Assembly (NCBI GenBank): GCA_948437735.1 | Contig: CAOJKD010000019.1 | Coordinates: 1 to 58,449 of the forward strand | Length of the DNA: 58,449 nucleotides | Reading direction: 5' to 3' | Source of the DNA: an uncultured Lachnospiraceae bacterium | GTDB lineage: Bacteria > Bacillota > Clostridia > Lachnospirales > Lachnospiraceae | Shown here: positions 1 through 58,449 of the stretch, piece by piece | Position numbering within the stretch: position 1 is the stretch's first letter | Layout of the letters: each line of letters begins with the position of its first letter | Program-made: the position numbers and the translations under genes | Notes under the pieces: model-generated | What the model was told of the DNA's origin: nothing | Databases searched by the model: none | What the model saw: the letters and a program-made list of their open reading frames with translations, nothing else

Positions 1-8150: not shown

Positions 8151-8767
8151 TTTATATTAAGGCAGAACAGGCGACGATTGTAAAAAATAAAAAAGTGTTT
8201 TTGGAAGATGTTGTCACAATGACTGGACCTGACAAGAAAGTACTTCATGAACTTGGCGGTGAGGTACTTTTTGTAGTGCCGGATGAACAGAAACAAAAAT
8301 ATATTTTTTCAATTATGAAAGTAATTGAATTTATACAAAAGAAACATCCTGATTATCTTATTGTAAACGAGGGTGAAATTGATTTTATCGTGGAATATCA
8401 GCCGCCGCAAAAAAAAGAAAAATGGAAAGATGTTTTAAAAATTATATTTGTCTGTTTGGCGGTAACGATCGGGTCAGCGTTTACGATTATGACTTTTAAC
8501 CAGGATGCAAGCGTCTCAGAAATTTTCGCAAGATTGGAGAAAATCATTGCGGGGAGCGAGACAGAAGGACCTGGACTGCTGGAATTAGGGTATTGTATTG
8601 GACTTCCAACCGGAATTATTGTCTTTTTCAATCATTTTTCTCATTTGAAAATGAGTTCTGACCCAACTCCTCTGCAAGTACAGCTTCGAATATATGAAAA
8701 GGATTCCAACGAGGCAATCTTAAAATCTGCTTCAAGGGAGGGCAAAACAATCGATGTTTCCGGTTAA
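8132..8767 (+). CDS. spoVAA: Stage V sporulation protein AA
   Basis: The length and the C-terminal half (LELGYCIGLPTGIIVFFNHFSHLKMSSDPTPLQVQL) closely resemble B. subtilis SpoVAA ([34 protein letters not shown]). Confidence 0.7.
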   Translation: MAAERVIYIKAEQATIVKNKKVFLEDVVTMTGPDKKVLHELGGEVLFVVPDEQKQKYIFSIMKVIEFIQKKHPDYLIVNEGEIDFIVEYQPPQKKEKWKDVLKIIFVCLAVTIGSAFTIMTFNQDASVSEIFARLEKIIAGSETEGPGLLELGYCIGLPTGIIVFFNHFSHLKMSSDPTPLQVQLRIYEKDSNEAILKSASREGKTIDVSG

Positions 8768-9185
8768 ATGGATGGCGGATGCAGCCCTTTTCATTATTGG
8801 GATTTGCAGCGGGCTGCTGATCGCAGGAGGAATGTTTGCGTTTGTTACAATGATCGGCGTTGTAAGCCGTATGGCAGCGGTATCAAAGACGATGGCGCAT
8901 GCGATGCTTTACGAGGATTGTGTTGTTGTCGGAGCAGCCATTGGAAATATTTTTATTCATTATAGACCTGTGATTGGTTTTGGGTGGATGAGCGAACCTG
9001 TCTTGGCGTTTTTTGGTTTTTTTGCAGGAATCTATATAGGATGTCTGGCGATCGCTCTTGCGGAGCTTTTGAATGTGGTTCCTATTTTTTCAAAAAGAAT
9101 TAAGCTGCATCGCGGATTGGCTGCATTTGTGATTGCATTTTCTGTTGGAAAGTTTATAGGCGCATTTGTGGACTTTTTCTTATAA
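8754..9185 (+). CDS. spoVAB: Stage V sporulation protein AB
   Basis: It is 143 aa and hydrophobic. LAELLNVVPIFSKRIKLHRGL resembles SpoVAB LTEVLNVLPILAKRIGLRSK. The start overlaps the spoVAA stop; the alternative start is 8772. Confidence 0.65.
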   Translation: MFPVKWMADAALFIIGICSGLLIAGGMFAFVTMIGVVSRMAAVSKTMAHAMLYEDCVVVGAAIGNIFIHYRPVIGFGWMSEPVLAFFGFFAGIYIGCLAIALAELLNVVPIFSKRIKLHRGLAAFVIAFSVGKFIGAFVDFFL

Positions 9186-9426
9186 GATATCTTGATCTCA
9201 AAAAGATGATAGAACAAGAAGCAGGTATGTAATATTTTCGAAAATTGAGTGATGACAAGCCTGAATTAAATTATCTGAGCTAAAAATAATCTATGTAAAA
9301 TGAATAGAAAAGTTTAAATTTTAGTGAGGAAAGATGCAAAAAGAAATCTCAAAAAAGCCAGGATTTATGTGGCTTTCCGAGTTTTATAATTGCCTGTTAT
9401 CGAAAATAAAAGGAGGGAGTCTCTTT

Positions 9427-9969
9427 ATGAATCCAGATGAAAAAGCGAAAGAAATACAACAGAATATGAAACCGCAAGATAAAAAACTCGTTCAGGAAGT
9501 AGTTCAGGAAAAAGACCCGAAACAGCGGGAAAAACTGTACAATCAGTATGTAAAAAAAGCAACGCCAAAGCGCAGCTACATCGGCAATGTATGTAAGGCA
9601 TACTTGGTCGGCGGTCTGATCTGCGTGCTTGGGCAGGGATTTTTAGATTTGTATCAGTCGCTTGGATGTGAAAAAGAAACCGCCGCAGCCTATACAACCC
9701 TAAGTTTAATTTTTCTGTCTGTGCTGACAACAGGATTAAACTGGTACCAGCGTCTTGCAAGTTTTGCCGGTGCTGGCACAGTTGTGCCAATCACCGGCTT
9801 CGCCAACTCGGTTGCCTCACCTGCAATTGAATTTAAGCAGGAGGGATGGGTGTTTGGCGTGGGATGTAAAATATTTACCATTGCTGGTCCAGTAATTTTA
9901 TATGGTGTTGTGTGCAGCTGGCTGCTTGGACTGATCTACTGGGCAGGAAAAGGGCTTGGATGGTTTTAG
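9427..9969 (+). CDS. spoVAC: SpoVAC/SpoVAEB-family sporulation membrane protein with an N-terminal ~40-aa charged extension
   Basis: ATG 9427 follows AGGAGGGAG. The core AYLVGGLICVLGQGF ... GAGTVVPITGFANSV matches SpoVAC (FFIGGAICLFGQ ... GAGTAVPVTGFANSM). Confidence 0.65.
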   Translation: MNPDEKAKEIQQNMKPQDKKLVQEVVQEKDPKQREKLYNQYVKKATPKRSYIGNVCKAYLVGGLICVLGQGFLDLYQSLGCEKETAAAYTTLSLIFLSVLTTGLNWYQRLASFAGAGTVVPITGFANSVASPAIEFKQEGWVFGVGCKIFTIAGPVILYGVVCSWLLGLIYWAGKGLGWF

Positions 9970-9974
9970 CAGAA

Positions 9975-11000
9975 CTATCCAAGGTATGCTTTTAACAGAC
10001 GCAGCGTGTTTTCTACACCTTCCTTGTGCGAGCGCTCATAGCCATGGGAGGCGTACACGCCCGGACCAATCAAACCGTGCCTTGCGTCCGCGCCTGCGGC
10101 AAGAGCAGCGTCGGCGTCAGAGCCATAGTATGGATAAACGTCCGCGGCATAGTTGATCTCATTTTTCTTGGCAGCCTCGATCAATCCCTGTACAACCTGG
10201 TAGTGATATGGTCCGCGGCTGTCTTTTACGCAGATAGAAACCTGCTTTTCCGTGCATTCTAAACCTGCGCCGACGCAGCCCATATCAACAGAAAGCAATT
10301 CTTCCACGTCCGCGGGAACAGAAGCGCAGCCGCCATGACCAATTTCCTCATAGACAGTAATATGCTGATAAATTTTGCGGGAAGGGCAGGAACCCGTCTC
10401 TTTTAAGTATTTTGCATAACCGAGTAAAATAGCGGTGCTAAGTTTGTCATCGAGAAAGCGGCTTTTGATATAACCGGATTCAGTAATGCGAGTGCGCGGT
10501 TCAATACAGACAAAAGCACCGTTTTCAATTCCAAGCTTTTTGACCGCTTCCTTGGAATCTGCCGTATAATCTAAAAGCACTTCAATATCATCGAATGTGC
10601 GCTCTTTTTTCTGATAATCTCTATTGACATGAATGGAAGCATTCTGCAATTGAATTGTGCCTTCATAGCAGTGACCATCATGCGTGTATACACGGCAGTT
10701 TTCCGTTTCTATATTGTTGGCGTTCAGCCCGCCGATGGATGTGATGCGCAATCTGCCGTTTCCTTTTACTTCAGCCACCATCGCACCTAAAGTATCTACG
10801 TGCGCCATCACAAGAACCGCATTTCCCTGCCCGCCAAGATCGACAAGCACACCGCCTTTTTTTGTTTTTTCCGGGGTGTAGCCAAGGCTTTGGTACTCTT
10901 TCATCAGGTAATCTGTCACCTTTTCTGTAAAGCCAGAAGGACTGTCGATGGCAAGCAGATTTTTTAACTGTTCCATAATGTAATCCATATACTGCTGCAT
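9975..11000 (-). CDS. M42-family metallopeptidase (FrvX/YsdC-like aminopeptidase)
   Basis: It is 341 aa with MQQYMDYIMEQLKNLLAIDSPSGFTEKVTDYL and LVMAHVDTLGAMV, the typical N-terminus and metal-binding region of M42 peptidases. Confidence 0.75.
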   Translation of the reverse strand: MQQYMDYIMEQLKNLLAIDSPSGFTEKVTDYLMKEYQSLGYTPEKTKKGGVLVDLGGQGNAVLVMAHVDTLGAMVAEVKGNGRLRITSIGGLNANNIETENCRVYTHDGHCYEGTIQLQNASIHVNRDYQKKERTFDDIEVLLDYTADSKEAVKKLGIENGAFVCIEPRTRITESGYIKSRFLDDKLSTAILLGYAKYLKETGSCPSRKIYQHITVYEEIGHGGCASVPADVEELLSVDMGCVGAGLECTEKQVSICVKDSRGPYHYQVVQGLIEAAKKNEINYAADVYPYYGSDADAALAAGADARHGLIGPGVYASHGYERSHKEGVENTLRLLKAYLG

Positions 11001-11052
11001 AAAAACCTCCGTAAAATAAAATTTTTATATAAAAAATGGTTTGAACATAGTT

Positions 11053-12492
11053 TTACAACCGAATCTTCGTCCATTTTCCGCCCTTAAATCGAAAGAAACC
11101 TGCGACAAAGCGGAATCCCTGGTCAACCACAAGCGAAATCCATGCTCCGGCAAGTCCAAAGCCCGCCGGGTAGCAGAGAATATAAGTTAAAATTGGTCGG
11201 ATAACCGCAATGCTGATCATTGAGGTGGCAGCGACGAAAGCGGAATCACCCGCACCGCGCAGACAGCCGTTTAACACGACCTGAGATGTCTGAAAGTGGG
11301 TGGATAACGCCATAATCACCATAATGGATGCGCCGAGAACGATAATTTCTTCTTCTTTTGAAAACAGCCAGACAAGCTCTCGCCGCCCGGCGATAAATAG
11401 AATAAATAAAAATGTGGAACATATAAATGCAATCCGCTGCCCTACTTTTCCGTATAGAATCGATAAATCGGATCGCTGGCGGCCAAGGTTTTGACCGACA
11501 AGCGCGGAAGCGGCAATACTTAGTCCATCGCCAAAGCAGAACGAGAGATTTAAAATATTCATGCAGATTAAATGTGTTGCGTAAGGGGTTGGGCCAAGCC
11601 CTGCAACAATTTTCGCATAAGCAAAAAAGCCGATTCGCATAAATACTTGTTCAATCAGTGCGCTGCTGCTGACTTTAAAGACCGGGGAGAGCAAACTGCG
11701 TTCAAGCTTCCAGCTGGTGCGGCGCAGAAGGGATAAATAACCATTTTTGGAAAACAAGGTAGCAATTGAGATGATACAGGCAAAAAACGCACCGAGGGCT
11801 GTTGCGACCGCTGCACCCTTTACACCCCACTTTGGGAAAATCCAAACCCCGCGAATCAGAAAATAGTTAAAAATAACATTGACTACATTGGCGACAATAT
11901 TCGTGCGCATAGAAATTTTGGTATTGCCGCAGCCGCGCTGTGCCGCGTTGATGGTAAGATTCAGCGCGGTAAATACAATGCTGACGCACAGAATACGGAA
12001 ATAGATAACCGCGTCGTCCAAGTAGATTGGGTCTGCACCTGCAAAAGTAAGAATCGGTCTTGCAAATAAAAAACCGAGCGCGGAAGCAGTGAGAGAAAAT
12101 GCGGCGGAAAGCAGGATAGCAGCGCGCATAGTACGATTTGCGCCGTCCGCGTCGTTCTGCCCTTTGCGCCGCGCGACAACTGCCGTAACACCGACATTTA
12201 GGGAAAAAATAATGGCGAGCAGAATAAACTTTGGCTGATTTGTAATGCCGACCGCATTGATCGCGTTTTCGCCGAGCGTGCCGACCATCATCGTATCGAT
12301 AGAACCGATAAGACCGACCAGCAGCGATTCCAGCGCGGACGGCCATGCAACTTTAAAAAAAGTGCGGTAAGCGTCAGCGGTTGTCGGTACTGCACCAAGC
12401 AATTCTGTGTGTTTTAACATCTGGTTAATACCAAAAAAGTATGCCATGGCAGACCGGAAACGCGATTTGACAGAACATAAAATAAGACTCAT
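11053..12492 (-). CDS. MATE-family multidrug/oligosaccharidyl-lipid efflux transporter
   Basis: It has about 12 predicted TM helices and N-terminal MATE-like FFKVAWPSALESLLVGLIGSIDTMMVG. The start is uncertain. The ATG at 12492 has an SD (AAAGGAG) separated from it by a compact CCGGGCTTTCCCGG hairpin; in-frame alternatives are 12447 and 12420. Confidence 0.75.
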   Translation of the reverse strand: MSLILCSVKSRFRSAMAYFFGINQMLKHTELLGAVPTTADAYRTFFKVAWPSALESLLVGLIGSIDTMMVGTLGENAINAVGITNQPKFILLAIIFSLNVGVTAVVARRKGQNDADGANRTMRAAILLSAAFSLTASALGFLFARPILTFAGADPIYLDDAVIYFRILCVSIVFTALNLTINAAQRGCGNTKISMRTNIVANVVNVIFNYFLIRGVWIFPKWGVKGAAVATALGAFFACIISIATLFSKNGYLSLLRRTSWKLERSLLSPVFKVSSSALIEQVFMRIGFFAYAKIVAGLGPTPYATHLICMNILNLSFCFGDGLSIAASALVGQNLGRQRSDLSILYGKVGQRIAFICSTFLFILFIAGRRELVWLFSKEEEIIVLGASIMVIMALSTHFQTSQVVLNGCLRGAGDSAFVAATSMISIAVIRPILTYILCYPAGFGLAGAWISLVVDQGFRFVAGFFRFKGGKWTKIRL

Positions 12493-12541
12493 CTATGTAT
12501 CCGGGAAAGCCCGGCTCCTTTCGTTGTTTTTTGTCCAATAC

Positions 12542-12570
12542 ATTATATCTGACTTTAAAAGAAAAAGCAA
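12542..12570 (-). promoter_or_regulatory. Candidate sigma-A promoter for the MATE gene (minus strand)
   Basis: Read on the minus strand: -35 TTGCTT (12565-12570), 17-bp spacer, -10 TATAAT (12542-12547). Confidence 0.3.
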
Positions 12571-12781
12571 TAATTTCTATAATCCTGCACATACTAGCAC
12601 AAACGGTATGCTGCAATCCAGCATTGTATCTATAAAATTGTTTAATACACTGTCGCATACACATAAAAGCATCAGAAATTAAGGGAATTTTAATTACTGA
12701 TATTTTTAAACAAATTTGCAGGGAACGTTTTAATTCTGTTTGGCAGTTCTGCCGTATAAGCGTTCCAGAATGGAGATTGAG

Positions 12782-14269
12782 ATGAATGATGAGAAAGGAC
12801 AAGCGAAAGAACCGGAAATAAAGAGTCTTGACGAGCTGAAGGGAAAGATTTTATCAACCAGGCTTGCGGACAATATGGGAACTTTTGACCGGATTTTGCA
12901 GGTGGACAAAAATTTTGATTTGCTGAAACGTTTTTTCTATATTGGGGAAAAACAAGCGTGTTTTTACTTTATTGACGGCTTTCACAAAGATGATACATTA
13001 CAAAAATTATTACAGTATTTTGGCGGGTTAAAAGCGGAAGATACGCCGCAGACATTTGACGATCTGCTGCAAAAATATCTTCCTTACGGTGAATTGGAAC
13101 TTGTCAGAGATATGGAAAAACTGATCGGAGCAATACTTTCCGGGAAGCCGGCGCTGATTGTGGATGGCTTTGGCGTTGCGGTCACAATTGATTTCCGAAA
13201 TTATCCGGCGAGAAGCGTTACAGAACCAGATAAGGACAAAGCGATGCGCGGGTCGAAGGATGGATTTGTCGAGACGCTTGTATATAACACTGCATTGATT
13301 CGCCGGCGTATCCGCACGCCGCAGTTTACAATCGAGATGCTTTCGGTCGGAAAAAGTTCGCGTACAGATATTGCAGTTTGTTATATGGAAGACCGAGTGG
13401 ATAAAAAATTTCTCGCGACAGTCACACAGAAAATTAAAGATATTTCCATTGACGCGCTGACAATGAATCAGCAAAGCCTTGCGGAATGTTTGTTTTCGGC
13501 AAAGTGGATCGATCCGTTCCCAAAATTTAAGTACTCGGAAAGACCCGACACTGCGGCGGCTTGTATCCTTGAGGGAAGCGTTGTGCTGCTTGTTGACAAC
13601 TCGCCTTCCGCGATGATACTTCCAGCCAGTGTTTTTGATATTGTCGAGGAAGCCGACGACTATTATTTTCCGCCGATCACAGGCACATATCTTCGATTAT
13701 CGCGCTTGATTATCAATATTTTGGCGATTGTTTTAACTCCGATGTTTCTTCTTTTAACGGAGTATCCTGAGTATGTGCCAAAAGGATTTGAATTTATCGC
13801 GGTAAAAGAAACAATGAATATTCCGCTGATCTGGCAGTTTTTAATTTTGGAATTTACCATTGATGGTTTAAGGCTGGCATCCATCAATACGCCAAATATG
13901 TTAAGCACGCCGCTCAGTGTTATTTCGGGTCTTGTAATTGGCGAGTTCACAGTAAGTTCCGGCTGGTTTAATGCGGAAGCGATGATGTATATGGCGTTTG
14001 TCGCAATAGCCAATTACACACAGGTAAATTTTGAGCTTGGCTATGCGTTGAAGTTTATGCGGTTGATCACATTGCTTTTAACGGCATGGTTTGGCATATG
14101 GGGCTTTGCCGTAGGGCTTTTATTTGCGCTTTGCTGCCTTTGCTTCAACAAGACAATCGGGGGAAAAAGCTATATTTATCCGCTGGTTCCGTTTCATTTC
14201 CGCGAGCTGATGCGCAGAATATTTCGCGTGTCGCTTCCTGCCAGTGAAAAGAGAAAAGGACAGCAATAG
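12782..14269 (+). CDS. Spore germination receptor, GerA-family A subunit (GerKA/GerAA-like)
   Basis: ATG 12782 lies 6 nt after GGAG. The domain order fits GerA: a soluble N-terminal domain, then 5-6 TM helices (IINILAIVLTPMFLLL..., LITLLLTAWFGIWGFAVGLLF). No adjacent B/C subunit genes are present. Confidence 0.7.
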   Translation: MNDEKGQAKEPEIKSLDELKGKILSTRLADNMGTFDRILQVDKNFDLLKRFFYIGEKQACFYFIDGFHKDDTLQKLLQYFGGLKAEDTPQTFDDLLQKYLPYGELELVRDMEKLIGAILSGKPALIVDGFGVAVTIDFRNYPARSVTEPDKDKAMRGSKDGFVETLVYNTALIRRRIRTPQFTIEMLSVGKSSRTDIAVCYMEDRVDKKFLATVTQKIKDISIDALTMNQQSLAECLFSAKWIDPFPKFKYSERPDTAAACILEGSVVLLVDNSPSAMILPASVFDIVEEADDYYFPPITGTYLRLSRLIINILAIVLTPMFLLLTEYPEYVPKGFEFIAVKETMNIPLIWQFLILEFTIDGLRLASINTPNMLSTPLSVISGLVIGEFTVSSGWFNAEAMMYMAFVAIANYTQVNFELGYALKFMRLITLLLTAWFGIWGFAVGLLFALCCLCFNKTIGGKSYIYPLVPFHFRELMRRIFRVSLPASEKRKGQQ

Positions 14270-14365
14270 GATTTACAATTTTTGCTTTAAGACGTTTTGG
14301 AACCCATTTGCCTTTGTACGAATACGTTTTTTGTTGTAAAAAGTTAAATTTGTCAGTTTTTCTGC

Positions 14366-14394
14366 TTGACATTGAAAGAAAAGGTAAATACAAT
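14366..14394 (+). promoter_or_regulatory. Consensus sigma-A promoter for the LacI-family regulator gene
   Basis: TTGACA (14366-14371), 17 bp, TACAAT (14389-14394). Confidence 0.45.
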
Positions 14395-14449
14395 ATTCCT
14401 TATAGAGTTAAGACCGGTAAAAGTTTTGACAGGGATTAGGGTGTCTACA

Positions 14450-15511
14450 ATGGATTGCAACAAGGAAAATGAGGGCAGACCCATTACGATATATGATATA
14501 GCAAAGGAAGCGAATGTATCGGCTGCCACCGTTTCGCGCGTGTTGACAAACAGCACGAACGTCCGAACGGACAAGAGAGAAAGAATTCTTGAAATTATTG
14601 AAAAGTACAATTTTAGACCGAACGCAATGGCGCGGGGGCTGGTTGACACAAGGAGCAAGACAATCGGCATTATGGTGGCGGATATCCGAAATCCGTTTTA
14701 TTCTGAACTGTTTGTCGCGTGCGAGGCGGCGGCGCGCAGGAAGGGATACACCGTACTGCTGTGCAATTCTTACTGTGACAGGGAGCAGGAGAAGATTTTG
14801 CTGGAGATGCTGGAGGAAAAGCGGGTTGATGCGATTATCCAGATGGGCGGAAGAGTGGATGAGGTCTGCACAAACAAAGAGTATGCCGAGCATGTAAACC
14901 GGACGACAAAGAATATTCCGATGATGATAACCGGAAAGTTAGATGGCACAGGATGTTACCGTGTTCAGATTGACGCTGGACAGTCTATGGAGATTGTGAT
15001 AGAATATTTAGCTGGGCTTGGTCATCGCAAGATTGCATTTCTCGGCGGTGTGGACAGTGATATTGCCACAGTGGAAAGAGAGAGAGTTTATCGGCGTATG
15101 CTGAAAAAATATGGGCTGCCGTTTCCAAACGAGCTGTATCGCCAGGAAGGCAACTACGATTACGAAGCAGGTTACAAACAGATGGAGGCTTTGTTTGCCG
15201 CGGGGGAAGTGCCGACGGCGGTTGTGGCAATCAACGAGTACACTGCGCTTGGGGTGATGGCAAATATCCGCGGTCATGGTCTAAGTATTCCTGAAGATAT
15301 TTCGGTGATGGGTTATGATAATACGTTTATTTCTAGTCTGGTTACGCCGAAGCTGACAAGTATTGATTATGGCTATGACAAGTTTGGCGAGAGGATTGTG
15401 AGTTCCGCGGTCGCAGCGGTGGAGGGCGAGAAGGTTCAGCAGGTTCAGTATATAAAGACAAAACTTGTTGTGAGGGATACGACAGGACCGGTAAACAGTG
15501 AGCGAAAATAG
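14450..15511 (+). CDS. LacI-family transcriptional regulator
   Basis: The N-terminal HTH ITIYDIAKEANVSAATVSRVLTN is followed by a periplasmic-binding-protein-like sugar-binding domain. ATG 14450 follows AGGGTG. Confidence 0.8.
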   Translation: MDCNKENEGRPITIYDIAKEANVSAATVSRVLTNSTNVRTDKRERILEIIEKYNFRPNAMARGLVDTRSKTIGIMVADIRNPFYSELFVACEAAARRKGYTVLLCNSYCDREQEKILLEMLEEKRVDAIIQMGGRVDEVCTNKEYAEHVNRTTKNIPMMITGKLDGTGCYRVQIDAGQSMEIVIEYLAGLGHRKIAFLGGVDSDIATVERERVYRRMLKKYGLPFPNELYRQEGNYDYEAGYKQMEALFAAGEVPTAVVAINEYTALGVMANIRGHGLSIPEDISVMGYDNTFISSLVTPKLTSIDYGYDKFGERIVSSAVAAVEGEKVQQVQYIKTKLVVRDTTGPVNSERK

Positions 15512-15520
15512 ATATGTAAA

Positions 15521-15557
15521 AAGAGTGCGGCTGTAGGTTGCAGCCACACTCTTTTTA
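15521..15557 (+). terminator. Rho-independent terminator after the LacI gene
   Basis: GAGTGCGGCTG pairs with CAGCCACACTC (one mismatch) around a 7-nt loop, followed by TTTTTAT. Confidence 0.6.
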
Positions 15558-15799
15558 TGCACACGGGTACCTAAGTGAAATTTGTCAGCAGAAGCGGACG
15601 GGCGCCCGGCGCGAGTAGGGAGAAAAGGAATCTTCTCTACTCGATTACATAAACGTTAGAATATTTATGCATAAAGAAATATATCACGAAAGCGGTGTAT
15701 GAGTGATACAACAAGTGATTTGGTTTTGTGGATATTGCATAAAAAATTAAGAAAAAGTTCGATAATTGTGCTGAAAAATAACAAGATATTAAAAATAGA

Positions 15800-15829
15800 T
15801 TGACGAAATCATCGTGATAAGTGTAAAAT
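15800..15829 (+). promoter_or_regulatory. Promoter of the GH35 gene
   Basis: TTGACG (15800-15805), 18 bp, TAAAAT (15824-15829). Confidence 0.4.
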
Positions 15830-15838
15830 AAAAGAAAA

Positions 15839-15852
15839 TGAAATCGATTTCA
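15839..15852. promoter_or_regulatory. Perfect palindromic cre/LacI-family operator TGAAATCGATTTCA
   Basis: The 14-bp perfect palindrome matches the cre consensus TGWAANCGNTNWCA. It lies 10 bp downstream of the -10 hexamer, which is the roadblock position. Confidence 0.55.
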
Positions 15853-15937
15853 AAAAGTCGTTTTGACGGAATTATGACAAAGAGAAATCGGGTAATTATT
15901 GATTTTATAAAGAACCATAGAAAAGGGGGACTTGTAA

Positions 15938-17689
15938 TTGGGTAAGTTTGAAATTAAGGACAATTTTTATCTGAACAATCAGCCGTTTAAAATTATTTCT
16001 GGAGCATTTCATTACTTTCGAACTGTGCCGGAATATTGGAAAGATCGATTGGAAAAATTAAAGGCAATGGGCTGCAATACAGTAGAAACTTATATTCCAT
16101 GGAATATGCATGAACCGAAAAAAGGAGAGTTTAAGTTTGATGGAATACTGGATGTTGTGGCGTTTGTAAAAGAGGCGGAGGCACTTGGACTTTATGTGAT
16201 TTTGCGGCCATCTCCTTATATCTGTGCAGAGTGGGAATTTGGAGGACTTCCAGCTTGGCTTTTGGCGGAAGATGGCATGAAGCTGCGCACAAGTTATGCC
16301 CCGTTTTTAAAGCATGTAAAAGAATATTACAATATTTTGCTGCCAAAGCTTATCCCATTGCAGATCACGCATGGCGGACCTGTAATTTTGATGCAGGTGG
16401 AAAATGAATATGGATACTACGCAACAGATACAGCCTATATGCAAGAGATGAAAAAGCTTATGGTGGAAGGTGGAATTGATGTTCCGCTTGTGACTTCCGA
16501 CGGACCATATCCAGAGAGCATGAATGCAGGGAAACTTCCTGGCGTGCTGCCAACAGGAAATTTTGGTTCTAAGACAGAAGAAAGGTTCTCACTGCTTTCT
16601 CGCTACACGGATGGCGGTCCGTTGATGTGTACTGAATTTTGGGTCGGCTGGTTTGACCATTGGGGCAACGGCGGTCATATGCGGGGAAATCTGGAAGAGA
16701 GCGTTGCAGATCTTGACAAAATGCTGGAGCTTGGCAATGTCAATATCTATATGTTTGAGGGCGGAACAAACTTCGGATTTATGAACGGTTCAAATTACTA
16801 TAATGAACTGACGCCGGATGTAACTTCCTACGATTACGATGGGCTTTTGACAGAAGATGGGCAGATCACAGAAAAGTATAAGCGCTATCAGGAAGTAATA
16901 GCAAAACACGCGCCTGTGCCTAAGGTGGAACTGACGACAAAGATTGCCCGCAAAGCTTATGGAAAACTTGAGGTAGAAGAAAAGGTCAGCCTGTTTTCTG
17001 TGTTGGATGATATCAGCTGTCCGGTGGAAAGTCCGTACACACAGTCAATGGAGAAACTTGGGCAGGGTTACGGATATATTTTATATCGCTCACCGCTTGC
17101 GACAGAGGAGAGTATAGAGAGGATTAAGCTGTGGCGCGCAAATGACAGAGCAAGTCTTTTTGTCGACAAGCAGTTCATTGCCACGCTCTATGACAGGGAG
17201 CTTTTGGAGGAGAAAAAATTTGCAAAGCCGCTGCCGCTGAAAAAGGATTCTCAGATTGATATTCTTGTGGAAAATATGGGGCGTGTCAATTTTGGACCTT
17301 ATATGGAATTACAGCGCAAAGGGATCGATCATTGTGTTCAGATTAACGGGCATATTCACAATAACTGGCAGCAGTACACGCTTCCGCTTGACAATGTGAA
17401 CCATATTGATTTTTCGCGCGATTATCAAGAAAATACCCCTGCATTTTATCGGTTTTCTTTTACGGTGGATGAACCGGGCGATACATTCCTTGATTTTGAA
17501 GGATGGGGAAAAGGCTGTGCATTTTTGAACGGCTTTAATCTGGGGCGGTTCTGGGAAATTGGGCCTCAGAAGCGTCTGTACATTCCGGCGCCGCTGCTGA
17601 AAATGGGCAGAAATGAGATTATTTTATTTGAGACAGAGGGCAAGGTTTCTGAGACAATTACGCTTCGTGACGAGCCGGATGTCGGCTGA
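15938..17689 (+). CDS. Glycoside hydrolase family 35 beta-galactosidase
   Basis: It has a TTG start after AAAAGGGGGA. The N-terminus FKIISGAFHYFRTVPEYWKDRLEKLKAMGCNTVETYIPWNMHEP is the canonical GH35 catalytic-domain start. Confidence 0.8.
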   Translation: MGKFEIKDNFYLNNQPFKIISGAFHYFRTVPEYWKDRLEKLKAMGCNTVETYIPWNMHEPKKGEFKFDGILDVVAFVKEAEALGLYVILRPSPYICAEWEFGGLPAWLLAEDGMKLRTSYAPFLKHVKEYYNILLPKLIPLQITHGGPVILMQVENEYGYYATDTAYMQEMKKLMVEGGIDVPLVTSDGPYPESMNAGKLPGVLPTGNFGSKTEERFSLLSRYTDGGPLMCTEFWVGWFDHWGNGGHMRGNLEESVADLDKMLELGNVNIYMFEGGTNFGFMNGSNYYNELTPDVTSYDYDGLLTEDGQITEKYKRYQEVIAKHAPVPKVELTTKIARKAYGKLEVEEKVSLFSVLDDISCPVESPYTQSMEKLGQGYGYILYRSPLATEESIERIKLWRANDRASLFVDKQFIATLYDRELLEEKKFAKPLPLKKDSQIDILVENMGRVNFGPYMELQRKGIDHCVQINGHIHNNWQQYTLPLDNVNHIDFSRDYQENTPAFYRFSFTVDEPGDTFLDFEGWGKGCAFLNGFNLGRFWEIGPQKRLYIPAPLLKMGRNEIILFETEGKVSETITLRDEPDVG

Positions 17690-17901
17690 AATAAAAACGA
17701 GCGAATTTATATGCCGCTGATAAAATAAGAAATTTTTAATTTAAGCGCAACAAGTACTTGCAAGTAACTTTTTTTATTGCTTGTATGTATCAAAAGTTTT
17801 ATGCCCTGATGAAAAAATATTATTTTGTATAAATTATTAGCCACTTGCTTTATGCAATTTGCATAAAAATAGTGGCTATAATTATGCAGAAATAACAATT
17901 A

Positions 17902-17915
17902 TGTAATCGGTTACA
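17902..17915. promoter_or_regulatory. cre-like operator TGTAATCGGTTACA at the -35 edge of the ABC-operon promoter
   Basis: It matches TGWAANCGNTNWCA at all constrained positions and lies just upstream of TTGACA (17925-17930). Confidence 0.5.
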
Positions 17916-17924
17916 AAAATGAAG

Positions 17925-17954
17925 TTGACAAAAACTGTGCATAACGCTTATAAT
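17925..17954 (+). promoter_or_regulatory. Sigma-A promoter of the sugar ABC transporter operon
   Basis: TTGACA (17925-17930), 17-18 bp, TTATAAT (17948-17954). Confidence 0.45.
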
Positions 17955-17961
17955 ATAATTA

Positions 17962-17975
17962 TGAAATCGGTTGCA
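17962..17975. promoter_or_regulatory. Second cre-like operator TGAAATCGGTTGCA just downstream of the -10
   Basis: It matches the cre consensus at 13 of 14 constrained positions. It is a direct-repeat partner of the site at 17902-17915 (AATTATGtAATCGGTTaCAAAA versus AATTATGaAATCGGTTgCAAAA). Confidence 0.45.
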
Positions 17976-18030
17976 AAAGAGAAAATTACCGAATAAGATA
18001 TTTCATGTTTGAATAAAGGAGGAAGGTAAT

Positions 18031-20169
18031 ATGAGAAAAAAACAGTTTGGCGCATTGCTGATGAGTGCGTGTATGGTAGCCAGCATGACCGCTTGCGGCG
18101 GTGGTGATGAAAAAGAGCCTACCCCAACCCCTACTCAGGCAGCGTCCCCTACACAGGGAACTACAGAGCCGACGCCTACACCGACACCGACCGAGGCAAC
18201 GGAACCGACCGGGGAGGCTGAGCCAACACCGACGGAGGAGGCAAATGTACCGCAGGGAGATCCGGTGGTAATTCGTTATGGTACGCACTGGGTAAATGAT
18301 CTTGACCCAAATCATGTGGATGAGGTTTCCGGCGACTATACAATGAAGGAAACGGAGAGACAGGCTGCACTTGCTGCACTTGCTGCGGTGAAGGAACAGT
18401 TAAATGTCGAGTTTGAATTTATCCAGTACAGCGCAAATACAACAGAAGAGCTGATGACAAGTGTGCTTGCAGGCAATCCGGTCTGTGACCTTGCTCTGAT
18501 CTGGGGCGGCGCGGAAGGTACAGTTCTCGCGCAGAACGTACTGCAGCAGCTGGATAATTATGCTTACATATTCGAGGGTGAAGAGACATCATGGATGTTC
18601 TATGATAAGTTGTATGGACACAACTACCTGATGTCTAATGTTATCCGCTATAAGCAGCGCTGGCCGCTGATCTTTAATATCTCTATGATCGAGAAAGTAG
18701 ATTCCTTAAAGGATGCGAACGGCAAGACGATCACTCCGATGGATCACTATTTGAACGGAACTTGGACATGGAGTACATTTACTGATTATCTGACAAAGAT
18801 TCAGGCTTATTATGCAAATACCGCAGCACCGGACGGTACAGTGTATGATACGATTCAGGCTTATGAAACGGATCATCGTTTTGCAGGTCTTTCTGCAATG
18901 TATTCGGCAGGCGGTGCAATTTATGGCAATTCCGGTCTTGAGCCGGATTCCGAAGCGTCCATTAAAGGTGTGCAGTACATTGAAGATCTTTTTGAGAAGA
19001 AGCTTATGGTAGACCCTGGTGTTTATGATGATGGCTTTACACCACAATGGACAACAGCAGCATCCGACTTCGGCGCGGGCGCATGTGTATTTACAGACTG
19101 CCCTGACTGGTGGATTGGCGGCGTAGCTTCCTCCGCAGCAGACCGCGGCGAGATTATCGGTATTGTTCCGTGGCCAAGAGAAGATTCTTTAAGCGTTGAT
19201 GACCCAGAGTACTCACAGGCGATTACGCTTGGCGACTCCGTTGGTGTGTTAAAGGGTGTCAGCCCGGAAAAGACAGAGCTTGCGCTGAAAGCTTACGCAG
19301 TTTACTGGACAGAATATTACAAAGCTCTTGGCGGCGTTGATTCTGTGGTAAAATACAAAGAGGAGAGCGCGCTTACACAGCTTAGAGATATGGGAATGGA
19401 CGTATTCCATGAAGAGTACGGCGACAAGATTCTTGAGTGCTTCCTTGCAATCGGCGACAAACTTGTCAATGATTACGGCGACCTTCTTGGTATCCGTGAG
19501 ACTTGGGATGGAGTGATCGGAAAGTCCTTGTACGGTTTGGAAGGTATGAGTTCTTACGATGTTGCAGTTAAGGCAAATATGAATCTCTTTACCAATGTTA
19601 CAAGCAATATGGAATCGATTCTTGCATCGAATGAAGTACATGATAACCAGCCGCCGGCAGTTGACGGTTCGACAGCAGTCTTTGCGGCAGGCATCGACCC
19701 ATCAACAATTGTTTGGAGCGAGCACTTTACAGCAAAGGACAGTGTGGACGGCGAGCTTGATATGACAAAGGCAGAGTACAAAGTTTCTGATTCCGTAGAT
19801 TTCGCAACACCTGGTTCTTACGGCGATGCGGTGGAGGCAAAGATCTCCGATGCGGCAGGCAACACAGGCAGCAAGAAGATTAAAGTTATTGTCTACAATC
19901 CAAACAATACAACGGCTCCTACAGTTACTGCAAAAGCAGAACTTCCAACCGTTGCACTTGATACAGATACTACGACAATCAACTGGAAGGATTATATTGA
20001 ATCTGCTGTGGATGCGGATAATATTGATGTAAAAGACACAGTTGCCGCTGATCTTTCTGAACTTGATACAACAACAGCAGGAACTTACAATGTTGTTCTT
20101 ACTGTGACAGACTACGCGGGCAATACCGGAAGCGTAACCGTTGCTGTAGAGGTTGTGGCAGCAGAGTAG
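18031..20169 (+). CDS. Extracellular solute-binding lipoprotein (CUT1 ABC family) with C-terminal Ig-like repeat domains
   Basis: It has a lipoprotein signal (MRKKQFGALLMSACMVASMTAC) and a Pro/Thr-rich linker. An SBP-like core follows. The C-terminal ~170 aa form two Ig-like repeats ending DYAGNTGSVTVAVEV. Confidence 0.7.
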   Translation: MRKKQFGALLMSACMVASMTACGGGDEKEPTPTPTQAASPTQGTTEPTPTPTPTEATEPTGEAEPTPTEEANVPQGDPVVIRYGTHWVNDLDPNHVDEVSGDYTMKETERQAALAALAAVKEQLNVEFEFIQYSANTTEELMTSVLAGNPVCDLALIWGGAEGTVLAQNVLQQLDNYAYIFEGEETSWMFYDKLYGHNYLMSNVIRYKQRWPLIFNISMIEKVDSLKDANGKTITPMDHYLNGTWTWSTFTDYLTKIQAYYANTAAPDGTVYDTIQAYETDHRFAGLSAMYSAGGAIYGNSGLEPDSEASIKGVQYIEDLFEKKLMVDPGVYDDGFTPQWTTAASDFGAGACVFTDCPDWWIGGVASSAADRGEIIGIVPWPREDSLSVDDPEYSQAITLGDSVGVLKGVSPEKTELALKAYAVYWTEYYKALGGVDSVVKYKEESALTQLRDMGMDVFHEEYGDKILECFLAIGDKLVNDYGDLLGIRETWDGVIGKSLYGLEGMSSYDVAVKANMNLFTNVTSNMESILASNEVHDNQPPAVDGSTAVFAAGIDPSTIVWSEHFTAKDSVDGELDMTKAEYKVSDSVDFATPGSYGDAVEAKISDAAGNTGSKKIKVIVYNPNNTTAPTVTAKAELPTVALDTDTTTINWKDYIESAVDADNIDVKDTVAADLSELDTTTAGTYNVVLTVTDYAGNTGSVTVAVEVVAAE

Positions 20170-20353
20170 ATTTGATGACAACTTAAGTAGGAAAAACAAC
20201 AAGAAGGCAGGGGACTACGGTCTTCCTGCCTTCCTGTACTCTGAAATTAGTCTTGTATTCTATAAAATAACAAAATGGAGTACAAGTATGCAGCAAGTCA
20301 GGTAGGGAAGGGCAGCCATTTGGTCGCTGCCCTGCATCGAAAGGAAATCACCT

Positions 20354-23245
20354 ATGAAAGACAAGAAAAAGAAAAGGGGAATCCGTATCATTGCGGTGGT
20401 TGTGCTCGTTGCGCTCATAGCAGTTATCCTTATCGTTTCAGGAAAAGACGGAAACATCTATGCGACATCAGCAAACTCTGAAACGATCTACGAGTCGAGC
20501 TACGAGAACTACCTGAAAAGCAATGGATACGATGGCAGAATGTCAGGACAGACAGTGGAGATTGATTTAAACCGCTACACTGCGTCCGCAGACTGCGAGG
20601 TCACAGTTGGTCTAGAAGGGATTATGACTGGGGACACGGGACAGATTACATGGGAGTTTGATGTGGCAGAAACAGGTTTTTATAACCTGGAGTTAGGATA
20701 TATTGCTCTTCCGGGAACCACCTCGGATATTCAGAGAAAAATTTTGATTGACGGGGAACTTCCTTATGAAGATCTGGCGCGCGTCGTGATCAAGAGATGG
20801 TGGTCCGATGAAGAAATTAAACTGAAAAATAAAAATGAGATCAGACCGGGAGCTTATGAAATATACCACAATACAAGCTGGTTTGTGGAGGACTATAACA
20901 GACGCAACAATGAACCTCTGATTTTCTTCCTTACAGCGGGAAAGCATACAATCACGTTTGATGTGACAAAAGAACCGTTGGAATATACTTCGCTGCGATT
21001 TACAGCAGCGCCAGAACCAAAAACTTACGCGGAAAAAATTGCAGATCTGAAAGCACAGTATCCAGTGTATGGCGGCGAAAACATTATATGCCAGGCGGAG
21101 CGTGCGACGGAAAATACCAAAGCGATTTACAAAAGTTCCACTTCAATCAATATTCAAAAGAATTATTCCGATACGCTGTTGGAGCCGTACCATCCGTACT
21201 ATATTGTGTACAATACCATCGGCGCATCAAGCTGGGCGCTGCCGGGCGAATCTATTACATGGAGGGTTGAAGTGCCAGAGGCGGGACTGTATGAGTTGAC
21301 CGTCAAGGGCAGACAGAATTTAAACCGCGGTGTTACAAGCTACCGCAGGCTTTATATCAATGGGGAAGTTCCGTATAAAGAAGTGAATAGCGTCGGCTTT
21401 AATTATAGCAGTGACATGAACATGTATACAATTTCCGACGAAGCAGGTGAACCTTATCTGTTCTATTTAAACGCAGGTGAGAACACGATTACTTTGGAGG
21501 ATGTAATGGGACCTATGGGCGGAATTATCAGTCAGATTGAGGAAAGTCTTTCTGTGCTGAATGAAACATACCTTTCGGTAGTTCAGCTGACGGGTCAGTC
21601 TCCAAATAAATTTATCGATTATGAAATTGCAAAAAAACTTCCGAATTTTGTTGCGAATTTAAAGAGCGAGAGCGAGAATCTTTACGCTGCGATTGATGCG
21701 ATTGTTGCGATCACAGGAGAAAAAGGTGAGAACACCAGTTTGCTTGAAAAGATGGCGATGGAGGCAGAATGGCTGGCAAAAGATCCTGAGAGCGTGATCG
21801 AGGAATTAAATCAGTTTAAAAATAATATTTCCGCGATTGCAACCTGGCTTGTCAATGTTGCCAACATGCCGCTTGAGGTGGACAGCATCCTTTTATCAAA
21901 ACCGGACAGCAAATTGCCTGCCGCAAAGCATGGATTTTTTAAGGGTGCAGCAAACAGTGTAGTTCGGTTTTTCTCAACATTCTTCTACAGCACAAACCAG
22001 ATTACGGAGGAGGATGTATCAGGCAGCAATTCCATCAAAGTCTGGATGGCGTCGTTTGGACGTGAGCAGGCTCAGATTATCCAGAACCAGATTGATGAGA
22101 CATTTACGCCGGAACATAATATTTCTGTAAATCTTCAGCTGATTCCAGTTGACGTTGTGCTGCGTGCTGCTTTGGCAGGAAATGGACCAGATGTCGTGAT
22201 TGGACTTGGACAGTCTACGCTGCAGGATTTTGCAATGCGTAACGCGGTGTCGGAGCTTTCTTCTCTGCCAGGTTATGAGGAGATCGCAGGGCGTTTTTAT
22301 AAGAGCACGCTGGATTCAACAAGTTTCCAGGGCGGCGTGTACGGTATTCCAGAGCAGGCGAACTTTATGATGGTGTTTGCGAGAACAGATATTCTTGATT
22401 CTCTGGGACTTTCCATACCGCAGACATGGACAGAATTTTTGGAGATGCTCCCGGTACTTCAGAAAAACAATTACAATGCCTACATACCAAACGTACAGCA
22501 GAATGCTGGATATATCAATCTGTATTTTTCCATGGTATTCCAGAATGGCGGCGACGCTTACGGCGGAGAGGGAAAGGATTACGGTATTGTCAGCGCGCTG
22601 GAATCCGATGCAGCGATGGAGGCATTTAAAGATTTTACTGATTTTTATACCGGCTATGGCATGGAAGTGCAGGTGGATTTTACAAACCGTTTCCGAACAG
22701 GGGAAGTGCCAATCGGCGTGATTACCTACAATACATTTAACCAGCTTGAAATCTTTGCGCCGGAGATTAAGGGGCGCTGGACATTTGCTCCGATGCTTGG
22801 GACAAAGAAAGCGGATGGAACCATCGATCACAGTTTTGTTGTAGATACCGTAGCTACTGTAATTATGGCGCAGAGCAAAAAGCAGGAAGCAGCATGGGAG
22901 TTTGTCAAGTGGTGGACAGGAACCGACGCACAGCTTTCGTTTGCGAATTCTCTTGAAGCTTTGATGGGTACAGCGGCAAGATATTCGGCAGCAGATCCAG
23001 AAGTATTGCGTCAGCTTCCATGGAGCAATGCAGAGCTTAGTTCCCTGCTTTCTCAGTTTGAGGCAACGATCGGTATTGAGGCGGTACCAGGAAATTATAT
23101 GACAACACGTATGGTACAGTATGCGTTTAACGATGTGGTGGCAAAAAATGCTAATCCGCGTGAGACTTTGTATTTGAATATCAAATCGATCAACGAGGAA
23201 CTAACCAGGAAGCGCGAAGAACTGCACTTGAGCTACACAAAATAG
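20354..23245 (+). CDS. Large membrane-anchored extracellular protein: N-terminal TM, repeated beta-rich domains, C-terminal family-1 solute-binding-protein domain
   Basis: It begins with a TM anchor (RIIAVVVLVALIAVILIV). Two similar N-terminal modules follow, each ending ...GKHTITFDV / ...GENTITLEDV. The C-terminal half is SBP_bac_1-like (IKVWMASFGREQAQIIQNQIDETFTPEHNISVNLQLIPVD...). Confidence 0.6.
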   Translation: MKDKKKKRGIRIIAVVVLVALIAVILIVSGKDGNIYATSANSETIYESSYENYLKSNGYDGRMSGQTVEIDLNRYTASADCEVTVGLEGIMTGDTGQITWEFDVAETGFYNLELGYIALPGTTSDIQRKILIDGELPYEDLARVVIKRWWSDEEIKLKNKNEIRPGAYEIYHNTSWFVEDYNRRNNEPLIFFLTAGKHTITFDVTKEPLEYTSLRFTAAPEPKTYAEKIADLKAQYPVYGGENIICQAERATENTKAIYKSSTSINIQKNYSDTLLEPYHPYYIVYNTIGASSWALPGESITWRVEVPEAGLYELTVKGRQNLNRGVTSYRRLYINGEVPYKEVNSVGFNYSSDMNMYTISDEAGEPYLFYLNAGENTITLEDVMGPMGGIISQIEESLSVLNETYLSVVQLTGQSPNKFIDYEIAKKLPNFVANLKSESENLYAAIDAIVAITGEKGENTSLLEKMAMEAEWLAKDPESVIEELNQFKNNISAIATWLVNVANMPLEVDSILLSKPDSKLPAAKHGFFKGAANSVVRFFSTFFYSTNQITEEDVSGSNSIKVWMASFGREQAQIIQNQIDETFTPEHNISVNLQLIPVDVVLRAALAGNGPDVVIGLGQSTLQDFAMRNAVSELSSLPGYEEIAGRFYKSTLDSTSFQGGVYGIPEQANFMMVFARTDILDSLGLSIPQTWTEFLEMLPVLQKNNYNAYIPNVQQNAGYINLYFSMVFQNGGDAYGGEGKDYGIVSALESDAAMEAFKDFTDFYTGYGMEVQVDFTNRFRTGEVPIGVITYNTFNQLEIFAPEIKGRWTFAPMLGTKKADGTIDHSFVVDTVATVIMAQSKKQEAAWEFVKWWTGTDAQLSFANSLEALMGTAARYSAADPEVLRQLPWSNAELSSLLSQFEATIGIEAVPGNYMTTRMVQYAFNDVVAKNANPRETLYLNIKSINEELTRKREELHLSYTK

Positions 23246-23260
23246 GAAGGAGGGATAATT

Positions 23261-24253
23261 GTGGGAAAACAGAAAAAAACAATTTCCCCAATAGGGAAAG
23301 TTTCCGAACAGGGAGGAGCTGTTTCTGCAATGGAAGCGTCTGTGCAGGAAAAATTATCCCAGGACAGGAAATTTTCCTCCGTATGGAGAAGGCACAAATA
23401 TAAATATATGATGATTGCGCCGTTTGCCATTATCTTTGTTGTTTTTACATTCCTGCCGGTGGTGATTTCGATGATACTTTCCCTCACCTCCTTCGATATG
23501 GTGGAGGCGCCGGAATTTATCGGTTTTGCAAACTATATTAAGCTGATTGTCTACGATCCAATTTTCTTGACGGCAGTAAAAAACACGCTTGTGTTTGCGA
23601 TTATCACAGGACCAGTCAGCTATATTATGTGTTTCCTTTTCGCGTGGGTTGTCAACGATCTTCCGCGCATTCCGCGCGCAATTATGACGCTTGTATTTTA
23701 TGCGCCGTCCATTTCAGGTAATGCATACTTGGTATGGAAACTCTTATTTTCATCAGATACTTACGGATGGGCAAACGCCTGGATGATGAAACTGGGACTT
23801 ACAAGCGAGGCAATTTTGTGGCTGCAGACAGAAGGTTATATTATGCCGATCCTGATTGTTGTGCAGCTGTGGTTAAGCCTTGGTATCAGCTTTTTGACCT
23901 TTATCGCAGGTTTGCAGAATATGGATCAGTCACTCTATGAGGCGGCTGCGGTTGAAGGTATTAAAAACCGTTGGCAGGAACTTTGGTATATCACTCTGCC
24001 ATGTATGAAGCCACAGTTGATGTTTGGTGCGGTTATGCAGATTACAAGTTCTCTGTCTGTGTCGCAGCTCTCCATCGACCTTGTCGGTTTTCCGTCACCA
24101 AATTACGCCGGGCATACGATTTTGACGCATTTGCATGACTTTGGTAATATCCGCTACGAATTGGGATATGCATGTACGATTGCAGTAATTTTGTTCTGTA
24201 TTATGTTGATCTGCAACGTGCTTGTACAGAAGCTGTTAAGAAAACTTGGATAG
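23261..24253 (+). CDS. Sugar ABC transporter permease (MalF/UgpA-like)
   Basis: It has a GTG start 6 nt after GGAAGGAGGG, six TM helices and an EAA-like loop (EAAAVEGIKNRWQELWYITLP). Confidence 0.75.
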   Translation: MGKQKKTISPIGKVSEQGGAVSAMEASVQEKLSQDRKFSSVWRRHKYKYMMIAPFAIIFVVFTFLPVVISMILSLTSFDMVEAPEFIGFANYIKLIVYDPIFLTAVKNTLVFAIITGPVSYIMCFLFAWVVNDLPRIPRAIMTLVFYAPSISGNAYLVWKLLFSSDTYGWANAWMMKLGLTSEAILWLQTEGYIMPILIVVQLWLSLGISFLTFIAGLQNMDQSLYEAAAVEGIKNRWQELWYITLPCMKPQLMFGAVMQITSSLSVSQLSIDLVGFPSPNYAGHTILTHLHDFGNIRYELGYACTIAVILFCIMLICNVLVQKLLRKLG

Positions 24254-24262
24254 GAGGCCGCT

Positions 24263-25150
24263 ATGAAATTATTTCGATTTATTAAAAAGAAGCTGGTGAG
24301 CCGGAAATTCAAGCGGAGAAACCGGAGCGTCGGCGGAGATGCTGCCCTTATCATTATTCTTGGAATTTTCGGCATCTTCAGTCTTTTCCCGCTGCTGTAT
24401 ACGATAACAAGTGCATTTAAACCGTTCAGCGAAATTTTTATCTTTCCGCCGCGGCTGATGGTCGATAACCCGACCACAGACAACTTTGTCGATCTTGCGA
24501 CAATTATTGAGAGTTTTGCAATTCCATTTTCGCGGTATGCGTTCAACACTCTGTTGATCACGGGAATCGGTACATTCGGAACAGTGCTGCTCGGTTCCAT
24601 GGCGGCGTTTCCGATTGCAAAATATAAATTTCCAGGTTCGGAATTTATGAGCAATTTGATTGTCTATGCACTTATGTTTTCTGCCTCGGTAACTGCGATT
24701 CCAAACTATCTGATTATGAGCGCGCTGCACTTGATTGATAGCTACTGGGCTGTAATTCTCCCGGCAGTCGGCGGTACTCTTGGTCTTTACCTGATGAAAA
24801 ACTTTATGGTGCAGGTGCCGGACGCAATGATTGAGGCGGCGAAGATTGACGGCGCGACAGAATTTCAGACTTATTGGAAGGTTGTTATGCCGCTGTGTAA
24901 GCCAGCATGGATTACACTGATTATTTTCTCATTCCAGCAGATGTGGGGGACGACAGGCGGTATCTTTATCTATTCTGAGGAGTTAAAACCGTTGAGTTAC
25001 GTACTCTCGCAGCTGGTCAGCGGCGGTATTGCAAGAACCGGCGTCGCATCCGCAGTATCTTTGGTTATGCTTGTTGTTCCAGTCGGCGTGTTTGTAGTAT
25101 CCCAGAGCAATGTCATTGAGACGATGTCCACATCGGGAATAAAAGGGTAG
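24263..25150 (+). CDS. Sugar ABC transporter permease (MalG/UgpE-like)
   Basis: It has six TM helices and the EAA motif region IEAAKIDGATEFQTYWKVVMP. Confidence 0.75.
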   Translation: MKLFRFIKKKLVSRKFKRRNRSVGGDAALIIILGIFGIFSLFPLLYTITSAFKPFSEIFIFPPRLMVDNPTTDNFVDLATIIESFAIPFSRYAFNTLLITGIGTFGTVLLGSMAAFPIAKYKFPGSEFMSNLIVYALMFSASVTAIPNYLIMSALHLIDSYWAVILPAVGGTLGLYLMKNFMVQVPDAMIEAAKIDGATEFQTYWKVVMPLCKPAWITLIIFSFQQMWGTTGGIFIYSEELKPLSYVLSQLVSGGIARTGVASAVSLVMLVVPVGVFVVSQSNVIETMSTSGIKG

Positions 25151-25160
25151 GTGATACAGC

Positions 25161-26642
25161 ATGAATAAAAAAATAAAACGAATCCTCGGTATTACCTTTG
25201 TATTCATTCTGCTCGCGCTGCCAGTAAGAGCTTTGGCGTCGGATGGCAGCAGCTATGTCTATGACGGCTATACATATGATTTTTGGGCAAATGTGAAAGA
25301 AAGTCCAGCAGCATTTCAGCTGGAGCGCACGATCAGCCAGGAGAACCTTGGCGGCGCAAAACTCGGAAGCGTGGACGATGTATGCACAAGCAAGGACGGC
25401 AGAATTTTTCTTGTGGATGCTACAGAAAGCAGAGTTTTTGCACTGGATTCCAACGGAGAGCTGCTTGCGAATCTAAAGCTGATCCGCAATGCGGATAATA
25501 AAATTGCACTGGATGAGAACGGCAATCAGATTATGCTGACTTCTCCAGAGGGAGTGTTCGTCCATGAGAAAAACCGCGAGCTGTATATCGCAGATACCGG
25601 CGCGGCGCGTATTCTGGTGCTTGATCTTGACAACTATTCTTTAAAGCGCGTGATCAAACAGCCGGACAATCTGACCGGCGCAGCGCAGTTTAAGCCGTCA
25701 AAGCTTGCTGTTGACTTGGCGGATCGTATTTATGTCATTGTTCAGTCCAGCTATGAAGGAATTATTGAGCTGACGGCGGACGGAAGTTTCTCCGGGTATT
25801 ACGGCGTCAATACGCCGCGGGTGAGCTTGATTGATTATTTCTGGAAGTCGCTGGCGAGCGACGAGCAGAAGGAGCAGATGTCAAAAACTTATGCGCCGGC
25901 ATTTAACAATATCACGTTGGACGGCGAAGGGTTTATTATGGCGGTTACTTATGATTCTTCTGCGGCAGATATGGTGTTCCGTCTAAATTCAAAGGGCGGA
26001 AACGTACTGCGCGAGGAAGGAAATACTCCTGTTACCGGCGAGCTTTGGAGCATCCACAGCGACGATAACGGAAGCCGTTTTGTCGATATCGCAGTGACGG
26101 ATTACGGCACTTACGCGCTGATTGACCGCAGCCATGGAAGAATATTTCTCTACAATTTCGACGGCGAGCTGCTCAATGTATTCGGAACACTCGGAAATCT
26201 TAAGGGAGAGTTTAAAGATCCATCCGGTATTGCCTGGCTTGGCGATAAGCTTGTCGTGAGTGATAAAACTTTAAAATGTGCCTATATTATGGCTCCGACA
26301 AAGTTTGGTCAGGCGGTGCTTGACGGAAACCGCTGCTATTACAACGGAAGATGGGACGACGCTCTTGTGCATTTTGAGAAAGCGATTAACTTGAATGTAA
26401 ATTACGATGTGGCGTACAGCGGTATCGGGAAAAACTACCTGATGAAGAGCGAGTACAAAAAAGCGATGGAGTATTTCAAACTTGGTCAGAACCGGAATTT
26501 CTATTCGAAAGCTTACAATGGTTACCGCAGTGAGATGCTTGAAAAATATTTTCCGGTGATTATGATTATTTTTATCCTTTTGATTGGCTGGATGATCTTT
26601 ACAGAAGTCCGCTACCATAAGAAAGGGGGGAAGAAGAATTGA
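25161..26642 (+). CDS. Secreted beta-propeller (NHL-like repeat) protein with C-terminal TPR-like segment and TM anchor
   Basis: It has a signal peptide and repeated propeller-blade-like segments (YIADTGAARILVLD, IYVIVQSSYEGIIEL). The C-terminus shows a TPR-like pattern and the TM helix VIMIIFILLIGWMIF. Confidence 0.5.
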   Translation: MNKKIKRILGITFVFILLALPVRALASDGSSYVYDGYTYDFWANVKESPAAFQLERTISQENLGGAKLGSVDDVCTSKDGRIFLVDATESRVFALDSNGELLANLKLIRNADNKIALDENGNQIMLTSPEGVFVHEKNRELYIADTGAARILVLDLDNYSLKRVIKQPDNLTGAAQFKPSKLAVDLADRIYVIVQSSYEGIIELTADGSFSGYYGVNTPRVSLIDYFWKSLASDEQKEQMSKTYAPAFNNITLDGEGFIMAVTYDSSAADMVFRLNSKGGNVLREEGNTPVTGELWSIHSDDNGSRFVDIAVTDYGTYALIDRSHGRIFLYNFDGELLNVFGTLGNLKGEFKDPSGIAWLGDKLVVSDKTLKCAYIMAPTKFGQAVLDGNRCYYNGRWDDALVHFEKAINLNVNYDVAYSGIGKNYLMKSEYKKAMEYFKLGQNRNFYSKAYNGYRSEMLEKYFPVIMIIFILLIGWMIFTEVRYHKKGGKKN

Positions 26643-27268
26643 AAGCAGAGCTGAGTGAGAAACTTTATTATCTGAAATGCTCGATTTTCCATCCCTTTGA
26701 CGGATTTTATGAGATTCGTTTCCGTGGGAGAGGCAGCGCACTGTTAGCGATATTGCTTTTGATGATTTTTGGCATCCTGCGCTGTGTTGAGTATCAATAT
26801 ACCGGCTTTATTATGAATACAAATGAGCTGGAAACAATGAACAGCCTCTCGATCTTTTCGACCACCGTGCTTGTGCTTGTGCTTTTTGCCGTCAGCAACT
26901 GGACGGTGACAACACTGTTGAACGGCAGCGGCAATCTGCCTGCAATTATTACGGTGCTTGGCTATTCGCTGGTTCCATATATGGTCGGTGTTATTATCAA
27001 GATTTTTGCAAGTAATTTTATTATTCTCGAAGAAGCAATGATTTTAAATGTTATTGTTTCTCTCGGTCTGGTATGGTCGATCTTTATGCTGGTAGCAGGG
27101 CTTTTGACGATTCATGAATACACGTTCGGCAAAAATGCAGCAGCGATTTTTCTAACCTTTATCGCGGCGATTATTATTGTATTTATCGGAATGCTTTTCT
27201 TTACGCTGATCGAGCAGATGATCTCGTTTATTGTCTCCGTCGCGCAGGAAATGATCCGAAGAATGTAG
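26639..27268 (+). CDS. YIP1-like integral membrane protein
   Basis: It has five predicted TM helices after a short soluble N-terminus. Its start overlaps the previous stop (ATGA-type coupling). Confidence 0.5.
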   Translation: MKAELSEKLYYLKCSIFHPFDGFYEIRFRGRGSALLAILLLMIFGILRCVEYQYTGFIMNTNELETMNSLSIFSTTVLVLVLFAVSNWTVTTLLNGSGNLPAIITVLGYSLVPYMVGVIIKIFASNFIILEEAMILNVIVSLGLVWSIFMLVAGLLTIHEYTFGKNAAAIFLTFIAAIIIVFIGMLFFTLIEQMISFIVSVAQEMIRRM

Positions 27269-27284
27269 AAGGGAGGCGCCAACA

Positions 27285-29933
27285 ATGAATTTTTTAAAAA
27301 ACTTAGAAGGAAATAAAATGGTTCAAGCGATCCGGCGCTTCTACTCCAAACATATAATCCGCAAACTGTTTCTTACAATTTTGTGTGTTGCGCTGGTGAT
27401 TGGCATAATCTGCATGATTCCGGTGCTGTTTGTCAAAAAAGAAAAGCTTCCAGATGTGAAAAGCAAACCGCTCTCCGAATCACTTGGCGAGATTGCAAAG
27501 GAAGAAGGACGTATTCTGATTGCGGAAAACGGAGGAAAAGAATTATATTTTTCCACCGAGACCATGATTTTGGAACTGGTGGATAAGGCGACAGGAACAA
27601 CCCTTACTTCCGGGGTTGCAAGCGCGGAGGAAGGCAGTGAAAAGGCATTGCTTTCCGTGCAGTATTTGGGGGAGGACAACAATTTAGGCGAGTGGAATTC
27701 TTATGACAACAGCGTGGCGCTCGGTTCTTACAATATGCAGCGCATACAGGACGGCATACGCATTTTCATGAATTTCAACGAGGGAGAATCACAGCGTTTT
27801 TATGAGTACTGTCCAAAGAAAATGTCCATTGAGCGGTATGAGGAATTTTTTGTCGGCGGACTTACAAAGGCGCAGGAAGCAGGAACAATCACCTCCATAC
27901 AAAAGCAGAGATACATAATGACACTTGGTCTTGTGTATGCCAGAAGTATTATGGAAGAGTGTTATGCAGTGACTTACACCGGCACGCCGCCAGTCAGTGC
28001 TGTAAAACAGATGCTTGAGATTGTAAAGGTGGTTGGATATACGCAGGATATGTTGATGGAGGATGCGGACCAGTTTGGCTTTACTGTAACTTTTACAGAG
28101 CCGGCAAATTTTGATATCACAGTCGAGGTTACATTGCAGGACGGCGAGCTTGTTGTGAGAATGCCAGCAGGGGCGATGGTATCAAACAATGATTTCTACA
28201 GCATCCAGAATGTAAAATTTTTGCCGAACTTTGGCGCGGCAGCAGCGGCAGATTATGCGGACGGCTATATTTTTGTGCCGGACGGCGCAGGTGCTCTGTT
28301 TGCGTTTAACAGCAATCAGCCGAGCATTAAGGATTATGAGCGGCCAGTGTACGACAATGATTTTTACAAAGATTATTTCTTTATGCCGGAGTACGGCGAA
28401 GAATTGATGATGCCGATTTATGGTATGCTCTACGGACCGCAGGACAACACCGAGAAAGGTTTTTTGGCGATTATTGAATCGGGTGCATACAATTCTTATA
28501 TCAATGTAAAGCTTGCCGGGACAGCGGAAGGAAGTTACAAATACAATAAAACTTATGCATCTTTTGATATCAACCAGTTTCAGAGGGTAAAGATCAACGG
28601 TGCATACAGTACAAATTCCGCAAATTATCTGGTTCAGACAGGTATGCAGGATATTGACTGTACGGTGCGCTATCAGATGTACGGCAGTCAGGTTACGTAT
28701 TTTGATATGGCGAAAGACTATCAGACGTACCTCGCTGATCGGTATGGTATGCAGGTGGAATACGACGATGGAGCGGCAAGTCTTTACCTGGAATTTATCG
28801 GGGCAGTTTCTTTGCAGAAGCGTTTTGTCGGTATCCCGTACAATTCGGTTTATTCCATGACAAGCTACAAGGATTTGAAAAAGATTATGGATGACCTTGA
28901 GGGCGTAAATTACCAAGTACAGTACGACGGAGCGTTCAACGGCGGAATGGACGGAAAGATGAACGCAAAAGCGTCCTTGACCGGTGCGAACGGCAGCAAA
29001 AAAGAGCTGAAGTCGCTGATGGATTACGCACAGCAAAAAGGATTTGATTTCTACCTTGCAGTGGCTCTCTCAAATGTGTCAGAAGGCGGAAACGGTTTTA
29101 TGGCAGGCAATCATGCTGCCAGAAATTTTGGCAACGATGAAGTGATAATGTACCGCTATATGCCGGCAGTCGGAATTTTAAGCGGCGAGATGTACGGCGG
29201 CGTTACTCATAATGGGCATTATATTATTTCACCGGCTTATTTAAGTTATGTAACAGATAAGTTTTTAAAGAAATCGGATGATTACGGAAAGTTGGCTGTT
29301 ACAGATCTTGCTGGAATGTACTATGCAGATTATCGTTTTAATGAAATGATAACCGGAGAGGAAGGCGCGGCGGTAATTCAGGAAAATTTAAAGAAGCTTT
29401 CTGACCGTCAGCTTGCTCTTGAAAATCCGTTTATTGACAACATCAGTTATGGAAGCATTGCGGTTGATGTCTCAAAGGAGAGCAGTGATTACGCAACATT
29501 TCTGTATACTATTCCATTCCGTCAGCTTGTGATGAACGGTCTTGTGGACTATACGACAGAAAATATCAATATCTCTTCAAAGAATGCGGCATATTTTGTT
29601 TTGCAGGCGGCGGAACTTGGTTCTTATCCGAAATATATCCTGACTTCGGAGTCTGTGACAAAATTAAAGTATACAGATTATCATTATCTGTACTCTTCAC
29701 AGTACGATCTTTTAAAGAACGATATCAAATCGATGTATGCAGAAATTGAAGATATCCGCAGTCAGATTGGAACAAACGAGATTGCAGGACATACATGTCT
29801 GGCAAAGAACGTTTATAAGACAACTTATGCAAATGGAGTGGAGGTTATCGTCAATTATAATCTTCACAGCGTGGAACTTGAGGACGGCGCGACGCTTGAT
29901 GCTGAGAGTTATCTGATTCGGGGGGTGAAATAA
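27285..29933 (+). CDS. Large membrane-anchored extracytoplasmic protein, probably DUF5696-type (function unknown, glycan-locus associated)
   Basis: It is 882 aa with an N-terminal TM (LFLTILCVALVIGIICMIPVLFV) and a good SD (GAAGGGAGG). The family name is from memory of similar ABC-linked clusters and is not verified. Confidence 0.45.
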   Translation: MNFLKNLEGNKMVQAIRRFYSKHIIRKLFLTILCVALVIGIICMIPVLFVKKEKLPDVKSKPLSESLGEIAKEEGRILIAENGGKELYFSTETMILELVDKATGTTLTSGVASAEEGSEKALLSVQYLGEDNNLGEWNSYDNSVALGSYNMQRIQDGIRIFMNFNEGESQRFYEYCPKKMSIERYEEFFVGGLTKAQEAGTITSIQKQRYIMTLGLVYARSIMEECYAVTYTGTPPVSAVKQMLEIVKVVGYTQDMLMEDADQFGFTVTFTEPANFDITVEVTLQDGELVVRMPAGAMVSNNDFYSIQNVKFLPNFGAAAAADYADGYIFVPDGAGALFAFNSNQPSIKDYERPVYDNDFYKDYFFMPEYGEELMMPIYGMLYGPQDNTEKGFLAIIESGAYNSYINVKLAGTAEGSYKYNKTYASFDINQFQRVKINGAYSTNSANYLVQTGMQDIDCTVRYQMYGSQVTYFDMAKDYQTYLADRYGMQVEYDDGAASLYLEFIGAVSLQKRFVGIPYNSVYSMTSYKDLKKIMDDLEGVNYQVQYDGAFNGGMDGKMNAKASLTGANGSKKELKSLMDYAQQKGFDFYLAVALSNVSEGGNGFMAGNHAARNFGNDEVIMYRYMPAVGILSGEMYGGVTHNGHYIISPAYLSYVTDKFLKKSDDYGKLAVTDLAGMYYADYRFNEMITGEEGAAVIQENLKKLSDRQLALENPFIDNISYGSIAVDVSKESSDYATFLYTIPFRQLVMNGLVDYTTENINISSKNAAYFVLQAAELGSYPKYILTSESVTKLKYTDYHYLYSSQYDLLKNDIKSMYAEIEDIRSQIGTNEIAGHTCLAKNVYKTTYANGVEVIVNYNLHSVELEDGATLDAESYLIRGVK

Positions 29934-30839
29934 ATGAAGAACAAAAAGAAACTGCCTTATCAGGTAAAAAAGAAAATTAACGGGTTGATTTTCGTAGCGC
30001 CGTTTCTGATTGGTTTTATAGCGTTTTTCCTGATACCGATTATCAATACCGTATATTACTCTTTTAATAAGGTAGGCGTCGGGGAAAGCGGCGGTATGAC
30101 ATTCTCCTGGAATGGAATACAAAACTACATCGATCTGTTTAAAACAGAAGTAACAACAACCTCCACGACAATGATGCGGTTGTTTGCCGAACAGAACCAG
30201 AATCTTTTGATCAGCGTGCCATTGATTGTTGTGTTCAGCTTGTTTATGGCGCTGCTTGCAAATCAAAAATTTAAAGGGCGTGCGGTTGTGCGGTTGATTT
30301 TCTTCCTGCCGATTATTCTTGGAATTGAGGTTGTCACTTCAATGCTTGCTATGACAACAGGAACAGAAAGTCTGGATACAGGCAGCCAGCTGGTGTCCGG
30401 CAGCTATATTACCATATTCCTTGTGCGCATTTTAAATGTTCCGATGCGGGTGCTTTATCCGATTATCAGTTACATTGAAAATATTTTTACATTGATCTCG
30501 CAGGCAGGTGTTCAGACGCTTGTGTATTTGACAGCACTTCAGTCCATCAGCCCAAGCCTTTACGAAGTGGCGAAGATGGAGGGTGCGACCGCTTACGAGA
30601 CATTCTGGAAGGTTACGATTCCTTCCATTATGCATATCACATTGTTTGTGATTGTATACACGATTGTGCAGCTGTTTATTGAGTCGCCAGTGGCGGAGGA
30701 AGTGTATGCGTTTGCGTTCCGCCAAAACAAAATCGGTATCAGCTCCGCGCTGTCGGTTGTCTATATTTTTAACGTGCTGATCGTGCTTGGCGTTGTTATG
30801 CTGCTGCTGCGAAAGGTGGTGAAGAAGAATGAAAAATAA
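29934..30839 (+). CDS. Sugar ABC transporter permease (second system, MalF-like)
   Basis: It has TM helices and the EAA region VAKMEGATAYETFWKVTIP. Its start abuts the previous stop. Confidence 0.7.
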   Translation: MKNKKKLPYQVKKKINGLIFVAPFLIGFIAFFLIPIINTVYYSFNKVGVGESGGMTFSWNGIQNYIDLFKTEVTTTSTTMMRLFAEQNQNLLISVPLIVVFSLFMALLANQKFKGRAVVRLIFFLPIILGIEVVTSMLAMTTGTESLDTGSQLVSGSYITIFLVRILNVPMRVLYPIISYIENIFTLISQAGVQTLVYLTALQSISPSLYEVAKMEGATAYETFWKVTIPSIMHITLFVIVYTIVQLFIESPVAEEVYAFAFRQNKIGISSALSVVYIFNVLIVLGVVMLLLRKVVKKNEK

Positions 30840-31824
30840 TGATAGGAACGCATCGCTCGCAATATATCTGTTTAAAAAGCGGTCGAAAAAAACAATACTT
30901 AAGATTATTACTACCGTGTTGATTTTGGGACTTTGCTTTACTATTATTTTGCCGCTTTTAAACCTTGTTCCAGTTGTGTTGTCATCGATTGAAGAGCTTG
31001 GCAACCCAAATGTAATCTGGCTGCCGCTTGAGAAATCCCTTGTCAGCTTTAAAGCAGCAATCCGCTTTATTCTTCCAAACGGACTGATGACAATGGCAAA
31101 ATCCGTGCTGTATGCGACTGGTATTATGGTAATCCAGATTTTCTTCTCCGCCATGGTTGGCTATTCTTTGGCGAGAATCAATTTCTGGGGCAGGAATGTT
31201 GTATTCTTTATGGTTATTTTGGTGTTCTTGCTTCCGAGACAGTCGCTGCTTTTGTCACAGTATATTTTCTTTAACCACTTTGATGTACTCGGCATTATGA
31301 ATATATTTACAAAAGCGGGCGAGGTTAATTTAATTAACAACCCAATTGTACTTGTTATCTTAGCGGTTTTTGGATTTGGAGTAAATCAGAGCTTGTTTAT
31401 TTTCCTGTTCAGCCAGTTCTTTAAAAATATTCCAAAGGAGCTGGAGGAAGCAGCACTGATTGACGGCTGCGGGTTTTATAAAACATATTTCCGCATTATG
31501 ATACCAAATGCAGTGCCGATTATCTCCACAGTTGCAATTTTGTCGTTTGTATGGAATTACGGCGATACTTATTACACAAATTATTTTAACCCGAACGGCG
31601 GATTTTTGAGCACGCTGCTTTCCACCACATTTAGTTCTGCAAATAAGGATTATGTTATGAATGCGGTGCGGGTATGGTATGATGTGCCGCTTGTGCCAGA
31701 TATGGCATTTGACGCAGTAAAACAGGCGGGCGTACTGGTCTATTTGATTCCGCTGCTGATTGTTTATTTGGTCGGACAGAGGAAACTGGTAGAAAACCTG
31801 GAGAATTCAGGTCTTGTAGGATAA
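30829..31824 (+). CDS. Sugar ABC transporter permease (second system, MalG-like)
   Basis: It has TM helices and the EAA region EEAALIDGCGFYKTYFRIMIP. It overlaps the upstream gene by 11 nt. Confidence 0.7.
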   Translation: MKNNDRNASLAIYLFKKRSKKTILKIITTVLILGLCFTIILPLLNLVPVVLSSIEELGNPNVIWLPLEKSLVSFKAAIRFILPNGLMTMAKSVLYATGIMVIQIFFSAMVGYSLARINFWGRNVVFFMVILVFLLPRQSLLLSQYIFFNHFDVLGIMNIFTKAGEVNLINNPIVLVILAVFGFGVNQSLFIFLFSQFFKNIPKELEEAALIDGCGFYKTYFRIMIPNAVPIISTVAILSFVWNYGDTYYTNYFNPNGGFLSTLLSTTFSSANKDYVMNAVRVWYDVPLVPDMAFDAVKQAGVLVYLIPLLIVYLVGQRKLVENLENSGLVG

Positions 31825-32035
31825 GGAAAATCTTTTCAAGCCAAAAGAAGTTTTTGATACATACTGTTGATTATTGCTTTTCGGGGAATATAAGCTGAAA
31901 AAGAAAAACAGTGTGCAGAAAATAAAAAAAAAGGGTTAAAGCAGGGCTGTTGTAAAACATGACTTTCTGGCAGAATATAGAATTTTGTATTTTGTCTGAT
32001 GTTTACAGCAGCCTTGTCTGCAAAAAGGAGAAGAT

Positions 32036-33622
32036 ATGGAAGTTTATGGACATGACAAGAATTGGAGAAAACAGGGTATGGCAGCAGGATTGGCGATAGT
32101 TCTTGGTATTGCAGCAGTTGGGTGCGGGGATTCGGGACAGAATGAGGAGCCGACTCCGACGATAACCAAGGCGGAAGAACCGACGCCGGAGCCAACTCCA
32201 ACTCCGGTTCCAACCGAGGATGTCACAGCGAAATATGATAAGATTAAGGTAGATGAAACGACAACATACCAGACGATGGAGAGTTTCGGAACAAGCAGCG
32301 CATGGTGGTCTCAGTATGTTGGAGGTTTTACAAAAGATCCTTATGGAAATGGCACTGCGACAAGAGATGCGATTGCAACACTGCTGTTTGACAAGGAGGA
32401 AGGGATTGGCCTGACTGCTTATCGCTATAATTTGGGGGCTGGTTCGGTTGAGAGCAGAACAGGGACATTCTGGGATAATCACCGGAAAGCACAATGCTTT
32501 GAAACAGAACCTGGAGTGTATGATTTTACGAAAGATGCGAATGCAGTTTGGTTTATGAAAAAAGCGGTGGAACTTGGCGTAGAAGAAGTCACATTTTTTT
32601 GCAATAGCCCGCTTGTGCGTCTGACGGATAACGGACTGCCTCATATGAGCGAAGGGGGCAGCAAAACCAATATTCAGCCGGAAAATTATGATGATTTTGC
32701 AAATTATTGCTATGATGTTGTGGAGCATTTTATTGATGATGGTATTCCGGTTAAGTTTTTGTCGCCGATCAATGAACCGCAGTGGGATTGGTATAACGGG
32801 CAGGAGGGATGTCATTATTCTGCAAAGGAAACAAGAGCGCTTTATCTTGCTTTTTTGGATGAGCTGGAGAAGCGACCAGAGTTACTTTCAAAACTGCATC
32901 TTTCTGGACCAGAGAGCGGAGAGTGGGGCGGAATGGCGAAAGATTACACGCAGGCAATTCTTGGAAACGAGAGACTTGCTGCCCATTTTGATGCAATTGA
33001 TAATCATTCGTACTGGTCAAACAATATTGCAAAGGAAAGTTTCCGCAATTGGATGAAGATTCATTACCCAGATACAAAACTTCGCATGAGCGAATGGTGC
33101 GAGATGGTGAATGGATCGGATGTTACAATGGATTCTGCATTCCATATTGCACAGCAGATTGCAGAAGATTTGACGATATTGAATGTTGTTTCGTGGAGCA
33201 ACTGGGTAGGAGTTGCGCCGGGAGGATATCGGGACGGTTTGATCTATATCGACGAGAGCACTCAAAAGTTCCGCGCATTAAAGAGACTTTGGAGTTTTGG
33301 AAATTATTCCCGTTATGTCCGTCCAGGCTATGTACGCATTGAGCTTGAAACAACGCGCAGAGCGCAGGAGAAAATGATGCCGACAGCGTTTGTCGGTACA
33401 AACGAAGAAACTGGTGCGGCTGAGCTTGTGATGGTGTTTGTCAATGAGGATGTATTAAAACAGGAATTTATTTTGGAGGGCGCGGACGGCTACAATCATA
33501 TCGCTGTCTATGAAACTTCAGATAAGTACGATTTGGAGTGCGTGTTGGAAGGAGAATGGTCGAACACACAGCCAATTACAATTACAAATGGTTCTGTTAC
33601 CACAGTTGTATTGTCAAAATAA
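32036..33622 (+). CDS. Glycoside hydrolase family 30 lipoprotein (endo-beta-1,6-galactanase / glucosylceramidase-like)
   Basis: ATG follows AAAGGAGAAG. It has a lipobox (AAVGCG) and a Pro/Thr linker. TYQTMESFGTSSAWWSQYVGG and an NEPQW-type catalytic-acid region (PINEPQWDWYNG) are typical of GH30. Confidence 0.65.
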   Translation: MEVYGHDKNWRKQGMAAGLAIVLGIAAVGCGDSGQNEEPTPTITKAEEPTPEPTPTPVPTEDVTAKYDKIKVDETTTYQTMESFGTSSAWWSQYVGGFTKDPYGNGTATRDAIATLLFDKEEGIGLTAYRYNLGAGSVESRTGTFWDNHRKAQCFETEPGVYDFTKDANAVWFMKKAVELGVEEVTFFCNSPLVRLTDNGLPHMSEGGSKTNIQPENYDDFANYCYDVVEHFIDDGIPVKFLSPINEPQWDWYNGQEGCHYSAKETRALYLAFLDELEKRPELLSKLHLSGPESGEWGGMAKDYTQAILGNERLAAHFDAIDNHSYWSNNIAKESFRNWMKIHYPDTKLRMSEWCEMVNGSDVTMDSAFHIAQQIAEDLTILNVVSWSNWVGVAPGGYRDGLIYIDESTQKFRALKRLWSFGNYSRYVRPGYVRIELETTRRAQEKMMPTAFVGTNEETGAAELVMVFVNEDVLKQEFILEGADGYNHIAVYETSDKYDLECVLEGEWSNTQPITITNGSVTTVVLSK

Positions 33623-33705
33623 AGATGTTTTTTGACCAAACGGAATGTATTTTTTGCACGTCGCTAAAAACAGAAGGGCTTTTTATTCAAGCCGTGGATC
33701 GATAA

Positions 33706-33748
33706 AACAAAAAACGGTGAACAGTCAAAAGACTTTCACCGTTTTTTG
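33706..33748. terminator. Bidirectional rho-independent terminator (GH30 gene on +, XRE gene on -)
   Basis: An A-run, then the stem ACGGTGAA (33714-33721) paired with TTCACCGT (33735-33742), then a T-run. Confidence 0.6.
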
Positions 33749-33767
33749 CTTTACATTTTTTTGCGCG

Positions 33768-33980
33768 CTAATTCCTCTTGTCCGTGAGAGCGAGGATAAA
33801 ATCCGTAGTAACCTGATAATACTTGCTCAGGGAAATGAGATGTCTGATCGGCATTTCATTTGCACCGCGCTCATATCTGGCATACATGGTCTGAGAGATG
33901 CCAAGAACATTCCTTGCAACAAACTCCTGCGTCAAATCGTTTTCCTGCCTTAAGTCACGGATGCGCTTTTTGTAGTCCAT
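33768..33980 (-). CDS. XRE-family (Cro/CI-type) helix-turn-helix transcriptional regulator, 70 aa
   Basis: ATG at 33980 lies 5 nt after AGGTGA. The HTH is LTQEFVARNVLGISQTMYARYERG. Confidence 0.6.
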   Translation of the reverse strand: MDYKKRIRDLRQENDLTQEFVARNVLGISQTMYARYERGANEMPIRHLISLSKYYQVTTDFILALTDKRN

Positions 33981-34204
33981 GTTGATCACCTGTGTCACCT
34001 TTTTCTATTTAGATTTTGATTGACAGGATATACCGCCCGCCAATCAATGGTTAATACATGACTGATTATAACATATATTATGATAGAAGAAAAGAGAAAA
34101 ATTGAAAAAAATCGAAAAAAATTTATTTTTTTATCGAAACATGTTTTGTAAGAAGAAAGATACAAGAAAATTGGAGGAAAATTCAGGAAAAACCGAAAAA
34201 TATC

Positions 34205-34233
34205 TTGACAAACAAAAAATGACATGGTAAAAT
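34205..34233 (+). promoter_or_regulatory. Consensus sigma-A promoter of the aspS leader
   Basis: TTGACA (34205-34210), 17 bp, TAAAAT (34228-34233). Confidence 0.5.
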
Positions 34234-34306
34234 TGGCGGAAGAATACAAAAATGATTATATGATAATGGCTGTTTTTTATTTTTGACAGCAGAAAGAGGA
34301 ATGCAA

Positions 34307-34360
34307 CAATGCTGTATATCATCCACAATGTAAACAGGGACGACGATAGGCAGCGCATGT
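34307..34360 (+). CDS. Candidate attenuation leader peptide MLYIIHNVNRDDDRQRM (17 codons; Asp-Asp-Asp plus two Asn codons)
   Basis: ATG 34307 lies 8 nt after AGAGGA. The codons are ...AAT GTA AAC AGG GAC GAC GAT AGG CAG CGC ATG TAA. It sits inside a ~290-nt leader immediately upstream of overlapping hairpins. Confidence 0.45.
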
Positions 34361-34421
34361 AACTGTGAAGTTAAAACACAGGTGCATGCGCTCTTTGTGC
34401 TGTGCCTGTGTGGAAGATAGC

Positions 34422-34467
34422 GAGACCACACTTGTATCAGGAACAAGATACTCGTGTGGTCTTTTTT
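34422..34467 (+). terminator. Leader (attenuator) terminator upstream of aspS
   Basis: GACCACACTTGTATC pairs with GATACTCGTGTGGTC (15-bp stem with a 2-nt internal mismatch), followed by TTTTTTT. The upstream GTGTGG (34406-34411) can pair with CCACAC of the 5' arm as an antiterminator. Confidence 0.6.
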
Positions 34468-34532
34468 TCATATGCGCACGCTCGCTTACCGCTGACAGCG
34501 ACAAAAAAATTAAAAAATGGAGGTATTTTTAT

Positions 34533-35853
34533 GGAACAGGTTCATTTTGTAAAGGCGGCAGATTATTGTGAAAAAACGGATTACAAAAGTATGGCAGGGC
34601 AGATTGTGAAACTGCACGGTGCAGTGACAAAGATTCGGAAGATGAGAGGATTTGCATTTGTATTGCTGCGCACAGTGGACGGAGTGGAACAATGCCTATG
34701 GGACGAAGAGTCAAATTTTTTGTTGGAAACGCTCTGCGAGGAGGCATGCATTGCCGCGGATGCTATGGTTGTGGCAGAACCAAGAGCAAAGGGCGGATAT
34801 GAGATGCATCTAATAAAAGTTACAGTACTTTCAAAGCCTGCTGCAGAACTGCCATTTCAGGTTGGAAATAAAGAGATTAACACTTCCTTTGAGAATATGT
34901 TTGACTATCGCCCGCTCTCACTGCGCAACGAGAGGGAGCGCGCAGTGTTCCGCATTCAGTCATGTCTGTGCCGTGCGTTTCGCAGTTTTTTAGAGCAGCA
35001 GGGATTTACGGAAATACACACGCCAAAACTTGTCTCCGAAGGCGCGGAGGGCGGAGCAAATATTTTTAAATTAGACTATTTTGGAAGGCAGGCATATTTG
35101 GCGCAAAGCCCACAGTTTTATAAACAGATGATGGTTGGGGTGTTTGAGAGAGTGTATGAGATTGGACCGGTGTTTCGCGCGGAAAAACATGATACTTCAA
35201 GACATTTAAACGAGTATACCGGAGTGGATTTTGAGATGGGATATATTCAAAGTTTTGAGGAAATTATGGAGATGGAGACCGGTATGATTGCTTTTGCGAT
35301 GGAGATGCTAAAAAAATCTGTACCAGATGAACTTGAACTTTTGAAAGTGTGCATACCAAAAGTTTTGGATATTCCAACCGTGCGGTTTCAGGATGCAAAA
35401 GAGCTTGTCGCAGAAAAGTACAAACGAAAAATTGCTGATAAAGAAGATTTTGAGCCGGAGGAGGAACGTCTGCTCTGTGAGCTGCTCCAGGAACAAACAG
35501 GGTGTGAATTTGTATTTGTGACTCATTATCCGTCTGCAAAACGACCGTTTTATGCGATGGAAACACCAGGAAATCCAACGGAAACACAGAGTTTTGACCT
35601 TTTGTTTCGAGGGCTGGAGGTGACAACCGGGGGGCAAAGGATACATGATTACACAGCTCAAGTGGAAAAGATGGAACGGCGTAATATAAATAAGGAAAGT
35701 TTTGAATCCTACTTAATGATGCACAAGTATGGTATGCCGCCTCATGGCGGATTGGGGCTTGGATTGGAGCGTTTTACCGCACGGCTGCTTGGCAGAGAAA
35801 ATGTCAGACAAGCGACTTTGTTCCCGCGTGACATTCATCGACTTACCCCGTAG
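34533..35853 (+). CDS. aspS: Aspartate--tRNA ligase, archaeal/eukaryotic type (AspRS2, possibly non-discriminating)
   Basis: ATG 34533 follows TGGAGGT. It has class IIb motifs [22 protein letters not shown] and [12 protein letters not shown]. The Asp-specific QSPQ loop is present ([11 protein letters not shown]). The 440-aa length fits. Confidence 0.75.
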
Positions 35854-36049
35854 AACTAAAGAAACCATTGTATTTTGCCGATATACCTATATGCAATTCT
35901 ATATTTTATTGAAAATCGTTGCAGTAATCTATAGAAGATGTTATACTTATCTAAACACAGAGATTGTTTGATAAATTACAAGAAATTGTGCGAAAAGCCT
36001 ACTCCTTTAGGTGTGGGATGGATAGCAAAGGATTTCATGTGGAGGTAAG

Positions 36050-37156
36050 ATGATTCAAAGAAAATATTGGAAAAAAGGGATGGTTACAGCAGGTTTTTTG
36101 CTGCTGGCTGCCTGCGGCAATAAAGATGGTGATGAGATTATGCCAAGTCCAGGCAATACGCAGGAGCCACAGGTAACACAAGCAGCGGAGGATCTTACAA
36201 CTCCTTCCCCATCCGTGACGGATGAGCCTGGCGTGGTGCCGCCGGACGCTCCGACACAGGGGGAGGACGATATTGAACAAGGAGGTGTAATTACGGAAAA
36301 CGAAAATGAAAAAGGAGTAGCAGTGCAGGATGAGATAACAGGACTTTTGTCTTATGGCGGGGTCAATTATGAGATTACCGGGGACGACACAATGTCAATC
36401 GTGGATTACTACGATATTGAAATGACAAAACTTGTGATACCGGACGAACTTGAATATGAAGGAAAAACATATCGAGTTACGGAGATTGAGGAAGATGTTT
36501 TTGCATATTTTTACGATCTTACATCCGTGGAGATCGGAAGAAATATCGAAGTGATTGGCAAGACAGCCTTTCAGGGATGCGGGGACCTCGTGGAAGTTAT
36601 ATTCCGAAAAAGTCCGCGTGTGATTGGAGACAGTGCATTTTCAGGATGTGAGATGCTTGAGAGCATCCATTTGCCGGAGGGTGTGGAAAGTCTTGGAGAA
36701 GAAGCTTTTTGTGGCTGTTCTGCGCTGGAGGATGTCAAATTGCCAGAGACGCTGGAAACGACAGGAGAAAATTTGTTTTTTGACTGTACAGCACTGGAGC
36801 GCATAGAAATTCCGGTATCTTTAAAAAATATTTCCTACGGAATGTTCACAAATTGTTATGCGCTGTCGGAGGTTGTTATTCCAGAAGGAATTGTCACCAT
36901 TGGGCAGGAAGCTTTTTGGGCGTGTGAATCTTTAAAAAGCATTACTTTGCCGGAGAGCTTGACTTACATAGGCAATCAGGCGTTTTACAATTCAGGATTG
37001 GAAAGTATCACATTTCCAGAAACGAAAGTTTCGCTCGGTGAAAATATCTTTGATTATTGTGAATCTATGGAAAAGGTTTATGTAAAGGAAACATCAGCAG
37101 AGTATTATGAATCAGAGCTGGAAGATTATGAGTATGAGATTGTAATTATGCCGTAA
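36050..37156 (+). CDS. Surface lipoprotein with BspA-type leucine-rich repeats
   Basis: It has a lipobox (LLLAACG). The pattern of conserved cysteines and LxxIxLP motifs recurs every ~23 residues (...IGKTAFQGCGDLVEVIF..., ...IGDSAFSGCEMLESIHLP..., ...LGEEAFCGCSALEDVKLP...). Confidence 0.65.
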   Translation: MIQRKYWKKGMVTAGFLLLAACGNKDGDEIMPSPGNTQEPQVTQAAEDLTTPSPSVTDEPGVVPPDAPTQGEDDIEQGGVITENENEKGVAVQDEITGLLSYGGVNYEITGDDTMSIVDYYDIEMTKLVIPDELEYEGKTYRVTEIEEDVFAYFYDLTSVEIGRNIEVIGKTAFQGCGDLVEVIFRKSPRVIGDSAFSGCEMLESIHLPEGVESLGEEAFCGCSALEDVKLPETLETTGENLFFDCTALERIEIPVSLKNISYGMFTNCYALSEVVIPEGIVTIGQEAFWACESLKSITLPESLTYIGNQAFYNSGLESITFPETKVSLGENIFDYCESMEKVYVKETSAEYYESELEDYEYEIVIMP

Positions 37157-37214
37157 AGAGCGTTTTTTGTTTTTGGAGATCAAGTCGCATAGAATGCGCA
37201 GAAAGAGGAATACA

Positions 37215-38621
37215 ATGGATCGTATCTATGGGAACTGGAAGAAAAAAGTGACCGTATTTTTGATGCTTTTTGTATTGGCAGCAGTGCATATAGTACCATC
37301 TGGAAGGGTGGATGCCGCCACAGCGCCGACGGTTACAGTGAAAAAAAAGACATTGTATGTCGGCGGGGACAGTTATAAGATCAAATTTAAAGATCTGGCA
37401 AAATCCAGTAAGGTAACTTATAAAAGTTCAGATACAAAAATTGCAAAAGTGACAACAACCGGCACGATCAAGCCAGTTGCAAAAGGAAGCGCGACAGTCA
37501 CAGTTTCGATTAAGCAGTCAAGCAAGACCTACACTTATAAAATTGCTGTTACAGTGAGCAATCCTTATGTAAAAATCACAAGCAAACCAGAGACTATGAC
37601 CGTCGGTGAAACATTTCAGATGGTCGGAAAAACTTACGGCTTGAAGGATGTGTCAGAGACTTGGACTGTATCGGACAAAACGGTTGCTACAATCAATGAA
37701 AAGACCAAAATACTTACCGCGAAGAAGGAAGGTACCGTAAAGGTAACGTTTAAGGATGCGACAAGCGGAAAGACCAGCACTGCAACAATCAGCGTTGTAG
37801 CACCGCCGCAGGAGGAAAAGGAGGAGGAAGAGCTTCCAGAAGACGAGCTGTTTGGCTATGATGTGGAAGATGGAGGCGTTATTATCACGGAAGTTTATGA
37901 TTCGACTGTGACTTCGCTGATTATTCCAAATTCGTTTGCAAATTACAAAGTTACAGCAATCGGAGACGGCGCGTTTGAGGGGCTTTATGATTTAAAGACA
38001 GTCAAGATTCCATCTACCGTTACAAGTATTGGCGATTATGCGTTTGGTTCTTGCAGTTCTTTAATGCAGATCGAACTGCCGTCAGGTTTGAAGTATCTTG
38101 GAGAGGGTGCATTTGAATATTGTGAATCATTGACGCAGGTTAGTCTGCCGAAGGGCATCGAAGAATTGCTGTCAGGCACGTTTTCTGGATGCAGCGCTTT
38201 AAAGACCGTAGAACTTGGATCTGTAAAGGCGATTGGCGACGAGGCATTTTATGAGTGTGTATCTCTTACATCCGTCTCGATTCCATCGACAGTAAAAACA
38301 ATTGGGACAAGTGCATTTGAATACTGTGAAAAACTTGCAACCCTCACACTGAAGTCAGGGCTTGAATATTTGGATGATTATGCATTTTCAGGTTGCCTTA
38401 AACTGACAACCGTATCGCTGCCAACTTCCTTAGAGTATCTTGGAAGCGGCGCGTTTGACAGCTGTGAATTGTTAAAGAGCGCAACGATTCCATCCTCTGT
38501 TGAAGATATTGGTTCAGGCGTTTTTGATAACTGCAACGAGTCTTTGAAACTGCGTGTCAAGAGAAATTCTGCGGGACATGAGTTTGCAGAGGACGAGGAG
38601 ATTCCATATTCTGTTTATTAA
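37215..38621 (+). CDS. Secreted protein with Big_2-like Ig domains followed by BspA-type LRRs
   Basis: ATG 37215 follows AGAGGAA. It has a signal peptide, then two Ig-like segments (ATVTVSIKQSS..., GTVKVTFKDATSG...). The same C/IG/AF LRR periodicity as the upstream gene follows. Confidence 0.6.
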   Translation: MDRIYGNWKKKVTVFLMLFVLAAVHIVPSGRVDAATAPTVTVKKKTLYVGGDSYKIKFKDLAKSSKVTYKSSDTKIAKVTTTGTIKPVAKGSATVTVSIKQSSKTYTYKIAVTVSNPYVKITSKPETMTVGETFQMVGKTYGLKDVSETWTVSDKTVATINEKTKILTAKKEGTVKVTFKDATSGKTSTATISVVAPPQEEKEEEELPEDELFGYDVEDGGVIITEVYDSTVTSLIIPNSFANYKVTAIGDGAFEGLYDLKTVKIPSTVTSIGDYAFGSCSSLMQIELPSGLKYLGEGAFEYCESLTQVSLPKGIEELLSGTFSGCSALKTVELGSVKAIGDEAFYECVSLTSVSIPSTVKTIGTSAFEYCEKLATLTLKSGLEYLDDYAFSGCLKLTTVSLPTSLEYLGSGAFDSCELLKSATIPSSVEDIGSGVFDNCNESLKLRVKRNSAGHEFAEDEEIPYSVY

Positions 38622-38679
38622 TATAACAGCTCACAGATCTAATATTTAATAAGTAATAAAGTAAAAACACAATAACAGT

Positions 38680-38715
38680 CCAGCCTTTGTCATACAGTGT
38701 AAGGCTGGATTGTTA
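38680..38715 (+). terminator. Terminator-like hairpin after the LRR gene pair
   Basis: CCAGCCTT (38680-38687) pairs with AAGGCTGG (38701-38708) around a 13-nt loop. The downstream U-tract is interrupted (ATTGTTAAAAATT...TTTTTTT). Confidence 0.35.
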
Positions 38716-38793
38716 AAAATTACGGATTATTTTTTTGTTTTCGTGATAAAATTGGAAATATCTTTATAGTTTTTCAGTAGCGGGAGGAGCACA

Positions 38794-39816
38794 ATGGTAA
38801 CAATTAGCATCTGCATGATAGTAAAAAATGAGGAAAAAGTACTTGCGCGCTGTCTGGAAAGTTTAAAGGGGCTTGCAGAAGAGATTATTATTGTTGATAC
38901 TGGTTCTACAGATGCCACAAAGGAGATTGCGCTGGAATATACAGACAAGGTGTATGACTTTGAGTGGATTGATGATTTTTCCGCAGCGAGGAACTTTTCT
39001 TTTCAAAAAGCAAGTATGCAATATATTTATGTGGCTGATGCGGACGAGGTATTAGAATATGCGGAACATGAACGATTTTTGCATCTGAAAAGAACACTTG
39101 ATCCATCCGTGGAGATTGTTCAGATGTTATATACAAATCAGCTCGAATTTGGAACTACCTATAATTATGATGAAGAGCTGCGGCCAAAACTTTACCGCAG
39201 AATCAGAGAATTTAAATGGCAAGGTGCAGTACATGAGATGGTGCGGCTTGAACCGGTGATTCTCGACACAGATATCCGGGTGAAGCATGTTCCAGTATCT
39301 GCACATTCAGAGCGGGATTTCTCCATGTTTTTAAAGGCGATCTGGCGCGAGGGAGACTTGTCAAAACATCTGACAGGCATGTATGCAAGGGAGTTGATGA
39401 TATCCGGCACAGAGCGGGATTTCGAACAGGCGATGCCGTTTTTTAAAAAGAAACTGGAACAGACATCCGATGAGACGATACTAAAACAATCGCTGTGCGT
39501 GCTTGCACATAGCGCTCGTATTGTCGGAGACACAGAACTCTTTTTTCAGTGTGCTTTAAAAAATGTCGCATTGGAAAAAGCGTCCTCCGAAATATGTTTT
39601 GAGCTGGGAGAATATTATCGTTCAAAAAACAATATTTATGAGGCACTAATTTGGTACTATAATGCGATTTATGAAACAGAACCTGATTTAAATTTGACAA
39701 TGAGCGGCAGTCGCCCAGCTGGAAGGCTGGCAGAATGTCATGAACAGCTTGGCAATATAGAAGATGCAAAACAGTACCGCAAGCTGGAAGAGGAATTTTT
39801 ACAAGCGCGGAAGTAG
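38794..39816 (+). CDS. Family-2 glycosyltransferase with C-terminal TPR-like domain
   Basis: The N-terminus ISICMIVKNEEKVLARCLESL...IIIVDTGSTDAT...YVADADE (DxD) is GT2-like. The C-terminal half is helical-repeat-like. Confidence 0.65.
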   Translation: MVTISICMIVKNEEKVLARCLESLKGLAEEIIIVDTGSTDATKEIALEYTDKVYDFEWIDDFSAARNFSFQKASMQYIYVADADEVLEYAEHERFLHLKRTLDPSVEIVQMLYTNQLEFGTTYNYDEELRPKLYRRIREFKWQGAVHEMVRLEPVILDTDIRVKHVPVSAHSERDFSMFLKAIWREGDLSKHLTGMYARELMISGTERDFEQAMPFFKKKLEQTSDETILKQSLCVLAHSARIVGDTELFFQCALKNVALEKASSEICFELGEYYRSKNNIYEALIWYYNAIYETEPDLNLTMSGSRPAGRLAECHEQLGNIEDAKQYRKLEEEFLQARK

Positions 39817-39964
39817 CACAATAAGTATAAAACTTTGTATTGTTGATCGGCGGACGAAATAAAAAGTGAAGTTCGCTTTTTTGCGGAATATCAAAAAAAG
39901 ATAAATCGAAGTTGAGTCAAAAAAACAAGTTGAAGTTTTGCGGGAATCAAATCAAAGAAAAACA

Positions 39965-40006
39965 AGGAAAGGGAGACTTTGCAAAGTCTCCTTCCTGTTT
40001 TTTATT
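39965..40006. terminator. Bidirectional terminator between the GT2 gene (+) and pyrG (-)
   Basis: The palindrome AGGAAAGGGAGACTTTG / CAAAGTCTCCTTCCT is near-perfect, with T-runs on both strands. Confidence 0.6.
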
Positions 40007-40080
40007 TGCGTCCGGTGCGAGCATCCATTACAGTGAAAAAAGAAATACAAAAAGCAGGAGAAAAAAGCTTGTCAATAAAG

Positions 40081-41691
40081 TTAATTTTTAAGCGCAGCTC
40101 CAATAAAACCATAAAACAGCGGATGTGGGCGGTTTGGACGCGATTTGAATTCTGGATGTGCCTGTGTGGCGATAAACCATGGATGGTCTGGAAGTTCAAT
40201 TATTTCTACAATGTGACCGTCCGGGGAAAGACCGCATAGAGACATGCCATGTTGGGTAAGTACTTTGCGATAGTCATTATTTACTTCATAGCGGTGGCGG
40301 TGGCGTTCCGCGATGAAATTGCTGCCGTACAGTGCGAACGCTTTGCTTGCCGGTTCCAACACACAAGGGTATGAGCCAAGGCGAAGCGTGCCTCCAAGGT
40401 CTTTCACGCCATTTTGTTCCGGCATTAGATGAATTACCGGATGACTTGTATCCGGGTTAAGCTCTGTGCTGTGCGCATCGGCAAACCCAATAACGTGACG
40501 TGCAAATTCTATAATTGCAAGCTGCATTCCAAGACAAAGCCCAAGAAATGGAATGCCATTTTCACGCGCATACTGAATGGCACAAATTTTTCCTTCAATG
40601 CCGCGCTGACCAAAACCGCCGGGAACAAGAACGCCGGAAACATCACCAAGCAGTTTGGACACGGATGCTTCTGTTACATCTTCCGCAGAAATCCACTTGA
40701 TTTCAACTTCTGAATGATAGGCGACAGCTCCATGTTTCAGAGCTTCTACAACGCTGATATATGCGTCGTGCAGCTGTGTGTATTTGCCGACAAGTGCAAT
40801 TTTTACTGTTTGTTTTGGATTTTTCCACGCATGGACCATAGCGGTCCATTCATGGAGATCCGCCTTCCGAAAAGGAAGCTCTAAACATTCGCAGGCAACG
40901 TCAGCAAGATGCTCTTTTTCCATCATCAGAGGGATCTCATAAAGAGTTTCCGCATCCAGATTTTGCAGGACATGAGAGCTTGGCACATTACAGAAAAGCG
41001 CGATTTTTTCGCGGATTCCAGGCTCAAGCGGCAATTCGGTGCGGCATATAATAAGATCTGGCTGAATGCCCATGCCCTGAAGATCTTTGACGCTCGCCTG
41101 CGTCGGTTTTGTTTTCATCTCGCCAGAAGCTTTTAAATAAGGGATAAGTGTAACGTGAATCAGCATTGTATTTCCGGCACCGGCCTCATGACGGAACTGC
41201 CGAATCGCCTCAAGAAACGGCTGACTTTCAATATCGCCGACCGTACCGCCGACCTCGATAATTGCAATATGTGGGTTATTCTTATCCGCTTTGCCGTTTT
41301 CAGGGCGGTAAAAACGATCTTTGATTTCATTTGTAATATGTGGGATAACCTGCACAGTGCCGCCGCCAAAGTCTCCTCGGCGTTCTTTGGAAAGAACAGA
41401 CCAGTAGATTTTTCCCGTTGTGATATTAGAATTTTTTGTAAGACTCTCATCGATAAACCGCTCATAATGCCCAAGGTCAAGATCTGTTTCTGCGCCGTCG
41501 TCAGTGACAAACACTTCGCCGTGCTGGATTGGATTCATCGTGCCAGGGTCAATGTTGATATAAGGGTCAAACTTCTGCATTGTGACATGATAGCCGCGCG
41601 CTTTCAGCAGACGGCCGAGGGATGCAGCAGTAATTCCTTTTCCAAGACCAGACACAACACCGCCGGTTACAAATACATATTTAACACACAT
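40081..41691 (-). CDS. pyrG: CTP synthase
   Basis: It begins [34 protein letters not shown] and ends in the glutaminase domain. ATG at 41691 follows GGGAAAGGG. Confidence 0.85.
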
Positions 41692-42142
41692 TTTATTTCC
41701 CTTTCCCTGCAACAAAGAAAAAAAGCATCCAGGATAGAGAGCAGCCGCAAAATTTCGGGTACACTATCCTAAATGCTAACGTCTTTGTTAGTATTCGTAA
41801 AAACAATTGTTATCATAACACAAATAAAAAAGAAAATCCAGTTTTTTTTTCAAAAAATGGAAGTTTGTTGTACTAAGGAAAAGATGTCATAAATACAAAA
41901 TGATATACGGGTAAAATATAGGAAGAGCAACATTCTTTTCACCGCCAAAAGGATGTGATTTTTTGCGCCTAGTAAAATTTATGAAAAATCAGTGAAATTC
42001 CATATAAATTCTTGATTTATAACATGTCTACTATTATAATGGAAACAATTGAGTATCGTCGCCATCCGAAGAAACAGGCTTGTGGAGGGCAGCTGGTACT
42101 AGATACAGCATCACGGCTGAATAAGGGAAAAAAGGAGTCCAA

Positions 42143-44104
42143 ATGGATAATCAAAATAATCAGAACAACAATCAAAACAACAACCAGGAGAATAAGAAAA
42201 AGAACAACCGTTTTGGCTGGCTGATCTGCCTGGTAGCGGCATTGTTTGTGCTCGGTCTGTTTTCTTACATGACAAAACAGCTTGAAGCGAGCACATTGCG
42301 CGAAGTTACTTACGGTGAGTTTATCAGTATGCTGGAGCAGGGGAAGTTATCAAAGGTGGAAGTACAGCCGGATAAGGAGAGAATTGTATTTTCGCCGTCC
42401 ACAGCTAGTTCCGGCTATCAGGAGGGCATTACGTACTATACAGGGTTTTTCCCTTATGATACAAAACTGCAGCAGCGGTGTGAGGATGCGGGAGTATTTT
42501 ATGCGGCGACCTACACAGATAAGAGCGTCACAATTCTCGATATTATCCTGTCTTATGTGCTGCCGTTTATTTTGATCTATGTCGTTATGTTTTTCTTGTT
42601 CCGTATGATCACAAAAAGCGGGGGCATGATGGGCGGCGTCGGCAAGAGCAATGCGAAAGTATATGTGGAGAAGGAGACTGGTATTACATTTAAAGATGTG
42701 GCAGGCGAGGAAGAAGCAAAAGAGTCTGTGAAAGAACTGGTGGATTTCTTGCATAATCCAGGTAAATATACCAGAATCGGTGCAAAACTTCCAAAGGGCG
42801 CACTGTTGGTTGGACCTCCTGGAACCGGTAAGACGCTGCTTGCAAAAGCGGTGGCAGGCGAAGCAAAAGTACCGTTTTTCTCGCTTTCCGGTTCGGATTT
42901 TATGGAGATGTTTGTCGGCGTCGGCGCGGCTCGTGTGAGGGACTTGTTTAAACAAGCGCAGAGCCAGGCTCCGTGTATTGTCTTTATCGATGAGATCGAC
43001 GCGATTGGAAAAAGCCGTGACGCGCATTATGGCGGGGGAGGAAACGACGAGCGGGAACAGACGTTAAATCAGCTGCTCTCGGAGATGGATGGTTTTGACA
43101 CATCAAAAGGTATTGTGATTTTAGCAGCTACAAACCGTCCAGAAGTGTTGGATAAAGCACTTTTGCGCCCAGGTCGCTTTGACCGCAGAATTATTGTAGA
43201 TAAGCCGGATTTAAAAGGGCGTCTGGAAATATTAAAGGTTCATTCAAAAAATGTATTGATGCATGATTCTGTCGATTTGGAGGCGATCGCATTAGCAACT
43301 TCAGGTGCAGTTGGTTCTGACCTTGCCAATATGATTAACGAAGCTGCGATTCTTGCGGTAAAAGAGGGTCGCACCGTTGTTACACAGGCGGATCTCTATG
43401 AATCTGTCGATGTCGTGATTGCGGGCAAAGAGAAAAAAGATCGCATTCTTAATAAAGAAGAAAAGCAGATTGTCGCTTATCATGAAATTGGTCACGCACT
43501 TGTGACAGCGCTTGAAAAAAAGGCTGAGCCAGTTCAGAAAATTACCATTGTTCCAAGAACCATGGGAAGCCTTGGCTATGTAATGCAGGTTCCAGAAGAA
43601 GAAAAATACTTGATGAGCAAAGACGAGCTTTTGACAAGGCTTGTTATGCTGCTTGGCGGGCGCGCTGCGGAGGAGGTTGTATTTCAATCCATTACAACAG
43701 GTGCGTCAAACGATATTGAAAAAGCGACATCACTTGCGCGCGCGATGATCACGCAGTACGGTATGTCCGAAAAATTCGGTTTGATTGGGTTAGAGTCGAT
43801 TGAGAGCAGATATCTTGACGGCAGACCAGTATTAAATTGCGCTGATGATACTTCCGCAGAAATTGACAAAGAGGTTATGAGGCTTTTAAAACAGAGCTAT
43901 GATAAAGCAGTTACAATTATGAAAGAAAACAGGGATGCGCTGGATAAGCTGGCAGAATATCTGTTTGAGAAAGAGACAATCACAGGAAAAGAATTTATTG
44001 AAATTTTTCGCGAGGTAAAAGGAATTTCGGAAGATACAAAAGAGAATCAGGAAGATTCTCTTTTGGTGCAGCCGGAAAGTACAGAAGGTACAGCGGCAGA
44101 GTAA
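42143..44104 (+). CDS. ftsH: ATP-dependent zinc metalloprotease FtsH
   Basis: It has Walker A GPPGTGKT, a second region of homology, and zinc site HEIGHAL. Two TM helices follow an Asn/Gln-rich N-terminus. Confidence 0.85.
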
Positions 44105-44242
44105 TATTCCCCACGCCAAAAGCAAGGGATTTTTGCTGCCTTCTGAGGTGACCGGTTGACCAGCCCGCAGGCAAGAGCGAAACTGAAATAATTTTTGACA
44201 CAAACAGGCAAAAAGAGTGAAATGATGATAAGGGGAAACGCC

Positions 44243-46336
44243 ATGTTTGATATTGAGGAGGAATTAAAAAAACTGCCCGGCAAGCCGGGCGTTTATATTA
44301 TGCACGACAAACATGATACGATTATCTATATCGGCAAGGCAGTGAGTCTAAAAAACCGCGTGCGCCAATATTTTCAGAGCAGCCGTGGGAAATCGCCCAA
44401 AATACAGCAGATGGTTGCGAATATTGCATATTTTGAATATATTGTCGTGGATTCTGAGATGGAAGCGCTTGTGTTGGAATGCAATTTAATCAAAGAGCAC
44501 CAGCCAAAATATAATACAATGCTCAAGGATGACAAGAGCTATCCGTATATTAAAGTGACGGTGAATGAGACATTTCCAAGAGTTCTCTATGCACATCATC
44601 AGGAGCGTGATAAAGCAAAATATTTTGGACCTTATGCGAGTGGCTACGCGGTGAAAGAAACGCTGGAACTGCTGCGGAAAACGTACTGTTACCGCAGCTG
44701 CAATAAACAGTTGTCCGGCGAAAAAGCGCAGGGCAGACCTTGTTTATATTATCATATCGGGCAGTGTAAGGCTCCGTGCCAAAATTACATTTCAAGAGAA
44801 GATTACCAGAGAAATATTGATGAAATATTGGAATTTTTAAATGGTAATTACAGTATTTTAACAAAAAAACTGACGGCGGAGATGATGGCGGCTTCCGAGA
44901 AGATGGAGTTTGAAAAGGCGGCGGAATACCGGGATTTGTTAAACAATGTAAAAAAGCTCTCCCAGCAGCAGAAAGCCAGCAATACTGCGGGCAGCAACCG
45001 GGATGTGATCGCATTTGCAACGGCGGGCGACGAAGCAGTTGTACAAGTATTTTTTATCCGCGAGGGAAAGATGCTTGGCAGAGAACACTTTTATTTGACT
45101 GGCGTTGAAAATGAAGAAAGACCCGATATTATGGCAAACTTTTTAAAGCAGTACTATGCGGGTACGCCGTACTTGCCAAAAGAGCTGCTGCTTAGTGAGA
45201 AATTGCGTGAGGAAGAGGAATCGCTGATTGCCGAGTGGCTTTCGGGCAAGCGCGGCAGCCGCGTAAAAATTCTTGTGCCGCAGCGCGGTGATAAAGAGCG
45301 TTTGATTGCGCTTGCAGAAAAAAATGCATCTATGGTATTGCAGCAGGATACTGAGAAGATAAAGCGGGAAAAAGCCCGCACAACAGGCGCGGTAAAGCAG
45401 ATTGCCGAATGGCTTGGACTGCCGCAGATTTGCCGGATTGAATCTTACGATATTTCAAATACGAGCGGTTTTGAATCCGTCGGGTCAATGGTCGTCTATG
45501 AGGATGGAAAGCCGAAAAAGAATGATTACCGCAAGTTTAAGATACGAACTGTAATCGGCGCGGACGATTATGCGAGCATGAGGGAAGTGCTGACAAGGCG
45601 TTTTCTTCATGGACAAAAGGCTTCAGCTCTTGAATCACTGCCAGAAAGTAAAAAAGACGAACAAGAAATTTCTGGGATATCTTCTTCTGGAATCATAAAT
45701 AATCTTGTATCCGGTGATCTGCCACAGGAAAGCAGCCAGAAAGTCAGGGAAGCCCACACATTATTTCAGACAGAAAAAACAGAAGATATTGATGTATTGG
45801 AAGAAAAAGAAAAAAGTAAAAAAACTGACGATAAGAAAAAAAGTTCTAAAACGCTCGACAGTTTTCAGTGTTTTCCAGATTTGATTATGATGGACGGCGG
45901 GCGCGGGCAGGTGAATATTGCACTTGAAGTACTGGATGAATTGGGAATTACCGGGGTTGCAGTGTGCGGCATGGTAAAGGATGACCATCACCGCACGCGG
46001 GGACTATATTATAATAATGAAGAGATACCGATTGATACGGCAAGCGAAGCATTTCGGCTGGTTACCCGGATTCAGGATGAAACGCACCGTTTTGCGATTG
46101 AATATCACCGCTCATTGCGGGGAAAAGCGCAGGTACATTCCATTCTTGACGATATTCCGGGAATTGGAGCAGTGCGCCGCAGAGCGCTGATGAAAAAGTA
46201 TGAATCGCTTGATGCATTAAAATTGGCCACAGCAGAAGAAATTGCAGAGCTGCCGGAATTTAACCGCGCTGCGGCAGAGCAGGTGTATCAATTTTTTCAT
46301 CAAAAAACAAGTGAGGAAGATATCAAAATACAATAG
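44243..46336 (+). CDS. uvrC: Excinuclease ABC subunit C, with a ~85-aa low-complexity insertion before the C-terminal RNase H-like/HhH region
   Basis: It has GIY-YIG ([29 protein letters not shown]), a UvrBC-interaction region and a C-terminal HhH. ATG 44243 follows AAGGGGAAAC. Confidence 0.8.
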
Positions 46337-46602
46337 AAGTGTTTTTATAATTCTTATAGGATAAAGGATTTCTTTTTTCATGATTTCCTCGCATTTTTTC
46401 AATCAAGGGAACTTTGGGCTGCGCAGCAGCACAAATTCCAAGGTTGAAAATTTTTAATTTTCAATCTTTTTATAGGGGGAAAAATTTCCACAAATACACA
46501 GAAATACAATGAAAAATATATTATAATAGCAATATAATTATAATATGAAAAGCATTTATATCAAGTTAAATTATTAACATAAAGATAATCAGGAGGTATT
46601 AC

Positions 46603-49600
46603 ATGGCGTTTACTCATCTACATGTACATACAGAGTACAGTCTTTTGGATGGTTCGGGCAAAATCAAGGAGATGGTGCTGCGTGCAAAAGAACTTGGTAT
46701 GGACAGCATGGCGATCACAGACCACGGTGTTATGTATGGTGTGATTGATTTTTACCGCGCGTGTAAAGCGGAGGGGATTCGGCCGATTTTAGGCTGTGAA
46801 GTTTATGTCGCGCCGGGCTCTCGTTTTGAGAAGGAGGGAGCCGCCGCGGAGGAGCGATATTTTCATCTTGTTCTGCTTGCAAAAAATAATGTTGGATATT
46901 CCAATTTAATGAAGATTGTATCCAAAGGATTTATTGAGGGATTTTACTACAAACCGCGCGTGGACCGGGAGCTGCTTATGGAGCATCACGAGGGAATTAT
47001 CGCGCTTTCCGCCTGCCTTGCGGGCGAGGTGGCAACCCTTTTGCGCAGAGGATTTTACGAGGAGGCAAAAAAGGCGGCGATGGAACTTTCCGGGATTTTT
47101 GGGGAGGGGAATTTTTTCCTTGAACTGCAAGATCATGGAATTCCAGAACAAAGAACGGTCAATCAGGGGCTTTTGCGCATGTCAAAAGAAACTGGGCTGC
47201 CGCTTGTAGCGACAAATGACGTCCATTATACGCTTGCCGAAGACTGGAAAGCGCATGATATTCTTTTATGTATTCAGACACAGAAAAAGGTGTCCGACGA
47301 AAACCGAATGCGCTACGAGGGCGGACAGTATTATATTAAGTCCCCGCAGGAGATGGAAGAGCTGTTTCCCTACGCGAAAGAGGCTGTTGAAAATACGCAT
47401 AAGATTGCAGAACAGTGTGATGTTGAGATTGAATTTGGAAATTATAAATTGCCGAAATTTGATGTGCCAGACGGTTATACCGCGTGGGAATATCTTCAAA
47501 AACTGTGCCATGAAGGGCTAAAACGCCGCTATCCAGAAAACTTTCAGGAATTGGAGGAACGTCTGCAGTATGAGATGGACACAATCCACAATATGGGTTT
47601 TGTGGATTATTTTTTAATTGTATGGGATTTTATTCGGTATGCGAAAGAGCGCGGAATCGCGGTAGGCCCTGGGCGCGGAAGTGCTGCGGGCAGTATAGTT
47701 TCTTATTGTCTGGAAATTACAAATATTGATCCTATCAAATATAACTTGTTGTTTGAGCGGTTTTTAAACCCAGAACGCCTGACTATGCCTGATATTGATA
47801 TTGACTTTTGCTTTGAGCGCAGACAGGAAGTAATTGACTATGTTGTTGAGAAATATGGCAAAGATCGGGTGGTGCAGATTGTTACTTTTGGTACAATGGC
47901 GGCCAAAGGTGTGCTGCGCGATGTGGGACGAGCACTTGATATGCCTTATGCACAATGTGATGCAATTGCAAAAATGGTTCCAAAAGAGCTGAATATCACA
48001 CTGGATAAAGCGTTAAAAATGAATCCTGATTTTGCATCGGCGTACCGCGGCGACGAGCAGGTAAAATATTTGGTTGATATGTCAAAACGCTTGGAAGGTC
48101 TGGCGCGCCATGCCTCAATGCACGCGGCCGGCGTCGTGATCAGTAATGCCCCGGCAGACGATTACGTCCCTCTTTCCCGCTCGTCAGAAGACACGATTAC
48201 AACGCAGTTTACAATGACGACGCTTGAGGAATTGGGCCTTTTGAAAATGGATTTTCTAGGGCTTCGCACATTGACAGTAATTCAGAATGCAGTGAGGCTT
48301 GTCCAGAAAGAATACGGAAAAAAGGCTGCGGCAGGGGAAGAATATCCGGGATTTATCGGCGGAGTTCTCGATATTGATAAAATTGATTACGCGGATGCAA
48401 AAGTGTATGATCTGCTTTGTTCCGGTAAGACCGAAGGGATTTTTCAGTTGGAAAGCGGCGGAATGAAAAGCTTTATCAAAGAGTTAAAACCGCACAATAT
48501 TGAGGATGTAATCGCGGGCATTTCGCTTTATCGTCCGGGACCGATGGATTTTATTCCAAAATATATCAAAGGGAAGAACGAGCCGGATTCAATCCAGTAT
48601 GAGTGCAAAGAATTGGAGCCGATTTTGGAGCCGACTTACGGCTGTATTGTCTACCAGGAGCAGGTAATGCAGATTGTGCGGGATCTCGCAGGCTACAGCT
48701 ATGGACGCAGCGACCTTGTGCGCCGTGCAATGTCGAAGAAAAAAGCGTCTGTGATGGAGAAGGAGAGGAAAAATTTTGTTTACGGCAATGAGGAGGAGAA
48801 TGTTCCCGGCTGTATTGCAAAAGGAATTCCAGAGAAGATTGCAAATCATATTTATGACGAGATGATTGATTTTGCAAAGTATGCATTTAATAAATCCCAT
48901 GCGGCGGCTTATGCAGTTGTCGCGTATCAGACCGCCTTTTTGAAATGTTATTATCCGGTCGAATTTATGGCGGCATTGATGACTTCGGTAATTGATAATC
49001 CAAACAAAGTCGCAGAGTACATATTTAATTGCAGACAGCTTGGCATTGCGATTCTTCCGCCGGATATCAATGTCGGCGAAGCATCATTTTCCGTCGATAA
49101 CGGGGCGATACGCTACGGATTGACGGCGATCAAAGGGCTTGGAAAACCTGTGATTGACGAGCTTGTCAAGGAGCGTGAAACAAATGGATTATACAAGGGG
49201 CTGAAAGATTTTATTGAGCGGCTGTCGAACAAGGAAGTCAACAAAAGAACACTGGAAAGTTTTATCAAATCCGGTGCGCTTGATACAATACCAGGCACGC
49301 GCAAGCAGAAAATGTATGTTTATATTTCAATTCTTGATGCAATAGCAGAGACAAAAAAACAGTCTATAACTGGTCAGATGTCGATGTTTGACCTGTTTGC
49401 GCCGGAGGAAAAACAAGCTTATGACAATAGTTTTCCAAATGTTGGAGAGTACACAAAAGAAGAATTGCTCGGCTTTGAAAAGGAAGTTCTTGGCATCTAT
49501 ATCAGCGGGCATCCACTTGAAACTTATGAGACAGCAATGAAAAAGAATGTGACAAAAACGATGCTTGATTTTCTTGTTGATGAAGAAACCGGGGAGAGCA

Positions 49601-50115
49601 AAGTTCAGGATGGAGCGACGGAAGTAATCGGCGGTATGGTGACGGCCAAAAGACTGAAGCTGACCAGAAATAATACAATGATGGCGTATCTGACAATGGA
49701 AGATATGTCGGGAGCTGTCGAAGTAATTGTGTTTCCAAGAGATTATGAGAAGTACAAGCTGAAACTGAATGTTGATGAAAAACTATATATTCGCGGAAAA
49801 GTTACCGTGGAGGAAGATAAGCCGGCAAAGTTGATTTTTCAGGAGGCAACCTTATTTTCGGATGTTCCGAGGGAGCTTTGGATACAGTTTAGCAATAAAC
49901 TTGATTTTGTGGAAAATCAACAAAAACTGTATTCATTATTAGGTGAATATGACGGAAATGATACTGTCTGTGTGTATTTGGCACAGGAAAAGGCTGTAAA
50001 ACGTCTTCCGAAAAGCCAAAGTATTAGTATAAATAATGAGAGCTACAAAAAAATTTGTGAACAATTTTTACCGGAAAATGTGAGAGTTGTAGAAAAGAGT
50101 ATTGAAAAACGTTGA
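46603..50115 (+). CDS. dnaE: DNA polymerase III alpha subunit (DnaE type)
   Basis: It has the PHP domain start MAFTHLHVHTEYSLLDGSGKIKEMV. The 1170-aa length fits, and it has a C-terminal OB fold. Confidence 0.85.
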   Translation: MAFTHLHVHTEYSLLDGSGKIKEMVLRAKELGMDSMAITDHGVMYGVIDFYRACKAEGIRPILGCEVYVAPGSRFEKEGAAAEERYFHLVLLAKNNVGYSNLMKIVSKGFIEGFYYKPRVDRELLMEHHEGIIALSACLAGEVATLLRRGFYEEAKKAAMELSGIFGEGNFFLELQDHGIPEQRTVNQGLLRMSKETGLPLVATNDVHYTLAEDWKAHDILLCIQTQKKVSDENRMRYEGGQYYIKSPQEMEELFPYAKEAVENTHKIAEQCDVEIEFGNYKLPKFDVPDGYTAWEYLQKLCHEGLKRRYPENFQELEERLQYEMDTIHNMGFVDYFLIVWDFIRYAKERGIAVGPGRGSAAGSIVSYCLEITNIDPIKYNLLFERFLNPERLTMPDIDIDFCFERRQEVIDYVVEKYGKDRVVQIVTFGTMAAKGVLRDVGRALDMPYAQCDAIAKMVPKELNITLDKALKMNPDFASAYRGDEQVKYLVDMSKRLEGLARHASMHAAGVVISNAPADDYVPLSRSSEDTITTQFTMTTLEELGLLKMDFLGLRTLTVIQNAVRLVQKEYGKKAAAGEEYPGFIGGVLDIDKIDYADAKVYDLLCSGKTEGIFQLESGGMKSFIKELKPHNIEDVIAGISLYRPGPMDFIPKYIKGKNEPDSIQYECKELEPILEPTYGCIVYQEQVMQIVRDLAGYSYGRSDLVRRAMSKKKASVMEKERKNFVYGNEEENVPGCIAKGIPEKIANHIYDEMIDFAKYAFNKSHAAAYAVVAYQTAFLKCYYPVEFMAALMTSVIDNPNKVAEYIFNCRQLGIAILPPDINVGEASFSVDNGAIRYGLTAIKGLGKPVIDELVKERETNGLYKGLKDFIERLSNKEVNKRTLESFIKSGALDTIPGTRKQKMYVYISILDAIAETKKQSITGQMSMFDLFAPEEKQAYDNSFPNVGEYTKEELLGFEKEVLGIYISGHPLETYETAMKKNVTKTMLDFLVDEETGESKVQDGATEVIGGMVTAKRLKLTRNNTMMAYLTMEDMSGAVEVIVFPRDYEKYKLKLNVDEKLYIRGKVTVEEDKPAKLIFQEATLFSDVPRELWIQFSNKLDFVENQQKLYSLLGEYDGNDTVCVYLAQEKAVKRLPKSQSISINNESYKKICEQFLPENVRVVEKSIEKR

Positions 50116-50218
50116 AAGTTATACTAAAATGGGAGAGGGGGCTGTGGTATGGTGTCAGGCATTGCTCATCTCGTGAAATGCTCCCACAAATAACGGTCGT
50201 GGCATGGAGGCTTAGGAT

Positions 50219-51214
50219 ATGGCTAAGGCAAAAACAGCAGAAAAGAAGCAGGTAAAAACGATTGGTGTATTGACGAGCGGTGGCGATGCGCCAGGTATGA
50301 ATGCTGCCATACGTGCGGTGGTGCGCACAGGTCTGGCAAATGGTTTGAAGGTGAAGGGGATACGCAGAGGCTATACTGGTCTTCTGGAAGAAGATATTAT
50401 TGATATGACAGCGAAAAGTGTTTCGGATATTATCCAAAAAGGCGGTACAGTTCTTTATACTGCGCGCTGCCCAGAATTTATGACCGCAAATGGACAAGAT
50501 AAGGGAGCTGCTATATGTAAGAAACACGGGATTGACGGTCTTGTTGTGATCGGCGGAGACGGTTCCTTTCAGGGGGCAAGGCAGCTTGCCGCAAGAGGGA
50601 TCAACACGGTTGGCGTACCAGGAACGATTGATCTTGACATTGCCTGCACAGAGTATACCATTGGTTTTGACACCGCGGTAAATACCGCGATGGAGGCGAT
50701 TGATAAAGTGCGCGACACTTCAACTTCCCATGAACGGTGCAGCATTATTGAAGTGATGGGCAGAAATGCCGGTTATATTGCGCTTTGGTGCGGTATTGCG
50801 AACGGTGCGGAGGATATCTTGACTGTGGAACGCTACGACCGCGATGAGAGCAAAATTATTGACAATATCCGGGCAAAAAAGAAGATTGGAAAAACGCACC
50901 ATATTATTATTAACGCCGAGGGAATCGGGGATTCTTACGCGATGGCGGAGAGAATTGAAGCGGCTACCGGCGTGGAGACAAGAGCGACGATTATTGGACA
51001 TATTCAGCGCGGCGGAAGCCCGACTTGCAAGGATCGTGTGTACGCTTCGTCAATGGGCGCAAAGGCGGTGGATATCTTGAGTGCCGGAGGAAGCAACCGC
51101 GTTGTGGCGTACAAGCATGGAGAGTTTGTTGATTTTGATATTGAGGAAGCTCTTGCGATGAAGAAAACGCTTGACCCGTACATGTATGATATGTCAAGGA
51201 AGCTTTCAAGATAA
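50219..51214 (+). CDS. pfkA: ATP-dependent 6-phosphofructokinase
   Basis: IGVLTSGGDAPGMNAAIRAVVR and GGDGS are present. There is no terminator between dnaE and this gene, so they are probably co-transcribed. Confidence 0.85.
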   Translation: MAKAKTAEKKQVKTIGVLTSGGDAPGMNAAIRAVVRTGLANGLKVKGIRRGYTGLLEEDIIDMTAKSVSDIIQKGGTVLYTARCPEFMTANGQDKGAAICKKHGIDGLVVIGGDGSFQGARQLAARGINTVGVPGTIDLDIACTEYTIGFDTAVNTAMEAIDKVRDTSTSHERCSIIEVMGRNAGYIALWCGIANGAEDILTVERYDRDESKIIDNIRAKKKIGKTHHIIINAEGIGDSYAMAERIEAATGVETRATIIGHIQRGGSPTCKDRVYASSMGAKAVDILSAGGSNRVVAYKHGEFVDFDIEEALAMKKTLDPYMYDMSRKLSR

Positions 51215-51361
51215 GAGAAAATTTTTGGCATAAAATTGTTTTTATAGCCCCGCCGTCCAGTGGTGATATACTGAGCGGCGGGGCTGCGGTTTCCTGCGAA
51301 AAACAGGTGAAAAAGGTTTGTAAATTCAAAGAAAAAGGATAAAAGGAGTATCAACATTATA

Positions 51362-53098
51362 ATGAATCCAAGAGCAAAAAAGTTTTTATCTTATTATAAG
51401 CCGTATCTCGGCGTATTTACCGCGGATATGCTCTGTGCGTTTGCAGTTGCGGGGATTTCGCTTATCTTGCCGATGATTGTGCGCTACATAACAAACACGG
51501 TTCTGGTAAACTATGAAATCAGCGAGGCGGTGGGCGTAATTGCAAAGCTTGCGCTCGCGATGGTTGCGCTTGCCATCCTTCAATTTTTATGCAATTTTTT
51601 TATTGCCTACAAAGGGCATATTATGGGGGCGAAAATGGAATATGATATGCGCAACGATATCTTTGACCATTACCAGAAACTGTCCTTTAATTTTTATGAT
51701 AATGAGAAAGTCGGTCAGCTGATGACCCGCGTGACAAACGACTTATTTGAGATTACAGAGCTGTGCCACCATGGACCGGAGGATATTATTATCTCCATTA
51801 TCAAGTTTGTCGGCGCATTTATTATTTTAATTCAGATTGACGGGAAGCTGACGCTTCTGTTGTTTTCGGTTATCCCAATTATGTTTGCTTTCGCCTACTA
51901 TATGAAAGGGAAAATGAACCGCGCGTTCCGCAAAAACCGTGAAAATATCGCGGAGATCAATGCGCAGATTGAAGATAATTTATCTGGTATCCGCGTTGTA
52001 AAATCGTTTGCAAATGAGGAGCAGGAAAAGCAGAAATTCCGGGTTGGGAACGGAAAGTTTGTCGAGAGCAAAAGCTATGCTTACTGGCAGATGGCTACCT
52101 TTCATTCCGGGCTTGGTTTTTTTACCGGCATGATCAATGTGGTTGTAATTGTCGGAGGAGGGCTTTTGATTGCGCGCGGCGGGTTAAAAATCAGCGATCT
52201 TCTGACCTTTCTTTTGTACGTAAACAATATTATTGAACCGGTCAATAAGCTGATCAATTTTACCGAGCAGTTTCAGAACGGTATTACAGGATTTTCCCGC
52301 TTTATGGATATCCTGGAGATTGAGCCGGATATTAAGGACAAAGAGAACGCCATTGAGCTTCAAAATGTCCGTGGAGATATCTGTTTTACGGATGTGGCGT
52401 TTCACTATGAAGGAACCAAAGAAGATGTGTTTGAAAATATCAATCTTAAAGTTCCAGCGGGCGGCTATGTCGCGCTGGTTGGTTCTTCCGGTGTTGGAAA
52501 AACAACCTTGTGCAGTCTGATTCCGCGGTTTTATGAGGTTTCTGGCGGAAGCGTCAGCATTGACGGGGTGGATGTGCGCGATGTGACACTGCACTCTTTG
52601 CGCAGCAATATCGGAATTGTACAACAGGATGTATATTTGTTTGCAGGCACTGTCGCGGACAATATCCGCTATGGAAAATTATCTGCCACAATGGATGAAA
52701 TTATAGAAGCGGCAAAGGAGGCAAATGCCCATGAATTTATTATGGGACTGCCGGACGGCTACAATACCTATATTGGGCAGCGCGGCGTAAAATTATCAGG
52801 CGGGCAGAAACAAAGACTTTCCATCGCGCGGGTATTTTTAAAGAATCCTCCGGTTTTGATTTTTGATGAAGCAACTTCCGCGCTGGACAATGAAAGTGAA
52901 AAGATTGTCCAGGAATCGCTGGAAAAGCTGGCAGCAGGGCGGACGACTTTTGTGATTGCGCACCGCCTTACCACAATCCGAAACGCCAGAGAAATCTTAG
53001 TGCTGACGGAAAACGGGATCTGCGAGCGCGGCACGCACGCGGAGCTGATCGCAAAAAATGGAATGTACGCGGCGATGTATCAGGTTGGAACCGTGTGA
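51362..53098 (+). CDS. ABC transporter, fused permease/ATP-binding exporter (MsbA/type I exporter-like)
   Basis: It has six N-terminal TM helices, then an NBD with Walker A GSSGVGKTT, signature LSGGQKQRLSIAR and Walker B ILIFDEATSALD. Confidence 0.8.
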   Translation: MNPRAKKFLSYYKPYLGVFTADMLCAFAVAGISLILPMIVRYITNTVLVNYEISEAVGVIAKLALAMVALAILQFLCNFFIAYKGHIMGAKMEYDMRNDIFDHYQKLSFNFYDNEKVGQLMTRVTNDLFEITELCHHGPEDIIISIIKFVGAFIILIQIDGKLTLLLFSVIPIMFAFAYYMKGKMNRAFRKNRENIAEINAQIEDNLSGIRVVKSFANEEQEKQKFRVGNGKFVESKSYAYWQMATFHSGLGFFTGMINVVVIVGGGLLIARGGLKISDLLTFLLYVNNIIEPVNKLINFTEQFQNGITGFSRFMDILEIEPDIKDKENAIELQNVRGDICFTDVAFHYEGTKEDVFENINLKVPAGGYVALVGSSGVGKTTLCSLIPRFYEVSGGSVSIDGVDVRDVTLHSLRSNIGIVQQDVYLFAGTVADNIRYGKLSATMDEIIEAAKEANAHEFIMGLPDGYNTYIGQRGVKLSGGQKQRLSIARVFLKNPPVLIFDEATSALDNESEKIVQESLEKLAAGRTTFVIAHRLTTIRNAREILVLTENGICERGTHAELIAKNGMYAAMYQVGTV

Positions 53099-53272
53099 TT
53101 TATCGGAATCTTTACAGATAATTTTCTAAAAGTTCGCTGTAGTATTCGTGTTTATCGTGAAAGATTTGTTGTGACCAGAGAGAAATTATAAGAAAATAAA
53201 ATGCAGGTGAGAAGATTGGGCTGTATTTATGTAGGTTTCAGAGTTTTGTAAGCTCTTGGATAATTTTATAAC

Positions 53273-53326
53273 AAAAAAACTTCCTTGTTTTTGCTCCTGC
53301 GGGCGTTTTGCAAGGGAGTTTTTTTG
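53273..53326. terminator. Terminator after the ABC exporter
   Basis: An A-run, then the stem AACTTCCTTG paired with CAAGGGAGTT (one mismatch) around a GC-rich 22-nt loop, then TTTTTTTG. Confidence 0.5.
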
Positions 53327-53594
53327 TTGGTGTGTTTACTTAATGTGACAGGTTTATAAACAGATAAAAAAGCTGTAAATAAAATGGAAAATTACAATTG
53401 ACAAATATACAAAAAAGTGATATTTTTAATGTAAGACAAATGTCGTCCAAAAGAAAAATTTATGAAAAATCACTTTTAAATTTTTACTGATATAATATTG
53501 CAGGAAGATTTTTGATGTATGGGTATAAAGGTTGAAAGAAAAATACTTTTAAACTCTTTATAATGCTACTTACGCGGCGGAATGCGAAGAAATT

Positions 53595-53966
53595 ATGAAT
53601 GATGATAAAAAAATAGTACATTTGGGTGATTCTGAATTAAAGGTTATGGAAGTTGTCTGGCAGGAAGGGGCGCTCCCAGCAAAACAAATTGCGGTCAGTT
53701 TGACAAAACAATTTGGATGGAATAAAAATACAACTTATACATTGATTAAGAGATGTATTGCAAAAGGAGTCCTTCGAAGAGATGAGCCAGATTTTTTTTG
53801 TACTGCGCTGGTAACAAAAGAAGAGATACAAAAGATGGAGACGAAAACTCTGGTAGATAAATTATATAATGGCGCAGAAAATAAACTTTTTGCGGCTTTG
53901 CTTGGAAAAGAAGAATTGTCCGAGAAGCAGTTAAAAAAGCTTAAGCAAATAATAGATGAATGGTAA
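53595..53966 (+). CDS. BlaI/MecI/CopY-family winged-helix transcriptional repressor
   Basis: It is 123 aa with LGDSELKVMEVVWQEGALPAKQIAVSL...NTTYTLIKRCIAKGVL. Confidence 0.75.
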   Translation: MNDDKKIVHLGDSELKVMEVVWQEGALPAKQIAVSLTKQFGWNKNTTYTLIKRCIAKGVLRRDEPDFFCTALVTKEEIQKMETKTLVDKLYNGAENKLFAALLGKEELSEKQLKKLKQIIDEW

Positions 53967-53975
53967 GAGAAAAAA

Positions 53976-55454
53976 ATGCGATTATTCAGTATGTCTGTTA
54001 TGGGCGGGATAATGATTATTATTGTGATAATGATAAGAGCAATTTTTGCAAAAAGATTGCCGCGCCGAATTTTTCCAGTTCTCTGGGCAGTAGTATTGAT
54101 TAGGCTGCTGATTCCATATAATATAGAATTAAAGTGGAGTATATATACTTATGCCAGACCGTTTGTAGAAGAGATAACGAAAGATACATGGAAAGATCAG
54201 CAAAATACAACAGCTTCTGGTTTGGAACAAGATTTTTCAGAAAAAGATAATTTTGAAAAAATCAAGCAATTGGAAACAATAAATATCTATTATACAGGAC
54301 ATATTGTTTTTTTAGCAGGATTTATAATTTTTTCAATGTATTTTATTGTTTCTTATTTTTTGTGTATCAAACGTTTTCAGAGATCGGATCCCATTGTGGA
54401 ATTATGGATTCAACAGTGGAAAAAGGAGCATCCTCTGAAAAGAAATTTTCAGATACGCTGTTCTGACCACATAAAAGTACCTCTTATATTTGGGATAATT
54501 TCTCCTGTTATTTTACTGCCAAAAGAGATACTGAAATGTGAAAAACAAGAGATTACTTTTATTTTGCAGCATGAGTATATCCATATTCGGCGTTGGGACG
54601 GATTGTTAAAACTGTTGCTTGCTGCATCAATTTGTGTACACTGGTTCAATCCTTTTGTTTGGATTATGCAGAGATTATGTGAAAAAGATTTAGAATATGC
54701 CTGCGATGAGAAAGTGGTCGAAAATTTAGATAACAACGGAAAAAAAGCCTATGCATTAACATTGTTTTGTATCGAACAAAAAAAAGCGGAGTATCATACA
54801 CGCGGAATTGGATTTGCTGCCACTAATACAGAAAAAAGGATAAAAGGAATAAAAAATACAAAAAACAGAACAGAAATAAAAAGTTTTTTGGAAGCAGTTA
54901 TAGGATGTATTTTTGCTCTTTTTCTGGCGGTGGTGTTTTCTACTTCGTCGGTTGCTTTGCCGCAGCCGGAGAAAATAAAATTTGAGGAAAAATTTGAAGC
55001 AGAAGACCGAGAGATTCCAATAAAGATTATTGACAAGGCATTTACGGCAATTAAGGAACGCTGGGGAGAGGATAAAAATTATTATCTTATAAGAGAGAGT
55101 ATATTGTATTTTGCAGAGAGACAGGGATGGACTGTTTTATTAAAACTTTATGATGGTCAATATACTTATGCGGTAAATTATGTTACAGCAGAAAAACCTT
55201 CTGCGACATGTGTGATTTACAGAGAAGAAGCAGATGCCGGAAGCATAGAAAATTACGGTTATTTTAATTCTGAAAAAAATCTTAAAGCTCTAAAGCAGAT
55301 TACAGAAAAGGCAGAAAAAAGTTATTTTGTAGAGTATTATGGATTTGTGAAGGAAAATAAAAAGAAGTATTATATCTATGCAAGTATGGTGGAAGGTCGG
55401 GATAAGCAGGGAGAAGGGAAAACAGAGAGAATGTATTGGGAACCGTATGATTAG
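53976..55454 (+). CDS. BlaR1/MecR1-like M56 peptidase-family signal transducer with a non-penicillin-binding extracellular domain
   Basis: It has N-terminal TM helices and the M56 zinc motif HEYIHIRRWD. The C-terminal ~190-aa extracellular domain lacks an SxxK penicillin-binding motif. Confidence 0.7.
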   Translation: MRLFSMSVMGGIMIIIVIMIRAIFAKRLPRRIFPVLWAVVLIRLLIPYNIELKWSIYTYARPFVEEITKDTWKDQQNTTASGLEQDFSEKDNFEKIKQLETINIYYTGHIVFLAGFIIFSMYFIVSYFLCIKRFQRSDPIVELWIQQWKKEHPLKRNFQIRCSDHIKVPLIFGIISPVILLPKEILKCEKQEITFILQHEYIHIRRWDGLLKLLLAASICVHWFNPFVWIMQRLCEKDLEYACDEKVVENLDNNGKKAYALTLFCIEQKKAEYHTRGIGFAATNTEKRIKGIKNTKNRTEIKSFLEAVIGCIFALFLAVVFSTSSVALPQPEKIKFEEKFEAEDREIPIKIIDKAFTAIKERWGEDKNYYLIRESILYFAERQGWTVLLKLYDGQYTYAVNYVTAEKPSATCVIYREEADAGSIENYGYFNSEKNLKALKQITEKAEKSYFVEYYGFVKENKKKYYIYASMVEGRDKQGEGKTERMYWEPYD

Positions 55455-55677
55455 TCCGGTGAAAACAAATACTGGGGGAGAATTTGCTGAGCAAATACTA
55501 ACAGATTTGGTTTCGCAAGGATATAGCGGAACGGAATTACTTGATCGTTTCAAAAAGGCACAAAGAGAGGTGCGTCCAGCTGTGGAAACGATGATGATGG
55601 AAGCAGAGCACGTTGTTGCTTCTAAGTCTGGATATGCGTCTTACGAGGATATTTTTGGCGGGGAGGGAAACGAATGA
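55447..55677 (+). CDS. Small acidic protein (76 aa) translationally coupled to the BlaR1-like gene (ATGA overlap), hypothetical
   Basis: The start overlaps the blaR1-like stop. It has no TM and its C-terminus reads EDIFGGEGNE. Confidence 0.35.
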   Translation: MISPVKTNTGGEFAEQILTDLVSQGYSGTELLDRFKKAQREVRPAVETMMMEAEHVVASKSGYASYEDIFGGEGNE

Positions 55678-55737
55678 CAGAGATACGTTTCCTCCCGCCT
55701 GCAGCGAAGTCAGTAAAATGCAGGTTTTTCTTAAAAT

Positions 55738-56925
55738 TTATTCATTGACAAAAACTTCGCCGTCAGATATTGCTGCTCTCGATAAGCTGTAAGCACCCTC
55801 GACAATATTTCCCGCTTCAACATCAATATTGCCAGTAAAGTTGACCATAACAATATCACCGACGCCAATTTGTTCAAAATCAATGTGACGGCGGATGCGC
55901 AAATCGTTGGCAGGGATTTTAAATACCATTCCTTTTGATTGGTTGGAACATAAAATAGAATCGTCTATAAAAATAAATTCGTCTGTAATTTTAACAAGAG
56001 TGCCAGCAAGCGAATAGGTGTAAGGCTCTATTGCACATTCTGCGCTGTTTTCTGCCGCGTAGGAGATAATCTGGTTTGCAGCATCTGCTCCGATCTCGAA
56101 AGTATATCTAAAATCAAAAATATTTGTTTCAATATATCCGTCTGATGTTACATAAAAAACCCGTTTGTACACTCCAAGAGCATCCGAAGTGGCAGTGAAA
56201 CAAATGTATTTCTTATTTTGATCCCAGACATTATCCTTTTCGATAAATTTTGCATCCCGGCATGTATTTAAAATATCCCAGATATATTGATCGTCATTTA
56301 GAAGGTATTCTTTCTCAGCAGAATTGTCACGAATTGTAAAGCGATCAAAATTTAAAGTCTGTGCGAAACTATAATAATCCAATACTTCGCCAAGATTTGC
56401 AGGCTGCTCATACTCGCTGTATTGAAATACATAAAATTCGCCGCCTAAATTTACAGCAACAATATAATTTTTTGAAATATGGTTGATACAGCGCACTTCC
56501 GATGTCATTCGATATTCTTTTTCCGTCAAAAAATCAAAACCAATCACATCATAAGTTCCAATTGTTTCTCCAAGAAGCGAAGCGTTTATCGGTCTGCCTC
56601 TGGAAATAAATTCTCTTCCATCAACATTTACTGTTGTGTACTGCTCAGAAATTGTTTTATATTCCCATGGCCATACAATAGCAGCTTCGTCCGCTGTTAT
56701 TGATAAATCTTTTTTATAATCTCTTGTTATTCCGCCAAAGGAGACCGATAAAGTATCATTTTTTACACGAAACGCAAAAAATCCTGCAAGCAAAACAATC
56801 GACAAACAAGCAGCGATAGCTGTCCGTTTTACAAAATTATTTTTCTTTTTTGCCGGTTTATCCGCAGCTTCAATATAAGCGGGATCGATAAGTTCCATTT
56901 TATCCAAAAAATCCTTTCCTCTCAT
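55738..56925 (-). CDS. Membrane-anchored anti-sigma-factor-like protein with large extracytoplasmic domain
   Basis: It has a short N-terminal cytoplasmic segment and one TM (AIAACLSIVLLAGFFAF). Its start overlaps the upstream ECF sigma gene stop (ATGA). Confidence 0.5.
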   Translation of the reverse strand: MRGKDFLDKMELIDPAYIEAADKPAKKKNNFVKRTAIAACLSIVLLAGFFAFRVKNDTLSVSFGGITRDYKKDLSITADEAAIVWPWEYKTISEQYTTVNVDGREFISRGRPINASLLGETIGTYDVIGFDFLTEKEYRMTSEVRCINHISKNYIVAVNLGGEFYVFQYSEYEQPANLGEVLDYYSFAQTLNFDRFTIRDNSAEKEYLLNDDQYIWDILNTCRDAKFIEKDNVWDQNKKYICFTATSDALGVYKRVFYVTSDGYIETNIFDFRYTFEIGADAANQIISYAAENSAECAIEPYTYSLAGTLVKITDEFIFIDDSILCSNQSKGMVFKIPANDLRIRRHIDFEQIGVGDIVMVNFTGNIDVEAGNIVEGAYSLSRAAISDGEVFVNE

Positions 56926-57482
56926 AAAACATAACCCTCCTTTTCAAGATATTTTCTAAGTTGATTTCGACATCGAAAAAGCGTAGTTTTTATTTTGCTC
57001 TCCGATAATGCAAAGCGTTTGGCGATAGCGGTGATTGAATCGAAATACCAGTATCGGCGTATAAAAATATTTCTTTTTTCTTCGGTGAGTGTATGCAGAA
57101 ATCCATTGATTGCCTCGCCAAAAGCAAGATCATCGATACGACATTCCACATTATCTGGAGCTGGAATGCATTGTTCCATTTCTTCGCTGAGTTCACATAC
57201 AAATGCACTGCGTTTGAGCCGTGCGCGTTCGCGGCAGCAATTTAAAGAAATATGCCGAATGATTCGGGCCAAAAAAGCGTACAGATAACTTTTTGGACTG
57301 TGCGGCGGAATTAAGTTCCACGTTTGCATATAGGCGTCGTTTTCACATTCTTCCGCAGTCTGCCAGTCCTTAACTATATTGTAAGCTAAGAGGCGCAAAC
57401 GATTTCCAAATTTTTCAGAAGTCTGTTGAATCGCAGTTTCATTGCGGGATAAATATAACTCGACAATTTCATAATCTTCCAA
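56922..57482 (-). CDS. RNA polymerase sigma factor, ECF (sigma-70 group 4) family
   Basis: The region 2 signature is LYLSRNETAIQQTSEKFGNRLRLLAYNIVKDWQTAEECENDAYMQTW. The region 4 HTH is SITAIAKRFALSESKIKTTLFRCRNQL. The likely TTG start at 57482 lies 7 nt after AAGGAGGTG; the ORF-track ATG 24 nt upstream lacks an SD. Confidence 0.7.
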   Translation of the reverse strand: MEDYEIVELYLSRNETAIQQTSEKFGNRLRLLAYNIVKDWQTAEECENDAYMQTWNLIPPHSPKSYLYAFLARIIRHISLNCCRERARLKRSAFVCELSEEMEQCIPAPDNVECRIDDLAFGEAINGFLHTLTEEKRNIFIRRYWYFDSITAIAKRFALSESKIKTTLFRCRNQLRKYLEKEGYVL

Positions 57483-57733
57483 AGGTTCACCTCCTTGTAC
57501 AATCAAATGTTTTTAATTGAAAATTTCAGATTTTTCAACTCTTCCAGTCTCCTTATGTTTTAAAATACAGCTCAACAAAATAAAAAGCGAAAAAAATCAG
57601 GAAAACAAAAATCAATGAAAAAATAATTTTTAAAAGATTTACTGTGAAAAGCTTTTCACTTTAATAAGCACCGCTTCGGGGATAAAGGTTACACTTTTTA
57701 AGAAAATTATACGATAGATTTGGGCAAAAAAAA

Positions 57734-57762
57734 GGTAATGAAGTAGATACCTTCATTACATA
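57734..57762. repeat. Copy 1 of a 30-bp palindromic hairpin element; on the minus strand it is followed by a T8 run (terminator-like)
   Basis: GGTAATGAAG-tagatac-CTTCATTACA is preceded on + by A9. Read on minus it is a hairpin followed by a U-tract, so it is a likely terminator insulating the ECF sigma operon. Confidence 0.5.
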
Positions 57763-58047
57763 CCAATAAATTTACTAAAATAAAATAAAAAAATACAAAA
57801 AGTTCTTTTAATGGTATCCTGATTGTATCACTATATTACAATCTTGTCAATGGATTTGATAAATTTCACAAATATTTACATAGAAATAATAAATGATATA
57901 TTTATTTTCAATAATTTAATAGTATTTAATTATAATAAAGATAAAAATAATATTTTTGATGTGAAACTGCCGAATTTCCTTGCAGACAGCGAATTTCTTG
58001 GACTTTTGATATATTCTTAAATGATTTTTCCAGTATTGTTTCTTTTT

Positions 58048-58071
58048 ATTCGCCGTCAGATTCGCCGTCAA
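58048..58071. repeat. Tandem 12-mer site 1: ATTCGCCGTCAG ATTCGCCGTCAA followed by an A-tract
   Basis: Two abutting copies of the 12-mer are followed by AAAAT. Confidence 0.55.
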
Positions 58072-58206
58072 AAATACAACAAATTCGTTTTATTTCAGAA
58101 AAGCCTACTGTTATTATAAATCAAAGAAACTTTTTTTAAATAATTGATATCTTTTAAAAGTGCATAGTCTTTTAAGTTCTAATTTATTCCATTGATTTGC
58201 CGTCAA

Positions 58207-58230
58207 ATTCGCCGTCAAAAAATAAAAAAG
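58207..58230. repeat. Tandem 12-mer site 2: ATTTGCCGTCAA ATTCGCCGTCAA followed by an A-tract
   Basis: The same tandem arrangement recurs 159 bp downstream of site 1, again followed by AAAAAAT. Confidence 0.55.
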
Positions 58231-58270
58231 TCCTTGTGATATAAGGGATTTCAACAGGTATGTAATGAAG

Positions 58271-58300
58271 GTATCTACTTCATTACATGTTTGAAAGGAA
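58271..58300. repeat. Copy 2 (inverted) of the 30-bp hairpin element
   Basis: TATGTAATGAAG-gtatcta-CTTCATTACAT is the exact reverse complement, loop included, of the element at 57734-57762. Confidence 0.5.
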
Positions 58301-58319
58301 GATCAATATGGGAATAGAA

Positions 58320-58449: not shown

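Follow-up and report, generated by a model that had tools for sequence, protein, structure and literature searches.

A conserved leader with tandem Asp codons upstream of the aspS2 gene of a Lachnospiraceae bacterium is a probable ribosome-mediated transcription attenuator

The window that we analyzed is a stretch of 58,449 nucleotides of DNA from an uncultured Lachnospiraceae bacterium, and all of the features described here lie on its forward strand. Among its genes is aspS2 (34519..35853, counted from its ribosome binding site, GGAGG, at 34519-23; ATG at 34531; stop codon ending at 35853), which encodes a protein of 440 amino acids that, judged by profile matches, is an archaeal-type non-discriminating aspartyl-tRNA synthetase. 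The protein scores 548.9 bits against the NCBIfam model NF003483 (aspartate--tRNA(Asn) ligase), for which the cutoff is 353, and 383.6 bits against TIGR00458 (cutoff 368.4), and the scores of AsnRS models on it fall under their cutoffs. The initial annotation of this DNA had identified the gene correctly and placed its start at 34532 instead of 34531. There are no tRNA genes within the window. Transcription through the aspS2 leader is predicted to start near 34240, downstream of a sigma-70-type promoter (34205..34233) composed of TTGACA at 34205-34210, a 17-nt spacer and TAAAAT at 34228-34233, with TG-n before the -10 element. This promoter, which had been recognized in the initial annotation, matches 11 of 12 consensus positions and has the extended -10 TG in addition. 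A second promoter-like site (TTGACA at 34283, 16-nt spacer, AACAAT at 34310) was rejected as a probable chance match; it overlaps the start of the reading frame described below and lies off the promoter position of the other loci.

Between the promoter and aspS2 there is a short upstream open reading frame (uORF, 34309..34362) of 17 codons followed by TAA (34360-34362), which encodes MLYIIHNVNRDDDRQRM and is preceded by the Shine-Dalgarno (SD) sequence AAGAGGA (34294..34300), 8 nt from the ATG. Within it are two Asn codons, AAT at 34327 and AAC at 34333, and three consecutive Asp codons, GAC GAC GAT, at 34339-34347 (34339, 34342 and 34345). An SD-preceded ORF of 17 codons containing these Asp and Asn codons was the core of the earlier description of the locus, and it is indeed present, with its ATG at 34309 and not at 34307; the other features of that description can also all be found, most of them at positions 2 nt higher than had been given. 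We propose that the regulatory codons are AAC 34333, (AGG 34336), GAC 34339, GAC 34342 and GAT 34345.

Is so small a reading frame likely to be real? The same leader, with its uORF, pairing segments and terminator, recurs in 69 of 80 orthologous loci, mostly from Lachnospiraceae, which together with the window gave a comparison set of 70 sequences, and in nearly all of these a promoter of the form TTGACA-17-TGnTAnnnT stands 5' of the uORF. Bacteria that carry it and can be cultivated include Fusicatenibacter saccharivorans, Lachnoclostridium phytofermentans, Lacrimispora xylanisolvens and Kineothrix alysoides. An SD-preceded ATG in the frame of the NRDDD codons was found in 68 of the 70 leaders, the SD-like motif lying 4-17 nt before the in-frame ATG, as against 1/70 and 0/70 in the two control frames, and in 62 leaders the distance from the ATG to the end of DDD is 13-16 codons. 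The N-terminal sequence of the peptide is variable and its C-terminal sequence, (K)LNRDDD, is conserved. By position, the Asp run is kept in 70/70, 67/70 and 70/70 leaders, the three exceptions all having Asn at the second position, and an Asn is present two codons upstream of the run in 58/70. The initial annotation had staked its reading on the conservation of the tiny ORF and of its Asp and Asn codons, and in both respects the related leaders bear it out. The Leu at -6 (before the Asn) is specified by five synonymous codons (CTG, TTG, CTT, TTA and CTA) and the Lys at -7 by AAA and AAG, synonymous variation that indicates selection on the peptide. The geometry of the leader is conserved as well, in that the uORF stop codon lies inside or immediately before the first pairing segment downstream, S1, in 68/70 leaders (0, +1, +4 or +6 codons after DDD), and the alignment between DDD and S1 is free of gaps in every leader. 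At 12 loci the stop codon directly follows DDD, so that a stalled and a terminating ribosome would be positioned only 3-9 nt apart, a narrow margin that counts against the model proposed below.

Downstream of the Asp codons the leader RNA can be folded in competing ways. AGCGCATG (34352-59) pairs with CATGCGCT (34385-92), enclosing a helix of CTGTG (34363-67) with CACAG (34377-81). We refer to this as the relay hairpin and to its arms as S1 (AGCGCAUGUAACUGUGA, 34352..34368), which holds the uORF stop codon and would lie under a terminating ribosome, and S2 (ACACAGGUGCAUGCGCU, 34376..34392). The alternative partner of S2 is S3 (UGCUGUGCCUGUGUGG, 34398..34413), with which it would form an anti-antiterminator, ACACAGG (34376-82) pairing with CCTGTGT (34405-11). 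S3 serves as a hub, as it can pair with S2, with S0, a segment inside the uORF that is considered below, or with S4 (GACCACACUUGUAUC, 34424..34438), the last of these helices, which includes the pairing of GTGTGG (34408-13) with CCACAC (34426-31), being the antiterminator. S4 is at the same time the 5' arm of the terminator, in which GACCACACTTGTATC (34424-38) pairs with GATACTCGTGTGGTC (34447-61) ahead of U7 (34462-68); the 3' arm and U7 (34462-34468) together make up S5 (GAUACUCGUGUGGUC, 34447..34468), and 34426-34436 of S4 are the positions that alternatively pair with S3. The terminator, a 15-bp stem followed by U7, has a counterpart in nearly all related leaders. It was missed by a terminator scanner because of an internal 2x2 loop and was confirmed by folding. 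As a whole the 236-nt leader folds with a z-score of -6.19, and none of 200 shuffled sequences folds as well. The minimum free energy (MFE) fold of the full leader also contains a long-range pairing of the uORF SD region (34286-98) with 34391-34403, which lies outside the model presented here.

Pairing and covariation in these helices were counted on 51 sequences, with 500 shuffles and slid helices as controls. S1:S2 is paired in 91.5% of cases and has 8 pairs that are changed on both sides, S2:S3 in 98.0% (3 such pairs), S3:S4 in 87.5% (3 such pairs) and S4:S5 in 88.7% (6 such pairs); the corresponding stabilities in the window are -21.7, -23.4, -10.7 and -22.0 kcal/mol. For all four helices the percentage paired, the number of double-changed cells and the covariation score exceed those of all 500 shuffles, and the slid controls are only 19-65% paired. 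Only for S1:S2 are there more double-changed pairs than in every one of the 500 shuffles (0/500 reach its value of 8). At S3 position 34408 the family has either A or G, in covariation with the partner bases in S0, S2 and S4. The S3:S4 helix of the window is weak and has two mismatches relative to the family consensus. Folding and alignment are thus in agreement with the four pairing segments and terminator of the initial annotation, which are mutually exclusive, conserved and compensated, at positions shifted by about 2 nt.

To that earlier model we add a predicted fifth pairing, between S0 (ACAGGGACGACG, 34334..34345), which comprises the Asn, Arg and Asp codons in the form of a nearly invariant AAY-AGG-GAC-GAC-G, and the 5' half of the S3 hub. 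That the Asp codons may themselves be a pairing segment had been overlooked in the earlier description. A ribosome that stalls on these codons would cover S0. A first test of S0:S3, in which the Asn codon was left out, gave high pairing and no covariation, and the helix was retained because three further results supported it. RNAalifold, run on the natural sequences, predicts S0:S3 independently, and the MFE fold of the window forms it too. In the extended pair count S0:S3 is paired in 86.9% of cases, compared with 26-63% for slid controls, and the wobble base of the Asn codon covaries with S3 (UA 35, CG 9, UG 6), which is the only covarying pair in this helix. When the codons were recoded synonymously, the native AGG-GAC-GAC-GAT ranked first to third of 48 versions for hairpin stability at 35 of 37 loci, and the mean ddG was -5.9 kcal/mol. 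The codons concerned are disfavored in the host genome, AGG making up 8% of Arg codons and GAC 32% of Asp codons, and yet AGGGACGACGAU is nearly invariant at the nucleotide level; CGN and AGA do not occur at the Arg codon, which is replaced, where it varies, by TGG, GGG or AAG. We attribute these frozen rare codons to the S0:S3 pairing.

We consider it likely that this leader is a ribosome-mediated transcription attenuator that tunes aspS2 to the level of charged tRNA-Asp, and possibly of charged tRNA-Asn. It combines an SD and short ORF near the 5' end, a cluster of cognate codons, an intrinsic terminator and an antiterminator that excludes it, as do leader-peptide attenuators. We infer that the uORF is translated, that ribosomes stall at its Asp codons and that read-through rises when Asp-tRNA is limiting. 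In the proposed mechanism, a ribosome would translate the 17 codons while RNA polymerase is still on the leader, and its position would determine which of S0, S2 and S4 is taken by the S3 hub, and so whether S4 is available as the 5' arm of the terminator. If the uORF is not translated, S0:S3 and the nested S1:S2 would form one long hairpin, S4 would be left free to pair with S5, and transcription would terminate; this prediction follows from the S0:S3 pairing, which was absent from the earlier model and without which an untranslated leader would be read through. If Asp-tRNA is scarce, a ribosome stalled with an Asp (or Asn) codon in its A site would cover S0 and leave S1 exposed, so that S1:S2 would sequester S2, S3:S4 would form the antiterminator, and polymerase would read through into aspS2. 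If Asp-tRNA is plentiful, a ribosome at the stop codon within S1 would cover both S0 and S1, S2 would then capture S3, and termination would follow.

The energetics of the window, calculated with ribosome masks, are consistent with these three states. With a ribosome mask placed at the first Asp codon and S1:S2 imposed as formed, S1:S2 together with S3:S4 gave -33.0 kcal/mol, and with a mask at the stop codon S2:S3 alone remained, in keeping with the roles that the initial annotation had assigned to stalled and terminating ribosomes. Without the imposed S1:S2 and with a mask 2 nt longer, the S2:S3 fold wins (-30.0 kcal/mol). Once S5 is present, the terminator fold is preferred whichever ribosome mask is applied (-50.9 kcal/mol, vs -39.1 kcal/mol for the forced antiterminator), and as the terminator fold is always the best at equilibrium, the switch must be kinetic.

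Could the leader do more than this? Most relatives have a second uORF element further downstream, which had escaped the earlier description; this uORF2 module has an extended SD of 13-14 nt, a peptide of the form M-G-H-x-D-D-V-x-M-D, and a covarying GGACAU/AUGUCC hairpin with a GAY codon in a 7-nt loop. It would be a previously undescribed module and a second tier of control, either translational or tRNA-contacting. One may imagine a dual sensor suited to a non-discriminating AspRS, responding to tRNA-Asn as well as tRNA-Asp, perhaps with stalling assisted by the nascent chain, and coupled in most relatives to uORF2 as a two-stage Asp/Asn switch that would be common among gut Lachnospiraceae. 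Such a device would be built from the L-N-R-D-D-D peptide, which is invariant, together with the frozen rare codons and S0:S3, and Asn could be read through the Asn codon and the Asn substitutions in the run. We regard this more elaborate scheme as doubtful.

The conserved Lys-Leu before the Asn is superfluous in a pure codon-sensing model, and one may ask whether the uORF is translated to produce an arrest or destabilizing peptide, the nascent chain K-L-N-R-D-D-D (13-16 residues), with no sensing of tRNA charging. TnaC and SpeFL sense a small molecule in the exit tunnel, and in MgtL an acidic run causes Mg2+-responsive destabilization of the ribosome; a peptide of either type would choose among the same folds. 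Such a function would suit the retention of Lys and Leu as amino acids despite synonymous codon change, the tight constraint on the length from ATG to DDD, and the three acidic residues close to the end of a very short peptide. It is nonetheless unlikely, because the codon run specifies the very amino acid that the regulated synthetase handles, Asn, which corresponds to the second tRNA substrate of the enzyme, is the sole replacement within it, and the leader occurs solely 5' of aspS2 and has no feature that demands a ligand. Regarding its occurrence, a motif-only scan of metagenomes yielded about 60 further copies of the leader, and all those followed by 600 nt of sequence or more precede aspS2; no copy was found 5' of other Asp/Asn genes in this DNA-motif scan.

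The near-invariance of AGGGACGACGAU is unusual for leader peptides and would also fit a recognition element that acts as RNA only. In that case a trans factor, which could be a metabolite, a tRNA or AspRS itself, would bind to the invariant AAUAGGGACGACGAU and the S0-S3 hairpin, and the uORF would be secondary, an arrangement for which the E. coli thrS operator is a precedent in synthetase autoregulation. The strong, conserved structure and the near-invariant nucleotides, which include third codon positions and an Arg codon without synonymous change, are what such a switch would predict. It would not, however, call for an SD-preceded ATG kept at a set distance and in frame with NRDDD despite an unconstrained N-terminus, for synonymous variation at Leu, or for a stop codon placed with respect to S1, and since S0:S3 accounts for the frozen codons and the leader has no Rfam match, we think it quite improbable. 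Very improbable, in our view, is a constitutive partial terminator or structured 5' UTR without amino-acid-specific control, in which the uORF would be a passenger: the terminator fold is always favored at equilibrium, as this would have it, but the uORF frame, the Asp run and the four covarying helices are conserved in families whose AspRS proteins are no more than 55-76% identical.

T-boxes are the expected regulators of synthetase genes in Firmicutes, and the initial annotation had asserted that this leader lacks one. The whole window has no Rfam 15 match at gathering score, to the T-box model RF00230 or any other, and at E<=10 in 34000-34700 there was no RF00230 match and only three spurious ones to eukaryotic or archaeal miRNAs and snoRNAs (mir-3338, a trypanosomatid snoRNA and sR55, E 0.57-5.2). 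The T-box core sequence AGGGUGGNACCGCG does not occur in 34240-34530, even with up to 3 mismatches allowed, the Stem I / specifier architecture and the UGGN bulge of the antiterminator are absent from the window leader, and no T-box or other riboswitch was found in the 20 closest orthologous leaders. As a positive control, the same model detects a T-box (108.9 bits) with AAC at the specifier 5' of L078, a more distant aspS2 ortholog. Usual as T-boxes are on such genes, then, and present as one is in this distant ortholog, a degenerate or atypical T-box that directly senses uncharged tRNA-Asp or tRNA-Asn is effectively refuted for the window, and the earlier preference for leader-peptide attenuation over a T-box is supported computationally by the conserved ORF, Asp run and helices.

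How does the proposed attenuator compare with known systems? In the E. coli trp attenuator, transcription terminates both without translation and with full translation of the leader, and only a stall on the regulatory codons leads to read-through; the states predicted for the window leader are the same. Both have a short leader ORF, translated in trpL and by inference here, with tandem regulatory codons inside the first pairing segment, and in both the antiterminator competes with, and is weaker than, an intrinsic terminator, so that the decision is kinetic. The window leader differs in having an extra nested relay hairpin, S1:S2, between S0 and the S3 hub, through which its terminating ribosome would act indirectly, by freeing S2, whereas the trp ribosome covers segment 2. 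It also differs in its setting, with Asp (and Asn) codons ahead of a synthetase gene in a clostridial Firmicute compared with Trp codons ahead of a biosynthetic operon, and in having its choice of codons frozen down to the nucleotides. E. coli pheST, with its pheM leader peptide, is a synthetase gene under leader-peptide attenuation by codons for its own amino acid, as proposed here, but the codons are for Phe, the host is a proteobacterium, the architecture is the classical one of four segments, and there is no sequence relationship. Leader-peptide attenuation is a textbook mechanism; to our knowledge, nearly all cases of it come from Proteobacteria and Actinobacteria, where it controls operons for amino-acid biosynthesis. 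A T-box is reportedly present at aspS2-gatCAB-asnB of Clostridium acetobutylicum. The aspS2 T-box, as in L078, shares with the window leader its target gene, terminator/antiterminator output and tRNA-charging logic; its sensing is by direct contact with uncharged tRNA, for which translation is unnecessary, in contrast to the window leader, in which Stem I, the specifier loop and the T-box sequence are all missing. On the comparisons available, the leader is best described as most likely an Asp/Asn-specific, clostridial form of the classical leader-peptide attenuator that controls a synthetase gene and has a relay hairpin in addition.

Our search of the literature for an Asp or aspS leader peptide found no description of one, and a single pertinent precedent, a His leader. 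Naville and Gautheret predicted a "regular" His leader peptide that replaces the T-box 5' of a hisS paralog/hisZ in bacilli and described no Asp or aspS case (Naville and Gautheret, 2010; PMC2965389). That leader resembles ours in being a Firmicute leader peptide in the place of a T-box at a synthetase-family gene, but it has His codons, is from Bacillus, and is unrelated in sequence and architecture. The "tRNA synthetase leader" of Shewanella aspS is a structure prediction unrelated to the window leader (PMC2659441).

If our reading is correct, the leader would be an Asp (possibly Asn) attenuator on a non-discriminating AspRS, a specificity for which we found no description in the literature, and a case of a ribosome sensor replacing a T-box on the same gene. 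It would also be an unusually clear example of codons under two constraints, one from coding and one from their role as a strand in a helix, and, in practical terms, a ready-made switch responsive to Asp-tRNA. Neither the leaders nor their uORFs are annotated, and gut genomes could be annotated better with the help of a covariance model built on the family. Among the dominant commensals of the gut, many genera of Lachnospiraceae and of related Clostridia have conserved the leader, and in them transcription of aspS2 would probably be tuned by ribosomes reading a run of Asp codons.

Every element that the initial annotation had listed for the aspS2 leader is present when 33900-34700 is read, with true coordinates about 2 nt higher. 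The promoter (TTGACA at 34205-10, a 17-nt spacer and TGgTAAAAT ending at 34233) matches 11 of 12 consensus positions and has an extended -10. It is followed by a Shine-Dalgarno (SD) sequence (AAGAGGA, 34294-300) and a 17-codon leader peptide frame, the uORF (ATG 34309, TAA 34360-62; product MLYIIHNVNRDDDRQRM), whose Asp run, GAC GAC GAT, lies at 34339-47; then come a relay hairpin with arms S1 and S2 (34352-92; AGCGCAUGUAACUGUG / CACAGGUGCAUGCGCU), a hub segment, S3 (34398-34413), and a terminator with arms S4 and S5 (34424-38 : 34447-61) and U7 (34462-68). This 236-nt leader folds much more stably than its shuffled versions (z = -6.19). The aspS2 gene (RBS GGAGG at 34519, ATG at 34531) encodes 440 aa that score 548.9 bits with NF003483, whose cutoff is 353, and stay under the cutoffs of the AsnRS models; judged from its sequence, the product is an archaeal-type non-discriminating AspRS. 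A divergent gene for a 76-aa XRE/RstR-like HTH protein (33768-33998, minus strand) lies upstream of the leader. The gene appears monocistronic, as it is followed by genes for two leucine-rich-repeat surface or adhesin-like proteins (36050-37156 and 37167-38621, both plus strand). There are no tRNA genes in the window.

Two further features surround the promoter. An A-rich repetitive stretch with GAAAAA / ATCGAAAAAAA motifs (34090-34200) abuts the -35 box upstream and resembles an UP element. A second promoter-like site (34283-34310: TTGACA, 16-nt spacer, AACAAT plus TG) lies across both the SD and the ATG of the uORF, and if active it would yield a transcript without the uORF start, for which default termination would be expected; it is probably a chance match because its position differs from that of promoters in related loci.

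The statement that no T-box is present held: Rfam 15 at gathering score gave zero matches across the entire window, at E<=10 the leader gave three matches only, all spurious, the T-box core sequence is not in the leader with up to 3 mismatches allowed, and none of the 20 closest orthologous loci has a T-box. That the covariance model works on the aspS2 gene family follows from L078, a locus in a Clostridia MAG (AspRS 55% identity), where it detected a T-box (RF00230, 108.9 bits, 313-558) directly upstream of aspS2.

A protein-guided scan covering a single genome for each species yielded 80 aspS2 loci, mostly Lachnospiraceae (AspRS identity 55-76%), and the same leader occurs in 69 of them, giving 70 sequences with the window. 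The architecture opens with a consensus promoter, TTGACA-17-TGnTAnnnT, with 27-31 nt between the -10 end and the uORF ATG in most loci versus 75 nt in the window. There follow an SD and ATG, a variable N-terminal stretch of ~9 codons, (K)-L-N-R-D-D-D, a 4-nt spacer, S1 (AGCGCUUGUAnCUGUGA), a loop, S2 (UCAUAGGURCAAGCGCU), a 4-nt spacer, S3 (GUGUUGURCCUAUGUGG), a variable spacer, S4 (CCACAUUGGUA...), S5 and a U-tract. An independent DNA-motif scan of metagenomes (pattern AGGGACGAYGAT-N5-GCG-NN-TG) gave ~60 genuine leaders amid chance matches, and since aspS2 follows every one that has 600 nt or more of sequence beyond it, with one apparent exception, the element is, on this evidence, dedicated to aspS2. 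In that exception, L196, aspS2 begins before the sequence breaks into an unrelated gene, a sign of a chimeric contig. A GC-rich divergent copy on an anaerobic-digester metagenome contig (L145:890-1353), with a uORF (MRNVASLRDDDP) without the Asn codon, retains recognisable S1 to S3, a uORF2-like element (a second small frame, described below) and the aspS2 start, and thus extends the leader family beyond gut Lachnospiraceae.

Is the uORF likely to be translated? The small ORF first recognised in the window is conserved: an SD precedes an ATG in the NRDDD frame of 68/70 leaders and in the other two frames of 1/70 and 0/70. The ATG lies 13-16 codons upstream of the DDD end in 62 of those 68, and the NRDDD frame stays open for a median of 23 codons versus 5 and 2.5 for the other two. 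The stop follows DDD by 0 codons in 12 leaders, +1 in 34, +4 in 19 and +6 in three, and lies within or immediately before S1 in 68/70. Synonymous variation at Leu -6 (51/70, five different codons) and Lys -7 (both AAA and AAG) indicates selection on the peptide sequence.

The alternative pairings originally proposed compete with one another, and all four were recovered in A1, a constructed, ungapped alignment of segments that we delimited and cut in register from 51 phylogenetically related leaders and joined by AAAA linkers: S1:S2 is 91.5% paired (8 pairs changed on both sides), S2:S3 98.0% (3), S3:S4 87.5% with one constant U-U mismatch (3) and S4:S5 88.7% (6). All four helices exceed all 500 column shuffles in percentage paired, cells changed on both sides and covariation score, and slid controls are 19-65% paired; the count of pairs with a double change exceeds all 500 shuffles for S1:S2 only. 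The kinship of the sequences and our own choice of segments are caveats to these figures. Position 34408 in S3 (A or G) covaries with partners in S2, S4 and S0, the Asn-Arg-Asp-Asp codons taken as a pairing strand, as would be expected of a hub common to alternative structures.

The codons of S0 are themselves nearly invariant. Arg is AGG in 62/70, never CGN or AGA (variants TGG, GGG, AAG, ACA), and the three Asp codons are GAC (69), GAC (61) and GAT (68) among the 70 leaders. Codon preference does not explain this, since the host writes Arg as AGG in 8% of cases and Asp as GAC in 32%. RNAalifold on natural sequences independently finds S0:S3, S1:S2 and the terminator; with 33 sequences the outer helix is A(Y)AGG-ACG : UGU-CCU(R)U of S3, enclosing S1:S2, and S3 covaries with the wobble position of the Asn codon (UA 23, CG 6, UG 3). 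On A1, S0:S3 is 86.9% paired versus 26-63% with slid partners, and the covarying pair is UA 35, CG 9, UG 6. Among 48 synonymous versions, the native AGG-GAC-GAC-GAT ranks first to third for S0-S3 hairpin stability at 35/37 loci (mean ddG -5.9 kcal/mol). With moderate confidence, because a single pair covaries, we conclude that the Asn/Arg/Asp codons serve twice, both for sensing and as one strand of a helix.

Predicted stabilities in the window are -21.7 (S1:S2), -23.4 (S2:S3), -10.7 (S3:S4), -22.0 (S4:S5) and -37.2 kcal/mol (S0-S3 long hairpin), and the ribosome-free MFE combines the long hairpin with the terminator. For a ribosome with its A site on the first Asp codon (mask to ~34351) and with S1:S2 imposed, S1:S2 + S3:S4 reaches -33.0 kcal/mol; the S2:S3 fold has -30.0 kcal/mol and is the unconstrained optimum when the mask is extended by 2 nt. 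A ribosome whose A site is on the stop codon (mask to ~34374) leaves S2:S3 as the sole possible fold. After synthesis of S5, the terminator fold is favoured over the antiterminated one by ~12 kcal/mol, so the switch decision must be kinetic, as it is in the classical trp attenuator.

We conclude that ribosome-mediated, Asp-tRNA-responsive attenuation of aspS2 is quite probable; computation confirms the initial observation and supports its interpretation as attenuation. With the uORF untranslated, S0:S3 and S1:S2 would form, followed by the terminator. A ribosome stalled at the Asn, Arg or Asp codons would cover S0 while S1 holds S2, allowing S3:S4 and read-through, and one at the stop codon within S1 would release S2 to take S3, allowing the terminator; the nested S1:S2 hairpin would act as a relay. 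The S1 to S5 model of the initial annotation was correct as far as it went, and S0:S3, which it did not include, would alter only its predicted "no translation" state. In the full-leader MFE, ACAGCAGAAAGAG (34286-34298, including the uORF SD) pairs at 12/13 positions with CUCUUUGUGCUGU (34391-34403, the S2/S3 junction), a pairing that could hide this SD once a first round of translation is over.

Most relatives carry a second conserved element between the terminator and aspS2 (L001:2902-2950 and ~62 other related loci, e.g. L060:2840-2890). It consists of an extended SD (GAAAGGnnGTGATC), able to pair over nearly its whole length with the 3' end of 16S rRNA, and uORF2, M-(G/R)-H-x-D-(D/Y)-V-x-M-D, inside which is a 6-bp hairpin (GGACAU/AUGUCC, 7-nt loop AnAGAYK) with 4/6 pairs covarying. 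The element may provide a further Asp sensor, one that acts on translation. It is absent from 34469-34530 of the window, which has lost it or never had one. Between the U-tract and uORF2, ten loci (L027, L030, L035, L037, L049, L054, L055, L060, L061 and L071) conserve CCCAUACGAG, for which we noted by eye two alternative partners, the terminator 3' arm (CUCGUGUGG) and the uORF2 start region (AUCGUAUGGG); these pairings, if formed, would lengthen the chain of alternative pairings past the terminator.

The leader has every sequence-testable feature of leader-peptide attenuation and does not conform to a T-box. Its S0:S3, S3:S4 and S4:S5 are the counterparts of trp attenuator segments 1:2, 2:3 and 3:4, to which the leader adds the nested relay. 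Among synthetases, pheST in E. coli is under leader-peptide control. For bacilli, a His leader peptide has been predicted ahead of hisS paralogs (PMC2965389). In the full-text literature searched, no earlier account of a leader peptide for Asp or aspS came to light; subscription journals were outside its coverage, so priority is unproven. The specifier position of the L078 T-box reads AAC-A, an Asn codon, and hence in that more distant lineage of Clostridia aspS2 is controlled through sensing of tRNA-Asn. What distinguishes the aspS2 leader is its relay hairpin, its codons frozen by base pairing and the fact that it takes the place of a T-box on the same gene.
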